Assembly (NCBI GenBank): GCA_900088475.1
Contig: FLMG01002914.1
Coordinates: forward strand, 5,971-69,970
Source: Hyphochytrium catenoides
Lineage: Eukaryota; Protista; Hyphochytriomycota
DNA length: 64,000 bases
Direction: 5' to 3'
Shown: positions 1 to 64,000 of the stretch, one piece after another
How the letters are laid out: every line of letters begins with the position of its first letter
Position numbering within the stretch: the first letter of the stretch is position 1
Notes under the pieces: generated by a model
What the model was told of the DNA's origin: nothing
Database searches by the model: none
Seen by the model: only the letters and a program-made list of their open reading frames with translations
Made by a program: the position numbers and the translations under genes

Positions 1-3000
1 TGGTCGAGACTGGCCAAACTCGTCTTCGCGTTAGCCAGCGGAGCTTGTACTCTGTTGCCCGTCTGAGGATTAAACCCAGGCTTGAAGATACCCTTATCGG
101 TCCCTAGCCGCGAGTCTTTGGCGTCACTGTCTGATGGCTGAGGAGTTTCCAGCGTTGACGACAATGTGCCTGGAACTCCACTGCGTGTGGTCTTGGTCTC
201 GAAGGTCTCAAACCTTACTTTTGTTGGCTTCTGTGCGTTCATTTTCACCACCCCTCTGGCTTCCTTTGTTGATGTTCCTCCGTCATCATCATCACGATCC
301 TTTCTAGACCTGGCGGCAAAGACGACGACAGGTCGGGGCTCCTGGGTTGTTGAAGGAGCAGAAGTGGAAGAACTCCCGCGAGTTCTGCCTTGAGAACTGC
401 GCGATGACGAAAAAGTCCCTCTTTGATTTGGGAGGCTGATGACGACGGGCGATGGAGCAGGAGACTCTCCGTTCTCCCGCGCGATTCCAGTATCATCTTC
501 CTCTGGCAGTGGTTGGATTGTACTCCTTTGTGGCCCCGTATCCCCTCCATCAGCAGTGGTGCCGGTAGAGTCTGAACTTTGGTTAGTTCCATCATCTGCA
601 CCCCGGTCATCTTGCCGTGCACTTGTCTTATCAGTAGTCGGAGGAGTAGAGGTTTTCTGTTGCCCACCCTTTCCACCTTGCCTTCCCTGACCTTGAGGCG
701 CCCGCGAAGTGTTGGCTTGCTTGTTCTCCTTGCAGCCTGACCACCACTCGTCTTGTTTGACGCACTTAAGATCTCCGCAGCAGGATTTGGAAGGGAACGG
801 GTCACCATTTGGTTTCTTGCCGCCGCACTGCTGACCAACCTCCTTCGCACATTGGCCATTGTTCTTCTGATTGTTGCCATTATTATTCCCGCCGTTCTTC
901 TGTTGGTTTTTGTCCTTGTTGCCGTCATTTTCCTGCTGATTGCTGTCTTTGTTGCCGCCGTTGTTCTGCTTGTTGCTATCATTGTTATTGGCACCGTTGT
1001 TCTGCTTGTTCTCCTTGCAGCCTGACCACCATTCGTCCTGTTTGACGCACTTGAGATCTCCGCAGCAGGATTTGGCAGGGAACGGCTCACCATTCGGTTT
1101 CTTGCCACCGCATTGCTGGCCAATTTTCGCACACTGGCCATTGTTCTTCTGGTCATTGCCATTATTGTTGTCACCATTCTTCTGCTGGTTGTTGTCATTG
1201 TTGCCACCGTTCTTTTGCTGGTTGTTGTTATTGTTGCCACCGTTCTTCTGCTGGTTGTTGTCATTGTTGCCACCGTTCTTTTGCTGGTTGTTGTCATTGT
1301 TGCCACCGTTCTTCTGCTGATTGTTGTTATCGTTGCCACCGTTCTTCTGCTGATTGTTGTTATTGTTGCCACCGTCCTTCTGCTGATTGTTGTCATTGTT
1401 ACCCCCGTTCTTCTGCTGATTGTTGTTATCGTTGCCACCATTTTTCTGTTGGTTGCTGTCATTGCTGCCACCGTTCTTCTGCTGGTTGCTATCATTCTTA
1501 TTGCCACCGTCGTTCTGCTTGTTCTCCTTGCAGCCTGACCACCATTCGTCCTGTTTGACGCACTTGAGATCTCCGCAGCAGGATTTGGCAGGGAATGGTT
1601 CACCATTCGGTTTCTTGCCACCGCATTGCTGGCCAATTTTCGCACACTGGCCATTGTTTTTCTGGTCATTGCCATTATTGTTGTCACCATTCTTCTGCTG
1701 GTTGTTGTCATTGTTACCCCCGTTGTTTTGCTGCTTGTTGTTATTGTTGCCACCGTTCTTCTGCTGGTTGTTGTCATTGTTGCCACCGTTCTTCTGCTGA
1801 TTGTTGTTATCGTTGGCGCCGTTCTTCTGCTGATTGTTGTTATCGGTGCCACCGTTCTTCTGCTGGTCGTTGTCCTTGTTGCCACCGTTCTTCTGCTGAT
1901 TGTTGTTATTGTTGCCACCGTTCTTCTGCTGATTGTTGTCATTGGTGCCGCCGTTCTTCTGCTGATTGTTGTTATCGTTGCCACCATTTTTCTGTTGGTT
2001 GCTGTCATTGCTGCCACCGTTCTTCTGCTGGTTGCTATCATTCTTATTGCCACCGTCGTTCTGCTTGTTCTCCTTGCAGCCTGACCACCATTCGTCCTGT
2101 TTGACGCACTTGAGATCTCCGCAGCAGGATTTGGTAGGGAGCGGCTCACCATTCGGTTTCTTGCCACCGCATTGCTGGCCAATCTTCGCACACTGGCCAT
2201 TGTCATTATTGTTGTCACCGTTCTTCTGCTGGTTGTTATTATTGCCACCGTCCTGCTGCTTGTTGTTATTGTTGCCACCGTTGTTTTGCTGCTGGTTGTT
2301 ACTGGTGCCGCCGTTCTCCTGCTGGTTGTTGGAATTGCCACCGTTGTTCTGCTGATTGTTACTGGTGCCGCCGTTCTTCTGCTGGTTATTGTCTTTGTCG
2401 CCACCGTTGTTCTGCCGATTGTTGTTACTGTTGCCACCGTTCTTCTGCTGACTGGTGTTACTGTCATTCTTTTGCTGGTCAGTACTCTGCTGCTTATTAT
2501 CGTTGCCGCCACTCTTTGGCTGAATAGTGCCCTGCTGAGCCGGTTTTCTAGTATCTGTGCCCCGCTGGGGACCCTCGCTTCCTACATTCTGCTTTTGCGA
2601 ATTGCTGGCCGCCCCGCTCCTGCTCTGCCTGCTGGGAGCTGCAGTGGCAGTTTCTTTGAGGCTCTCTTTCTGCACTGCCACGGTAGCGGCAGCTGGCTCC
2701 TTGCAAACCTTACCACCATCTGCATTCTGGCAAACGAGTTGGCCACAGCATCGCGGAGCATCGTCGTCGCCACCACCGCATCTTGTCATCCTTGCTAGAC
2801 ACTTGCCTTCATCCTCATCATCATCCTCATCCTTCTTCTCCTTCTTCTCTTTCTTTTCCTTCTTGTCCTCCTTTTCCATCTCATTGCCCTTACCGTTCCC
2901 CTTGCCCTTAGCCTTTCCTTTCCCCTTGCCCTTAGCTTTTCCTTTACCCTTGTCCTTCCCTTTGCCTTGCGCCTGATCCACCCCATCCGCTACAGCCTTG

Positions 3001-3200
3001 TCCGCGGTTGGCAATGCTTTCTGAGTTACCGGTCGCGGAGCAGATCCCGGGCTAGAAACAGCTTTCGGCTTGTCGTTTAACGGGGATGGCGAGGAGTCAG
3101 TCTCTGAGCAGCATGAGAGAAGCACAGCCATGAGAAGAACCAGGACGGCCATCCAGAAGCAGGACAACCGACCCGCTCTTCGCGGTGCACTCCGTATCAT
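1..3200 (-). CDS. Secreted N/Q/G-rich protein with four CBM1-like (cellulose-binding) Cys modules; 3' end lies beyond the window
   Basis: ATG at 3200; no stop seen in this frame in the stretches read down to position 3 (>=1066 aa). The ORF track lists only alternative frames. Reads MIRSAPRRAGRLSCFWMAVLVLLMAVLLSCCSE (signal peptide), a GK/KE/DE tract, a six-Cys module CLARMTRCGGGDDDAPRCCGQLVCQNADGGKVC, then QQKNGGN(N/D)N repeats separating four CAKIGQQCGGKKPNGEPxPxKSCCGDLKCVKQDEWWSGC modules. Confidence 0.85.
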   Translation of the reverse strand, partial: MIRSAPRRAGRLSCFWMAVLVLLMAVLLSCCSETDSSPSPLNDKPKAVSSPGSAPRPVTQKALPTADKAVADGVDQAQGKGKDKGKGKAKGKGKGKAKGKGNGKGNEMEKEDKKEKKEKKEKKDEDDDEDEGKCLARMTRCGGGDDDAPRCCGQLVCQNADGGKVCKEPAAATVAVQKESLKETATAAPSRQSRSGAASNSQKQNVGSEGPQRGTDTRKPAQQGTIQPKSGGNDNKQQSTDQQKNDSNTSQQKNGGNSNNNRQNNGGDKDNNQQKNGGTSNNQQNNGGNSNNQQENGGTSNNQQQNNGGNNNNKQQDGGNNNNQQKNGDNNNDNGQCAKIGQQCGGKKPNGEPLPTKSCCGDLKCVKQDEWWSGCKENKQNDGGNKNDSNQQKNGGSNDSNQQKNGGNDNNNQQKNGGTNDNNQQKNGGNNNNNQQKNGGNKDNDQQKNGGTDNNNQQKNGANDNNNQQKNGGNNDNNQQKNGGNNNNKQQNNGGNNDNNQQKNGDNNNGNDQKNNGQCAKIGQQCGGKKPNGEPFPAKSCCGDLKCVKQDEWWSGCKENKQNDGGNKNDSNQQKNGGSNDSNQQKNGGNDNNNQQKNGGNNDNNQQKDGGNNNNNQQKNGGNDNNNQQKNGGNNDNNQQKNGGNNDNNQQKNGGNNNNNQQKNGGNNDNNQQKNGDNNNGNDQKNNGQCAKIGQQCGGKKPNGEPFPAKSCCGDLKCVKQDEWWSGCKENKQNNGANNNDSNKQNNGGNKDSNQQENDGNKDKNQQKNGGNNNGNNQKNNGQCAKEVGQQCGGKKPNGDPFPSKSCCGDLKCVKQDEWWSGCKENKQANTSRAPQGQGRQGGKGGQQKTSTPPTTDKTSARQDDRGADDGTNQSSDSTGTTADGGDTGPQRSTIQPLPEEDDTGIARENGESPAPSPVVISLPNQRGTFSSSRSSQGRTRGSSSTSAPSTTQEPRPVVVFAARSRKDRDDDDGGTSTKEARGVVKMNAQKPTKVRFETFETKTTRSGVPGTLSSTLETPQPSDSDAKDSRLGTDKGIFKPGFNPQTGNRVQAPLANAKTSLASLD
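732..2197 (-). repeat. Four near-identical ~120-bp CBM1-like coding modules (~732-856, 1017-1138, 1530-1651, 2076-2197) with 30-33-bp NQG minisatellite linkers
   Basis: GCAGCCTGACCACCATTCGTCCTGTTTGACGCACTTGAGATCTCCGCAGCAGGATTTGG recurs; copy offsets of 285, 513 and 546 bp are all multiples of 3. Confidence 0.9.
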
Positions 3201-3852
3201 GATGATGTTTTGCTACTGGAGTCTACGCCTCGTGCATTGGACTTTGCTGTTCTGCTTTCGTTATCCGACCAAAGTGGTCATACTCTTCTATGCTCAAGGT
3301 ATTAGACGACAGAGGAGAGCTAAAGCCGGAAGGGGGGATTCACTAAGAGAGCACACCAAAAGATAGTGGCTGCAGACAGTCAATCAGGAGTTATATGCGT
3401 TAAAGAGGTGAGGCAGTCGGATGCGAGCTGAAGTTGTGGAGATTAGAGCTCACGCTTCCGAAGACTGCATCAGAGAAAATGTGATTATTAAGCTAAGACT
3501 GTCGGCAGCCGCGCGGCACCATGGAGAGAGAAGGGACAGGACAGACAAGGGTTAGATATGCCGTCCACCCACGCATCCCAAGAAGTGCCAGATGAGAAGA
3601 AAGATTCAGAGAGAGGAGAGAGACAAAGAAAGAGGAAAGGCAGAAGGATGGCCTAAGAAGAAACAGGAGAAGCAGATGACTGAAATAGAGTCAGCGCACT
3701 CTGTCGTTGCGTCATGTCCTCTAAGTTGGAAACAGAAGAGGAGGAGAGACAGTGGGAGAGAGTGAGAGAGAGAGAAGAAGTGCACAGACAAAGAAAGAAT
3801 AAGAGAGACAAGGAGAGACAGAGATCAAATGAGAGACGAACACTGCGAGAGA

Positions 3853-3855
<3 letters not shown>

Positions 3856-3900
<45 letters not shown>
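3856..3900. repeat. (GA)n microsatellite within a purine-rich tract (~3520-4300)
   Basis: Direct reading. Confidence 0.95.
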
Positions 3901-3903
<3 letters not shown>

Positions 3904-4429
3904 AGGTAAGAAGAGAGAAAGGTAGGAGAGAGGAGCCGTATGAAGAGGATGCAGAAGAGCACGGGAAGAGAAGTGAGGCTGTCTGTCTCCACGCTCGGGT
4001 CTTCCTCTGAAGAGCGATTCAACTCTCAGACAGAAGCAAAATTTCTTCAGAACGCTTCAACATGAACAGACAGAGTGGAGGAGATAAGGCTAGACCTATA
4101 GGATAATGGGTATCGAGAGGGAGAAAGAGTGAGAGAGAGAAAGGAGGATGCGGACGTGAGGCTTGTCTTGATAGAAAAGTTATAAGGGAGCGGGGGGAGG
4201 GAACATGGACCGAAGAGAGACAAAAGAACCAAAACTGGATCAGAGCAATCAGATCGTTAGACAGAGCAGGCAGTGTTTGAGCAGAGATATCCACGAGTCA
4301 GAGAAAGAGTGATGTATGCAGCAGTATTAATTACAATTGTCCTTAGGTAGAGATGTATGTTGATAACAGACAGAACAGAGTATCGCTAAACAGAGCAGGA
4401 GGAGATATATGCCCAAGCCTCTACTCATC

Positions 4430-4800
4430 ACCAGAAATGACAGGAACTTTCGGTCCAACCCGCGTCTCTAGTATATCTCCTAAATGCAGTAAGCAAATAC
4501 TACTACAGGGCTTTAGCCACTGCTAGAATTGCGTACTATTATTGGTGGCCAGTTCCAGTTTAGGCCTGGAGCTCGCCTAAAATCATGCTCTAGCCTAACT
4601 TTTCTCCCAAGTCTGTTTGGAACCATTCTAATTCAGGATCTAGTGGGGTTTGGCTTCTTGAAAGGATAAATTTCACTGTACTGGTTTCAAATATGGAAGA
4701 GAGATCTCTTTAAGGTGGTAGTACAGACAAGTAGGCTTCTTGTTTGAAGACCCAATTCTTCACTTTCTCCTCCTCCCTCGCCTACAATCTGCCAAAGAGT
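4430..4800 (-). mobile_element. Possible decayed LTR-retrotransposon gag-like relic
   Basis: Minus frame FGRL*AREEEKVKNWVFKQEAYL...LEWFQ, with TWE in a shifted frame; stops are TAA/TAG. Resemblance to gag judged by eye only. Confidence 0.25.
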
Positions 4801-4917
4801 TCAAAACTGTACTGTGATGATGATTCTTTTTTCTGATAACTATGAAGGCGGCGGCGGTGGAGAGCGGGTAGATGAGGAGGAGGAAAATGTCCAGGACTTT
4901 TTTGAAGCTCTTGTTTC

Positions 4918-5363
4918 CTCTTCTTCACTTTCTTCTTCTTCTTCTTCTCCCTCTTCTCCTTCTTCTTCTCCTCCTCCTCCTTCTTCTTCTCGTTCTCCTT
5001 CTTCTTCTTCTCTTTCTTCTTCTTCCCTCTTCTGCTTCTTCTTCTCCTCTTTCTTCTTCTTCTCCTCCTCCTTCTTCTTCTCGTTCTCCTTCTTCTTCTT
5101 CTCGTTCTCCTTCTTCCCTCTTCTGCTTCTTCTTCTCCTCTTTCTTCTTCTTCTCCTCCTCCTTCTTCTTCTCCTCCTCCTCCTTCTTCTTCTCGTTCTC
5201 CTTCTTCCCTCTTCTGCTTCTTCTTCTTCTTCTTCTCCTTCTTCTTCTCCTCGTTTTTCTTCTTTTTCTCCTTCTGTCTTTTTCTCCCTCTGCTGCTTCT
5301 TCTCCCTCTTCTTCTCCTTCTCCTTCTCCTTCTTCTTCTTCTTCTTCTTCTTCTTCTTCTTCC
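4918..5363. repeat. CTT/CTC trinucleotide-based pyrimidine tract with internal higher-order duplications
   Basis: Almost pure C/T; the block TCTCGTTCTCCTTCTTC recurs several times. Confidence 0.95.
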
Positions 5364-6079
5364 TAGTTAGTTATAGAGGAGATAGATATAAGAAGTAACA
5401 CCACATATTAACTAAATAATGTCGATGTAGAGCGGCAGGCATCAGAGTCTTCTAAGGAATGATGATCTACAGATTCTTCTTCTTTCATCTAGCATAGTAG
5501 ACGGCATTGCAAACGATCCGGCTGTGCAGGTAGATCACTCTTACCCCTCGGGTAATGTTCTCAACAGTCCGGTACGAGCCATAGCTAACTGGTCCGTGAC
5601 GTCGATCGAGAGAGCTGCAACAACAACAGGAGGGGTCTCAACCCGGGTCTTCCGCCTTATCTTTACGTCAGACTGAGGAGACTGCCAGCGCCGCTACCTC
5701 GCACAGACAAATCCTCCTGCCCTCATTATCAGAGGCAACCCACTATCAGAGGCAACGACTTGTTTGTATGTGCATGGCGGAGTGGTGGAGGCAAGACGAC
5801 TGATAGGAGAGGGTACGGGTTGACTTACTGCAGAGCTTTAGGAAGGCGTCTGCTGTCGATCGACAATAGAGCCGCCAAAGCATCACGATTATCTACAGAC
5901 GGGATGCATGAGTAAAGCTATGAGGAGGTACTCCTCGATTAATATGAGTAACTTTAACTCATACAGCATGACGAGTTACCCGCGGCTCTACCTACTATGA
6001 CTCATATTAATACCTCCCGCTTGACAGTCATATGAGAGTATACTCACGGGCTATGGGGCAGAAGAAGCACAGGACTCTA

Positions 6080-6295
6080 GACTATCAGACTCTCGCACAA
6101 TGCACTTTATTTTGAAGAAGTGACCGATCTGCAGTATCGGTGACTCCAACGACGTGAAGCTTGCAAACGCCACACTTTACTATTTGGCTGATCCCTGAAT
6201 GAGAAGTCGTCGGTAAACTTGTTTGGCTGTACCACCATGATAAGGATTATGACTGTCCTTGCCCGTGGGACACTCTTGTGCCGGAAACTTGCCTG
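6080..6295 (-). pseudogene. Decayed paralog of the 8710-9471 Cys-rich GPI-protein gene
   Basis: Collinear matches to ~9120-9295: identical CCTTGCCCGTGGGACACTCTTGT (QECPTGK), plus CGTCGGTAAA, GCCACACTTTA and TATCAGAnTCTC, separated by small insertions and frameshifts. Confidence 0.75.
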
Positions 6296-8709
6296 GCCTA
6301 GCCCCGTCACCGATCGTTGTGGTTGATCCCGTCCAATGTCCTCTCCCCCCACTTATTATACGCTTTCAATCTTCCGTGCCTGGACTGGTGCTCCTGGCTG
6401 CTTTCCTTCTTTTCATCCTCCTCCACCTCTTCGTCTCATCTTCAAGAAGAGAAATATTATCAGCAGAGCTTCGGCGGTCTTTCCTCCTAGAGACTGAATG
6501 TAAGTCTAGGGTAGAAGCCAAACATCCTGGCTGCATACGCTGCGCTACAACGACGCGATGCTACGTCGTCAAGTAGCATATCTATGACTGTTTGGGCCTT
6601 TTCTGATTGGACTACTACTAGCTAGCAACGTCGTCTTTTGGACAAACCGGTTTTCTTTCCCCTGTTGCGGGGCCAAGATGAGCTGCTGCATGCTGCTTGC
6701 AACAAGGGAAGAGGAGGAGGAGCAGATAAAAAGTATCGCTTCAGTGTTGCGGCGGTGGGTGTGGTGTGATGAAGTGTCTTGTGCTGGTGCCTCCAAGCAG
6801 TCCACCAACTGGAGATGATGCGAATCTGCCTTCTTCTTCTTCATTAAGTACCGCCTTCGTTCAATCTAACTATTGCCCTCACCGGGCATATTATAGCCCA
6901 AGCAACAATCTCCTCCGTGCCACACAGCAGATACATCATCACCTCCAGAAGAAGATGGCAGCAAAAGGTAGTCTTTCTAACAACGCCGAGTCAATAACAC
7001 CTACTCCGTACTTATTGATATTAGTAGAACCACAAGAAGATGCTATGTGGGTAGCCCTTGTGATAAGGAAGGAGAAAGGAAGGAGGAGAAGGGAAGAATG
7101 ATGCCAGTGGTGGCCCCGCAGCAGCAGCCGAGCAGCCGCATCACTGCGGCGGCGCTGTCGCCTCCGCTCCTTTCTTCATCCTCATCCTCAAAGCAAGAGC
7201 AAGAAGAGCTTGCCGTCAAGGAACGGCAGCAGCAGCAGCAGCAGCAACTGCTACAAATGGTGAATGAAGGAGGTGGTTGTTGGGCGACAAAGAAGAAGAG
7301 GAAGCAGGAAACAAAAACAAGAAGAAGAAGAACGAAGGAAGGAAGTGAACAAAGAACAAGGAGGAGGCACAATGAAGTGTGGCGACCTCGACCTGGGTGC
7401 TTACTGAGCAGTGTCCAAAGGAGGAAGTGCTGGGTGGGTGGGCAGCTGAGGGGTCCATCACTGTCATGGCGATCGCTGTCGCCTGCGGCTGCGGTATCAT
7501 CTTCGTTAATCTTCGTCACGGGGTATCATGGGGCACGCGCGCTGCGTGCTGCCCCGGTGATGATGGTGCAGCACCAATCCCTTTAGCTGAAGTCACTGCG
7601 GCGATAAATGCTGAACATTTGGGAAGTGGGGCAGTTGGACAAGAAGAAGACGGAAGCCGCAGAATCATTAGAAGAGCAAACTTGTCTTCAAAAAAAAACA
7701 ACCGACCAAAAGCTGAAGGCAATAAGTAACAAAGAGAATGGCGTGACTTGCGCCCGCGAGGCGGCCACATTGAAGCAGAGGAGGAGATGAAGCAAGCAGC
7801 AGCAGTGGATAGAGCAGCAGGAGGAGGATGGAGGACGACCAGCTGTAAGTGGTTGATCGCCGCATCTGCTGTTGAGTGGTTTGGATAGAATCTATGTGTT
7901 TGTGCTGACAACGAAGTGGCAGCCTCCTCCACTTCCGGCCGCTTCATTTGTCTAGTCTTTCTTATCATCTACAATCTATAGGCATCAAGTACACCGCAGC
8001 CAGCTTGTGTCGCATAAATAGATGTCAAGGTCATTAGTATACTAAGCTGGAAGAAGGATGGTCTTATTTATGGAGGAGTACAGAAGATAGAGGACAATAG
8101 GTGATGATTGAGCCCGCTGGTGGCCATCGAACTCCTCGTCGCCATCCTCTAAGCAAGCACAAGCACGGCAACAAGCATGTCAACAAGGGGCCGCGGTTTG
8201 CTAGCTCCATCCCTTCTTATTATTATACTTTTGTCCACCACCGTGAAGCCATCATGCTTTGACAGTAGTTGGTAGCTTGTTTTACAGCGCGATATTATCA
8301 CCTTATTGAAGAGTCTGTCAACATCCTTCAAAGGGGCCGTGATGATAGGTAGGTAGTCCTTCCTCCACATATCCAGGGGATGCTCCCTCTCCTAACTCTT
8401 TAGAGATATCAGGTTCCTTCTCGCATCCTAGTATCATCACTATGGGTTGCTCCTCATTCACTCAAAGCAGTCAATCGCTCTCTGTTATTAGCACTTTTAA
8501 TAAGCTCTGGACTTCCTCATCATCATGATGCGACACAGCATTAGTAGAGGAGATGTAGGATTAGTAGAGGCGATAACGAGGATGCAGCAGAGTTTCCTCT
8601 GAGGTCGAGTGGTTCAAGCTGTCAGTATGTTAGATGTAACAGCCAACGAATCTGTGAAAAAAAAGGAGATGGCTAGGTAACCACAGACGCGGACAAAGAT
8701 GAAAGGGTT

Positions 8710-9471
8710 CTACCCTCCTTCCGGCACCAAGAGGAAAAATGCAGAGACTATAAGGGGAGCTGCAAGTGATGGGAAAAAGAAGAAGAGGCGTCGCGCAGAA
8801 GGACCATCAGCACTGCTCTCCGCACTATTTCCTTCCGCTGCTGGTGTGGTGGGGGCATCGTTGGTGCTGTCTCCTGCTGTTGGAGGAGTTCCAGTGACTG
8901 GTGACGGAAGAGGACTTCCGGTCTTAGGAGGGCTATCAGTTCCCGATTCCTTCGCGGAGCCGGCCTTGCATCGATTCTTATAGCACGCGCCCTCCCTTGA
9001 CAAAAGGCCGCCGGATTCGATCAGGCAATCCTTGAATGTGTCCTTTTTGCAGTCAGGCAAGCACTTTGGAGCGCAGACTCTCTCTGCGTACTGCCAAATC
9101 TCTGAGACATCTGTGGCGGGGATATCAGAGTCTCTTATAGCACATTCCATGAGCTGGTCCATAGTGCAAGGGGATCCAACGTACAGCCTGCAAGTGCCAC
9201 ACTTTAGTTGATCCATGACGTCGGTAAATTTGGCCGCACACGTTGCATATTCACTGCCCTTGCCCGTGGGACACTCTTGTTCGCCAGGGTTGCTTGTGGG
9301 GGAGTCCACCAGAGACCTTCTTACTGTCCGGAGGGCCGCTTGCGCGTCGTCAACCTTACCCAGCGTCAGCACGAGTAGAAGGACTCCAGTAACGACGAAA
9401 GCCTTAAGAGTTGATCTGGTGCCTTTTCTCATCCCATCACCTTCGTTTCTTTGGACGGAAGTAAACTTCAT
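8710..9471 (-). CDS. Secreted 12-Cys protein with S/T/P stalk and probable GPI anchor
   Basis: Intronless ORF from ATG 9471 (MKFTS...). Hydrophobic AFVVTGVLLLVLTLG, 12 Cys, stalk GSPLPSPVTGTPPT, and C-terminal SSADG followed by hydrophobic LFFFFPSLAAPLIVSAFFLLV. Confidence 0.8.
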   Translation of the reverse strand: MKFTSVQRNEGDGMRKGTRSTLKAFVVTGVLLLVLTLGKVDDAQAALRTVRRSLVDSPTSNPGEQECPTGKGSEYATCAAKFTDVMDQLKCGTCRLYVGSPCTMDQLMECAIRDSDIPATDVSEIWQYAERVCAPKCLPDCKKDTFKDCLIESGGLLSREGACYKNRCKAGSAKESGTDSPPKTGSPLPSPVTGTPPTAGDSTNDAPTTPAAEGNSAESSADGPSARRLFFFFPSLAAPLIVSAFFLLVPEGG

Positions 9472-11661
9472 GATGGTCAGATAGATCCTTCGATGCCGCA
9501 AGCAAAGACAGGTACGAAATGCTCGTCTAGCGCTGAATGAGCTCAATAATATTTCTATGAGTACCCTAGCGTTGTTTCCCGTTCCTGACGGTCAGCAGAA
9601 TAAATAGGTGTTCTGATGCTCTGCTGGAAAGTTGGAAAGTGATCAGGCGCAGGGTCTGATACCAAGTCTGATGGATGGTTAGTAGGCAATCAAAGTCCAT
9701 TGTGGCAGTAGGGGCTTCACCAACAAAGCAACGGCGACTTTGTTCTCTGCCGCATTATATGATAGAGTAGTAGTCCCGCCTCGTCTGTGTTAGTCACGGC
9801 AAAAGACAGGACCTGCTGCTGCTGCTTTGCTATCCAGGGCTTGGTGGTTAGGAGAGGGAGCGCTGCTTCGATGAGACCAATGTGTCAATAAAATAAAGCG
9901 TTGTCCCGGCTCGGGTGCTGCGGCTCATTGCGATTGACTACGGGTCCCGTCCCTCCTACTGCTGCTCTAACTAGCTCAACTACTTTCCCATATTACTCCC
10001 TTGCTATGTACCATCCTCCTCGTCTAATGGTGGATCAAGCAGCAAGAAGAAGGAGCGGACCAGCGAGGAGTTGGCCTCCTTTCAAGGTCCCTTGTTCTCT
10101 CCTTAATAATGTGATGACGGAACCCCATCAACAACGCAGGCTGCTGCTCTTCGTGATATGGGTTACACGACACCCTCATCTTGTTAGTTATCTCTCATCA
10201 ATCTCCGCTTTTCGAGTGTACAGCGACGACTTGCCACCTTTCTTTGATACGAGGCCACAATGAGTTGCAAGAGAACAGGAACAGCAGGAGCACATGATGA
10301 GGGTCGCCCGCCTGATAGCAGCTAGCAGCAGTGTGAGGAAACCTCTTGTGATTGTCCCTCCTCCTCCCGTCTCTGGCCACTCGGGAGGAGGAGGAGACAA
10401 GGAGCAGCAATGAGAAGGCGCAAGCTGCAACATTAGCCCTGGGGCTAGAGTGGTTGGATCACAATCCAACCTGTTACATTAGGAATTAAACAGGAGACAT
10501 AGCGGCTGCTGATTGGGGCGATGTCGTGAGCTCTCTTTGTGAGGCCAGATGGGAGTAGTATGAAAACGGGAGAGAGGGATGTGGGTGGGGGTAGGGGTGG
10601 GGAAGTAAGAGGTGGTGGTTCGGGTTGTTGTTGCCCAGACGAGCAGCGGCCCCGCCACCTCGTCGTCCGTCCCTGCCCTGTCCCCGCCCCTGCTGCTCTA
10701 TTTATCATCATCACATCCGCATCAAGTAAGCAGAAGAGGATGAAGAAGATGATGTTCAAACAAGGAAGCGCGGCGGGCGGCGGCGACAGCGACAGTAGCG
10801 GAAGAAGCGCATATTAATCGGGAGAAGTAGAAGCTCGGCAGCAAGGCCAGGACAGACGAAGAAGAAGAACAACTATGTGCTGTCAGCTGCCTGCCTGCTT
10901 GCCTCCTCTCTGCTGTCGCGGTCGAAGGGAGAGGAAGGTGAGTGTGTGAAGGGGCTCACAGCATGCCAAGAGAGGCCGTCAGGTAAGCTGGGGAGAGAGA
11001 GTGAAGTGAGTGGGGTTACAAATGTTAGGCTAAGGCGGAGGAAGGAGGAAGGAGGGCGGAGGAGGGAGGGAGACTGCGATGAGAATAGCATGACCCCCCA
11101 GCCATCTCTGTCCTCCCTCTGGAGACTCGGGTACCTCGCCTGCCAATGCCTCTCCTCTGATCTCTCTTCATCATCATCATCATCATCAGAAGAAGAAGAT
11201 TGTCGATGGGTCTCGGTCGAGGCTCTAATAAAGGCTCAGGAGGAGTAGCGGACGAGCTACAGCGCGACCCAACGTCCAAAAGGGATCGCGTCGCCGTATC
11301 GCTCGCCGCCCCTTCCTTCAGTTCGCTGCTTCTTATGTGTGGTGCTGCGGCGCGCTACCGGTGCGTGTACTTCCTACTACTGCTGCTGCTCTTCGTGCTG
11401 CTGCTGTCATGAGGACTGGCGCCGCCGCGGTGGTCTGAAGTCACTGAAAAGGGAGTGATAATCCTTTGAACGTTTCCCGTCCTGATGCCACCACCTTCTA
11501 CACTAGGTAAGGAGCGAACTTACAAAAGACAGCTCTACCACGAAGACAGCAGCAGTAGAGCTGGTATTGTCATCACCAACCGCTTATCGCTCAGGGTCCC
11601 AATCAGAACAAGAAAAAACATCGCCACGAACATCATCATCATCACTTGACCAAGGAGAAAG

Positions 11662-13392
11662 ATGATGGAAGCAGATGGGACTGTGAATCTTAGGTGTGGA
11701 ATTTGTTCCGGGTGGCTGACAAGTCCCGGTCGCCTCCACCATTATCAAGCTTGGCGTCTCAAGTACCAAAAAAGACAAAGAAGTCGTGCTCAGCGTGGTA
11801 ACGATGACGGTAATGACGGTGATGGTAGCAGCGGTGGTAAGGAAACGGCAGAGGAGGAGGATGATGAAGAGCCGGACGACGAGGGGTGGTGGAATGGCGC
11901 GGAGACATCGTTCTTTCATGGCCTCTTGGAAGGCGACCATTACAGCGCTTCCAGCGCCATTGCCCTGGACATGACCGATCTCGTGCAACAGAAGATCGAA
12001 CTCTACACAGGAGAAGGGGAGACAGTGAAGATTGGAGGTTCTTTGCCAACACGACGGTAGAAAGGGATTTGTTGTCATGGATACCGATGGTGGCTCAGAT
12101 TTTGACAAGCGGAGTGATCTGCACACATGCTGCTTGCTTGGAGCTCTATGTCGGGACGACGCTGTACGACGAGCAGGAGCGCCACCAAGGTCCAACAGAA
12201 GCAAGGGTGCGAGAAAAAAGAAGGAGTCGACAAGGTGAGCCGATGAGAGAAGAAGGGCTGGATAATAAAGAAGAGGAGGAGCAAATAGAGCAAAAGAAGC
12301 AGACGACTCTCCGCCGCCTATTCCTCTACCTCTCTAAGTATTGGGGTTCCTACATTTCCGAGTACCTTGAGGAGGCGGTTATAGGAGTTGAAGCATACCG
12401 TGATCGCATATATTACTCTAGTGAGACCGACTACGGCAACTTCTATGTCGAGGCATATCCAGCCGCTTACTATCAATGGGGCACTGTCCCGAAAATGAAC
12501 GCTCTGGAGCTACGCCACCTGCTGCATCGACAACAAGGAGGAGGACCGGGAACGCAAAAGCGAACTCTGGTGGACGGGACTCAAAGGAACAAAGTCCAGA
12601 AAACTGGCATAACTGCATCTTCGTCACCAAGTTCTTCTTCGCCTTCTTCTTTGGAGATGCTTCTAGTCAACATGACTGACATCTCGGTGGTCATTCTGAC
12701 CTATCTCAACTACTTTGAGCAAGAGGCGTTCTCCCTTTGCAGTTCCTCTTGCTTCCGCTCTCTGCTGGAACCTGCGCTGCAGAACTGGTACAAGATGAAG
12801 GTCGACAACGACAACATTGTGTTTGTCCCTCCTTCCTGGAGCTTGTCGTGGGACAGTGCTAAAATCGTTGAGGAGATTGGGCAGCTCGATCCAGACCTTC
12901 ATATTAGAGCAAACTCCTCTGACCGCTCTGTTATTATTGACCCGCTCCTCTTCCACAACCCTACTACGGAAGTGAAAGCCGCCTCGTCAACGATGACATC
13001 TGAAATGGAGGAAAGGCATCGATCATCATCAGAGTGTGTCAGTAGAAAAGAAGGCAGAGGATGAAGTGACAGCCATCCAGGCAGGACATCCGCCACTGAA
13101 TTGGAGGCAGTTCCTGTATCGTAGTGCCTGTTCCCCTAGCTGGAGAAATAGGCTGCGTATTATTCTATGTAGCAGACAACAGTTGAACGAGGCAATTGGT
13201 CACAGCGGACCGATCGACGCCCCAGAGGACGACGATAGTGCTGACGATCATGATGGAAGTACCTTTAGAAGCCAGTATGTGCGGGAGAATGACTTCCTCA
13301 GCCGCTATCTCAATCTTACCGCTGAGGGCATGCAGAGTTGGGATGAACGATCTTTAAAGTTCATAGAAGGCCTTAACCGCCCCCCCCCCTGA
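11662..13392 (+). pseudogene. Frameshifted F-box-like protein gene
   Basis: Protein-like content is split over ORFs 11662-12060 (CGICSGW), 11886-13064 (HAACLEL; F-box-like LLVNMTDISVVILTYLNYFEQEAFSLCSSSCFRSLL) and 13036-13392, with overlapping frame switches and no obvious introns. Confidence 0.45.
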
Positions 13393-16300
13393 TAATCTCT
13401 AACAACAAGGAGGTAATAAATTATTATGAGAATATCTCAGTGGCGTGTGTGAAGACAGGGCTGATGGAAAGTTTATGTAAGGAATACCAGGGTTGTTACT
13501 GCTAGCGTTCGGACCCGGTACTGGAAGTCTCCCTTGTTGCACTGTCCTTACAACGGAATATGTGGTCTTCTACTCCCTTCTTGTTGCACTGTCCTTGGAA
13601 TGTGTTGGTCTTCCACTGCGTCACACCACCACCACGTTGCAGAAGGTAGTAGTTCTGATAATCGTACTTTGACCTGTCTTCTTATTGCGGTGTCTTCTTA
13701 TTGGACAGCAAACGGAACTTCTTCTGGAAGTAAGACTTCTTCACATTGTGCTTTTTCAAAAATATTTCTATCTTTTCCTCCTTCTGTCTTGAATGTCTTG
13801 CACCTGTGTACTTGGCCACTTCATCAGTACTACTGATAGTCGGCTGCTGCCTATCAACTTCCAGTAGTTAAATAAGCTAAGCTATAGTAGCGCTAGAGAA
13901 ACTTTTATAGATAAGGGCTTATATAATGGGCTCAGCAGCTAAGCACTCGTGGTGCTGTAGGCCAAGAAGAACGAGGAGGTGAGAACGGTAGTGGCGCAGG
14001 TGTGCAAGCTGACAAATCCATCTATTTAGGTAGCAGCCAACAACAGGGAGATGAAGAGCCATTGGAACCTTAATCTGTGACAGCGCTGCAGCTCTGGGAT
14101 CCCGACCCTCGCCTGTGCGCTCCTTCTCTTGTTTGAGTCCTCCTTTGCGCTTCTGCTTATGAAAACTACTCTTCATCAGATCCTCATTCTTCACAGCCTG
14201 GTCGTCGAACAGCAACACTGCTGCTGGTAAGAAGAGTCTAGCTCTGCTCACTGATGACTACTGCTGCTGTGCATACGACGTAGGAGTAGGCAACACGCAA
14301 CCGCTATTTGTTGCAGGCCCGCCCGTACAGGGAAAAGCACAGCAACAACCTTCAGTGGTGACATGATGGTGAGTGAAATGATGATGATGGTGTTGGTTGA
14401 AAACCGAAAAGACAAAAAAGGCAGCTAGCGCAGTTGAGGAGGAAATTCTTCCAAGAAGATAAGATGAGATCGGGTTGGGGCTGCGGACGTGCAACAACGT
14501 AGTGGCACAGAGGAGCAGTAGAAGCAGGCCATGTAAACAGTGGCTTCGCCACTCCCATTTCTTAGCGTCCCTTCCTAATAATAAACACAAGTAATAGTAC
14601 GTAGATCTCTGGTACCAATGGCATGCCGAGCCTGACAGAGCTTGTGATTCAGAGGCTTCTGCTGCGACTATAGTAAGTCTAGCTAGGCTCTAGCGCAGTC
14701 TCATTTTGGACCAACTGATTCTGATAAATCGTCTGGTTTGCCTGCTGGGCTTTGGAAGCGGCGCTTGTTGGAGGATGCTAGGAGGTCTATTTATGTAGTT
14801 CACACCACCAGCAGCAAGAGTGCCTTAGCGATAGAGTCCTTGTAGAATGATGATGTCTTCTGGCCTACAGAACTGCTGGACTGTTGAGCATGGTCTAACG
14901 GGCCAAGTATTCAACCACCAGCAGCTCCAGTTATTTAGTACTATTTTTTTCTAAATAGCAAGATCCCAAGATCTGAATAATGGAGGCCTGCTGACAGGGA
15001 GGCGAACAACTGGATGACATCAAAGGTACGAACCGCTTTTGAGCTGTGGTCAACCAGGAGGACGTCTCCTTCAGCCTCTAGAAGAGTACTCGTAGTCCTC
15101 CTCTTCTTGGCAGGAACTCATGTTGGAGGAGCAATAGTCTTGATCTACTACAGTACTACGAAGTCTTGGTCTCATCCATCTGTTAGGGCTTGAAGGGCTA
15201 AAAAGACTTTGACAACACCTAACCAGCCGGATAGGATAAGCAGGGTAGGAGAGGCAACCGGGCTTGTGTTGTTCCTTATAACAAGAGCTTCTTCCTCAAC
15301 TCGTTGCCTTGGCACAAGCAAAGAAGAAGGATCTCCATTACGAATAATAGACTGACTTCTTGCGAAGAGCCTTCCTAGGTCTGTTGAGAGGTGCAGGAAG
15401 TCGACAGTCAGAGTGTGTTTGGCTCAGGAGGAGAGAAGGCTTCTTTCCTGCCACCTCTTCTTCTGTCTACAGGTTCCTTCTCTGGCCTTGCTTCTGTGTC
15501 TTTGCATGTATATCTAGGGTAGGAGGACCTTTTTCGTAAGGAAAAGGTTGCTCTTCTTTCCTCTGCGCAAGAAAAGTAATGAGAGAAGACTCTCATCAGT
15601 TCCCTTGAACTCATCTCTGAGGAACACATTCTTACTGTGCACAGAAGCTGCTTTCGCGCTTCTTAGGTTAGCAAGACTCACCCTTCTTGCTGGTCACTAG
15701 AGCTCAAGGCTTTCTGGTGACTAGTCCATATTTCTGTTACATCAAATCATACAGCCCTCATTCACTCGTCATCATCTGTCCACAGCGTCCTCTGAGTGGA
15801 ATACGTGTGCTTCTTAGCTATAGCTGCTGCAGGACCAACAACAATCATCACCAGCTTGATTAGCACTATCACTCCTCCAGTAAATATAGTTTTCTAGTAT
15901 CAACCTTCTTGTGTCCTCTGTTGGGAGCAGGCTGACCTTCTTCTCAACAGGCACCGCGGATACTAGTAGTGTATGTACGTACTACTCCTCCTTCTTCATC
16001 AGTAGTCCTCGAGTCATCCACCATTTTCTTCCGCACCACTCTTGTTATTATAAGACATGGCACAACCTACTACTAGTTAGTCCTCCTTCTTCGCATGCAG
16101 TCGCCACTGTGTCGTCCTACTCTTCTACCTGTCCTGCCTGTTGGTGGAAGTAGACCAACCTTCCCCGTCGCACTTGGCGCTGTCTTTTATTATAAAAACA
16201 GCTATGGAAGGGGCCAGCACCTCTTGTACACCCTGAAATAGAACTAATACTAGTAGGACCAATGTACGCGAGAACCAGCGGCAGCCTCTTTCTCCACTAC

Positions 16301-17179
16301 CGTTTTATGTAATGCGGGCACCACTTTGGATACTGGCAGGTACTTGAACATGTGCAAGTACCAGTCTTAGGCAGCTCCCATACTATGTATGACCTGGTCT
16401 ACTTGGACAACTGCCCATACTTCCTTTGACATAATGCTACAGGTATACGATACGTAAGTACAAATATGTGAAACAAGTATGTAAGCAGTTTCGTTGGTCG
16501 TCAACCTACCCACCCCTCTTGTCTGACTCCCTACAGCTAGTTAGAAGTGAGCGGGTGGGATGTTTCAGTGCTGGATTTATTTTCTGGATTCTTGGTGACA
16601 GACGTTTGATTGCCCACACTGTTACCATCTCTCCTGCAAGCTCTGGCTGACAGCTATTGCTGTAAATACTATTGCTTTGGGTATCTATCTTCTTTTCTGT
16701 CCCACCCATCTAGCTTATGAAAGGCAAATGAGGCATCCATAAAGTGGCAGAGAGCAAGTCCCTGGAGACAAAAGTAAAATGTAAACGACAAAGAGAGAGA
16801 GAAGAGACAGAGTTTTCACGAGATATATCAGTATGGAGCAGCATGCAGAGCCATACCTAAATGTGTGATGGGTTATCACCAGACAGAGAGAGGAAGAGGC
16901 GAGACAGAGATTCGTATACAAAGAGGGCTCAGTGGCAAGAGACAGGAGAAGGTGATGGACACGGAAAGGGCCGCCAACGGACTGTGGCGAGATATATCTA
17001 ACACGAGTTCCTGCTGTACTTACCGCCGGATTCGTGGGCTCTGTGTGCCATCATGTTGGGGGGTCCAATTCTTTGGCATGAGCGTTCCTCGCTGATTTCT
17101 GCCCCTTTTCCCACGCTCCCATTGCTTGGGTTCAGTGCTTCACGCTTTCTGCTCGACAATTTTTGGACCACAGGAGCAC

Positions 17180-17530
17180 ACTCTCTCTCCCTCTCTCTCG
17201 CTCACTCCCTCACTCTCTCTCTCTCTCTCTCACTCTCTCTCTCTCTCTCTCTCACACTCCCTCACTCTCTCTCTCACTCTCTCTCTCTCTCACTCTCTCT
17301 CTCGCTCGCTCGCTCGCTCGGTCGCTCACGCACTCTCTCTCTCCCCCTCGCTCGCTCACTCTCTCTCACACTCTCTCTCTCTTTTCACTCTCCTTTGCTA
17401 CTCTCTCTCTCACTTTCTCTCTCTCTCTGTCGTCTCTCGCCATTCTCTCACTTTTCTCTCGCCCGCACTCGTAGTGCGTCTGCCCTTTCGTGTCTCTCTT
17501 CTCTCTCTCTCTTTGCATCATCTCTTCTCT
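17180..17530. repeat. Compound (CT)n/(CTCA)/(CTCG) microsatellite
   Basis: Direct reading; explains the spurious SL-rich ORFs. Confidence 0.95.
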
Positions 17531-18382
17531 CGCACACAATCACTTATTCTTGAGAGTAATATATTTATTATTACCGCTCTTTCCCTCTCAATCCACCCAT
17601 CAAGCTCCCTATAAGGACCAATCCCTTCCTGAGTGTTCGCCCTCATCTCTCTCCCTTTCTTTTTCAATTGTCGTTGATCCTGTGTTCTCTCTTTGTAGAA
17701 GCCTATCTATCTATCAATGGCGGGCAGCAGTGATAAGACGACAAAGGTAGGAAGAACTTTTGAGTTTGTTCGGCGCTCAGGTGGTACAAGCTGCACCGGC
17801 TCTGATTGGAGGAAGAGAAAGAGACAGCGCCGCTGGTTGATGGGCTTTGATGATGTTGATGCACCAGCAGAAAGGCTGGGCTGAAGATGCTGAGGCTACG
17901 GGTGCAAGCAAGGAAGGACAAGTGAAAAATAATGAAACACCACGACGTCGAGAGGACAGACACAAAGGCTTTTACGTTCCTTCACAGTTCTGCGCATTGC
18001 TGTAGACTTGGCAAGCAGCGCACTGAACTCATCAGCAGATTGAACGTGCCACTAACGACACGCGATTGAAGAGATCGTGAGGACCTCCGAAACACGGTGG
18101 TTCCTCTTCTGTTAGCAACACAAAGCAGAAGCTTCGGCCTCATTTGCCTGATTTCCCAAGCTCGCCACCAGTAAACTGACAGACACACCATAATCTATGT
18201 GTGCATTGCCTCAAGAGAAAGTCTGGTACACTAGCCGGATGATGTTCATGATGAGCTAAAGAGAGTCCCCTGATGCTTGTAGAGCTTCTTTGGATATCCA
18301 AACTGTGCCCACTGCCTTGACGCCAAGCGTGGGGGTTTCGCGAAAGAAAAGCACGCCATCTAGTGGAGAAGGGTGAATAGCA

Positions 18383-19984
18383 ATGCGCTGGTTAGCTCTT
18401 ACTCAGAGTCTTTTTCTGGCTACTCTGCTCTACGTTGTCGGCGTAAGCGCCTCGCCAGGGGAAGTTGTTCAATTGGTGGAGAAGGGTCTCAAGAGCTTGT
18501 CATCGAGTTTGCTAGAAGCTGAGGGGCACAGAGTAGTAGATACCCAAGACGCTCACGCCGTGGCGCAGCAGGACGTTTTACCGGCAGAGGTTGCCCCATC
18601 GGCTGCGAAGGGAGCTGATGAGACTGTGACTAAGTTATCGGTGGCAGAAGAGGAAGGAAAGGAAGGAGAAGATGACAAAAGGGGGTCAGCTCTCCAGCAG
18701 GGTGAGGAGCGGAAAGCGCCACTGGTGAACTCTACCGCGGAGGAAGGTCTAGCCGACGTTGATGACTCGTCCTCTACACAGTCCCTTGCGCTTTCAAACG
18801 CTGATGCGACTAATATGTCCACTAACGGGACAAAAGAAGTGTCGCCAACTCCAAAGTTAGCGAAGCCAACCCTGGCCATCAATGACTGGACCCGGTCTGA
18901 CAAACGCCGAATAATCAACAAGAACCCATATCCATTCAAAAAGTTTCAAGACCTTGCCAGGTTCTGCGCCTCCAGTGCATCCGAACACGTCAAGCCAGGC
19001 CATCTTGCATCCTTACGATCGCAGTGCAAGCTCTGGGAGCGCATCGGGACTCGGGATACGCAGACAGAAGAACAGGATGCAGTCAATGGATCTCAGAGCC
19101 CCCTCCGTACACCGGGAAGGCTTGGCTTCCTGCTTGATATCTCTCGGGTGCCCGTCTCGGACGCAAAGTACCTCAATGAGGACCCATTGAACAGCCATGC
19201 AGACGAACGTTGGGGCTCTCATCTCGCCCGCTTATCTGTGAAGTTCCGCAACGACATGCTCAAGGAGACATTTGCAGCGTGGGCAGAGTTTGCAGAGCTT
19301 CACGACATCACTTACTGGCTAGCACACGGCACCCTTCTGAGCTGGCTGTGGAATGAGAACGTCTTTCCCTGGGATGAGGATGGAGATATCCAGACTACTA
19401 ACTATGAGCTGTTGGCACACATTGCCGCTCTCAACGGCTCTGTAGTGCACAACCGTTTCTATTTGGATGTCAACCCAAACATCATCTTCCCGTTCCACCA
19501 AACAGACAACGTCATAGATGCTAGGTTTATCGATACCCACTCAGGTGTCTATCTTGACATCACTGGCCTTAGAATGGACCAAGAGGGCAAGCTTCGGTGT
19601 AAGAGCGTTCACTCCTATAGGCCGGACGACCTATTTCCTCTCCATAGGGCGATATATAGTGGTGTGAAGACGTGGAGACCGCACTTTGTTCAGAAGCTCC
19701 TGGCCCAAGAGTATGGGATCAAGGCCCTTAGTAACGCGGAGTTTGCAGGTTACCGCTTTGATACCTCTGTGCAGGACTGGATACAGGTACATACAGAAAG
19801 CAATGTCATTGACATCCTGAAGAACATTACCAAGGAGTATTACCCCGCAAACTCCGACACTGGCAAGCAGAGTACCCCCGCGGTGTATGTGGATACTTCG
19901 AGGCGTCTCGAAAGTACGACAAACGAAAACGAGACAAAAGGTTCTGGGCACCAGGGCTCGGTTCAAAGGCTAAGGGGGCAGTAG
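18383..19984 (+). CDS. LicD/Mnn4/fukutin-family nucleotidyltransferase-fold phosphotransferase, secretory pathway
   Basis: 533-aa intronless ORF with signal peptide; motifs YWLAHGTLLSW...FPWDEDGDIQ and NVIDARFIDTHSGVYLDITGL. Confidence 0.9.
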   Translation: MRWLALTQSLFLATLLYVVGVSASPGEVVQLVEKGLKSLSSSLLEAEGHRVVDTQDAHAVAQQDVLPAEVAPSAAKGADETVTKLSVAEEEGKEGEDDKRGSALQQGEERKAPLVNSTAEEGLADVDDSSSTQSLALSNADATNMSTNGTKEVSPTPKLAKPTLAINDWTRSDKRRIINKNPYPFKKFQDLARFCASSASEHVKPGHLASLRSQCKLWERIGTRDTQTEEQDAVNGSQSPLRTPGRLGFLLDISRVPVSDAKYLNEDPLNSHADERWGSHLARLSVKFRNDMLKETFAAWAEFAELHDITYWLAHGTLLSWLWNENVFPWDEDGDIQTTNYELLAHIAALNGSVVHNRFYLDVNPNIIFPFHQTDNVIDARFIDTHSGVYLDITGLRMDQEGKLRCKSVHSYRPDDLFPLHRAIYSGVKTWRPHFVQKLLAQEYGIKALSNAEFAGYRFDTSVQDWIQVHTESNVIDILKNITKEYYPANSDTGKQSTPAVYVDTSRRLESTTNENETKGSGHQGSVQRLRGQ

Positions 19985-20940
19985 TAGTGGCAGCCCAAGA
20001 GCTTTTGTTCCCATTTTGTACGGAGTTACCGCTCTGCTCCGTCTGTTAGCTGTTAGGATTGTTGACATTTTTGAAGTATTTATGCAGCGTCCCACTCACT
20101 GGACATACAGTTCTGAGATCTACCCTACATTGGCTCTGACCACGACAGAACGATGTAGCTGACCTCTCATTAATACCCGCACTCAAAAAACTGCCGGACC
20201 GCTATGGGCGGCGGAGGTGGCGGAGGTTGATAATAGAGTCAGCTCGCCCTTTGAAGGCTGGTGATACTCAGTCATAGTGATGCCTGGCAGTGTCTCGCTG
20301 CCGCGGATGATGGGAGCGCAATGTTCTGTTCCCATCCTCATCTTCATAGTTGCTTGGTAACCTCCTAACAGATACAGGTTGCTGCTATCTAGAGGATCTA
20401 CACCTGCCCCACTCATATCCACCGTTCCGGCATCTATGCATGCTGCACTCTCCTCATACCACTTAGCGAAAAGTCCAGCGGAAGACTGTCAAAGCATCCT
20501 TCTAGTGTACCTGTAGAGGAAATCTCACCATCACCACAGCTCATACACATCCTTTCGTGATCGCCTTCTACGTCATCCTACTAGCAACAGTGTCTAGATC
20601 ATCTACCTGATAATAAGCGCCCTCCTCTCAGTTTCTGACCTGCAGCGCCGCATCTGATGACCATCATCTGCCGTCGTGCTGTTGTGCTCTTCTCCTGCCA
20701 CACGCTTCACCATGTAACATCAGCAGAAAACAGCTGCAACTGTTCTTGGCTAATCAAGACCACCACTGTTGGCTAATAATGGCGGTGATGATGGGCGTCT
20801 TGACCTTGTACTACTAAATCATAAACTTTTACCTGTCTTTTGTTGTTGGGGAGGCGTTTCCGCTTTAGTGCCGCCCCACAGGCACTCTGTCCTCAATCAT
20901 CATCGCTGCCCGAATATAAGAGTTTCAGTGGAGCTGTGTA

Positions 20941-21180
20941 GGTAAAGGGATTCGACAGGATACCCGAATATAATTCAAATCCAAGGAACAAACCTACACT
21001 TGGAGCTTGTAGAAAGGTTCCTGCAGATAGCTATTCGGGATCAAGCTAGACGTTAAGGGAAATAGACCGCAGCCAATCCCGTGGATCTAGAATAATTGGG
21101 AAGTACCCTCTTCAGTTTTCTTTTTCAAGAAGCTTGGACCTCAATAATATTCCCCCTAGAATGTCACTAATCCTAATGAT
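20941..21180 (-). mobile_element. Possible decayed reverse-transcriptase fragment (Gypsy/DIRS-like)
   Basis: ILGGILLRSKLLEKEN*..IIL..DWLRSISLNV*LDPE*..FLQAPSVGLFLGFELYSGILSNP follows the RT order xxDDILIxS / LR / F..V.FLG / GI..P, but the DD is lost. Confidence 0.3.
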
Positions 21181-21264
21181 TATAGCTCATAGAGTGTAGT
21201 AGTAATCATGGTGTCTCTTCGAGATTGCCTGGATCCTCCGAAAGGCCGCGAGCAGCTCACGGCG

Positions 21265-21307
21265 CCTGCCCTGCCCTGCCCTGCCCTGCCCTGCCCTGCC
21301 CTGCCCT
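21265..21307. repeat. (CCCTG)n pentanucleotide repeat
   Basis: Direct reading. Confidence 0.95.
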
Positions 21308-21646
21308 CCGGGCCCTGGGGGCTGGGCCTTTGAAGAGAGGAGACGGAGGGCAGAAGTGCACCCGCAGCCTAGGCACAAGAAGACAGGACGGCACGGAGGA
21401 GGTAGGTCGCCAGGAAGACGAGGAAGATGTGGATGATGAAAGACAGCAAGTCAATATTAGTACGAGTGAGACCGTAACAAAGGAAGAAAGAGCTCGGCAG
21501 ACGGAGGTGCAGCGGGCTCGAAAAGCTCCTTACTGGCCGACTGTCCTCCCATACCTGGATCATTAAGCTGACGACGCGCCATACTCTGCCCACCTGGACC
21601 TCCAGCATTTATTTGTTAACATCAGGGAGCGCAATTTGACGGAGAC

Positions 21647-23405
21647 ATGGTCGCCTTAAAAGCAATTCTTGCACTCAGTTCTTTGGTGGCAACCAGTGTC
21701 GGCGCTGTGCGTAGAGGGTCGGAACAGGCAGCCTTTCAGGCAGCAGAGAACAAACAATGGAGGTGCACCCCAGTCACGATGCTGAACACTCGTGCCGTGG
21801 GCAGTATGGCAGTCGCCAAGGACGGAGCGTGGCAAGGGCCCAAATTTCCTGCTGAGAACGTAAACACTGCTAATGTGGAGGGCGCATTGAAGTACATCAT
21901 AACGGAGTGTATTGATAAGGGTAGGCAGACACAAGTACACGCAGCATGGTCCATCATGTCGCATGAATCTCTCTCTCCCTCCTCCTCTAAGGCTTCCCTC
22001 GTGTTCTCAGCTGCCTTTTCTACAAGCTTAAGCCCAGCTCTCCTCCTTTTTCTTAGCCGTAGCCCTCCGCTTACCATGCCCCTTCCACTCCCTATTCCGC
22101 GCTACAGCTTCGATCGATCCAACCATTTGTGCGCGGAAAAACTGGGTGGCGTACATCGACTTTTACACTTACACTGTCTGCCAACCTGCCGCCGCCAACT
22201 GGTGGTTCTCATCTTTGAGAGAAAATGGCTATGGCGGGCAGCCCGCAGCTGACTACTACGGCTTGGGCCAATATCTGACGTTTGACGATGGAGCTTGTGA
22301 TGTTGGCTTTTCCTATTGCAATTATGTCAACGGCAGAGCCAACGCTCCTAAGGTGAGAAGAGAGATAGAAGCTTTTGGGTTATTAGGAGACTTAATTCTG
22401 GGTGATCCAACTTGGCCAACCCTGCGTGCAGTATGTGTCTGTTCCCTAATGGGTCCGTTTCTTCCCGCCCCGCTGCCTTTGAATTGTTCGCCATCTATGT
22501 GTATCCATCAACGTGGCTGTGCTTGGTCTCAGTCTTCTAAAACTTATCTTTCCCTCACATCCTCATAGCTTGGCAACTGGATCGGCTGGCAAGATGTATC
22601 TGAAGACCCGCGCAACCCTACTACTGGTGCCTATTGGTATTCCTTCCCTGGAGTCTGCCCTGAGATGAACCGCACGAAAGGGAAGACCGAAGAATGTATG
22701 AAGACGAACCCAGGAGGAAGATGCCCACCAGGGGTTACTCCAGATGGCGTGACGTGCACTTACAGCTATGAGTTCTTTGGCGAAATCGCACTGGACGCAC
22801 TGGTCGGGATCACGGACATGGGCTACAAGAACTACACAGAGTTCTGCAAGGCCAAGAATGTAGAGTTCGAGAGAGCGTCAGACTACTCTTTCGTACAGGG
22901 TTTGGACTTCTGGAAAGATCCTCTCAACAAGACCGCCAACGCAGAGAGAGTCAAGAAGATGCTCGAATTCTATGCGAACAAGACAGCTAATCCAATGAAC
23001 AAGCCTCTTCCTACGCCTGAAGAACTTGACGCAAAGAATCCACCTTGCTATTGCAATGTGCCGTCCTGTGTGAACGCTCCCTGCAAGTACGATGCGTCTC
23101 AGTACTGTGTGAGGTGTAAGATTGGTGAGCCAGGCTGCGAGGTCAATCCTGATCCTTCAAAGTGCAAGTACGGTCTGCCTACGGTTCAGACGCTGTCAAA
23201 GGTTAGTGTTCCTACGACCGCACCGCCTACAAAGGAGGCAGAGACCAGCCAGACGCCTGAGACAAATGCGGAAGTGCCTTCGAATAATGACGGGTCCCAG
23301 AGTGCGAACAACAACAACAGGAAGAGCGACGCTGAGCGATACGACCAACAGGCAGTCGTGTTTGCCGTTGCTGGAGTTGCCGCTACGTTGGCGCTTTGGC
23401 AATAG
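21647..23405 (+). CDS. Secreted Cys-rich, probably GPI-anchored protein resembling an uncharacterised oomycete family; 3 exons (21647-21920, 22108-22352, 22569-23405)
   Basis: GT-AG splicing gives ...ECIDKASIDPTICARKNWVAYIDFY...NAPK/LGNWIGWQDVSEDPRNPTTGAYWYSFPGVCPE...GGRCPPGVTPDGVTCTYSY...IALDALVGIT...NYTEFC. N-terminal signal and C-terminal hydrophobic tail. Confidence 0.85.
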
Positions 23406-24099
23406 GCGCCATGACTGTGGACCTTGAGGCATACTTCTCTCTGCTTATCTCTACCCGAATGTCGATCAAATTGTCTTGCTTGAGCATGTCCACCACACCC
23501 CACAGCGGTAGTTAACTTCCTTGCCACCCCACAGAATAGGCCATCCTATAATCTTCCATCGAATGAGTTCACTGTGAGAGTTAAGTATGATGTCCATACA
23601 CCACCACCTTCGCTGATGGATCTATCCATACGGAACGGCCACTCCAATGAACTTGCCAATTTTATCTGTCGCCTTTCCATCCTTGATAGGGGTAGGGGCT
23701 GTGGTCGCCTTTCCTTCTTCCCGTCCTGAGTCCTGCCAATCTCAAGGTCCAAAGGGCTTCTTAGCATAATCTCCATCACTACGCTAGAGCTAGACTCTGG
23801 TCAAGGGTAGGGATGCTCATTCAGAATGACAGTGATACTCAATGAGTGCGCAGCCTGTAATAACCATGAAAGCAGGGGTAGCCGTCTCATACAGAGCTCT
23901 AGAACGCGTCGCTAACCTCTCCACCAACCGAAGCACGATTCATTCGAGCTTTGCATCGTTTTCTATTGATCGTCCTCAGACAAAGAGGAGCAGGTTCGTC
24001 AAAAGCTATCTAGAGCAAAGTCATCTGCAGATACCAGACTAAGAAGGTACATTACAACGATTTCGTAGACTTCGACTCTAAAGATACCGCTTCCTAGAC

Positions 24100-24740
24100 C
24101 AATCTGTGTCAGCTCTACTCTTAATTCAAACAAGCTTGAGGCGACTCAGGTCCCCGAAGGCTCTGTACTCGGTTAGCTCCGCAGAAAGCTCTGCGCTATC
24201 CAGGCTCACAAGCTTTGGAATGCTATAGAATCTAAAGACTCTGTGCATGTGCTGCGGCAACTGAAGACTCTGTATCAACAAAAAAACTCTATCAACAATC
24301 AGCAAACTATTGACCTATTATTAGCTGTGATCCTACTCATTGTGAAGATTGCCTCTGCTTTTGCTGCGAGCTGTGAGCTGCTACAAGTAGAACAGCAGAA
24401 GTGGCATGCTGCCTGCTGCTTTCCTGCTGCCTGAGAGCTGCTGCCTGAGCTGCTTGCTGCCTGGCTCTGCAGGTGACGAGACGGGAGTCGGACGGGGAGA
24501 TGGGATCCAGTTGCAGACAGGTGCCTCAGATTCGCAACACATTCTAAATCAGACGGCCCAAGACGCCTTTCGTTTAGTATTTATTCCATAACATGCCTCT
24601 CATTCCAGATAAATGTTGTGGCGTCACCGGGTTGTCTTCTTACGTTACAGAAATAGAAAAACTTGAGCTTTTGGAAGGAGCGACGACAGGGGAAGGATGG
24701 GAGGACATGTCAGAGATGTGCGAGCTGAGATCTGCCTGCT
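24100..24740 (-). pseudogene. Possible decayed LRR-protein fragments
   Basis: Minus-strand pieces LSSLLPK...EDNPVT and RVFRFYSIPKLVSLDSAELSAE (LRR-cap-like), broken by stops and frameshifts. Confidence 0.25.
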
Positions 24741-25013
24741 TTGCTACCTTCGACTACTCCTCAAGCCCCATCCTCTGCAGTCCTTGCCTTCCTTCTGACA
24801 CTACCTCCTGCGTTGAGGCTCTATCCGCGACGGACAAGTGATTTCCAGTGCATCCGAAAACCCAGACAAGCCCCAGAGTTCTTGCTTGTCATCAGAGGTC
24901 ACGGAACCTTCTCGATATCTTATCGGACTGTTAACGAATCTACTGCGGCGACGACCTTCCACGGACTCTATAGACTATCTGTCGTCGCGGGTGACAACGC
25001 GTAAGAAGAAGCC

Positions 25014-27635
25014 ATGATCAGAGCACTCGCAAGCCGTCTCTCGAGCTCAGGATGCCGGCAGCTGTCACAACAGGCCAGCAGCGGGTAATTTCTCAACTTT
25101 CGACCTCGTTCCAATTAATTCCTGTACTCACCTTCATCCGCTCCACAACCTTTCCTTGTTGCAACAGCCGTGGCATCGCCTCGCTGGCGAGCTTGTCAGA
25201 AGATCATCAGATGCTATATGAGACTTGCCGTCAGTTTGCTGAGAAGGAGCTAAAGCCCAATGCGGGCCTTTGGGATCGGGAGCACAAGTTTCCTGGCGAG
25301 GCCGTCAAGAAGCTTGGAGAAATGGGGCTGATGGGAATTGCTGTGGATCCAGGTCGGCATTATCCTCTCTCTGACTCAACTAGCCACACACTCTGGCCCT
25401 CCCTGATTCCTTACTCCCTCGTAGACTTTGGCGGCACTGGTATGGACTATGTCGCTTATGCTATCGCCATGGAGGAGATTAGCAGGGGCTGCGCATCAAC
25501 GGGGGTGGTGATGTCCGTAAACAATGTAAGAGCTCCATGACAACGATACAAACGGGGGGAAGCTACTAAGTGATCTCTGTCAATATCCGTGTGCCTGCAT
25601 CCGCCCCATTTGTAATGGAAAGTCATTGTACTGCTATCCAATGGAGAAGTTCGGCAACGATGCCCAAAAGGTAACAAGCAGGCTCCAGGGTTCTAATGTT
25701 TTATCCTCTTCTCCTTGGCTTCATCCCCGTACATTCGCTTGATAAACTACTTATCTCCGCCAGCGCAGGCTTCTTCTCTCTCTATGTGCTGCGTGATCAT
25801 ATTCATCTGGCTTTTCGTTGCTTGGTGCCTTTCCACTCCATTCTTCACCGATCACCTCAGATCCATTAACTTCCGTTGCAGGAGGAGTACCTGAAGCCAT
25901 TCGCTCTGGGAGAAAAGCTCGGTTGCTTCGGTCTAAGCGAGCCAGGTTAGGAGAGTGGCAGCGATTCTGCCTTCACCTTCTCCATGTTAAGGACTATAAT
26001 TACGCTATATCGCTCCGCTTCCTGCTTTTCCTGGTCTTTTTGCTAGCTTGATCTTCCTCTTCGCCATAATTTGGGCTTATCTTTGACTTGTCGGTCAGGG
26101 AATGGTAGCGATGCTGGTGCGGCTTCGACCACAGCTCAGGACGCAGGAGACAAATGGGTGCTCAACGGCACGAAGGCCTGGATTACAAATGCTCATGAGG
26201 CAGACACAGCGATAGTCTTCGCTACCACAGACAAGTCAGTCTCTTTCTTCTGACAGGAGCGTGTCCTTTCGCCTTTCTTTAGTTGCTTGGCCTGTTGTTC
26301 CTGTTTACTCTCGACGTCTTCTTTCTTTCCTGGTTGATGATAGCTGACGGTACATGCTACCTCTTCATCCCTTCGTATTGTCTCTTCACAGGTCAAAGAA
26401 GCATAAGGGAATCAGCGCCTTCATTGTACCCACGGACACACCAGGGTTTTCTCTAGGAAAGAAGGAGGACAAGCTGGTAGGTCCGAAAAGGGTTTGGCCA
26501 AATCTTGGTATGACTTGACAGAGATAGAGGTCAAGCAAATGAGAGTGGGCATGATAGAAGAGAAAAGGAAGGGAAAATAGGCGGGTCCTCAAGCAAAGGC
26601 GTGCACTGGCTGAAAGGTTAGAGGTTCAACCTGCACTGCCCTTACTAATGGACAACTTCCCCGTCTTAGGGCATCCGAGCGTCGTCCACCTCCAACCTGA
26701 TCTTTGAGGACTGCGCCATTCCTAAGGAAAACCTTCTGGGAAAGCCTGGCGATGGCTTCAAGATTGCGATGGTGAGAGTGATAGATACGTAGGCTGGTCC
26801 GTACACTACCTACGTTTCCTTGCTGCTGCGACCTGTTTGGATCATGGCATGTGTCCCGTATGACGATGTCCCTCTTCCCTCTTCTATAAGCGTTGTCTCT
26901 TGCGCTGTCTCTGTACTGATCCTCGGCTGCCTTTAAGCTAACTTCCTCCTTTCACTTGCCACCAACCTTCCTTTTCCGACTCGGCAACAGATGACTCTCG
27001 ACGCTGGCCGTATCGGTATCGCTGGGCAGGCCTTGGGCATAGCACAGGCAGCGTATGACTGTGCCATTGAGTATGCACATCAGCGTAAGGCCTTCGGGCA
27101 GCCAATAGTAAAACTTCACGCTATTCAGGTAGGAAGAGGAAACTATATCAGAAAACATAAAGGAGGTTATGGAGCTGCGAACTTCGGCGCGTCGTGAGCT
27201 ATCAACTGGGGGAATCATTGCCTTCTTATAGACTTCTCCCCTATTGTTGTCATCTTTAGACCCCACATGCGGCGGCATGCTGAGATTTTGTGAAGGCTAA
27301 TGTTCTTTCCCTCCCTTTGATAGACGAAGCTAGCTGAGATGGCGATGCAGATTGATGCCGCGCGGCTCCTCACGTGGCGTGCGGCCACAATGAAGGACAA
27401 CAACCAAAACTTTACTAAGGAGGCCGCGATGGCCAAGCTGAAAGCATCCGAGGCGGCCACCTTTTGCGCCCATCAGGCCATCCAAGTCCTGGGAGGAATG
27501 GGTTATGTTACCGATATGCCGGCAGAGAGACACTATAGGGATGCACGCATCACCGAGATCTATGAAGGCACCAGCGAGATTCAATACCTTGTGGTTGCTG
27601 GGCGACTGGTGAAGGAGTACGCAGAGAACCATTAA
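25014..27635 (+). CDS. ACADS: Mitochondrial short-chain (butyryl) acyl-CoA dehydrogenase, 10 exons
   Basis: Transit-like [13 protein letters not shown]; [76 protein letters not shown]; nine GT-AG introns. Confidence 0.93.
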
Positions 27636-27809
27636 GAACTCGAGTCAGGAGATTACTTCTATAGCTTCTCAGCAGCTAAACAGTGGTTGCCAGGGCTCTA
27701 CAGCCTGCAGAAGGGTTGTCCCATGTTGTCATTAGTAGCTTATGCTCTGAAACCTGACGGTGAGGACACTTATTACACCAGCAGAGTACTGGAGAGTGTA
27801 TGACCTAAT

Positions 27810-27960
27810 AGAGGCAGGACTAGTGCCAATTTCTTGCATATTGTGACCATCAACCGCCTTTCGAAGGTTTCTGTCCATCGCACCGCGCGGGCCTGGGTCA
27901 GTGCCTGAGCTTTACGGCTCTGCTTGAGACCATAGAGGGAGCACCACCAACAAAGCGTCT
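27810..27960 (-). mobile_element. Ty1/Copia RT relic
   Basis: Minus frame LCWWCSLYGLKQSRKA (SLYGLKQS at 27917-27940) is the Copia RT signature; SCLY follows downstream; YVDD is not seen. Confidence 0.45.
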
Positions 27961-28741
27961 GTCAGTCAAGACTCATAATTATAACTACAAAGGCCTCGTG
28001 CAGGAGGGACTTTTACTGTCTGGAAAGAACCTCATCAATAATAAGATGAGGTCAAAAGGGCACAAAGTTCACAATGGCATTCAGAGACTATCGCCTTTGT
28101 CTCAGAAGAGGGCACTTCTAGCAGTTGACCAAAGTTACCGCGAGAGTATCTTCCACATCAAAAAGTGGGTTTTCCCGTTTTCAGGCGCTTCGCATCCAAA
28201 AAGTGACCAAACTTGAGCGGCACGATCTCTGCTTACGTCTCTGGTTTCCTCTGCTTGCGCGCTCAGTGTAAAGATCTCGTTGTGCTCGTTATGCTCATCT
28301 CCCATCATCACCAGCGGCTTCCTTTAGAAAGAATGACCAAAATTGAGCGGGGTGATTTCTGCTTGGTCTCTGATTCACCTGCTCTTCCCCTACTTCCATC
28401 CTGCTCATCTCCCATCATCGCCGACCACTACCTACTCTTTCTTCTTTTCCTTCGTGTCGTGGCACCATCTCCGAGCTCGGTTGATTCCTTTTCCATCTGC
28501 TGTCTCTCTTCCTTCAACTTGTCACAAAGAGAGAGCATCACAAGGCTATCACAAGGGTATGACGATGGGCTATCGTGCTGCTCCTGCGCTTCTTACCGCA
28601 TCGGCAGATAGTATCAATGATATCAACTCTCTGCTTCCTTGCAAAGTCTTTCTCATAAGCTAATCCGCTGTTAAGAGCTCACCTGTCGCGAAGATCCTAT
28701 CGTTCACTCGGCAAAGTATCTTGCTTCTGTCAACGCTAACG

Positions 28742-29947
28742 ATGGTTAGACTTCTAAGTCAGAGTGTCATCGCCATTGGCACGGTACTTCTCAGCAGCAG
28801 CGGCGGGGACGCCGCTAAAGAAGCAAGAGCGCCAGGCAAATGGACGCTTCTCCCCCTAACCCTGGCTTACAATGCAACCGAACACATGTGCACTTGGGCC
28901 TCATCTTCCTCCTTCGCTTCGAACTCCTCTGTTCCTCATCCACCGGACCGGCACCCAATCGCTCTCATCATCGGAGGCACCCAAAAGTACACTCGCCGGC
29001 CCCTTCGTAGGCTTAATGCCTACGACTTCAACGCTCGGACTGTTACAGAGCTTCGCCCAGCGCCTTTGCAGATGCAGGAAGGCGCTTCTGCAGTGGTCCA
29101 AGATGTTCTCTACATCTATCAACCATCATATTTCAATCAAGGGAGGGTTCCAGGCTATGAGAACACGACGATCCTGACGTATGGGCTAAAGACAAACCAG
29201 TGGGATCAGATTCCTATCTCGGAGACTGCAGTTAGACCTTCACGAGATGCTGCTGGAGGCTTGGTCCAATGGTTTCCAGACAAACGACAGGAAAATTTGT
29301 TGCTTTACCAGTGTGATGGGATCTGGAGCTTTAACCTGAAGAATAAGGAGTGGAAGGCCGTCGAGGTGAAGGGAGACCGCCCTCCTTGTCTCTCGGGTGC
29401 TGCCATCGCGGCTTCTGATGGCAGAGGAGAGGCTCAAGCATTTTACCTCGTCGGAGGTACCACAGAGGACGGCGCAGCTAGCAGCACCGTCTGGAAGTAC
29501 ACCGTCAAGAGCCAGACGTGGTGGCGACTGCAGGCAGAATTTCCTTTGGCCGTGACGAGTCTTTCAGCGGCTGTTGACGGAGACACTCTCTACACTTTTG
29601 GGGGATGGAGGGTATCCGAAAACGCCGCAGTCGATTCTTTCTACAGCCTAAGACTGAACAGGCCTCGCGCGCAGTGGAGAGCGATTCAGGTCTCCCCAGC
29701 ACCTCTGAGAAGATTTGGGAGCTGCATGCTCCCACAAGTCGGACGGGCGACAGAGAGCAACCAAGCGAAGGAAGAGAAGGCCCATGGAGATCAAGGTGTT
29801 TTGCTCTTTGGAGGCATTGAAGAGCCAGTGCCCGGGAAGCCCCGGCACACTGGAGACGATATTTGGGCTTTCTCTGCCGCCACTGACGACTTGACAACGG
29901 ACGGTCAAGAAAGTGATGAGAGGGAGAGCGAGAAGAGAGAGAGTTAG
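28742..29947 (+). CDS. Secreted kelch-repeat (beta-propeller) protein
   Basis: Intronless; signal-like N-terminus; repeats LIIGG, FYLVGG...VWKY..W, LYTFGG...W, LLFGG...DIW. Confidence 0.85.
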   Translation: MVRLLSQSVIAIGTVLLSSSGGDAAKEARAPGKWTLLPLTLAYNATEHMCTWASSSSFASNSSVPHPPDRHPIALIIGGTQKYTRRPLRRLNAYDFNARTVTELRPAPLQMQEGASAVVQDVLYIYQPSYFNQGRVPGYENTTILTYGLKTNQWDQIPISETAVRPSRDAAGGLVQWFPDKRQENLLLYQCDGIWSFNLKNKEWKAVEVKGDRPPCLSGAAIAASDGRGEAQAFYLVGGTTEDGAASSTVWKYTVKSQTWWRLQAEFPLAVTSLSAAVDGDTLYTFGGWRVSENAAVDSFYSLRLNRPRAQWRAIQVSPAPLRRFGSCMLPQVGRATESNQAKEEKAHGDQGVLLFGGIEEPVPGKPRHTGDDIWAFSAATDDLTTDGQESDERESEKRES

Positions 29948-31375
29948 AGGCGTAAGGCAAGCGTAACTCTAAGACTAAAGCATCAGAGGCTCTCTTTTCT
30001 ATACAGTTTTCTTACAACTCGAAGTTGCTCTTGTGCCTACAGTCCACTCTTCTGTATGAAAAATCAGTGTCGGATCAGACACCTTCTTGTGCATCACCAC
30101 CAGGACTGCCGGTGCTCGTCAGACCATGCACCGACATTATTCCCTAGCTTTGGTTCAGCTCGTCAGGCCCTCAAAATAGCCATACACGGAGCCAGATACA
30201 TCTCCAGCCCACTCAGTGCCTTTCTTTGCCAGGTCGCAGAAGAGGTGATAACTCGAATCATGATCGTTATCAGCTCGTGCCATGCTGTCACGGACACGAC
30301 GCGGCAGACATGGAGCTCAACTTCTATAAAAGAGTTGATGTTGCAGCTAATTGCCCACACAAGCTCTTTCCTGTCAGCAGAAGGCCCCCTAACTAGTTTT
30401 CCCCCAATATTCACTCAGCAAACGCCCACTCCCGACGACGGTGGCGTCCTTTTAATCCGTACATGGCCGGCGAAGCTCTCGTCGGGGCTAGTTTTCTTGC
30501 AATGCTCAGCCTGCTCTCTACTTTCCGGCGTACTGCCCGCGCGAACTCCAGAGCTGCTGCTCCACGGTCCTCGATTAGCTTAGCCTAATAGAAAGGCATT
30601 GCAGTAGTAGAGAAAAGCACCTCAGTTCAGCTCCTAGAACACCATGACATTAATCTATCTCTCGCTTGCTATCTCTCCTTCTATAAGCGCAAAATTGCCA
30701 TGGCGAATTCCCTGCCTGACGAGACAACGATGTAGGGATATCTTCCAAGTTAGGTAGATGTAAAAGGAGGCTATTAGCTCCTCGCCCGCCTTACATTGGT
30801 TCTGTTTCCCTTATTCCTTTCGATCGTAGAGCATGCCTACTACTAACTCTCAGTGTCATCTTCTTCGCCTACAAGGACTAGGAACTACACTGTTGGAGAG
30901 CAGAGAAGAGACCCTGCTTCCTGGCAGCAAGAGGAGGAGTGACGAGTGACAGTGAGAGTTGGAGTTCAAACGAAAGGAGGAAGCAAGGGACAGCAACAGT
31001 TGATGCGATCGATGAAGAGAGACGACAGGGAGACGAAGGTAATAAATGACTGCTTGGGTCACAGCACCCTCCTCATCTATTTGCAAGTTTAAGGAGCATG
31101 CCAGACCTGGCTAGACCACTGCTGGCTGCTCGCGTCTTCGTCTTCAACGTGGGTCCCCTCTCCTCCCCTTCCACATCGATTGCAGAGAGCACTAGCTAAT
31201 CTTCATCTCTCAAGCATCCACCCCTACCAATGTTAGCCATCTCCTGTCAAGCGTCTTGCTTCGGCTGCAACGTCCTGCAGACGAGCCTCTGAAAGCTCAA
31301 AACTGAGCTCTGGCCGAAGAGAAAGATCTGCAGATTTTCAGTGATCTGCAGATGAGTCTGAGCCTATGGACGGCG

Positions 31376-31386
31376 GCTAACGGCTA
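31376..31386 (+). promoter_or_regulatory. GCTAACGGCTA motif about 430 bp upstream of CPSF1
   Basis: Reverse complement of the core of the motif at 50142 and 62716. Confidence 0.45.
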
Positions 31387-31817
31387 GTATCCTTCCTTGG
31401 TTCCCTTCCTTTTTCTGCTTGTCGGTTCTAATAAGCTTTTATACATGATGAAGCTCCGCTGCTGGAGCTGCTGCTGGTCGATCCTCCGCTCATGAGGACG
31501 AAGATTAATGACTAATAGAGCATGGGAAGCGCAAGCTTAGAAGGACAGGGAAGACAACCGCTCTCGCAATAGTCTCCAGCCTGATAAGTGGTCTTGCTAT
31601 GCCTGTATAGTCAATAAGAACCCGAAGAACACGGCGGCTCAGGCTGGCCAGTTGTTTCGTCCTTTATCCCTTCCTGTTGTTAGGCTGTCACGCCAGCCTC
31701 TGCCGCCTCAGTCCTGGCCTCTCTCCTCATAGCTGTCTTAACTTGCGGACTATAGTTGAGTGTCTCATCGTGGCCTTTAAGAGAACGGTAGAGTCCGTGC
31801 CAGTCGGGTTGGGATAG

Positions 31818-34800
31818 ATGTCAGACCAGTACCTTTGTTATCGCCAGCTTCAGCCTCCCACGGGCGTGGAACTGGCGGTGAGGGGCCGGCTTACGCAGGA
31901 TGAACAAGATGACCTAATAGTGGCAAAGGCCAACCGCCTGGAGGTCTATCGCATCCACCTTTCAAAGGTGAGACAAGTATAATGTACATGGCGTAGGGAA
32001 CGACCGGAATGGATAGTACGCCTTGACGATACTCGTGTAACTCGCTGCTCTCCTTATTAGCTTCAGCCTGCGCTACACATGTGACTCAGTCACACCTAAT
32101 GCCTGCCCATCGCCCTCTTTCTCTTGCCCTCCTAGAACCCACAAGCTACTTTCGGGAACACTTTGGAGCTGGCGGCCAGCTTTACATTTTCAGGGAGGAT
32201 TGAATCTCTCAATGTTGTCACCTTCAAGGATCCGAAGGTACGTGTCTCCACCCGCATGACACTATAGCATGCCCGCTCTTTTTCACACGTCAAAGGTTAT
32301 TGGGACGAGTGCTCTCATGATGTTGTCCGCATACCTTACCAGCGTGTGCTCACTTCTCCTTCATCACTTCTTGCCCTAACGTCCTCCAAGCCACGTGAAC
32401 GTCATCACTTTTTTTTGCTTAAGTACCATATGGTCTCCACTGTTTTCTAGTCTTACTTGTCGCTAACATTCTTCATACAGTGGAAGGGAGACGCAGTACT
32501 TCTGACCTTTAAGGAGTGCAAGGCCTCTTTGGTTGGCTTTGATAGGAACACAGAGACCCTCGTGACGCTTTCTTTGCATAACTTTGAAGAGGATGGCATG
32601 GGCCCAGGTCTGTCAGGCACCAGTACTGCTGACTTTCGCTCTCTCTGTGCAGTTGCTCGTCCTCCCTTAATATAATGATCGTACTTCAGTACCCTGTCTT
32701 CTCTTCCAATCTGCCTCGTCTTTTCTCCTCCCTTGGCCAGATTGCCGGCTGACTCTTTTCCGCTTCGTGACACCACCACGTCCGCCATATGTTACTTCTG
32801 TCCGAGTCCACCACGCTCTTTTCTCCTGTGCATACTTCTGCAAAGGGAGACTGACCTCCAAAATATCCCCAGGTACAAGCCTTAAAGCCGAGAAGAAGGG
32901 CTTTATCCAGTTTGGGGGAATAGCAAGTCGTCCCACTATGAGAGTCGATCCGGATCATCGCTGCGCTTCTATGGTGGCTTACAGAGACCAGCTCATCGTC
33001 CTTCCCTTCTCACAGGGCGCCCTTGCTATTGATCTAGATGAGTTGGAGGAAGAGGACGCCCTATTGGCGGTGAGACCGAGTTCTCTTGTTGGCCCTTCCA
33101 CATCCCCTTGACTATAAACCTCTGTTAGCCATTTACTTGCTTCACGAAGTGGCGGTAACCTCTTCACTAGAAAGGAACCTGGTCTCACAGTTTTTCGTGG
33201 AATCACTTGCCGGCAATTTTCTTGGTCATTTTCTGGCAGTCGAACTCACGTCAGCTGTGTTCAGGAGGAGGAGCAGCTAGCCGCTGCTCGTTCAGGAGTC
33301 CGATTGGGGCGGCGGCGCCGTGCTCTGAAGCACGAGTCCCGAGTTGCTAGCGGAGTTCTGCCACAGCTTGTGAAGATGCCGTATATCATAGAGCTTCGCA
33401 AGATAGGTGCTCAACAACTTTCTGGGTTATCCCTTGGCCAGTCTTCTGTCGTTCCTTTTTGGTCGCGCTCTTTCTCTCTTGCTTTTCTATCCTCTTCCTG
33501 GTTGATGTCTAGCTTAGCCTGACCGCACAGCTTACGTTCTAGGTATCAATGGTGCAGTAAAGGACATGGTGTTCCTATCAGGCTACCTCGAACCCACGCT
33601 AATGATTCTCCATGTGAGTCTAACGAAAGCAGAGGCAGCATAGCGAGTCCCTATCTACGACTCAGTGTTTACATTTCGCTCTACTGATCTTCCTTTATAC
33701 GCTCACTGGAGGAAGAGCATCCCCTTAATGATCCATGTTCCTCTGTTCTCTCCCGATATAGGAGCCTGAACCGACTTGTGCTGGTCGGTTGCCTGCGTTG
33801 AAGGACTCCCATATGCTTACCTGTCTCTCTCTGAACACAGAGCAAATGTTCCACCCAAAGGTCTGTTCTAAGCTACAAAATCCCTTTACGTTTACAGCGC
33901 TGTGTGTGCCTAGTGGCTCCCATCCAGTGCTGTGCAGCTCTACTCTATTCCATTCGTCGTATGCATCTTGGACTAGTACCCTCGACTGTATCCCCACAGT
34001 GTAGCTGACTCGTTTCCCTACTCTATAACAGATCTGGAGTCGGGAAGGGCTTCCTTACGATTGCCTTCATCTTGTCCCAGTTCCTTCCCCTCTCGGTAAG
34101 CTGTTCCCTACCTGTTCCTCTTTCTGCTGGAGAGCAGTGGCGCACTGTCTTCTGACCCAAAGGCATCTCTGTCTGTCTCCTCAATATAATACATATATAT
34201 ATTGCTTCGCTCTAGGCGGCGTTGTGGTCGTGTGCAATAGCTCTCTTCTCTACTTTAACCAGAACAGTCAGTGTGGGCTGGACGTGAACGGCTTCTCTAG
34301 CTCCATTGTCAACCACGATAAGCTGAAAATGGAAAAGAATCCTGTACGTCGTTAGCAGGAAATTACCCCTACCGTCCTCATCTGCATTGAAGAGTCGTCA
34401 AAAGCTCTTAGCTGTCGACCTCTTTGTTCTCAATGGCGGAGACTAGCTGCTGCTTCTGCATCGTAATATGTTCCTACGTCGCTTTGCCTCCTAAAAGTGA
34501 TTCACCTACCTAGATTGGTCCTTGCAATCCCAGGCTACTTAAAATGCAGCTCTTACCCATTTACTATGTTTGCTTTCAGCATAACCTTTTCTTCAATGGT
34601 CTCTTGCCGTGCTTGCTTTTGTCTTACACTTCTACCAGTCTTCAATCTCCAGACGCCAATCAACAAGCGCCTAGTCTCTTCGCAGATCCTTTTCTTCAGT
34701 GGTCTCTTGCCGTGCTCGCTTTTGTCTTACACTTCTACCACTCTTCCATCTCCAGACGCCAATCAACAAGTGCCTAGTCTCTTCGCATTCTGACTTTATC

Positions 34801-37800
34801 AGCCCGGAACACATGCTTATGGCTCTGGAAGATGGAGAGGTAGAGACACACCTATCGCTCTTCCATTAGCTGTTTATTCAGCCTATTCGTCATTTGTAAG
34901 CCCGCGGGGCGATCAACTACTACATTCTAAAGTCCTTTCAGCCTGACAACCACCATTTGGCGCTCCTTGACATTTTCCTTCTGCAGCTTGTAGTAGTGGA
35001 GTTCCAAGCTGTGGCCCTAACAGTTAAGCGCCTGGTGATGACGGTCGCCAGTGCTAGCGTCCTTCCTTCCTGCCTCTGCAGCCTTCCCTCAAGCTCCCTC
35101 GTCTTCTTAGGCTCTACAGTGGGTGATTGCATGCTTATTGGTTATGAGAAGGATGTAAACGACCACAGAGAAGATCGCCAAGAAAACGGGGTTAGTTCAA
35201 ATAACTCCTGCGGCACCATTGAAGAAAGCTCATTTCTCTATTTTATCAGGAGCCTGCGACTAAAAGGCTCAAGACAGATAGGGGTTACACACCAGTGCCA
35301 GTCACGATTGGCGCAGATGAGGAAGATGACGATGAGCTTTTGTATGGCAGTAGCGCAGGAAGAGGAGGAGGTGCAGCTCAGACGAACGGCGCCGTTAATG
35401 CTCCTTCCACTCTCCCTGGTGCCACCGCTGACGATGACGACGAACTCCTTTACGGCTCCACTTCTGCTTCACTGCCGAGCAATGGAAGGGCTTATGCTGA
35501 CGACGGGCACCAGGCTCAGGTCAATTGCCCAATGACTCAAAAACCGCTCTTGTCCTGCGTCCAGGGACACTCTATTACGCCATTTTCTCTAAGACTCAAC
35601 ATAGTATGCCCTCACCGCCCCCCTCCCTCTTCGACGTCTCCTGTTTAACCTTTCACGGGTGTCGTCGGGCCTGCTTTTTGTTCTGTCTAGACTTCACATT
35701 GTCTCTAACACCGTCAATCTTGTAACAGAACGGAAAGGATGTCTCTTCTCTCTACCGCTTCAGAGTCGTTGACAGCTTGTTAGGTTTGGGGCCTGTAAAC
35801 GACTCCACACTTGGATTCGCGCTGACTCCAGAGGAGGAGGACAGGCTGAAGAGGCAAGGGTACAGTCCCTTGCTGGACATGGTATGCAAAGCACTCAGAA
35901 GGTTTTTCAAGCCCTGCGCTGACATCTCAATCCCTCTCCTCTCGGATCCTTTGTGCTTTTCATATGATTTATAGATTTTGAGCAGTGGGTACGGCAAGAA
36001 TGGTGCAGTATCCGTAATAAGGCGAGGTCTCCGGTAAGAGTAGTGCTCCTACGTTTGTTTAACCTCAAGTTCGCCCGGGCGTCTGCTCCCTTCCTCACCA
36101 TTTTACTGACCTGTCAAATATAGGCCCCAGGTTCTAACAGAAGTGGAGCTTACCGGCTGTAGAGCTTTGTGGGCTGTGCAACATCGTCGCGGCTCCGACG
36201 GTAGTCTCGACGAAAGCTCTTTCGCTCACCATCGATAATTGACTCTCGCCATTCTCTGTTCTTGCTCTTGTCTGTCCCCTGTGTCATGTCACTCTCTGTA
36301 GAGGACGACTTTGACGCGTTCATCGTTCTAAGCCTTGGAACTGCGACAGTGATTTTAAGAGTGCCACGGGTAAGCTATTCGGGTCAGCTCAAACCGCCAT
36401 CTACTGATATGGGTGATAACGCAGGACTTGTCGGAAATGAATGAAGAGGAGGAGTCAGGCTTTTTTACCTCTGGGCCCACATTGGCGGCAGGGAATTTGT
36501 TTCAAGGCCAGCGGATCGTTCAGGTAGAGTTGGATCCTCTCTTATATTTGAGGAAGCACAACCGTCTTGGCTACGTCTAGTGACATTCGAGCAGCCTCGC
36601 TATGGGACTTTGAGGTTCTCTAATCAAACCTTTACGGGTGCTGGAAGGCGTCCTTCGCTATTCTGTTCTCAAACCTCTTCACTCTGTTGCCTGAAAAGTT
36701 CGGCAACCTTCTATTGGCCTGCTTCTTTTTGTCGTGATCAGTCCTCGTTGGACTTATCGTCTTGGCGTATACTTTTCCTTCGCTCAGGTCTTCCGTGAGG
36801 GAGTTCGTCTTCTCTCTGGCCCTGAGGTAGTGCAGGAGCTGGTTCTTCGCGATGATATGGAGGTGGGAGGACTGGAGGTGCCGACTTCAGTCAGCATCAC
36901 TTCCGTGGACCTCCTTGATCCTTTTATCATTCTTCTTCTTTCCGATGGGTCGCTTAGACTCATGGCAGCTGATGACGGTGAGTTCTGTTCCCCGCATTCC
37001 CAGTTCCACTCCCATACTCTCTATTTCCTCCACTTTACTAGTTCCACGCCATGTTGGCGTCATTCGACTTTTTAGAACATTCCGTACCTAAGAATTGCGG
37101 GTCGGGAGATAGTAGAAGAGGAGAGAGAGGGATAGTGTGGCTGCGTACGTCTGACCACATCTCCGAGTTAGCTTCTTTTGCCGTTTTGAATGGTGCTAGA
37201 ATTAGAGCTTGTTGAGAGAATTCTGTTAGCTTCGTCTCCATAGCCTCTGAAGCTGGACAATTACTTTTCTCCCCATACTGTCACTGCCTTTGCAGACGAC
37301 ATGGAGTTGCTCCCCTCTATTCCAGAGATAGCAAATCCTGAAGATCCAATTACTGCGGCTTCACTGTTCTATGACACTGCTGGCATTGTAAAAAGAGTAC
37401 GTGCCGATCGCCAGCTCACAGTTAGGCTGGTCTATGAAACTCCATGCGAAGACTGACTTGATCTTGTTGCGTCCTTTGCTTCCATGGCCATTATATAAAA
37501 TCGGGAACTCTGTTGTTCTTGAAGTGCAAGTTTCACAGTAAGGCAAAAGCAGCCGCTGTCGAGCAGAAGGAGATGAACGGTCCGACTCCTCCCGCTTCTG
37601 CTTCAGCGGCAATTCCGAGTGACGATGAAGATGACGAATTATACGGTACGGCGCCGCCACAGCAGGAACAGCAGGAAGCTCCATCGCCCCGTGGTCAGCC
37701 GGAGGAGCAGGAAGCTGAGGAAGGTAGGATATGGATCCACTTCTGCTTCGACGATACACCTCTCCTCTGGTTCTCGGCATTGTGTCGCAATTGTGGTTGT

Positions 37801-40800
37801 CTCCTTGTGTCAGGGTCTGCTTCCACGTGAATAGGCACTCTGTTGTTTTGATTGGTTGGTCTTCTTTGATGAGGGCTTCACGCTTCGCTCTGAATCTTGC
37901 TTAACTGTCAGAGGATGCAGGGGACACGACCTCCGTTCTGTGTGCCATAACAAGAGACTCGGGGTCCTTTGAGCTGTACACGCTGCCAGACTTTGTCCTG
38001 CTCTTCAGAGGAAAAGATGCTGTCTCCGGTCCTCTGCTTTTAAGTAATTCTCTTCAAGAGAAGGTTGAAGCGCAAGAACAAGTTCCGGACGATCTTCCCA
38101 GAGTAAGTCTTCCTATCTTGATGCATCCACTGTCTCGTTCTCTACCTTTATCTTGTGTCCTACGTGGGGAAATCCCCACCTCAAACCTTTATACAGGCTT
38201 TTACTCTATGTCTTTCTCATCAGCTGCTAGAGCTAACCCTGTTCTTTTGCTTATGACAGGTAGTGGACGTTCTCCTTCACGAGGTAGGACCGTCTTCTAG
38301 GCGACTCCCTGAGCCAGCCTTCTTGAAGATGTGCTTACTACTATATTTGACGAATGGAGACACACTAGTCTATAAAATGAGGGAGACAGAGGAGTGTCTG
38401 TCCTTCCGACGTATGACTTCCATAGACAACATTAGCAGACCATATATCCCGACGAACACAGTCTCAGGGAAGCTTCCACAAAGAGCAGCTAAGGCAGGGA
38501 CGGCCGGTAGTAACAACAAGAATTCAGGAGGGGTAAACGGAACAGGGCCATCGGTTTCGTCATCTTCCTCTCAAGCGGGTTCTGGAAAGGCTAGCTCTAC
38601 TGGAGGAGGATGGAGAACCGCCTTTAGATACCCTATGTTCTCCCGCTTTGATGATGTCAATGGGCGAAGCGGAGTCTTCTTCAGAGGATTCCGGCCCTCG
38701 TGGATTCTAAGTGAGCGAGGAGCGCTACAAATACTACCGCTTGGAGGTAAAAGATATGGGTTAAAAATTTTTGTTGCTTTTGCTATGACGATCTTTGTGT
38801 ATGTCTATACGAATATATGGACCAGCTCAGTCAGTTCTGCCAATAGAGCTTGGTGTTCCTTCTGGACCTAGTCAGGAAGGGTGTCCTCCCTGTGTAGCTT
38901 TTCGCCTGAAGCTCAATTTCAGATATATTCGGCTGTCAGCTTAGATGATGCGACCTGTGTTTGTTTTCCTTCAGTAGCCCACGCTCTATCTGTGCCTTGA
39001 ACAAAGTTCTTTATAGTGAGTCGTCCGCTTACCTGTCCGCCATGTTTTCTGACATTCTTATCACCATTTTAGGGGTGGCGACAGCGTCGTCCTCTCAAGG
39101 CGGAGGTCCTCGTGCCGGCCCACTTGCCATTCCGGTGCCTTGTTTCTCATCCTTCCATCACGCTGACTGTCCCTTCGGGTTCATCTATTTCCACAGCAGT
39201 GGTGCTCTTAGATTCTGTCAGCTGCCTTCGGTAAGAAGCCCTTCCAATGTCTCTTTCTCTCGTTGTTGGTAGGATCGCTAGGTCCTCGACTCTCTCCTCA
39301 CAAGAGTTATCGCATGTCATACTCCCTCCTCCCCTTGTCATCAGCCGTCAGACTACCTACCGTGGACTTGTATTGGCTACCCACCCATTCTTAGCCCCGC
39401 CTGCTATTACTAACGTACTACGTATCCTCAGTTGGCCGAAGCGGCTGCGATGGGCGAGGGCACGCTCACGGCTCAGAAGGTCCCCTTGCGCGCCACCCCA
39501 CTAAAGTCTGTTTTCCTTGGACATGGTGGAGTAGGAGGTGTAGCGGAGGCACTACGTATTCCATGCTACGCCGTTTTGTTGGCACACCAGGTGCCCTGGG
39601 AACCCGAAGAGGAAGAAGAAGTAGAGGCCGAAGATCCGACACAGGAGGAGGTAGGGAGAGCCTAAATATTGCTGTTTTTAAGGGTTCGGTGCGGAGTTAG
39701 GACGCTAACCTGTGAGGTTGACGACGAAGGACTAGAAGAATACGGGAAGGAGTTGACTATGGGCTGCAAAGTGACTCCACATGGGGAGAGTGAGATACAG
39801 ATTGCCATAGAGATGCTTATGAGGCTCACCCTACAGGGGGACACCATCAACCAGCAGAAGACTGAAAAAGCGAAGGAGTTGATGGAGCCAGATGAACTTG
39901 GGCCACCGATGTTAACTATGGACAGACACGAAATCAGGTGAACTGCACATCACTTCGGCCAAAAGTATCTCGGCTCTCTCACTTATGCTCCTTGCAGTTA
40001 CGAGATTTATCCCTGCTCTCTCCAAAGTATACTTACTGGCTTCTACCCTTAGTATCCTTCTGATAGTTGCCTCCAAAGGTCTGCAAAAAGTGGGCTTAGC
40101 ATCAATGGCTTTAATGGGCGCATTTCTTTAGGCTTATCCGTAATGACGGGTTTAATGCGCAACCAGTACACTCCGAGGAGCTGCAGCGGTACGAACAGGG
40201 GCTAGCGATGAGGCTTCTCTCCCTTGTGGACCAAGAGAAGGTGAGCTGGAGCAGCGCCCTGGTGCCAACTTTGCTAGAAATGGCTTGAACATTACCCATC
40301 TGCGAGCCTCCTGCATCAGCGAGCTGCATGGCTCTCTTACGTCCTGGCTGTGAATGGTTCCGTATCGCGACTTCTTGTCATAAGCGCAAAACCCCTTACT
40401 AGTTGCCTCGATGACTTATTTTTTTAACTTTTTTATCATGAGCTCACGTTTGGTCGCAATCTAGGAGGCATCTAACCTCAAAACAGATAAGAAAGGGGCT
40501 ACAGGTCCAGGCAAAAGTACCAAACCTCAAGGAAAGCCCTACCTCGCCGTCGGAACAGGTAAAGAGAAATAGCGGGGACCAAAGCAGAAGGGAAAGGAAA
40601 GCTTCAATGAACCATGCACTGGCGTCCGTCTTCACTCTCCTAGACTCTGGGGAGACTATTCCATTGTGACAGAAGCCCCATTCCTGTCTTGGCCCTACTT
40701 GCTTAATCACCTCCAATGCTTTAGGCTTTTTGACCCCTAAGGGAGAAGACGAAGCCTCCCGCGGCCGCATCATTATCTATGAGCTGGACTATGCCCAGTA

Positions 40801-42558
40801 CACTGACGCTGAAGGCGGAGTAGGAGAGAAGACCCCTAAACTTAGGAAGGTCAGTCTATGGTGCAGGCTCGGTTATGAACCCAAAGAGGAAAAGGTTATC
40901 AACGGACTCGACTAGGTGACATGAGCAATCCATAGTGGCAAAGCGGAGAGCCAGTACAAAGCGCACCGGACTGGACACTGTCCTGCCTTGCCTCGTTTGG
41001 CTTGTCTTATTACAGATAGTCCTTAATCTCGTCTTATCTTGTCTTAGGCTTATGAAAAGGAACACAAGCAAGGCTCGGTCTCTGCCATCGCGCAGATGGG
41101 TCCTTATGTGCTAATAGCTGTGGGGCCGAAAATTATCGTTCACTCATGGAAGAAAGAACAGCTTGTTCCTTGCGCGTTCTATGACGCTCAAGTAAGTGTT
41201 GAGACCCAGCGACCCGATAGCCACTCAGCGTCTTCTCTTGAATAGGCTCCTTTTGGTCTCCTGAAGGACTAAAAAGTTGATGTTCCTAGATCTATATTTC
41301 CACCATTCGCGTCATCAAGGACTTCGTCATGTATGGAGATGTCATGAAGAGTGTCCATTTCCTTCGCTGGAGGGAAAGAGAGAGAGCTCTTATCTTGCTG
41401 GGTACGTCGACTGTTATGTCTCCCCCTGGGCGTCAGACCTCCTGATCCCTCTGCCGGCCAATGATGAATCTTAGGCAAAGACTACGAGCCGCTCTCTGTC
41501 TTTGGTGCCGACTATCTAGTTGATGACCGCACCCTGGGCCTCCTGGTGGCTGACTCACAGCAGAATATTCAAGTCTTTCATTACGCTCCTAGGAGTGTGG
41601 ACAGTCGAGGAGGGCAAAAGCTACTATGCAGAGCAGACTTTCATCTAGGTAACGTCCATGTTATCTTCTTGGTCCTTATTTGGATTCTTGCCTTCCTTAC
41701 CGTGCCCACACTTTACCTGGACTGTGAAGCAGCTCTGCCTCGGCCGGGGCGCACACGCTTATCAGCCAAGCAACTATCAGCCAAGCAACTACTGGCTTCC
41801 TTTTCTAAAACTTGTTGATTGCACCCGTTGGGTCTCTTTCTTTTGAGGTCTAGGTCTTCATTGACTTGTGAACTAAGTGATAACCAAACTTCCAGGCTCT
41901 TCAGTCGCCAATTTTGTCCGGCATCGAGTGACCCAACTGACGCCAAGGCACAAGAAGAACCGCTACTCTCTTGTTTTTGGAAACCTGGACGGCGGGCTAG
42001 GCGCCTTCATCCCTCTACCTGAGGGCATCTACCGTCGTCTATTCACCCTGCAGACAATCATGGTCAACGCACTGCCGCACAACGGAGGTAAGAGACAGGA
42101 CGACTAAAGGTTCAAAGAGTTAGCGTATACCGCAATAGCTGACTATTCCTCCCATATGGTCGCTATCGCTCCTTAACAGGGATGAACCCCAGGGCATATC
42201 GTCAGTTCAAGCCTCGGACTTACCTATTCCGGCACCTCAGAAGGTTTGCAGTTGCTGCTGCCTCTACTTGCCGCAAGGATCTAGTTTTTTCTGCGTGCTT
42301 TTCTCCTAGTTGCCTGGAGTTTGAACACCTTTGGCCTCACCTTCACTTGTTCAGTCTACGGGTTCTAAGCCGGTGCCTGCGCCCTATCCTAATGCCATCA
42401 TTCCTGTTGACAGGAACGTGATCGATGGGGAAGTAGTTTGGCGGTTTGTTACTTTGGACCGTCAATCGCAGCAAGAGCTGGCCTCGGCCATTGGCACCAC
42501 TCCTGATACGATCATACAGAATCTTCTAGAAATAGACCTCAGTCTAGGGTTCCTGTAA
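31818..42558 (+). CDS. CPSF1: Cleavage and polyadenylation specificity factor 160 kDa subunit, about 30 exons
   Basis: N-terminus MSDQYLCYRQLQPPTGVE...LIVAKANRLEVY; internal SLHNFE, VDPDHRCA, GYLEPTLMILH, VFLGSTVGDCML, GYGKNGAV, GEDEASRGRI, GDVMKSVHFL, LLCRADFHLG; C-terminus IIQNLLEIDLSLGFL. Confidence 0.93.
34585..34787 (+). repeat. 103-bp tandem duplication of a CPSF1 intron 3' end plus exon start
   Basis: Two copies offset by 103 bp, each containing ...ATCTCCAG|ACGCCAATCAACAAG (AG at 34651-2 and 34754-5). Confidence 0.9.
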
Positions 42559-42977
42559 GTGACAGACCAGTCGAGGCTAACTATATCTTGGTTCCGGAAG
42601 TCGTGCCTCTGGAAGGAACTTCGGGACAAGGGCTAACGCTGCTGAAGACTTTAAACAAGACCAACAAGGGTGGTGACCCTTCAATAGCTCTGAAGAGGCA
42701 GCAAGTAGTCATACGAGTGATCTCTTCCCCATATATTATAGAAGGAGTCTTGTTGGAGACTACTGAGGAGCCTCACTCAACTCAGCAGAAATCTTCGTAC
42801 CCTCGGGCCCTCTCTTATTAACAACTCTATCAGCAAGCTGAAGCATTCCTACACAGCGAAAGGGAAAGCTTTCTTCCTCCGTTGTGCTATCTCCGTTGTG
42901 CTATAGCGGCGAGACCCGTGTGCTGAATGGCTGCTTCTCAGGGTAGGCGAACCCAAATATAAATAATAAATAGGACG

Positions 42978-45941
42978 TTAGCTAAGCAGTCTGAGCCCTG
43001 CCTTTGTTCTGTCTGTGACCGTTGCACAATTTATGCTGGCTTTTTCTGCCTGGTGGGCCGGCTGGCTACACTGTGTGATGGGCACCAAGCTGTCAGTCTT
43101 CGCCTGCAGCTCAATGAGCTTTTGTTTTGCCTGGACGAGAGCTTCCTCTGCTCGGCTCTTCTGGTCTAGAAGCCTCTGCATCTCCTCTTCGACCGTCTCC
43201 CTCCAACCTTCTGTCATTTCTCTCAAACTTTGTCTGACGGCAGCAGACAAAGGTCCTGCCTCCGCGAAGTCCGCTCCCTCTTCACCTCCCTTCTGTTCGT
43301 CTTGTCTGCCGTTAAGCGCACGGGAGACTTGCTCATAGTAAAGTTGCTCCTCGAATGGCACAGATGCCCTTGATTGCCTCAGCGCAGCGTGGAAATGCCT
43401 CCAATGGAGCTCATGTATGGCCCCATTTTTACCTTCGTATGCCATCTCCTCTCCTTCCTCTTCCCGCAAGCATTCTCGTACTGCTAGCCTGCAGACCGCT
43501 TCAAGGTCAGCCCCACTATAGCCAGCCGTCTGCCTAACTATACGCTCTAGACTGACCCCTGAAGAAACAGGAGCGTTCCTAAGCTTCGCAAGCAAGATAT
43601 CTCTTCTGCTCTGAACATCTGGAAGAGGTATAAGGACAAGTTGGCCCAGCCTGCCGGGCCGCAGCAGGGCAGGGTCGATCATGTCTGGCCGGTTGGTGGC
43701 TCCGATAACGAAAACTCTACGGTTTCTCCTGTCGACCGTGACTCCGTCCATTTCAGTCAGTAGCTGATTCAGGACAGTATTTGAATGGGCCGAGGAGGCA
43801 TTGGCTGAGCGCGATGGTGCGAGAGCATCCAATTCATCAAAGAAAATAATGCATGGCGAGGCTTGTCGGGCTAGGGAGAAGAGCTCCCGCACAGCTCTCT
43901 CACTCTCGCCATAGTACTTAGAAAGAAGTTCAGGACCTCTGACAGAAAGAAAGTTGGCTCGCTTCTCTGTGGCCAGCGCCTTGGCTAGAAGCGTCTTTCC
44001 GCATCCAGGAGGGCCATACAGAAGGACCCCTAGTTCTGGTGCAAGACCCAAGGATTTGTACCGGGATGAGAAAGGAATGAGCTCCCTTAGCTCTTTCTTG
44101 ACAGCCTCAAGGCCTCCAATGTCCGACCACAGCACCTTTGGGACCTCTAGGTTTAGGCTCTTCTCTCTCAAAGACGATGGACCCACAGTACCCAGTGCCT
44201 CCTCGATGTCTTTGTTCGTTATCTGAAGCGAGCGCAAGGCTTCCTCTCTCCTCTTTAGCGCCTCCGCATCTACTCTTACCCCCTTCCTGGCTATAGTCAT
44301 TTGATTCCTCCTTAGTTCGTTACCTCGTCCTACCAGGGAGCTATCTATATGTATTGAGTCTGCTTCCACCGGCACGTCCATCACCTCGGCGATACTTGTC
44401 CTCTTCATAGCAGCCAGAGCCGCTTCAAGACACACAGCCTCTATATCGGCACCGACGAAGCCTTGTGTTGCAATTGAAAGCCTATCCAGGTTGACTTCTT
44501 CAGACAGCCGCATCCTTCGAGTGTGCACCTAGTCGTACGGAGTGAGGAAGCCTGCGTCGTCAGTGCTTGCATAGAGAGGAGCGAAATGTATAGCGCAAAG
44601 CGCGAAGCACGCAACCGAAGAATTAACCGACATTCTTACAAAGTTGGGAATGCTGGGAAAGGTAGCTGTCATACCTCGAAGATCTCTCTCCGCTCTGCTT
44701 CGTCCGGGATCGTAAGGACAATTCTCTGATCTAGACGGCCTGCTCTCAGTAAAGATGGATGGACTTCAGATACAGCAGAAGAGATTGCAAGTACAACTAT
44801 CTGGCTTCCGTACTCCTCTTTCCTGAAGCCGTCCAGAATGGCCGATAGAGCCGCAGCCGTGTTGGTGGGAATGTCATTCCTCCTCGGGGCAAGGACCTCT
44901 AGGTTTTCTATCAATATCACAGATGGAGCCTGCTTGATAGCCCTCCTAAATATGGCTCGAAGCATTTCCACCCCCGAAACATCTGGAAAGCGGCAAAGGA
45001 GCCGTAAGAGGGCGATGCGATGGAGCATGATCAGACACCTCAGACACAGAGAAGCTTGGCGCACGTGGCAGGCGAAAGGCACAGCTAGAGCGGACAGATC
45101 GTATGCACAAAAGACAAACATCTATGATAGGAGGGAATGACAGGCGCCTAGCCAGGAGGCTCGGGAGCCATCTGCTTGGCAGAAGAATAACCTAGCAACG
45201 AAAAGGAGACGAACCAAGACCCATCGGCCTAAGAGGGAATCTAATAAGTTGTTAAACACTGTCGAAAGAAGCCGTCGTACCTGTTGGCACTTCGCAAGGG
45301 TCAATTCTAAGGCATTTTGCTCTCAAATGGTTGATCACCGTCTCCGCTAACAATGTCTTGCCAACCCCTGAAGGCCCGGAGACTAGAATGCCGCGAGGTG
45401 GACGTGCTCCCAGGGTGCTAAATAGTCTTGGATGGCGGAGGAGGAGCTTGAGGAGAGAGAGAAGTTTGAGGGTGGCCTCCCTCATTCCGCCGATAGAAGA
45501 GAAAAGAGTGGCGGTTCTCCCATCTGGACGAAGCTGAGCACTGCTTCGGTCTACTTGCTCAGCTGCGTCAAGCTGTTGCCAGTAGTGACCAATGACCTGG
45601 GAGAGCTTAGAGTTCTGGTCTCGTAGTGGAACCAAGTCCGCCGGAAGCATTCGCCGCTTGTGCGCAGGACAAAGTTTGGTTGTTTCAAGCAGTTGAGAAA
45701 TGCAGGGGCGGCAGAAAATCTTCTCATTGCTGTGGCAACAGACCACTGGATCCCGCGGTAAGCTGCCACACAGAAAACAATTTAGAAAGGCCGGCCATGG
45801 CGCTAGGTCCCGCCGTACCGGGGGTGCCCGAGACGCACTTTCGACAAATGGCCCATTGGGGAATGCAACCCTATCTCCGTCCACAGAGTGAGCGACGTCT
45901 GAGGTACTCCTGGCTCTGCCTGACTCGGTTTCAGGAGGCAT
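42978..45941 (-). CDS. Cdc48/VCP-type double AAA+ ATPase with an N-terminal RING-like zinc finger; exons 45941-45281, 44982-44675, 44528-42978 (839 aa)
   Basis: CFLC..PRDPVVCCH...IFCRPCI......LCPAH; D1 GPSGVGKT with degenerate Walker B ILIENLE and LLRAGRLD; D2 GPPGCGKT, LLSKYYGESE, IIFFDELD, ATNRPDMIDPALLRPGRL; C-terminal coiled coil. Two GT-AG introns keep the frame (661+308+1551=2520 nt). Confidence 0.88.
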
Positions 45942-46863
45942 GATCAAATGTAAGACGCCGTTATCTCAGAAGGATCCAATCATTCAAGTGTGAGCGTATA
46001 GCGTTTGCTTTATCATTGGCTCACCACCTTGAAGGTCTTACGGAGTGACGGCGTCTCCCTTCCTCTCTTGACCGACTCCGCACTTCACTGGCAAGAAACA
46101 GCAGGTGTGCTTGATCATCACCTGCACCTGTAGGCGCTAGGCGCTATCGCTACGACTATGGAAGAGAGCTATCACAGGCAGTACGGAGAGAGTGATCACT
46201 AAGCCCAAGGCGACATCTCGAGTGCGGAAGCAGACAAATGAGAAGCTGTGCCTGGCGTTGAGAAGAGAGACAGAAGGAATGAGAGTGCCCAACAAGGCAG
46301 CGAAAGAGCCAGAGAGGCAGTTAGTGATTGACTTCTCAGAACCCAGGAGACCCATTATTGACCCATAAATACCCAACCAATCATATCAGCAAATCTGATT
46401 CGCTGGCATTAGGAGAATCCACCAATCAGCGCTTGACACGGTTATTCACAGGTAAAATGTGGGTGTTTCTGGGGAATGAAGGTTTCCATTCATAACTCCA
46501 GGGCTCTGCTCTTTGCTCTTGGACTCATCTTATCTATAGTTCTACGAGGGCGATCTTCATTCTTAGCACGGTACGTGATGATCTTTTATGAGACGGTAGA
46601 CGACACGGCTTCATTCAAAGCTTAAAAGACATAGACGAACTATCTATTTTCTACTCGCTACTCCTCGTCAGGCTACGGCTACTCAGCTAAGACTAGAGAA
46701 CGTGCCATTGTTGTTCGTCTCTAATAGAACTATAGATGGGCTACTGCTACTATCTCAGTCAGCTGGACTCAACTACGCTACTACTCACCTTTCATCAACG
46801 CGGCGGCATTGGGGGCTGGTGGTCTCACATGATGATTGCTCTTGGCTCACCAAAAGAGCTAAG

Positions 46864-47332
46864 TTAGGCAAGAGACCATAGCTGGTCAGGATCCTTGGGG
46901 TCACATGGCCAGGCATGGACGATGGTCCCCTCCTTTAGGGTGNNNNNNNNNNNNNNNNNNNNNNTCAATGGCCCTGCTGTTGTCAATGCACCAGTTCTTG
47001 TTGTAGCTCCATGCAAAACTTTTCGCGGTAGCATTGTAAGTCCACTGCTGGTCAATGGAGGAGTCCCGGCAAGCCTTCAGCACTACTTCATTGCCACAGA
47101 AGAGGGTACCGTCCTTGTTCTTAGCCAACCCATGCTGATTGTCCACGCACCATCGTGTGTCCTTAGCCCACAAAATCCGCTTGCCTGGAGCTGGGGCTGG
47201 TGCAGGATTTTCGTCTCCCTCATCCTGCAGATATCGTCTTAGAGATCCGTCAGCGGCATAGGATCCCGTGGTCAGACCACATAAAATGATAAAAGCAAGG
47301 AAGACGACAATCCTGCGTGGGCTAAACTCCAT
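46864..47332 (-). CDS. Small secreted ricin-B (QxW) lectin-like protein spanning an assembly gap
   Basis: Signal MEFSPRRIVVFLAFIILCGLTTGSYA; WCVDN...VVLKAC..SIDQQW, WCIDN, and after the Ns GTIVHAWPC..DPDQLW*. The frame differs across the Ns, so the gap length is probably mis-estimated. Confidence 0.8.
46943..46964. other. Assembly gap (22 N)
   Basis: Direct reading. Confidence 1.
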
Positions 47333-48349
47333 CGTCGTCAAGCTGGGCGAGATCACGACTAAGAAATTAAGATGCCTTCCCTTCAAATCTTGGCTCGTTC
47401 ACTGTCGCGAACGGCGCTAATGTGTGCTTGTTTTACTAGTTGCCGGCAAAAGTGAGAATGAAAGACCACCTAACCCTTGAAGTGCCGTTGGTGATCATCA
47501 AGGTACACCCTTAGACCTTCAGGCAAACAGTCGTGAGATGAATGCGACTGGGACAGAGCGGAAAGGAGAGGTGCTTAGCGCCATATGTGGAGAAGTGAAA
47601 AAGACTATGGTAGGACACTCTGTGCGACCACAAGGCCTCCAAATATCACAACCGAAGGAGTTGGGCTGCGCCCGAATGAGTCAGTTGTTATTTCAGCCAG
47701 AAGGCTTTCAGATGGTCCTCATCGCGGGAGTAGAGCCCGGGCTGTCATTGCGTCGAGTCTACTACTGCAGGTGCTTCGCTCCACTCAAATGGACCTCATT
47801 GGTCTCTTATACTACTAGACAACAATGCGTTCCTTGTTGGCAGACCCTGATCTATGTCACAGTAGTCGGGCTTCATCCTGCTGAAGAATGTACGGCACCT
47901 GGCTGCAACGGCCAAGGCAGAGCTCCCAGAGCGAATAGGTAGTGTCACAGAAGAGCAGGATTCGCAAACGATGAGGAAACTAACAAAGGATGGGAAGACG
48001 CCCTTCGTTTCTGCAGCGATTCCTTACTACGTCCAATCAACGACCATCGTCCTACCATTAACGTCATACGCGCGACGCAGGTTGATTTCCCTTCATCAAC
48101 TGCTGGGATGAGAGGCCCTGCCACACTGCTGCACCTCCATCTTTCTTAAGCAACGACGGAAGGTTACCACCCTCTGTCTCCTGGGGCACCATAAGGCGCA
48201 GAGCTTTGTGTGTCTCTTCCCTTACCTTGGCCCTTAGAGCCCATCCTCCACAATGATCAGCAGTCTCGCTCTTCCGTGGGGTTACATTGAGGGATAGACT
48301 TGCCTCCCTATTCCTTTGACCTCAACGAACGCTAACATCCAACACCATT

Positions 48350-48505
48350 TTCAAATCGGCCAATTGGCCAATGAGGGATGATCTTGCGTTAGTATTGGCC
48401 AATAGAAAACGAGATACGGCCTCTGTCTAATCCGATGCAAGGATAAGTCCCATTGGTCTCGTCCTACCAACAGCCATCAATCATCAATCATCCATCACCA
48501 ATCCC
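48350..48505. promoter_or_regulatory. Dense CCAAT/ATTGG cluster
   Basis: GGCCAATTGGCCAAT, ATTGGCCAAT, CCCATTGG and ACCAAT within about 150 bp; smaller clusters near 46375-46430 and 56055-56105 lie upstream of genes. Confidence 0.35.
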
Positions 48506-48559
48506 ATCAGCGCAACGTGGCTGGCGGGCACGGCGTAGAACAGCGGCCTAGCAAGAGAC

Positions 48560-49790
48560 GAAGGAGCTGCATAACAAGGTTTGGCAAACTTACAACTGAT
48601 TGCATGGGACGATCTGCTATAAATCTTGAAACAAGAAAGGAAAAGTGCTGCTACAGTGTTGGTACAGTTGACGGACTGGACCGCAGTTGGCACTGGGGCT
48701 TGCCAAACGTTGTGGCCCGATGATATTTCATGGCAGTACATAACAGGGATGCCTTGCATGTTCCAACCGGGTTAGCTTAGGTCGTGAGGAACCGATCTAC
48801 CAGTAGATAAAGAGAGTCTCATCTTGGGCTCTGCTCTTACGGATTGATAGTGTCATTGAGCCATAGCAAATTGCATGGGCCCTTTGAGTACTGCAGGCGT
48901 CAAGCAATGCTCTCCTAGCGTGCTGATATTTTACTACTCCACATTTCTGATGAGGACAGTTCAACAAGTCATGCTCGCCATAGTCCACTACCTTTGACCC
49001 TCGAGGTAAGTAGGCGGTGGAACGCGGGGGGGCATGGCAGTCGTGCGAATGTACGTTTCACTCTTAGAATGATGCACCCGGCGACAGATTTTAACTTGAT
49101 GATAGTCAAACCACTTTATTAGCTTTTTAGTACCCTGTCCTCTTAGATCAAGCACCACATAGGATTCAGGAAGCAGTTTAATATTTTAAGCATAGCGATT
49201 CTTGGTCCCCTAAAAAGAAGATGGGAGGCAGAGATTGGCTACGGAAAGACTATCGTCAGCAGCCGTGATGGGTTTGGGAGCAAGCAAGTAGTGACTTACA
49301 CGGACAATACGCCGGCGGGATGCTTATATCGCCACCGCTCCATCCTAGCATGTAACATGAGTCGTTTTGCTCAGCATCGACAATGGGCTTTTCTAATCTG
49401 GCATACTCGTTTTTGCAAAGAAACAAAGAGGCAGTCCACATGGCGCTCTGGCTTAGACCAGTTTCTCTAAGGAAGACCATCATCAAGCACCGTAAGAACA
49501 AGTGAAGTTCTGGGACGCACAGTTAGTAGTATTTCTCCTACTTTGAGTCCAGTCCTCGTTGTTCAGAAGACGATCAGGGTGTCTACTACAAACGGTGACT
49601 ACAAGTCCAGGGGCAGTCGATAGCTATAAAACAAAAGTAGGGCGCCTTCTGACAAACTCTGCCGACGAATAATGACACTGATATTATATACAACGATCCC
49701 AAGTTGTTATTAGGTTATAACAGCGCCAAGAGGGAATGTCCGCCCTATTTTACACAGCCGCTTGTGGCACCTAGGGAGGAGGGATCCGAA
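48560..49790 (-). mobile_element. Decayed CRE-like non-LTR retrotransposon (RT + CCHC-like motif + restriction-like endonuclease)
   Basis: Motifs in the expected order: ATSGCVK*G / FPLGAV (RT QG-PLG, ~49720-49765), ILLTVRP..TVLDDGL (~49470-49530), DYGEHDLLNCPHQKCGVVKYQH (~48920-48988), SRAQDETLFIYW (RPAD-like), ATTFG (~48702-48716), IYSRSSHAI (~48600-48624). Confidence 0.6.
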
Positions 49791-50140
49791 ACTTTAGTTC
49801 CACTTCCAGACTCTCCTCCGCCGTGTAATAACGTGACCCTGAACCCAGCGCCTCGGAGGATTGCTGCTGGTTCTCAAGGGCAAACCTTTTTATGCTATAG
49901 GTATGAGGGCGCTGACTGATGAAAAGGCCTCCTCGCATCTCTTGGTCCGTCCTCTCGCTCTCCCCGTCCACAATAAGCTCAGGTGATGATGATGATGTGA
50001 ACTTGGCCCCCAGGACCTCCTCCCCTCTCTGTGCGTGTGTCTCCTCGCTTTCATCCCCTTTGCTCTTCCTTGTGCTCTCTCTTTCTCTCTCCTCCTGCTA
50101 TCCCTCACAGTACTGAAGTCAGCTTTCAGTCATAAAATAT

Positions 50141-50191
50141 ATAGCCGTTAGCGACCGATTTTTGGTATGTTACATCGCTCCGCTAACGGCA
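50141..50191. promoter_or_regulatory. ATAGCCGTTAGCGACC plus an inverted second copy CGCTAACGGCA, about 370 bp upstream of the EF-hand gene
   Basis: 16/16 identical to 62715-62730. Confidence 0.5.
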
Positions 50192-50519
50192 AGCTGCCCA
50201 TCATCCTCCTTCCCCTTTATTAGCAATTCTTCATTTCGGGGCTACTTTGCTGCTCCCTCGTGCTTCTGGGCAGGACTTCCTGCGGCTGCGGTCAATGACT
50301 TTGACATGACCATGGCCAGGGACGACTCTCATCTCCTTAGAGACATTCTGACGGCTCACAGACTGCTGCTTCTAAGACCTATTGCTCTCTCAGGAGCCAC
50401 AAGAGCTTGGTTCTTGATGTGCTGATGAGAGCCGAGGATGGAGCTTATTGACGTCTAGTCTGGTGCTGTTAATGCTTTCATATAAAGAACGACGCTGGTG
50501 AAAGTGCCATCAGGACAAT

Positions 50520-53189
50520 ATGTCCACTAATGAGAAACTTAACGCTGTGCTGGAGCACGGGCTTCGAGAGCGCTTAACTACCAACCCGAAGGAAGTGCAG
50601 ACCAGGACACGGTTGGGCCAGCTCTACGGCTACAGCCCCACAGCAGACATTGTCAAGACTCGGGCAAGAATCCTTGCATATCAGGGGCCCCAATCTCGAC
50701 CCACGGAGTTGGATAAGAAGAATGTACAGATCTGTAAATGCGGGGTGAAGCAAGTGAGCTACCCTGACAAAGTTGCCTACGGAGACCAGCTTCTCCCTAT
50801 TAGCAGTACGTCCACCGCTCTTCACTATATTGCCCTTACTCAGCATCCTCTCCATCTAACTCTACACTTGAATCTCTTCAGGCTGCGAGCTACATCCGGG
50901 CCCATGGTACGTTGGCTATAATAACGCAGCCCGCATGTCGGGAGAGCGATTGCAAGCAAAGGCAAACCGCTACGGTGCTCGAGGAGCTCTAAATATGGAG
51001 TTGCAGGTGAATCGGCAGGACCCTCATGGCTGTCACGACAGATTGACCTTGAAAGAGCGGAAAGATGTGCCACTGACGAGCAAACTTCTGTTAGGAGAAC
51101 CAGGAGCTGCAACTAGTGTTAGCTAAGGAGAAGAAGAAGTCGCCAGAGCACTTGAGGAAGCGTGACTCCGTTGACATCTATGCGAGACCGTTGCAGGTCT
51201 TCTTAGACTCCCGCCCTTCTCTCTTTTAAGCATTATCTCCAACAGCCTTCTCATCGTTCATGGTTGGCGGTTTTGGTCAGCTTAATTGCATGTGATCAGC
51301 CTCTTCGACAAACATTCAACTCAAGGCCCCTCCAATTCTCTGGTGATGAGCTAGTTCCTTATCCTCTCTTCTTTCCAATTTCTTGTCAGGGCACGCCTTT
51401 AAGCTGGAGTGGACTGGGAGCCTATCCTCAAGGCAGCAAACTTTCCGTAGACTATGGCAGGAGCTTGTCTAGCCCTGGCAGGAGCTTATCTAGCCCTGGC
51501 TCGCCACTTACTCGACGACCTCCAACAGCGGAGACAGAAGAGCCAACTCGGAGGCCGGAGGGCTATGAGAGAGCCTTGGCCATGCAAGAAGCAGAGGCCC
51601 AGAGGTTGCAGCGAGAGGTAGACAGAGAGAGAGAGAAACGACGGATCGAGTTTAGCCGCAAGCATAAGGACCTGCCCGAAAGACCCAAAGAGGCTATTGC
51701 TTTAAAAACAGTGCCGTGCATGTCGGAGCCTAAGCGAGAGAAGACTCTTCATATGAAGAATTTTACCATGATCCATCATTCCGACGCAGATATTACTGAG
51801 GAGCTAGAGGTGATCTTTTTCTGCCCTCCAGCGACTTACCGATTTTCTCGACCGTTAGTGCTTCAATCCTTCATTTGGTTGTCCTATTCTCCAACTTTCC
51901 AGACAGTTTAGGACTCTGTCTCCCTCACCCTGCTGCTATCTGGTCTGCCTATCTCCAGCTACCTGCGTGAAGGCTGTAAGTGAGTAACTTTATCCTTGCA
52001 GATGACTCATCGTTGCGATGACCGCCTCCAGACAAAGTGGAAAGACCTAGCCGTGCTAAATAGTGCGGTGCGCTCCTCCATCAGCAGGTAGTAAACCCCT
52101 TGAGGGATTCTAGTCTTCCAACTAGAGAAACACATCAGTTACCCGTTCTATACCTTGAGAGCCCTAGTAGTCTGACTTGTTACGCCAGGAGGAAAGAGAC
52201 TCAGGATATTGGCGCACTTCTACGGGATTTGAAGGAAGCCATCGAGCAGGAGACGAATGGATCAAGGTGCTTTCGATTCCAGGGACTCTCTATATAGCTG
52301 TACTAACGCTTCTCTTCTTTCCTAGGTTTCTCGTTCGCGATCAATTCTGCGCCATCCTCCTGAAGCGCTATCCCAACCTCCCTCTGCGGACGGTTAATCG
52401 GATCTACTCTGCCTTTGACTTGGCCCGCACTGATAGAGTGGACTATAGAGATTTCATGGCCTGTCTCAGAGTCTTAAGACACGTAAGTCTTCAATCTTAC
52501 CGCTTCAGAGGTGCCTAGCTCTATCTAGACATCCCTGACTCCTCACCATGTGTTGCCATTGTTCTCTCCGGGCGAACCTCCCTTAACCCTATCGATATCA
52601 CCGCTCCGTACTCCACCCATTGATCCTCTCAATAGTGTGGAACCACTAGCAGAGGGCTCCGTTGACTTACACTTGACGAATGATATTACTCTTCCCGCGG
52701 CAGGTCGGCACCCCTAAGCAGTTACTAGAGGCATTGGTGGACCTGTACGCCACATTCCTTCCCAACGTTCCTGATCGGTTGACTCTGGAAAATGTGTGCA
52801 GCATCTTCTCTGTCTGCGCAATGTCTACATCAGACATGGACCAAGTAGCTGCTGAGGTCGGCAACCATTGCTCGTTCGTTTTGCCACCAAGATGCCTGCT
52901 CAAACTATAAACTCTGGGTCGTTCTGTGTCCTCAACCGCTGTTACCCCTTTCTCTCACTTGCTCGGTTGACTTCCCTCTTTTCCGCCAACACCATCTTGT
53001 GGCTCAGTCCCATCAGCCGCTGATCTTGTCTATTTCCATGCGTCTTAGGTTAAACGTGTATTTGCATCACATCTCCGGAAGGAGGACCAATCCGTTGGAT
53101 TGGGAGAGTTCTGGGAGATCTTCGTTTCTGAGGGCCAGCAAGCGCTGGAGCTTTTGATAGTTCAGTTTGATCAGGCGCGGCCCCACTGA
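50520..53189 (+). CDS. Uncharacterised protein with coiled coil and C-terminal EF-hand-like region, about 9 exons
   Basis: Consistent GT-AG chain from MSTNEKLN to ...QFDQARPH*; RIYSAFDLARTDRVDYRDFMACL is EF-hand-like. Confidence 0.7.
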
Positions 53190-53579
53190 GAAGGAGTGTT
53201 TCGATGTTAGCCATCTATTTATTTTATGAGGATTTTCTGCGACACAGAACTTCTTGTCGCTAGTTCTGTGCTCTGCGGTACGGAGACCAGCATCTGGTAC
53301 AGCTTAAAGAGGAGCTTAGAAGTTACAATGTGCGCTGAGGGCCGAGCTTATTGGCCAAGGTGATGGCGGGAAGCTGCTATGATACGAGCCTCCTAATCCC
53401 AAGCATTAGCTTATCCCCGTGCTTTGTATGTGGGGCCGCAGTGGGAGCTGACCCCAGTTCTGTCATATCTTCCTCAATCTGCCATTTTCAAGTATACTTT
53501 CTTTCCACATCGCTCTGCTCCTGTCGACTGGGAGTCGAGTGCGCTGGAGGACTTCATAGATAGCTTACCCAGGAAGTCT

Positions 53580-55697
53580 CTACTCCTCATCGGGGACCAT
53601 CTTGCTGGCCATCTGCATAATATACCGCGCAGCGGCTTCATTTTGGGGTACGCCCAAGCCCCGCATGTACATGTCTGCCACATTTTGCCATGCATGAACA
53701 TTGCCAGCTTCTGCCGCCGCCTGATAGAGATGGAAGGCTCGTCTATAATCCACCTCTCTTCCACAATACCCATTGAAGTAGATGGCGCCTAGAGATAACA
53801 TGGCATCTGGGTTGCCTTCTGCCGCCGCCTTTTCATAATAAGCAAGCGCCTTATTTACGTCGACTGCCTGTCCGTCACTGCCGTGAAAATAGATATCCGC
53901 AAGGATGAAGTACGCATCGCCGTTCTGACCCACACCGGTATTCCAGTCAATGGTGAGTACTATTGTTATGCCACTGGCGAAACAGAATTTACCTCTAGAG
54001 ATTCTGCCCTCTTAAGGTAGTGCCAAAACAGTGCCGTGTCAGCAGTAAGCTCATTTTCAGGGTCTCCGGATCGGTACAGCTGTGCTAGATACACTAGAGA
54101 GCCACTGTGGTTCTGCTCGCCAGCCGCTTTTAAAAGCCTCAGACTCTCCTGAGGGTTCTTGGAGACGCCCTCTCCGACTCTTCACGCAGAAAGCACAGGT
54201 TAGCAGCGCAATGGTAAGTACATATTTCTGTGGCGCGTACCTGAGAAGATGCCCCAGCCAGAACTGGGCAGCAGGGTCCCCCAACTTGCATGCCCTCTCT
54301 AGGAGGGAGGCGGCCCGAGCTAATTCTCTATCTACACCTTGGCCCTGAGGAGCAGCAGTCAGGAATAGATGGTATGGCAGATTCAAAGAGCGTATAATAG
54401 AGGAACGTAGTACTGACATAAAAGTACATTTGCGCAAGATTATAGAGCGCATCCGAGTCTGGAGACGGCTCCTGAGCGGCAATAGTGTACCAATGATGTG
54501 CGGATTCCAGTGCCCTGGGACTTTCAGTCACCGCTATCGCCTCGTTACCCATACGCACCTGGGCAGCCCGATGCCTATCATATCCCATATGTTAACCAGT
54601 GCAAGGTGCAGCGGTTGTGGCTTTTGACAAAAAGTTACCCATTCAGTGCTGCCTCTTTCACCCATAACAGATACTTTTGTCGGTCTGCAACTAGCTCATC
54701 GGGGTCCTCCTCCTCCGGAAACGAGGTGGTGGCCAATACCTTCGAGTTCGGGTCCCAGGGTTCCAGGGCCTCACCTAAACAGCTCTAAGAAATGCCTTAA
54801 GGCAAGATTAAGTTCTTCTAGGTACCTGCTTTGGTGTGAACAACGACGGCAGTCTCAGATCGCGGCGATTGCGACTTGAGCCCAACTCCTGCCTTCTCTT
54901 TTAGACGGTGCTTCTTAAGCTTCCGTGCCCTAAGTGAGAGAGAGGAAGGCTTACACTTTATTCTCACCACCTTTTGCATCAGGGTCCAAGCTTACTGCTT
55001 TTGAATCTTTCTAATGTCCTGGACGACTTTTCTACCGGCAGTTTCAGCGGAGTCTGCAGAGGTCTCTGCCTATAGACTCTATCAGATGGAGATTGGGACC
55101 AATACAAGCTGGTAGTTAGGGGGAAAGAGTCTCTTACCGTCAGCGCCATGAGCTCTTCCGGCATCGCGTACAGCAAACCCAGCAGATACTGAGATTCTGC
55201 GTTGCCATGTCTTGCAGGCGTTTGAAGCCAAGAGAATGCTGCTCTTAGATCTCGCTGTATGCCATCTGCTCCCAAAAAAAATGCCCTTCCAAGGTCCGCC
55301 GCTGCCTGGGGATTATCAGTGTGAGTCTTGAACGTGGAGCCACCCAGCATAGGCAACGTACTTGGAGATCCCCAGCTTCTGCCTCTTCAGCCCATTGTTG
55401 AGCCAACCCAGCGTTTTCTTCTAAAGAGTATAACCCTTGACCCTTCTCGCTAAATGGTCGAGAGACCCGTGAGAAGGAGAGGCCGGCTCTTGTCTGAATA
55501 ACTATGGGCACGGGTCTGCAAAGGAACCCCGTTCTTATGCCAAATATTTGCCGCTGCCTTCTGGAAGCACCATGACACATTGTCCGTATCGAACCCAGGG
55601 TCACATCTAAGTGCGCGCGGGGAGGAGGCCTTCTTCCTCTTTCTAAAAGAGGCCGCCATCTGCCTCCTGATGGCCGGCGAAGTGCCCAAGAGAACAT
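53580..55697 (-). CDS. SEL1-like repeat protein, multi-exon, possible organellar transit peptide
   Basis: KALAYYEKAAAEGNPDAMLSLGAIYFNG, AFSWLQTPARHGNAESQYLLG, ALYNLAQMYF, AQFWLG; R/S-rich N-terminus. Start codon uncertain (55697 or 55580). Confidence 0.85.
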
Positions 55698-56699
55698 AAG
55701 CGCGAGAGTTTGAACAGCGGACAGACGCAACCCTGGCAACCTCAAGAAGCGGCACTCTGGAGATGTCTATTTGGCAAGCGTCGCCTAAGCCTGAACAGGC
55801 GAGAGAGAGAGGTGTGGCGGCGGTGGTGGGCAGAGGTGCAGCAGGTGAAGGCTTCATGCAGACGAGCTGTCTTTCAGGAAGGAGGAAGATCAGGGGGATG
55901 ATGGAGCCCACTTTCTCATAAGGACCCAACCCGAATTTGCAAAAGTTACTTTCGGTAAACCAGTTGTTAGATTCCTCAGGGAGGAAGGGTAGACTGGCTG
56001 TTTGCTACACCTGGACAAAGGCATGGACTTAACGGTGACCGAAAATTGACGAGTCATTGGAATGATTGGTAAGAATTACCCACTAATTTACGGTTTCTAC
56101 CAATTGATGGGCTGGGCAAAAAGGAACCACCCCCCTCCTAGACTCCTAGTGGTGAAGCTATCAAGAAGCGTGTGAGTCTGCCTTCCCCATCCCATCACTG
56201 ATATCTACCGCCTCACGTCGACATCTACCCGACGTGTAACCTCCCACCCTCAAGGAGCCTCCTTATTAGCTCTTCCAACGCCCATGGACTGGACCTGACA
56301 TAACTCGCCCACCCATCCGAAGGTTACGAATTACTTTGAACCAGCTGACGTTGCTGTCACTCTCTCCCTTCATGGCTGCTGCTGGTGCAGCACTAGCCCC
56401 GGGGGAGAGCAGCTCCTCTTCTCAAGCCTGCAACTGCTCTGCCTGCCGCGGGGCGGGGGCGGCAGCTGAGAGCTCCGTCAGCCCTGATGATGGCCCATTG
56501 GCCTCCCTCTCCTAATGTCGCTCCATCCCTGAGGACACAGGCAGCCATCCGGGCATTTTGCATATTTCCCCTCACTCACCCATTCACAGGAGCAGCAATA
56601 GCTAGGGAAGACCTACCACCCACACCATTTCATAGCAGGAATTAGTCTCAACACCTATCCGCCCGTCAGCAACCTACAGTCAAGTGCAGGTTGCTCACC

Positions 56700-57728
56700 A
56701 TGGCCAATAGCCCTCGAGTATATGAAACGGAAGGGCCGACTGGCTTCAACTTCTTCGGGTTCCTGGGACACATCCTAGGCTCCAAGGGGTCAACGGGTTT
56801 TAGCTCTGCATCAACTGCAGAGGAGGTGGCAGCCACCTGGGATGGCAAGGGAAAAGTTGCGGTGGTTACTGGAGCATCGGCTGGCTTGGGCAAAGAATCT
56901 TCTCGGGTGCTGGCCTCGAGAGGTTGCGAAGTCATTCTTGCGTGCAGATCGGTAACTAAAGGGCAAGAAGCTGCCGATGAGATCAAGGCGCGGCACCCTG
57001 AGGCCAAGCTTAGTGTTATGGAGCTCGACCTTGCCTCGCTCGAGTCCGTCAAGAAGTTTAGTACGGCCTTCAAGAAGACGGGAAAGCGTTTGAACATTCT
57101 GCTCTGTAATGCGGGTGTGATGGCTTGCCCTTACGACCTCAGCTCCGACGACCATGAGATGCAGTTTGCAACCAATCACTTGGGCCACTTCTTCCTAACC
57201 AAGCTGCTAATGGGAACTCTTATTGAGTCTGCGAAGCAATCTAAACAGCGGAGCCGGGTGGTGGTGGTCTCCTCTGTGGCTCACTATATGACATATGGGA
57301 AGGGCGCGGGCGGACCCATCCGGTTAGAGAGCATGAACCAGAAAGAGAACTATCACTACTGGTCGGCTTACGGGCAGAGCAAGCTGTGTAACATTCTGTT
57401 CACTAGAGAGCTACACAAGCGTGGACCTCAGGAGCATATTTTAGCTGTCACTCTACATCCTGGGGCCGTAGTGACAGAGCTCCAGCGTCACCTCAATCCC
57501 AGCAACAGTTTCCTGTTAAGCGCTGGGCGCCTTGCCGTTCGCCCGTTCTTTAAGACCATTCCCCAAGGAGCCGCCACTCAAGTCCTTCTTGCGACGGCTG
57601 AGGGCGTGAAAGGTGGAGAGTACTATACTGACTGCAATATTAGCGCATCCAGCGCCGCGGCACATGACGCTGAGCTGGGTGAAAAGCTCTGGGAGCTGAG
57701 CGAGAGGCTGGTTGCTGCCTATGAATAG
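56700..57728 (+). CDS. Short-chain dehydrogenase/reductase, retinol dehydrogenase/Tic32/WWOX-like
   Basis: Intronless; TGASAGLG, NAG, QFATNHLGHF, VVVVSS, catalytic YGQSK, LHPGAV. Confidence 0.92.
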   Translation: MANSPRVYETEGPTGFNFFGFLGHILGSKGSTGFSSASTAEEVAATWDGKGKVAVVTGASAGLGKESSRVLASRGCEVILACRSVTKGQEAADEIKARHPEAKLSVMELDLASLESVKKFSTAFKKTGKRLNILLCNAGVMACPYDLSSDDHEMQFATNHLGHFFLTKLLMGTLIESAKQSKQRSRVVVVSSVAHYMTYGKGAGGPIRLESMNQKENYHYWSAYGQSKLCNILFTRELHKRGPQEHILAVTLHPGAVVTELQRHLNPSNSFLLSAGRLAVRPFFKTIPQGAATQVLLATAEGVKGGEYYTDCNISASSAAAHDAELGEKLWELSERLVAAYE

Positions 57729-58481
57729 ATAGCAGTAGGTCGTAATAACGACGGAAGGAGAACCACTCCAAAGGGCGAAGATTTTGATGGGGAAGCAAGG
57801 TTATCTCCAACATGGTAGGGTTAACTCCATCTAAAATACGTAGTAGCGGTGCTACACTGCCCTTACCTCCTTCTCGTTTGGCCACAGACCACTTACATAC
57901 GTCCACAGTGACCGCGGCTATCACCTAAATCTGCCTCTCTAGTCCTTTTTTCTTCTAAACTGTGTGTCCTCTCCCGCCTACATTCAACCGCCACACTCTC
58001 TCCATATTCATCAGACAACATGATGGGGGGGAGGAGGGGTGGGGGGAGGGGAGACACAATGGTCAAGGTCATCGGAAAGGGGAAGTATCTTGCATGGTCT
58101 GCTTCATCCCACCATCATCCAGAGGCTGACCTCCTGACTATTGCTAGTGTTGGCTGCCAGGTCCTGTGTGGGTCTCCTGCTAGTAAGCTCATCGGGGCTA
58201 CTACTCCTTTTGTGCCACTTTATGCGTGATAGTGACCTAGAGATCATAACATGACCTGCACAAAGATGTCCCACTCACGGCCTAGAGGTTACTGTGCCCC
58301 TCGTACACTGGCCTGTGAATGCATCTGAGAGCAGCGGTTCAGGGAGGCAGCACACCGTCTGCAACCAGTGATCCATCGGTTAGCTACACTGCCCCCTCTC
58401 GTCATCAAACGTCGCGCCCTGGTAGAGTGTGGTTCTACACAGGTCCCACAGATCACAGATCACTTTGAGAAGAGCTCTCGA

Positions 58482-58496
58482 GGTCGTTAGCGGCTA
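58482..58496 (-). promoter_or_regulatory. TAGCCGCTAACGACC variant about 430 bp upstream of the PDZ gene
   Basis: 13/15 match to TAGCCGTTAGCGACC on the minus strand. Confidence 0.4.
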
Positions 58497-58920
58497 ATGG
58501 GGTTGCGCGGCAGCAGTGCGGGGTGGGAGAGCCGAGCTGCACAGTTTCAGCCAATCGGCGCGCCGCGCTGTCAGACCCTTGTGGCGGCTCTCTAGCGCTC
58601 TCCAGGTACAGTTCTATGAAGAGAGAGAATGATAGTCCATCTCTAGCGCTGCTGCAGAGGCTTGTGACTGACTGTTTCGCTCTTATCAAGGGGCAAGAAG
58701 ACGGAAGCTGCAGTTTGTTAACGTCTACAGAGTAGGACGCTAGAGAGCAAAAAGAGACTCGTTCTTGACCAGCCACTATTGTAAGCTTGCCGAGACACAT
58801 TCATTTAAAGTTGTCCTACCTTGGGGTAGTGGCGCTCTGGTGCTTTTCAGGGGCAAAGTCTGGGACGCTATCAGCGAGCAGAAGCGCTAGCTGAGGTCTG
58901 ACTTGGTAGCGCTTCTGGCT

Positions 58921-60453
58921 ATGACAACTGCGACTGTGTTTAGAGGCAGTTCGGAGATGGATGGTGAGGTCTATCCAGACGCCCAGCTGCGAGATCGTCT
59001 ATCTCAGCTGCGAGTCAAGTTAACCAGCCAGAACCTCACACCGCCTCGAACCAGGCAGCAGGAAAGGCGCTCAGTACCATATGTAGAGACCGCAATGAGG
59101 GGTCCCATTGTACAGGATCAGCGCTATTCGGCCCCAGCCCAACCTTTCCCACAAGCAGCGACCGACTATGGCAGCGGCGGGGCCGCAGTAACCTATTCGC
59201 CAGTCCGAACGAATTATGGCCAGGACAGCGCCCCTAGGTCGGATGCTAGGCGCCACCAGGGCTTCAGGTACAGTTCCTCAGCAATAGGAGAGAGTGCCTG
59301 GGAGAGAAGAGGCTCCGACATGGGGAGCAATTCGAAGCTTGGCTGGGCAAACGACAATGGCGCCTGGGAGCCTCAGGAAGTATTAGGCAATCAGTGGACA
59401 GCCAAGCCTGGGCGCCCCAAACAGTTAGAGGAGGAGTACAATCCTGACTCGGAGTATCATCGAGCTCTAACGGGACCGATCCGTCACTACAGCAGCACAG
59501 AGGATGTGGACATCGACATTGATGCAGAAAGACTCCACAGGGATCCGAACAGGGGATACATCGATGCCCGACAGTGCAGAGTGATTTGGAGAGACGGACA
59601 GCTAGGTCTCGGGTTAGAGGAGAGACGAGTGGCAGGGAACATCGTCATCCGAGTGAGCAAGTTTCACTCAGAGTCCGTTGGCTCTCACAGCAAGGATTTG
59701 CAGCGCCTTTCGGTGGGTGATGTCCTGGTAGAGATCAACGGACAATCTGTCACCGGACAGAGGCTCCGACAGGTTGCACAACTCCTGCAAAACATTCGTA
59801 GGCCGGTGGAACTTGGCTTCATTGCCACCGCTCTTTTTGATGACAGTGCTGATCAGCATGAGGCTGCCCTCCTTCGGAACCCGCAGCGACATTTACCGAC
59901 TGCTGGGGGACTGGCTCCGGCCTCTTTATCAAGCCGCAGTTCAGGGAGCCCCATGAGCTGGCAAACGTCAAACTTCTCTGAAGGAGAGCCCGAGATCATA
60001 GAGCAGCAGCGTGTGGGCGGCCTCTATCAGATCTATTGGGAGAATCCACCCAAACCGTTGGGACTAATTTTCAAGAAGGGTCCAGGCGGTCGCGTGGTGG
60101 TTGCTAGAATTCCAAACGCAAATTTGCAGCCAGGAGCGAACTTAGCGGAAGTCGGAGACACATTGGAGCGTGTGGGAGAAGTATCATGCCGTCACCTCGG
60201 CCTTGAAGAGTGCGTTGAACTACTTAGAGCTGCGCGAGGACCAACGGTCTTAGAGCTGTGCCACATTAGTGACCAGCAGGAGCCCAATCGCTATGGAGCC
60301 ACAGAGCAGCCGACCACCATCCCACGTCCCGCGCTTCTGACTACTCGACAGCTCGGTAGCAGTAGTCGGCGGGGCCCCACGCCGCCCAGCCCACCGCTTC
60401 CGCCTCCAACAGCTGCCATTCAGCGTGCTGGAGCGCTGAGAGGATATTTTTAG
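58921..60453 (+). CDS. Protein with two PDZ-like domains
   Basis: Intronless; GQLGLGL...LSVGDVLVEINGQSV...RPVELGF and KPLGLIF...AEVGDTLERVGEVS...GPTVLEL. Confidence 0.85.
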   Translation: MTTATVFRGSSEMDGEVYPDAQLRDRLSQLRVKLTSQNLTPPRTRQQERRSVPYVETAMRGPIVQDQRYSAPAQPFPQAATDYGSGGAAVTYSPVRTNYGQDSAPRSDARRHQGFRYSSSAIGESAWERRGSDMGSNSKLGWANDNGAWEPQEVLGNQWTAKPGRPKQLEEEYNPDSEYHRALTGPIRHYSSTEDVDIDIDAERLHRDPNRGYIDARQCRVIWRDGQLGLGLEERRVAGNIVIRVSKFHSESVGSHSKDLQRLSVGDVLVEINGQSVTGQRLRQVAQLLQNIRRPVELGFIATALFDDSADQHEAALLRNPQRHLPTAGGLAPASLSSRSSGSPMSWQTSNFSEGEPEIIEQQRVGGLYQIYWENPPKPLGLIFKKGPGGRVVVARIPNANLQPGANLAEVGDTLERVGEVSCRHLGLEECVELLRAARGPTVLELCHISDQQEPNRYGATEQPTTIPRPALLTTRQLGSSSRRGPTPPSPPLPPPTAAIQRAGALRGYF

Positions 60454-60658
60454 ACTGTTAATTTATTTTAGGGACAGGGAGGGCGAGGTATGGACATCCT
60501 CAGATATCTCTTCATCTTTGAGAGGTGGAAGTATATCCTCGCGACTAGAGTAACTGCTCATATCTCTAAAATAGTTGCAGCTAGCATCTTCAGATTTTTC
60601 AGTATGTTGGGTCCTCGAGCTTACTACCGAGCTTACTACCGATAGCTCTACAAGCGCT

Positions 60659-62428
<1,770 letters not shown>

Positions 62429-62714
62429 TCGAAGGGATATGGACTTGTCCTTCCGCTACACTGGCCTTTGGGGATCGGGAAGGAGGTCGAAACGTGGACG
62501 ACGGGCGATATATCTTGTCCAGTGCACTGTCGGAGCAGAAGAGCGCAGAGTGAGCACCTAGCACCAGACCAGCTCCCCAGCTTCGTGCTGATCATGGGCT
62601 TTATCGCGCGGCAGGAGGAGGAGGAGAGACGGGCGAATCCTTGATGTTCAACCTTTCAGGAGGGAGCCCAATCATCATACTGTACGTTGTACTCGTACAA
62701 AGCTTCCACTAGGG

Positions 62715-62730
62715 ATAGCCGTTAGCGACC
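62715..62730. promoter_or_regulatory. ATAGCCGTTAGCGACC about 290 bp upstream of leuB
   Basis: Exact repeat of 50141-50156. Confidence 0.5.
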
Positions 62731-63608
62731 CTCCTACATTTCTACAGACAAGTTCTTAGTAGCTGCGCACAAGCCAGAGCAATCTTGCCTTCACCATTGT
62801 CTTTTCAGTCTCCTCCTCAAGCTCCTCCTCCTTCATTGGCTCATGGCAAATGGCCATCATCGGTGCGGACAAGAGAACCAGGGCTGATGAGCATGACTAG
62901 TCTTAATGATTTACCGCGCTGGCAGTGGTACATAGCCCGGGGTGCTTCACTAAGGAGCGAGGAAGGTCTACAGCCTATAGTCACACACTGAGGGCAACAA
63001 GCATGACGACGGTCACCTTTCCTTTTCGCTAAGGCCTTCGTCATGTGATCTCTGATGGGCCCGGCCGAGGACTGGATTGGTGCTTGCTGTTCTATTATCA
63101 TCACCACGGTCCGCCAGGGTTCTGACGGCCACGCAGGGAGGAGTAGATCGATGATATTTTAAGTGTTTGATAGAAGTTGCTCTGACCACGTAGACCCTGG
63201 AACAATCACAGGATAAGCGAGACGATCTCCTCTCATCCGCCATATTCCGCATATCACGGGAAACAAAGGCATAGGCTACCTGCAAGTCAGCAGCTGTAGC
63301 GTGCCAGCGAAGGTCGCGGGCCCCTCCTGCTGTCGCTTATTAGTCTTGTGAGCCATAATATTCCTCGCCTTAGCTCAGCATACTGCCTGATGGACATCCC
63401 CTACCTTCAGACCTGACAGCAGGAGCGGACTGCTATTGTTTCCATGGCCTCCTCCACAGGCTCTTGGCAAGTTAGCAAGCCTAGAGGTTCCCACTGCTAG
63501 GGAAGATTGGCCAAGTAGGGGCGCTATAGCGCGGGATCAAGAAGAATCACGGCGGACCATTGAGGACATAGATTATGAGATGATGCGCGGGTAAAAGAGC
63601 TAAGACAT

Positions 63609-63657
63609 ACAGCGGCCTACTCGACAGCGGCCTACTCGACAGCGGCCTACTCGACAG
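63609..63657. repeat. (ACAGCGGCCTACTCG)x3 15-bp tandem repeat
   Basis: Direct reading. Confidence 0.95.
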
Positions 63658-64000
63658 GGCAATGTACTGAATGAAGAATGTTAAAACCCCATATTCTCAG
63701 TGTTCTAATTCCGCTGGGATTCCCTCAGCTCCTTGAAGATTGTACTACTTCTCCCTTCCCTTTCTCTGCCCTTTCTACTCAGTGATCTTGGTCTGCATGA
63801 CGTCCGGATGGATAGTGGCTGCGGCTCCGCCCGTAGAGCTCTTTTTGTTACTGTGTCGCGCCCAAGTTGTGCCCACCACCCCTCCCCCGGTGTCTGGGCC
63901 GTCCTTGTGACTCACCAGCTTGCTCTCACCCTGGCCCCCAGCTGCTGCAGAGCTGCCCCCTCCACCTGCAAGTTGACTCTCTGTGATAACGACGCCAGTG

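Follow-up and report, generated by a model that had tools for sequence, protein, structure and literature searches.

A gene of the hyphochytrid Hyphochytrium catenoides fuses a RING-like Cys/His finger to a Cdc48-type tandem AAA ATPase. The fusion is real, lies in a single reading frame and recurs in a transcript-derived orthologue. The gene sits in a window of 64,000 nucleotides, meaning the whole stretch of DNA that was analysed, and its product is arranged as a leader of about 45 unconserved residues, the Cys/His finger, a conserved helix, a degenerate D1 module, an intact D2 module and a tail without the HbYX motif. The domain standing in the N-domain position most likely has a RING/U-box fold, as predicted by structure modelling, and the finger could plausibly act as a ubiquitin ligase. 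The initial annotation had described a self-contained ligase/segregase, which is a plausible proposal drawn from the sequence rather than a finding.

Gene structure and variation

The gene lies on the minus strand, as do all features described below, and runs from its ATG to its stop over positions 42978..45941 (read from 45941 to 42978). A model rebuilt from the sequence comprises three exons with a CDS of 2520 nt, encoding 839 aa with a single stop at the end, or 802 aa if an optional block is spliced out. Exon 1 (45281..45941) is one open reading frame for aa 1-220 and the first base of codon 221; it runs from the leader through the RING-like finger and the helix into the first part of D1, Walker A included, and matches positions 1-31 of the AAA profile at aa 185-215. 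Exon 2 (44675..44982) encodes aa 221-323, the middle of D1, and matches AAA profile positions 44-129 (E 1.2e-10). Exon 3 (42978..44528) encodes aa 324-839 and the stop, covering the D1 lid, the linker, D2 and the tail (AAA E 7.7e-45, AAA_lid_3 E 9.6e-24). The AAA profile is thus matched two times, once over exons 1-2 and once in exon 3, and AAA_lid_3 likewise has two matches.

Both introns are of the GT..AG type, namely intron 1 (44983..45280; 298 nt, GTACGA..CCAG, C+T 64%) and intron 2 (44529..44674; 146 nt, GTATGA..CTAG). Across each splice junction the protein aligns collinearly with Cdc48 homologues, with a 2-residue gap at intron 1 and a gapless alignment at intron 2, where ...IFEV/HTRRM... 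faces ...ILAIHTRNM... of Cdc48. The spliced 839-aa model of the initial annotation is borne out by this structure. A further upstream exon supplying a CDC48_N domain was considered and rejected: an in-frame TGA stands 9 codons 5' of the ATG, the M-P-P start of the protein matches M16-A-P-P of the orthologue, and the ORFs in the upstream region appear to be non-coding. Neither Rfam models nor a tRNA search gave any match in the 64-kb window.

An optional block of 37 codons (aa 389-425, 44223..44333) lies in the D1-D2 linker; it is 111 nt long, in frame, and bounded as CTG/GTAGGA...CTTCAG/AT. It is present neither in the orthologue nor in canonical Cdc48. It consists of 70% purine, compared with a C+T content of 61-64% for introns 1 and 2, and ranks by codon score at the 16th percentile of exon windows. 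Insertions at the same linker site occur in NVL and in the homologue P0211. The block may be an unspliced in-frame intron or else a real insertion.

In a comparison between isolates, variant sites make up about 0.36% of the exons, 1.7% of intron 1 and about 4% of the upstream flank, a density 5-12 times lower in the exons than in the other two and in keeping with selection on the exons. Intron 1 differs by 4 SNPs and a 1-nt indel, the only such indel within the gene, and another lies just 5' of the ATG. Seven of the ten coding differences are non-synonymous, including P100T at a conserved position, so that constraint may be weak. Near-identical soil-metagenome contigs exist, and one soil relative carries a 24-nt deletion at 43053, in the tail, that keeps the frame. 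The matching sequencing runs (DNA runs and two with weak matches) bear on presence and variants only, and no spliced form of the gene was found among them.

The Cys/His finger and its orthologue

The Cys/His core of the finger extends from C55 to H94 (45660..45779) and is recognised by its motif, by Pfam RING-clan matches and by language-model neighbours. Its ligand pattern, C55-x2-C58-x9-C68-C69-H70-x6-C77-x2-C80-x10-C91-x2-H94, provides eight candidate zinc ligands, of which the fourth and fifth are separated by x6 and the last is a His. In a classic RING the spacing between His4 and Cys5 is x2-3, and the finger fails a strict RING regular expression while matching a loosened one. Additional motifs include DPV before ligand 3, F-C77-x2-C80-I at the start of the helix and C91-P-A-H94. 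The positions that usually face the E2 carry suitable-looking residues here: L57 follows C55, L84 lies in the helix, P92 follows C91, and K95 follows the last ligand.

Five RING-clan families of Pfam match the same finger residues in register, with E-values of 0.003-0.3 per query, but none reaches its gathering cut-off (best E 0.003). The scores are 17.8 bits for zf-RING_6 against a cut-off of 35, 17.3 for zf-RING_2 against 27.3, and 11-12 bits for three further families; the best-scoring family is the BARD1-type RING. The RING-HC-like motif noted earlier in the N-domain position therefore stands as far as its residues go, all of which are present, and falls below every Pfam RING cut-off. For each of the two orthologues the nearest language-model clusters are C3HC4 RINGs (0.93, with 180 and 176 features in common). 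The finger is not a chance pattern, since it shares one uninterrupted ORF with the D1 Walker A and since six Cys and the neighbouring hydrophobic residues are kept in an orthologue of 37% identity. A six-frame scan of the window found no second RING.

Structure prediction points to a folded RING/U-box-like domain at aa 49-101 (45639..45797). The best AF2 model of the finger reached pLDDT 63, with a core at 70-80 and a beta-beta-alpha-beta topology; the other four of the five models were poor, and an earlier model of aa 40-145 was unusable (pLDDT 51). The 50 PDB and 30 Swiss-Prot matches listed by Foldseek were RING or U-box E3 domains, at E-values of 0.02-0.16. VIA-align superposed the model on the Prp19 U-box with Z 6.2 (1.8 Å over 49 of 58 residues) and on the TRAF6 RING with Z 5.0, both below 8. 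The prediction agrees, at moderate confidence, with the earlier RING-like reading of the N-terminus. Among the best fold and profile matches are some partner RINGs (BARD1-type, Bmi1/PCGF) that show little activity by themselves.

The finger is followed by the motif P-x-D-x-x-P-L-R-D-x-N and a helical linker to D1 (aa 102-146, 45504..45638), delimited by conservation with the orthologue. P100, D102, P105-L-R-D108, N110 and H119-Y120 are invariant between the two proteins, and a long helix is predicted for this region with low confidence.

The orthologue, P0121, is a transcript of the choanoflagellate Salpingoeca urceolata (EukProt EP00051_P020626). It is collinear with aa 39-553 of the window protein (515 residues, 37% identity, E 6e-101) and shows finger, PLRDxN helix, dead D1 (IIVLDQ) and D2 start in the same succession; in the D1 tree the two D1 modules pair at 95/96. 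It differs in that the sequence breaks off part-way through D2, a Leu stands for the second arginine finger of D1 and the 37-aa linker block is missing. Of the eight ligands it retains C55, C58, C68, C77, C80 and C91 and lacks H70 and H94 (ligands 4 and 8), and a Gly occupies the position of K95, a residue that activates E2~Ub. This indicates that the second zinc site, and possibly activity, is not conserved. The finger of P0121 has no Pfam match whatsoever.

Among 1.8 billion cluster representatives, the finger fusion was seen only in this genome and in the one choanoflagellate transcript. Region 36-150 of P0121 used as a query recovered only P0121 itself, an N-domain profile built from the two sequences gave no match up to E 10, and an exact look-up of the P0121 contig for finger-bearing relatives had nothing on record. 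Of two metagenome scans for finger relatives, one returned none and the other only generic AAA matches to aa 93-178, and a RING regular expression run over 270 fetched AAA proteins found no RING.

The AAA modules, the tail and their placement

D1 keeps its Walker A (GPSGVGKT, aa 189-196, 45354..45377), while the Walker B position reads V-I-L-I-E-N (aa 242-247, 44903..44920), with D-E replaced by E246-N247; the catalytic Glu is missing in both species, as the initial annotation had read it for this protein. D1 also retains its two arginine fingers, and S289 takes the place of the sensor-1 Asn. From these motifs D1 would bind ATP and be unable to hydrolyse it. The pore-loop region, VPTDVSGVE, has no aromatic residue, which confirms an earlier observation; this trait is however not distinctive, since the D1 pore loop of canonical Cdc48 (P0209, SKMAGDSE) likewise lacks one, and what sets the present D1 apart is the decay of the whole motif.

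D2 and its lid (aa 455-725, 43323..44135), delimited by profile, PDB and motif alignment, are intact, again in line with the first reading. The module has Walker A GPPGCGKT (495-502), the pore loop K527-Y-Y-G530, Walker B D554-E555, the sensor-1 N602 and the arginine fingers R613 and R616 (R613-P-G-R616). The lineage-specific C-terminal tail (aa 726-839, 42981..43322) ends in ...GLRLLS and has no HbYX, where P0209 ends in ..DIYA. A coiled coil had been suggested in place of HbYX; the motif is indeed missing, and a short heptad helix of about four heptads, hydrophobic at six of eight a/d positions, is found at about 767-794 (43116..43199).

A D2 tree was built with IQ-TREE under LG+C20 from 79 rows, which included no labelled PEX or NSF references; its clades were labelled through PDB searches, Cdc48 by P0209, AFG2 by P0190 and NVL by P0239. 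The D2 of the window protein falls within the eukaryotic Cdc48 clade with support 99/93 and branches outside a core of 12 (95/86). Among the members of the clade are the Giardia homologue and P0209, whose score against Arabidopsis CDC48A is 1099 bits. A CDC48_N match at E up to 0.01 was obtained in eight of ten scanned clade members (five above and three below the Pfam cut-off), while exon 1 gave no Pfam match to CDC48_N or CDC48_2. The best solved relative of both D1 and D2 is p97, with residues 203-270 of p97 giving the best alignment to the beginning of D1. PDB scores are 465 bits for p97, 411 for NVL, 410 for SPATA5, 404 for Afg2, 327 for AFG2B and 325 for Rix7.

Three other placements were tried and rejected. 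The AFG2/SPATA5/Drg1 clade closes without the window protein at 100/96 for D2 and 97/98 for D1, and the NVL/Rix7 clade closes without its D2 at 100/97. As for PEX1/PEX6, no PEX chain occurs among the best 60 D2 matches in the PDB, the weakest of those listed having 285 bits, and Pfam finds no PEX N-domain in the window protein. The phylogenetic check proposed at the outset thus assigns D2 to the Cdc48 type, not to AFG2 or NVL. A homologue search with exon 3 was dominated by archaeal Cdc48, because a single query domain scores against both of their domains, and the window's own protein was not among the matches listed.

Possible mechanism, alternatives and relation to known systems

In Cdc48, the double-psi-barrel N domain links to UBX, SHP and Ufd1-Npl4 cofactors, and the HbYX tail binds PUB/PUL partners. 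The explanation that accounts best for the whole, held tentatively and at somewhat less than an even chance, is a Cdc48 paralogue with an E2-recruiting finger as its head, a static D1 and a D2 motor. This lineage-restricted paralogue of Cdc48/p97 would most likely form a double-ring hexamer. Its D1 would hold ATP through Walker A and the arginine fingers without hydrolysing it, owing to the missing Walker B Glu and sensor-1 Asn, and would for that reason serve as a static assembly ring, while the fully canonical D2 would do the pulling. The head appears to have exchanged the N domain for a zinc finger of RING/U-box fold with a conserved helix, and the tail to have exchanged HbYX for a short coiled-coil-like helix. 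Replacement of both sites would cut the protein off from the canonical cofactor network, and clients would be found through the finger, the helix and the tail. Six fingers atop the ring may recruit E2~ubiquitin, which would couple ubiquitination and D2-driven extraction on the same particle. In its strongest form this becomes a 'tag-and-pull' hexamer, in which six active RINGs at the entry face ubiquitinate the client, or the particle itself, and the client is then extracted independently of Ufd1-Npl4, UBX and PUB partners; this form is possible but rather doubtful.

An alternative that deserves serious consideration, even if it is not probable, is that the finger is a non-catalytic, RING-like module for docking or dimerisation with a partner RING, a cofactor or a client, so that the protein would have acquired a different adaptor head without itself being a ligase. 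The loss of ligands 4 and 8 in P0121, its Gly for the Lys after ligand 8 and the lack of any Pfam RING match in its finger agree with this, as do the BARD1-type best Pfam family and the many top fold matches that are Bmi1/PCGF partner RINGs or zinc-free U-boxes. Conservation of site 1, C68, C91, the hydrophobic core and the PLRDxN helix would likewise fit a structural or interaction role. On the other hand, the window protein has all eight ligands and suitable-looking residues at the usual E2-contact positions (L57, L84, P92, K95). Zinc-free U-boxes are moreover active E3s, so that ligand loss in the orthologue is no proof of inactivity.

The remaining alternatives concern the gene model and the family to which the protein belongs. 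An artefactual model or a decaying pseudogene, with the 839-aa protein not made as drawn, is improbable. No RNA run occurs among the runs matching the stretch, the protein is in neither of the two protein libraries searched, most coding differences between isolates are non-synonymous and reach a conserved position (P100T), and the 111-nt block may be an unrecognised intron. These points are set against an open frame of 2.5 kb over three exons with canonical splice sites, junctions that both restore collinearity with Cdc48 homologues, the retention of every D2 catalytic motif, the reduced density of exon variants, the in-frame tail deletion in the soil relative and the same fusion in a transcript-derived orthologue. 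Even less credible, and very unlikely, is a divergent member of AFG2/SPATA5, NVL/Rix7 or PEX1/PEX6 that carries a zinc finger by chance. PEX1/PEX6 likewise combine a degenerate D1 with an active D2, and NVL carries an insertion at this point of the D1-D2 linker; the position of D2 with Cdc48, outside the closed AFG2 and NVL clades, the lead of p97 in the PDB scores with no PEX1/PEX6 in the best 60, and a post-D2 region collinear with p97 all speak against it.

Cdc48/p97 receives its clients from separate E3 ligases through adaptors on its N domain and tail. The window protein lacks both of these adaptor sites, and a finger of ligase type occupies the N-domain position. To our knowledge, ubiquitination and extraction reside on separate proteins in all studied eukaryotes. 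If the finger is active, the protein would be a natural single-chain coupling of the two steps and a compact model for their coordination and for RING clustering on a hexamer; were tag-and-pull true, it would amount to a Rosetta-stone fusion of both. If the finger is inactive, the protein would still indicate that the motor of Cdc48 can take on an unrelated domain as its new head, with D1 degenerating into an assembly ring. Members of this family are very few, which makes it a curiosity of narrow significance until others, or a function, come to light.

Among known systems, Cdc48/p97/VCP shares the tandem arrangement of classical AAA modules, each with its lid, a D2 about 50% identical and collinearity at the D2 motifs (RPGRLxQL..IPLPD) and the post-D2 helix. 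The window protein departs from it in having the RING-like finger and helix instead of CDC48_N/CDC48_2, E-N for D-E in the D1 Walker B, no sensor-1 Asn, a decayed D1 pore-loop motif, four residues fewer at the D2 start, no HbYX tail and possibly a 37-aa linker insertion. With RING/U-box E3s (the Prp19 U-box, TRAF6, NRDP1, RNF5/185, Bmi1/PCGF, BRCA1/BARD1) the finger shares the predicted beta-beta-alpha cross-brace, the DPV motif, F-C-x2-C-I and C-P at ligand 7. A helix follows the RING in the BRCA1/BARD1 and Ring1b/Bmi1 types, as it does after this finger. Unlike these E3s, the finger scores below Pfam cut-offs, has x6 between ligands 4 and 5 and a His as the last ligand, is joined to an unfoldase, and lacks ligands 4 and 8 in its orthologue.

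The architecture, suspected from the start to be new, matches no described family found: the literature search returned no description of a finger-AAA-AAA protein, and RNF213 (mysterin) was the sole RING and AAA+ protein returned. RNF213 combines RING and AAA+ modules in a single chain and is credited with a distinct ubiquitin-transfer mechanism (PMC7311170). It is a protein of about 590 kDa in which six dynein-like AAA+ units form a ring within one chain, not a hexameric type II unfoldase, and its RING lies C-terminal to the AAA core, unlike the N-terminal finger described here. No homology between RNF213 and the window protein is suggested beyond the domain classes.

PEX1/PEX6 and NSF, type II AAA proteins with one inactive ring, offer a functional parallel, as one of their rings binds nucleotide without hydrolysing it and serves assembly while the other is the motor, a division of labour that the window protein would share. 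Their N domains differ, being double-psi barrels, and in sequence they stand further away. The RING peroxins are separate proteins that work upstream of PEX1/PEX6. With the decay of D1 to an assembly ring, the window protein would have taken a path similar to that of PEX1/PEX6 and NSF, and taken it independently.

Gene structure and orthologue

The AAA gene occupies positions 45941..42978 on the minus strand and consists of three open stretches separated by two canonical introns: exon 1 (45941..45281, donor CAG/GTACGA), exon 2 (44982..44675, acceptor ..TTTCCAG/ and donor GAG/GTATGA) and exon 3 (44528..42978, acceptor ..GACTAG/). The joined coding sequence of 2520 nt encodes 839 aa with a single terminal stop, and an in-frame TGA lies nine codons 5' of the ATG. 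The product is collinear with Cdc48-type proteins across both junctions: when aligned with canonical Cdc48, junction 1 leaves a two-residue gap only and junction 2 (..IFEV/HTRRM..) is gap-free, with exon 1 covering positions 1-31 of the Pfam AAA profile and exon 2 positions 44-129. The fusion is independent of any splice, since uninterrupted exon 1 encodes both the finger (aa 55-94) and the Walker A of D1 (aa 189-196).

The strongest support for the gene being real comes from an orthologue. When 1.84 billion cluster representatives were scanned exhaustively by HMMER with exon 1 as query, a single protein also matched the finger: P0121, a 522-aa ORF from the Salpingoeca urceolata transcript assembly in EukProt. 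It is collinear with aa 39-553 of the window protein (37% identity, E 6e-101), and its M16-A-P-P aligns to the M-P-P start of the latter. Two runs of the same organism yielded DNA contigs that, compared with the window, confirmed the gene's sequence bar a few differing sites. About 9 of the 2520 exon nucleotides vary, against 4 SNPs and one 1-nt indel in the 298 nt of intron 1 and 7 differences in the upstream 160 nt. Coding parts are 5-12 times less variable than intron 1 or the upstream flank, but 7 of the 10 coding differences are non-synonymous, so constraint on them may be weak. The window protein itself is in neither protein library searched. An artefactual gene model or a pseudogene is very unlikely.

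The D1-D2 linker contains a stretch of 111 nt (codons 389-425; 44333..44223, minus strand) that is in frame, lacks a stop and is bounded by CTG/GTAGGA and ..CTTCAG/AT. An unspliced in-frame intron would account for its donor, which has the GTAnGA shape of both accepted donors, and for its extent, which is precisely the segment missing from P0121 and canonical Cdc48 in the alignment. However, the block is 70% purine, against 61-64% pyrimidine in introns 1 and 2; its in-frame codon score (16th percentile) is inside the exon range, and the same linker site carries insertions in the NVL-type protein P0239 and in the metagenomic protein P0211. An intron is the rather unlikely reading here, and splicing it out would shorten the product to 802 aa, altering nothing else.

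Close relatives of the organism occur in soil, as indicated by two further pieces. A 393-nt soil metagenome contig (window 42900-43289) matches the 3' end of the gene at ~97% identity and has an in-frame 24-nt deletion at 43053, in the tail; a 155-nt piece of the 3' region, with 6 differences, comes from a 2024 run under another organism label. As for neighbouring genes, a convergent one (41877-42558, plus strand) terminates ~420 nt away from where the AAA gene itself ends; an exon-like ORF in it matches Pfam CPSF_A (E 3e-7), and its last ORF resembles by eye the C-terminus of CPSF160/DDB1/SF3B3-type proteins. Upstream, a minus-strand ORF (46901-47386) with a hydrophobic leader and Q-x-W-like repeats, in which 22 bases are masked (46943-46964), has no Pfam match; inspection by eye suggests a ricin-B-type lectin. 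Long plus-strand ORFs matching LicD (18383-19984, E 6e-17), Kelch repeats (28721-29947, E 1e-22), short-chain dehydrogenase (56691-57728, E 4e-31) and PDZ (58903-60453, E 6e-8) have no evident link with the AAA gene.

The N-terminal finger

An unconserved leader of ~45 aa precedes the finger, whose ligand pattern is C55-x2-C58-x9-C68-C69-H70-x6-C77-x2-C80-x10-C91-x2-H94; a conserved P-x-D-x-x-P-L-R-D-x-N motif and a helix follow, reaching D1 at about aa 147. Ligands C55, C58, C68, C77, C80 and C91 are invariant between the window protein and P0121, and so, within the core, are W49, P50, F52, L57, L61-P62, P65-V66, I81 and P92. P0121 lacks H70 (..A-C-R-S..) and H94 (C-P-K-F), and the Lys following the last ligand is Gly. 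Both proteins thus retain site 1 (ligands 1, 2, 5 and 6), and only the window protein has a full site 2. This loss decides activity neither way, given the existence of half-RINGs (such as Pex12) and of zinc-free U-boxes.

Pfam, language-model and structural comparisons combined indicate that the finger probably has a RING/U-box fold. Five RING-clan families (zf-RING_6, zf-RING_2, zf-C3HC4_2, zf-C3HC4_3 and zf-C3HC4) match the same residues in register, with per-query E-values of 0.003 to 0.3, every one under the gathering score; the P0121 finger has no Pfam match. In language-model space, the nearest named Atlas clusters of window aa 46-112 and P0121 aa 47-112 are nearly all C3HC4 RING (0.93; 180 and 176 shared features, respectively), with one TRIM37-fragment cluster and one without a common Pfam family also listed. 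AF2, given two sequences only, reached pLDDT 51 for aa 40-145; for aa 46-112 one model reached 63.4, with blocks of 78-80 and the order strand-strand-helix-strand, and the other four were poor. With this model, Foldseek listed only RING or U-box domains among 50 PDB matches, including 3lrq, Bmi1/PCGF, Prp19, RNF168, Rad18, RNF8 and TRIM69 (E-values 0.03-0.16; probabilities mostly 0.8-0.99, two lower), and RING or U-box proteins throughout the 30 Swiss-Prot matches listed (NRDP1, RNF5/185, PCGF, BMI1, BRCA1, PRP19). VIA-align matched the Prp19 U-box at Z 6.2 (1.8 Å, 49/58 residues, full-length for a 50-residue domain), the TRAF6 RING at Z 5.0 and a peroxisomal RING peroxin at Z 4.7, with further cross-brace fingers (ZZ, B-box) ranking just below; such Z values, being < 8, may stem from an arrangement that is common.

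AAA modules and family placement

Motifs re-read from the rebuilt model and alignment agree with the initial annotation for finger, D1, D2 and tail. D1 keeps Walker A (GPSGVGKT) and both arginine fingers (R300, R303); its Walker B position reads V-I-L-I-E-N, the D-E pair being replaced by E-N, and the sensor-1 Asn is S289. The aromatic pore loop described as lost is indeed missing (VPTDVSGVE), but this alone is no departure from Cdc48, since D1 of the canonical P0209 (SKMAGDSE) is likewise non-aromatic. D2 has Walker A GPPGCGKT, pore loop K-Y-Y-G, Walker B D554-E555, sensor-1 N602 and arginine fingers R613 and R616. The tail comprises 114 lineage-specific residues ending in ..GLRLLS, with one stretch of about four heptads (767-794) and no HbYX motif.

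Against solved structures, D2 scored highest with p97/VCP (465 bits), followed by archaeal VAT (450), yeast Cdc48 (428), NVL (411), SPATA5 (410), Afg2 (404), AFG2B (327) and Rix7 (325); no PEX chain was among its best 60 PDB matches. The start of D1 aligned best with p97 residues 203-270. In the D2 tree (79 sequences, IQ-TREE, LG+C20+F+G4), clades were labelled from PDB searches of representatives: P0209 as canonical Cdc48 (1099 bits to Arabidopsis CDC48A), P0190 as AFG2/SPATA5 and P0239 as NVL, with PEX1/6 and NSF unlabelled. The window D2 groups with eukaryotic Cdc48 (99/93) and branches immediately outside the core of that group (95/86), and eight of ten clade members with scanned N-termini match CDC48_N (five above the Pfam cut-off, three below). 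AFG2 and NVL membership were rejected, both clades (100/96 and 100/97) closing without the window D2. The Cdc48-type assignment is thereby upheld, and it is highly improbable that the protein belongs, unrecognised, to a different named family. In the D1 tree the window protein pairs with P0121 (95/96) on a long stem, and the pair is otherwise unplaced. Fast evolution of an inactive ring would produce this picture, but so can mutual attraction of two long branches.

Two other lineages in the D2 tree deserve mention. The P0175 cluster of 1172-aa Endozoicomonas proteins is nested in the eukaryotic Cdc48 clade, with P0209 at 99/89, and may reflect eukaryote-to-symbiont gene transfer. Metagenomic P0211 and P0271 represent another Cdc48-clade paralogue without CDC48_N or finger, with D1 Walker B IIFIDQ and a long, acidic, helical tail; its D1-D2 linker carries an insertion, and its D1 contains a Cys/Arg-rich run that resembles gene-caller intron read-through. 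Cdc48 paralogues that have a new head and a dead D1 may be commoner than the family of the window protein and P0121 alone.

Possible mechanism and known systems

By analogy with type II AAA proteins, the window protein would assemble as a hexamer, in which D1, using Walker A and its arginine fingers, would bind ATP without hydrolysis, serving as an assembly ring, and D2 would translocate substrate through its Tyr-Tyr pore loop. A non-hydrolysing assembly ring is the pattern of NSF D2 and PEX1/6 D1. Lacking the N domain and the HbYX tail, the protein should be unable to use the UBX, SHP, VIM, Ufd1-Npl4 and PUB/PUL cofactors of Cdc48, which would leave client choice to the finger, the helix that follows it or the tail. 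Tentatively, the finger may recruit E2~Ub and couple tagging with pulling, as the ligase/segregase proposal held. A non-catalytic docking or dimerisation module is only slightly less likely; other readings take the remainder.

A pattern scan of 270 AAA proteins retrieved for comparison detected no RING, and full-text literature searches uncovered no account of a Cdc48-type tandem AAA with a RING attached, consistent with the earlier view that this architecture is not a described family. The sole RING and AAA+ protein surfacing in these searches is the giant RNF213 (PMC7311170). In contrast to RNF213, with its dynein-like core, the window protein has a Cdc48-type tandem AAA and is a re-headed Cdc48 paralogue, found so far in two eukaryotes.
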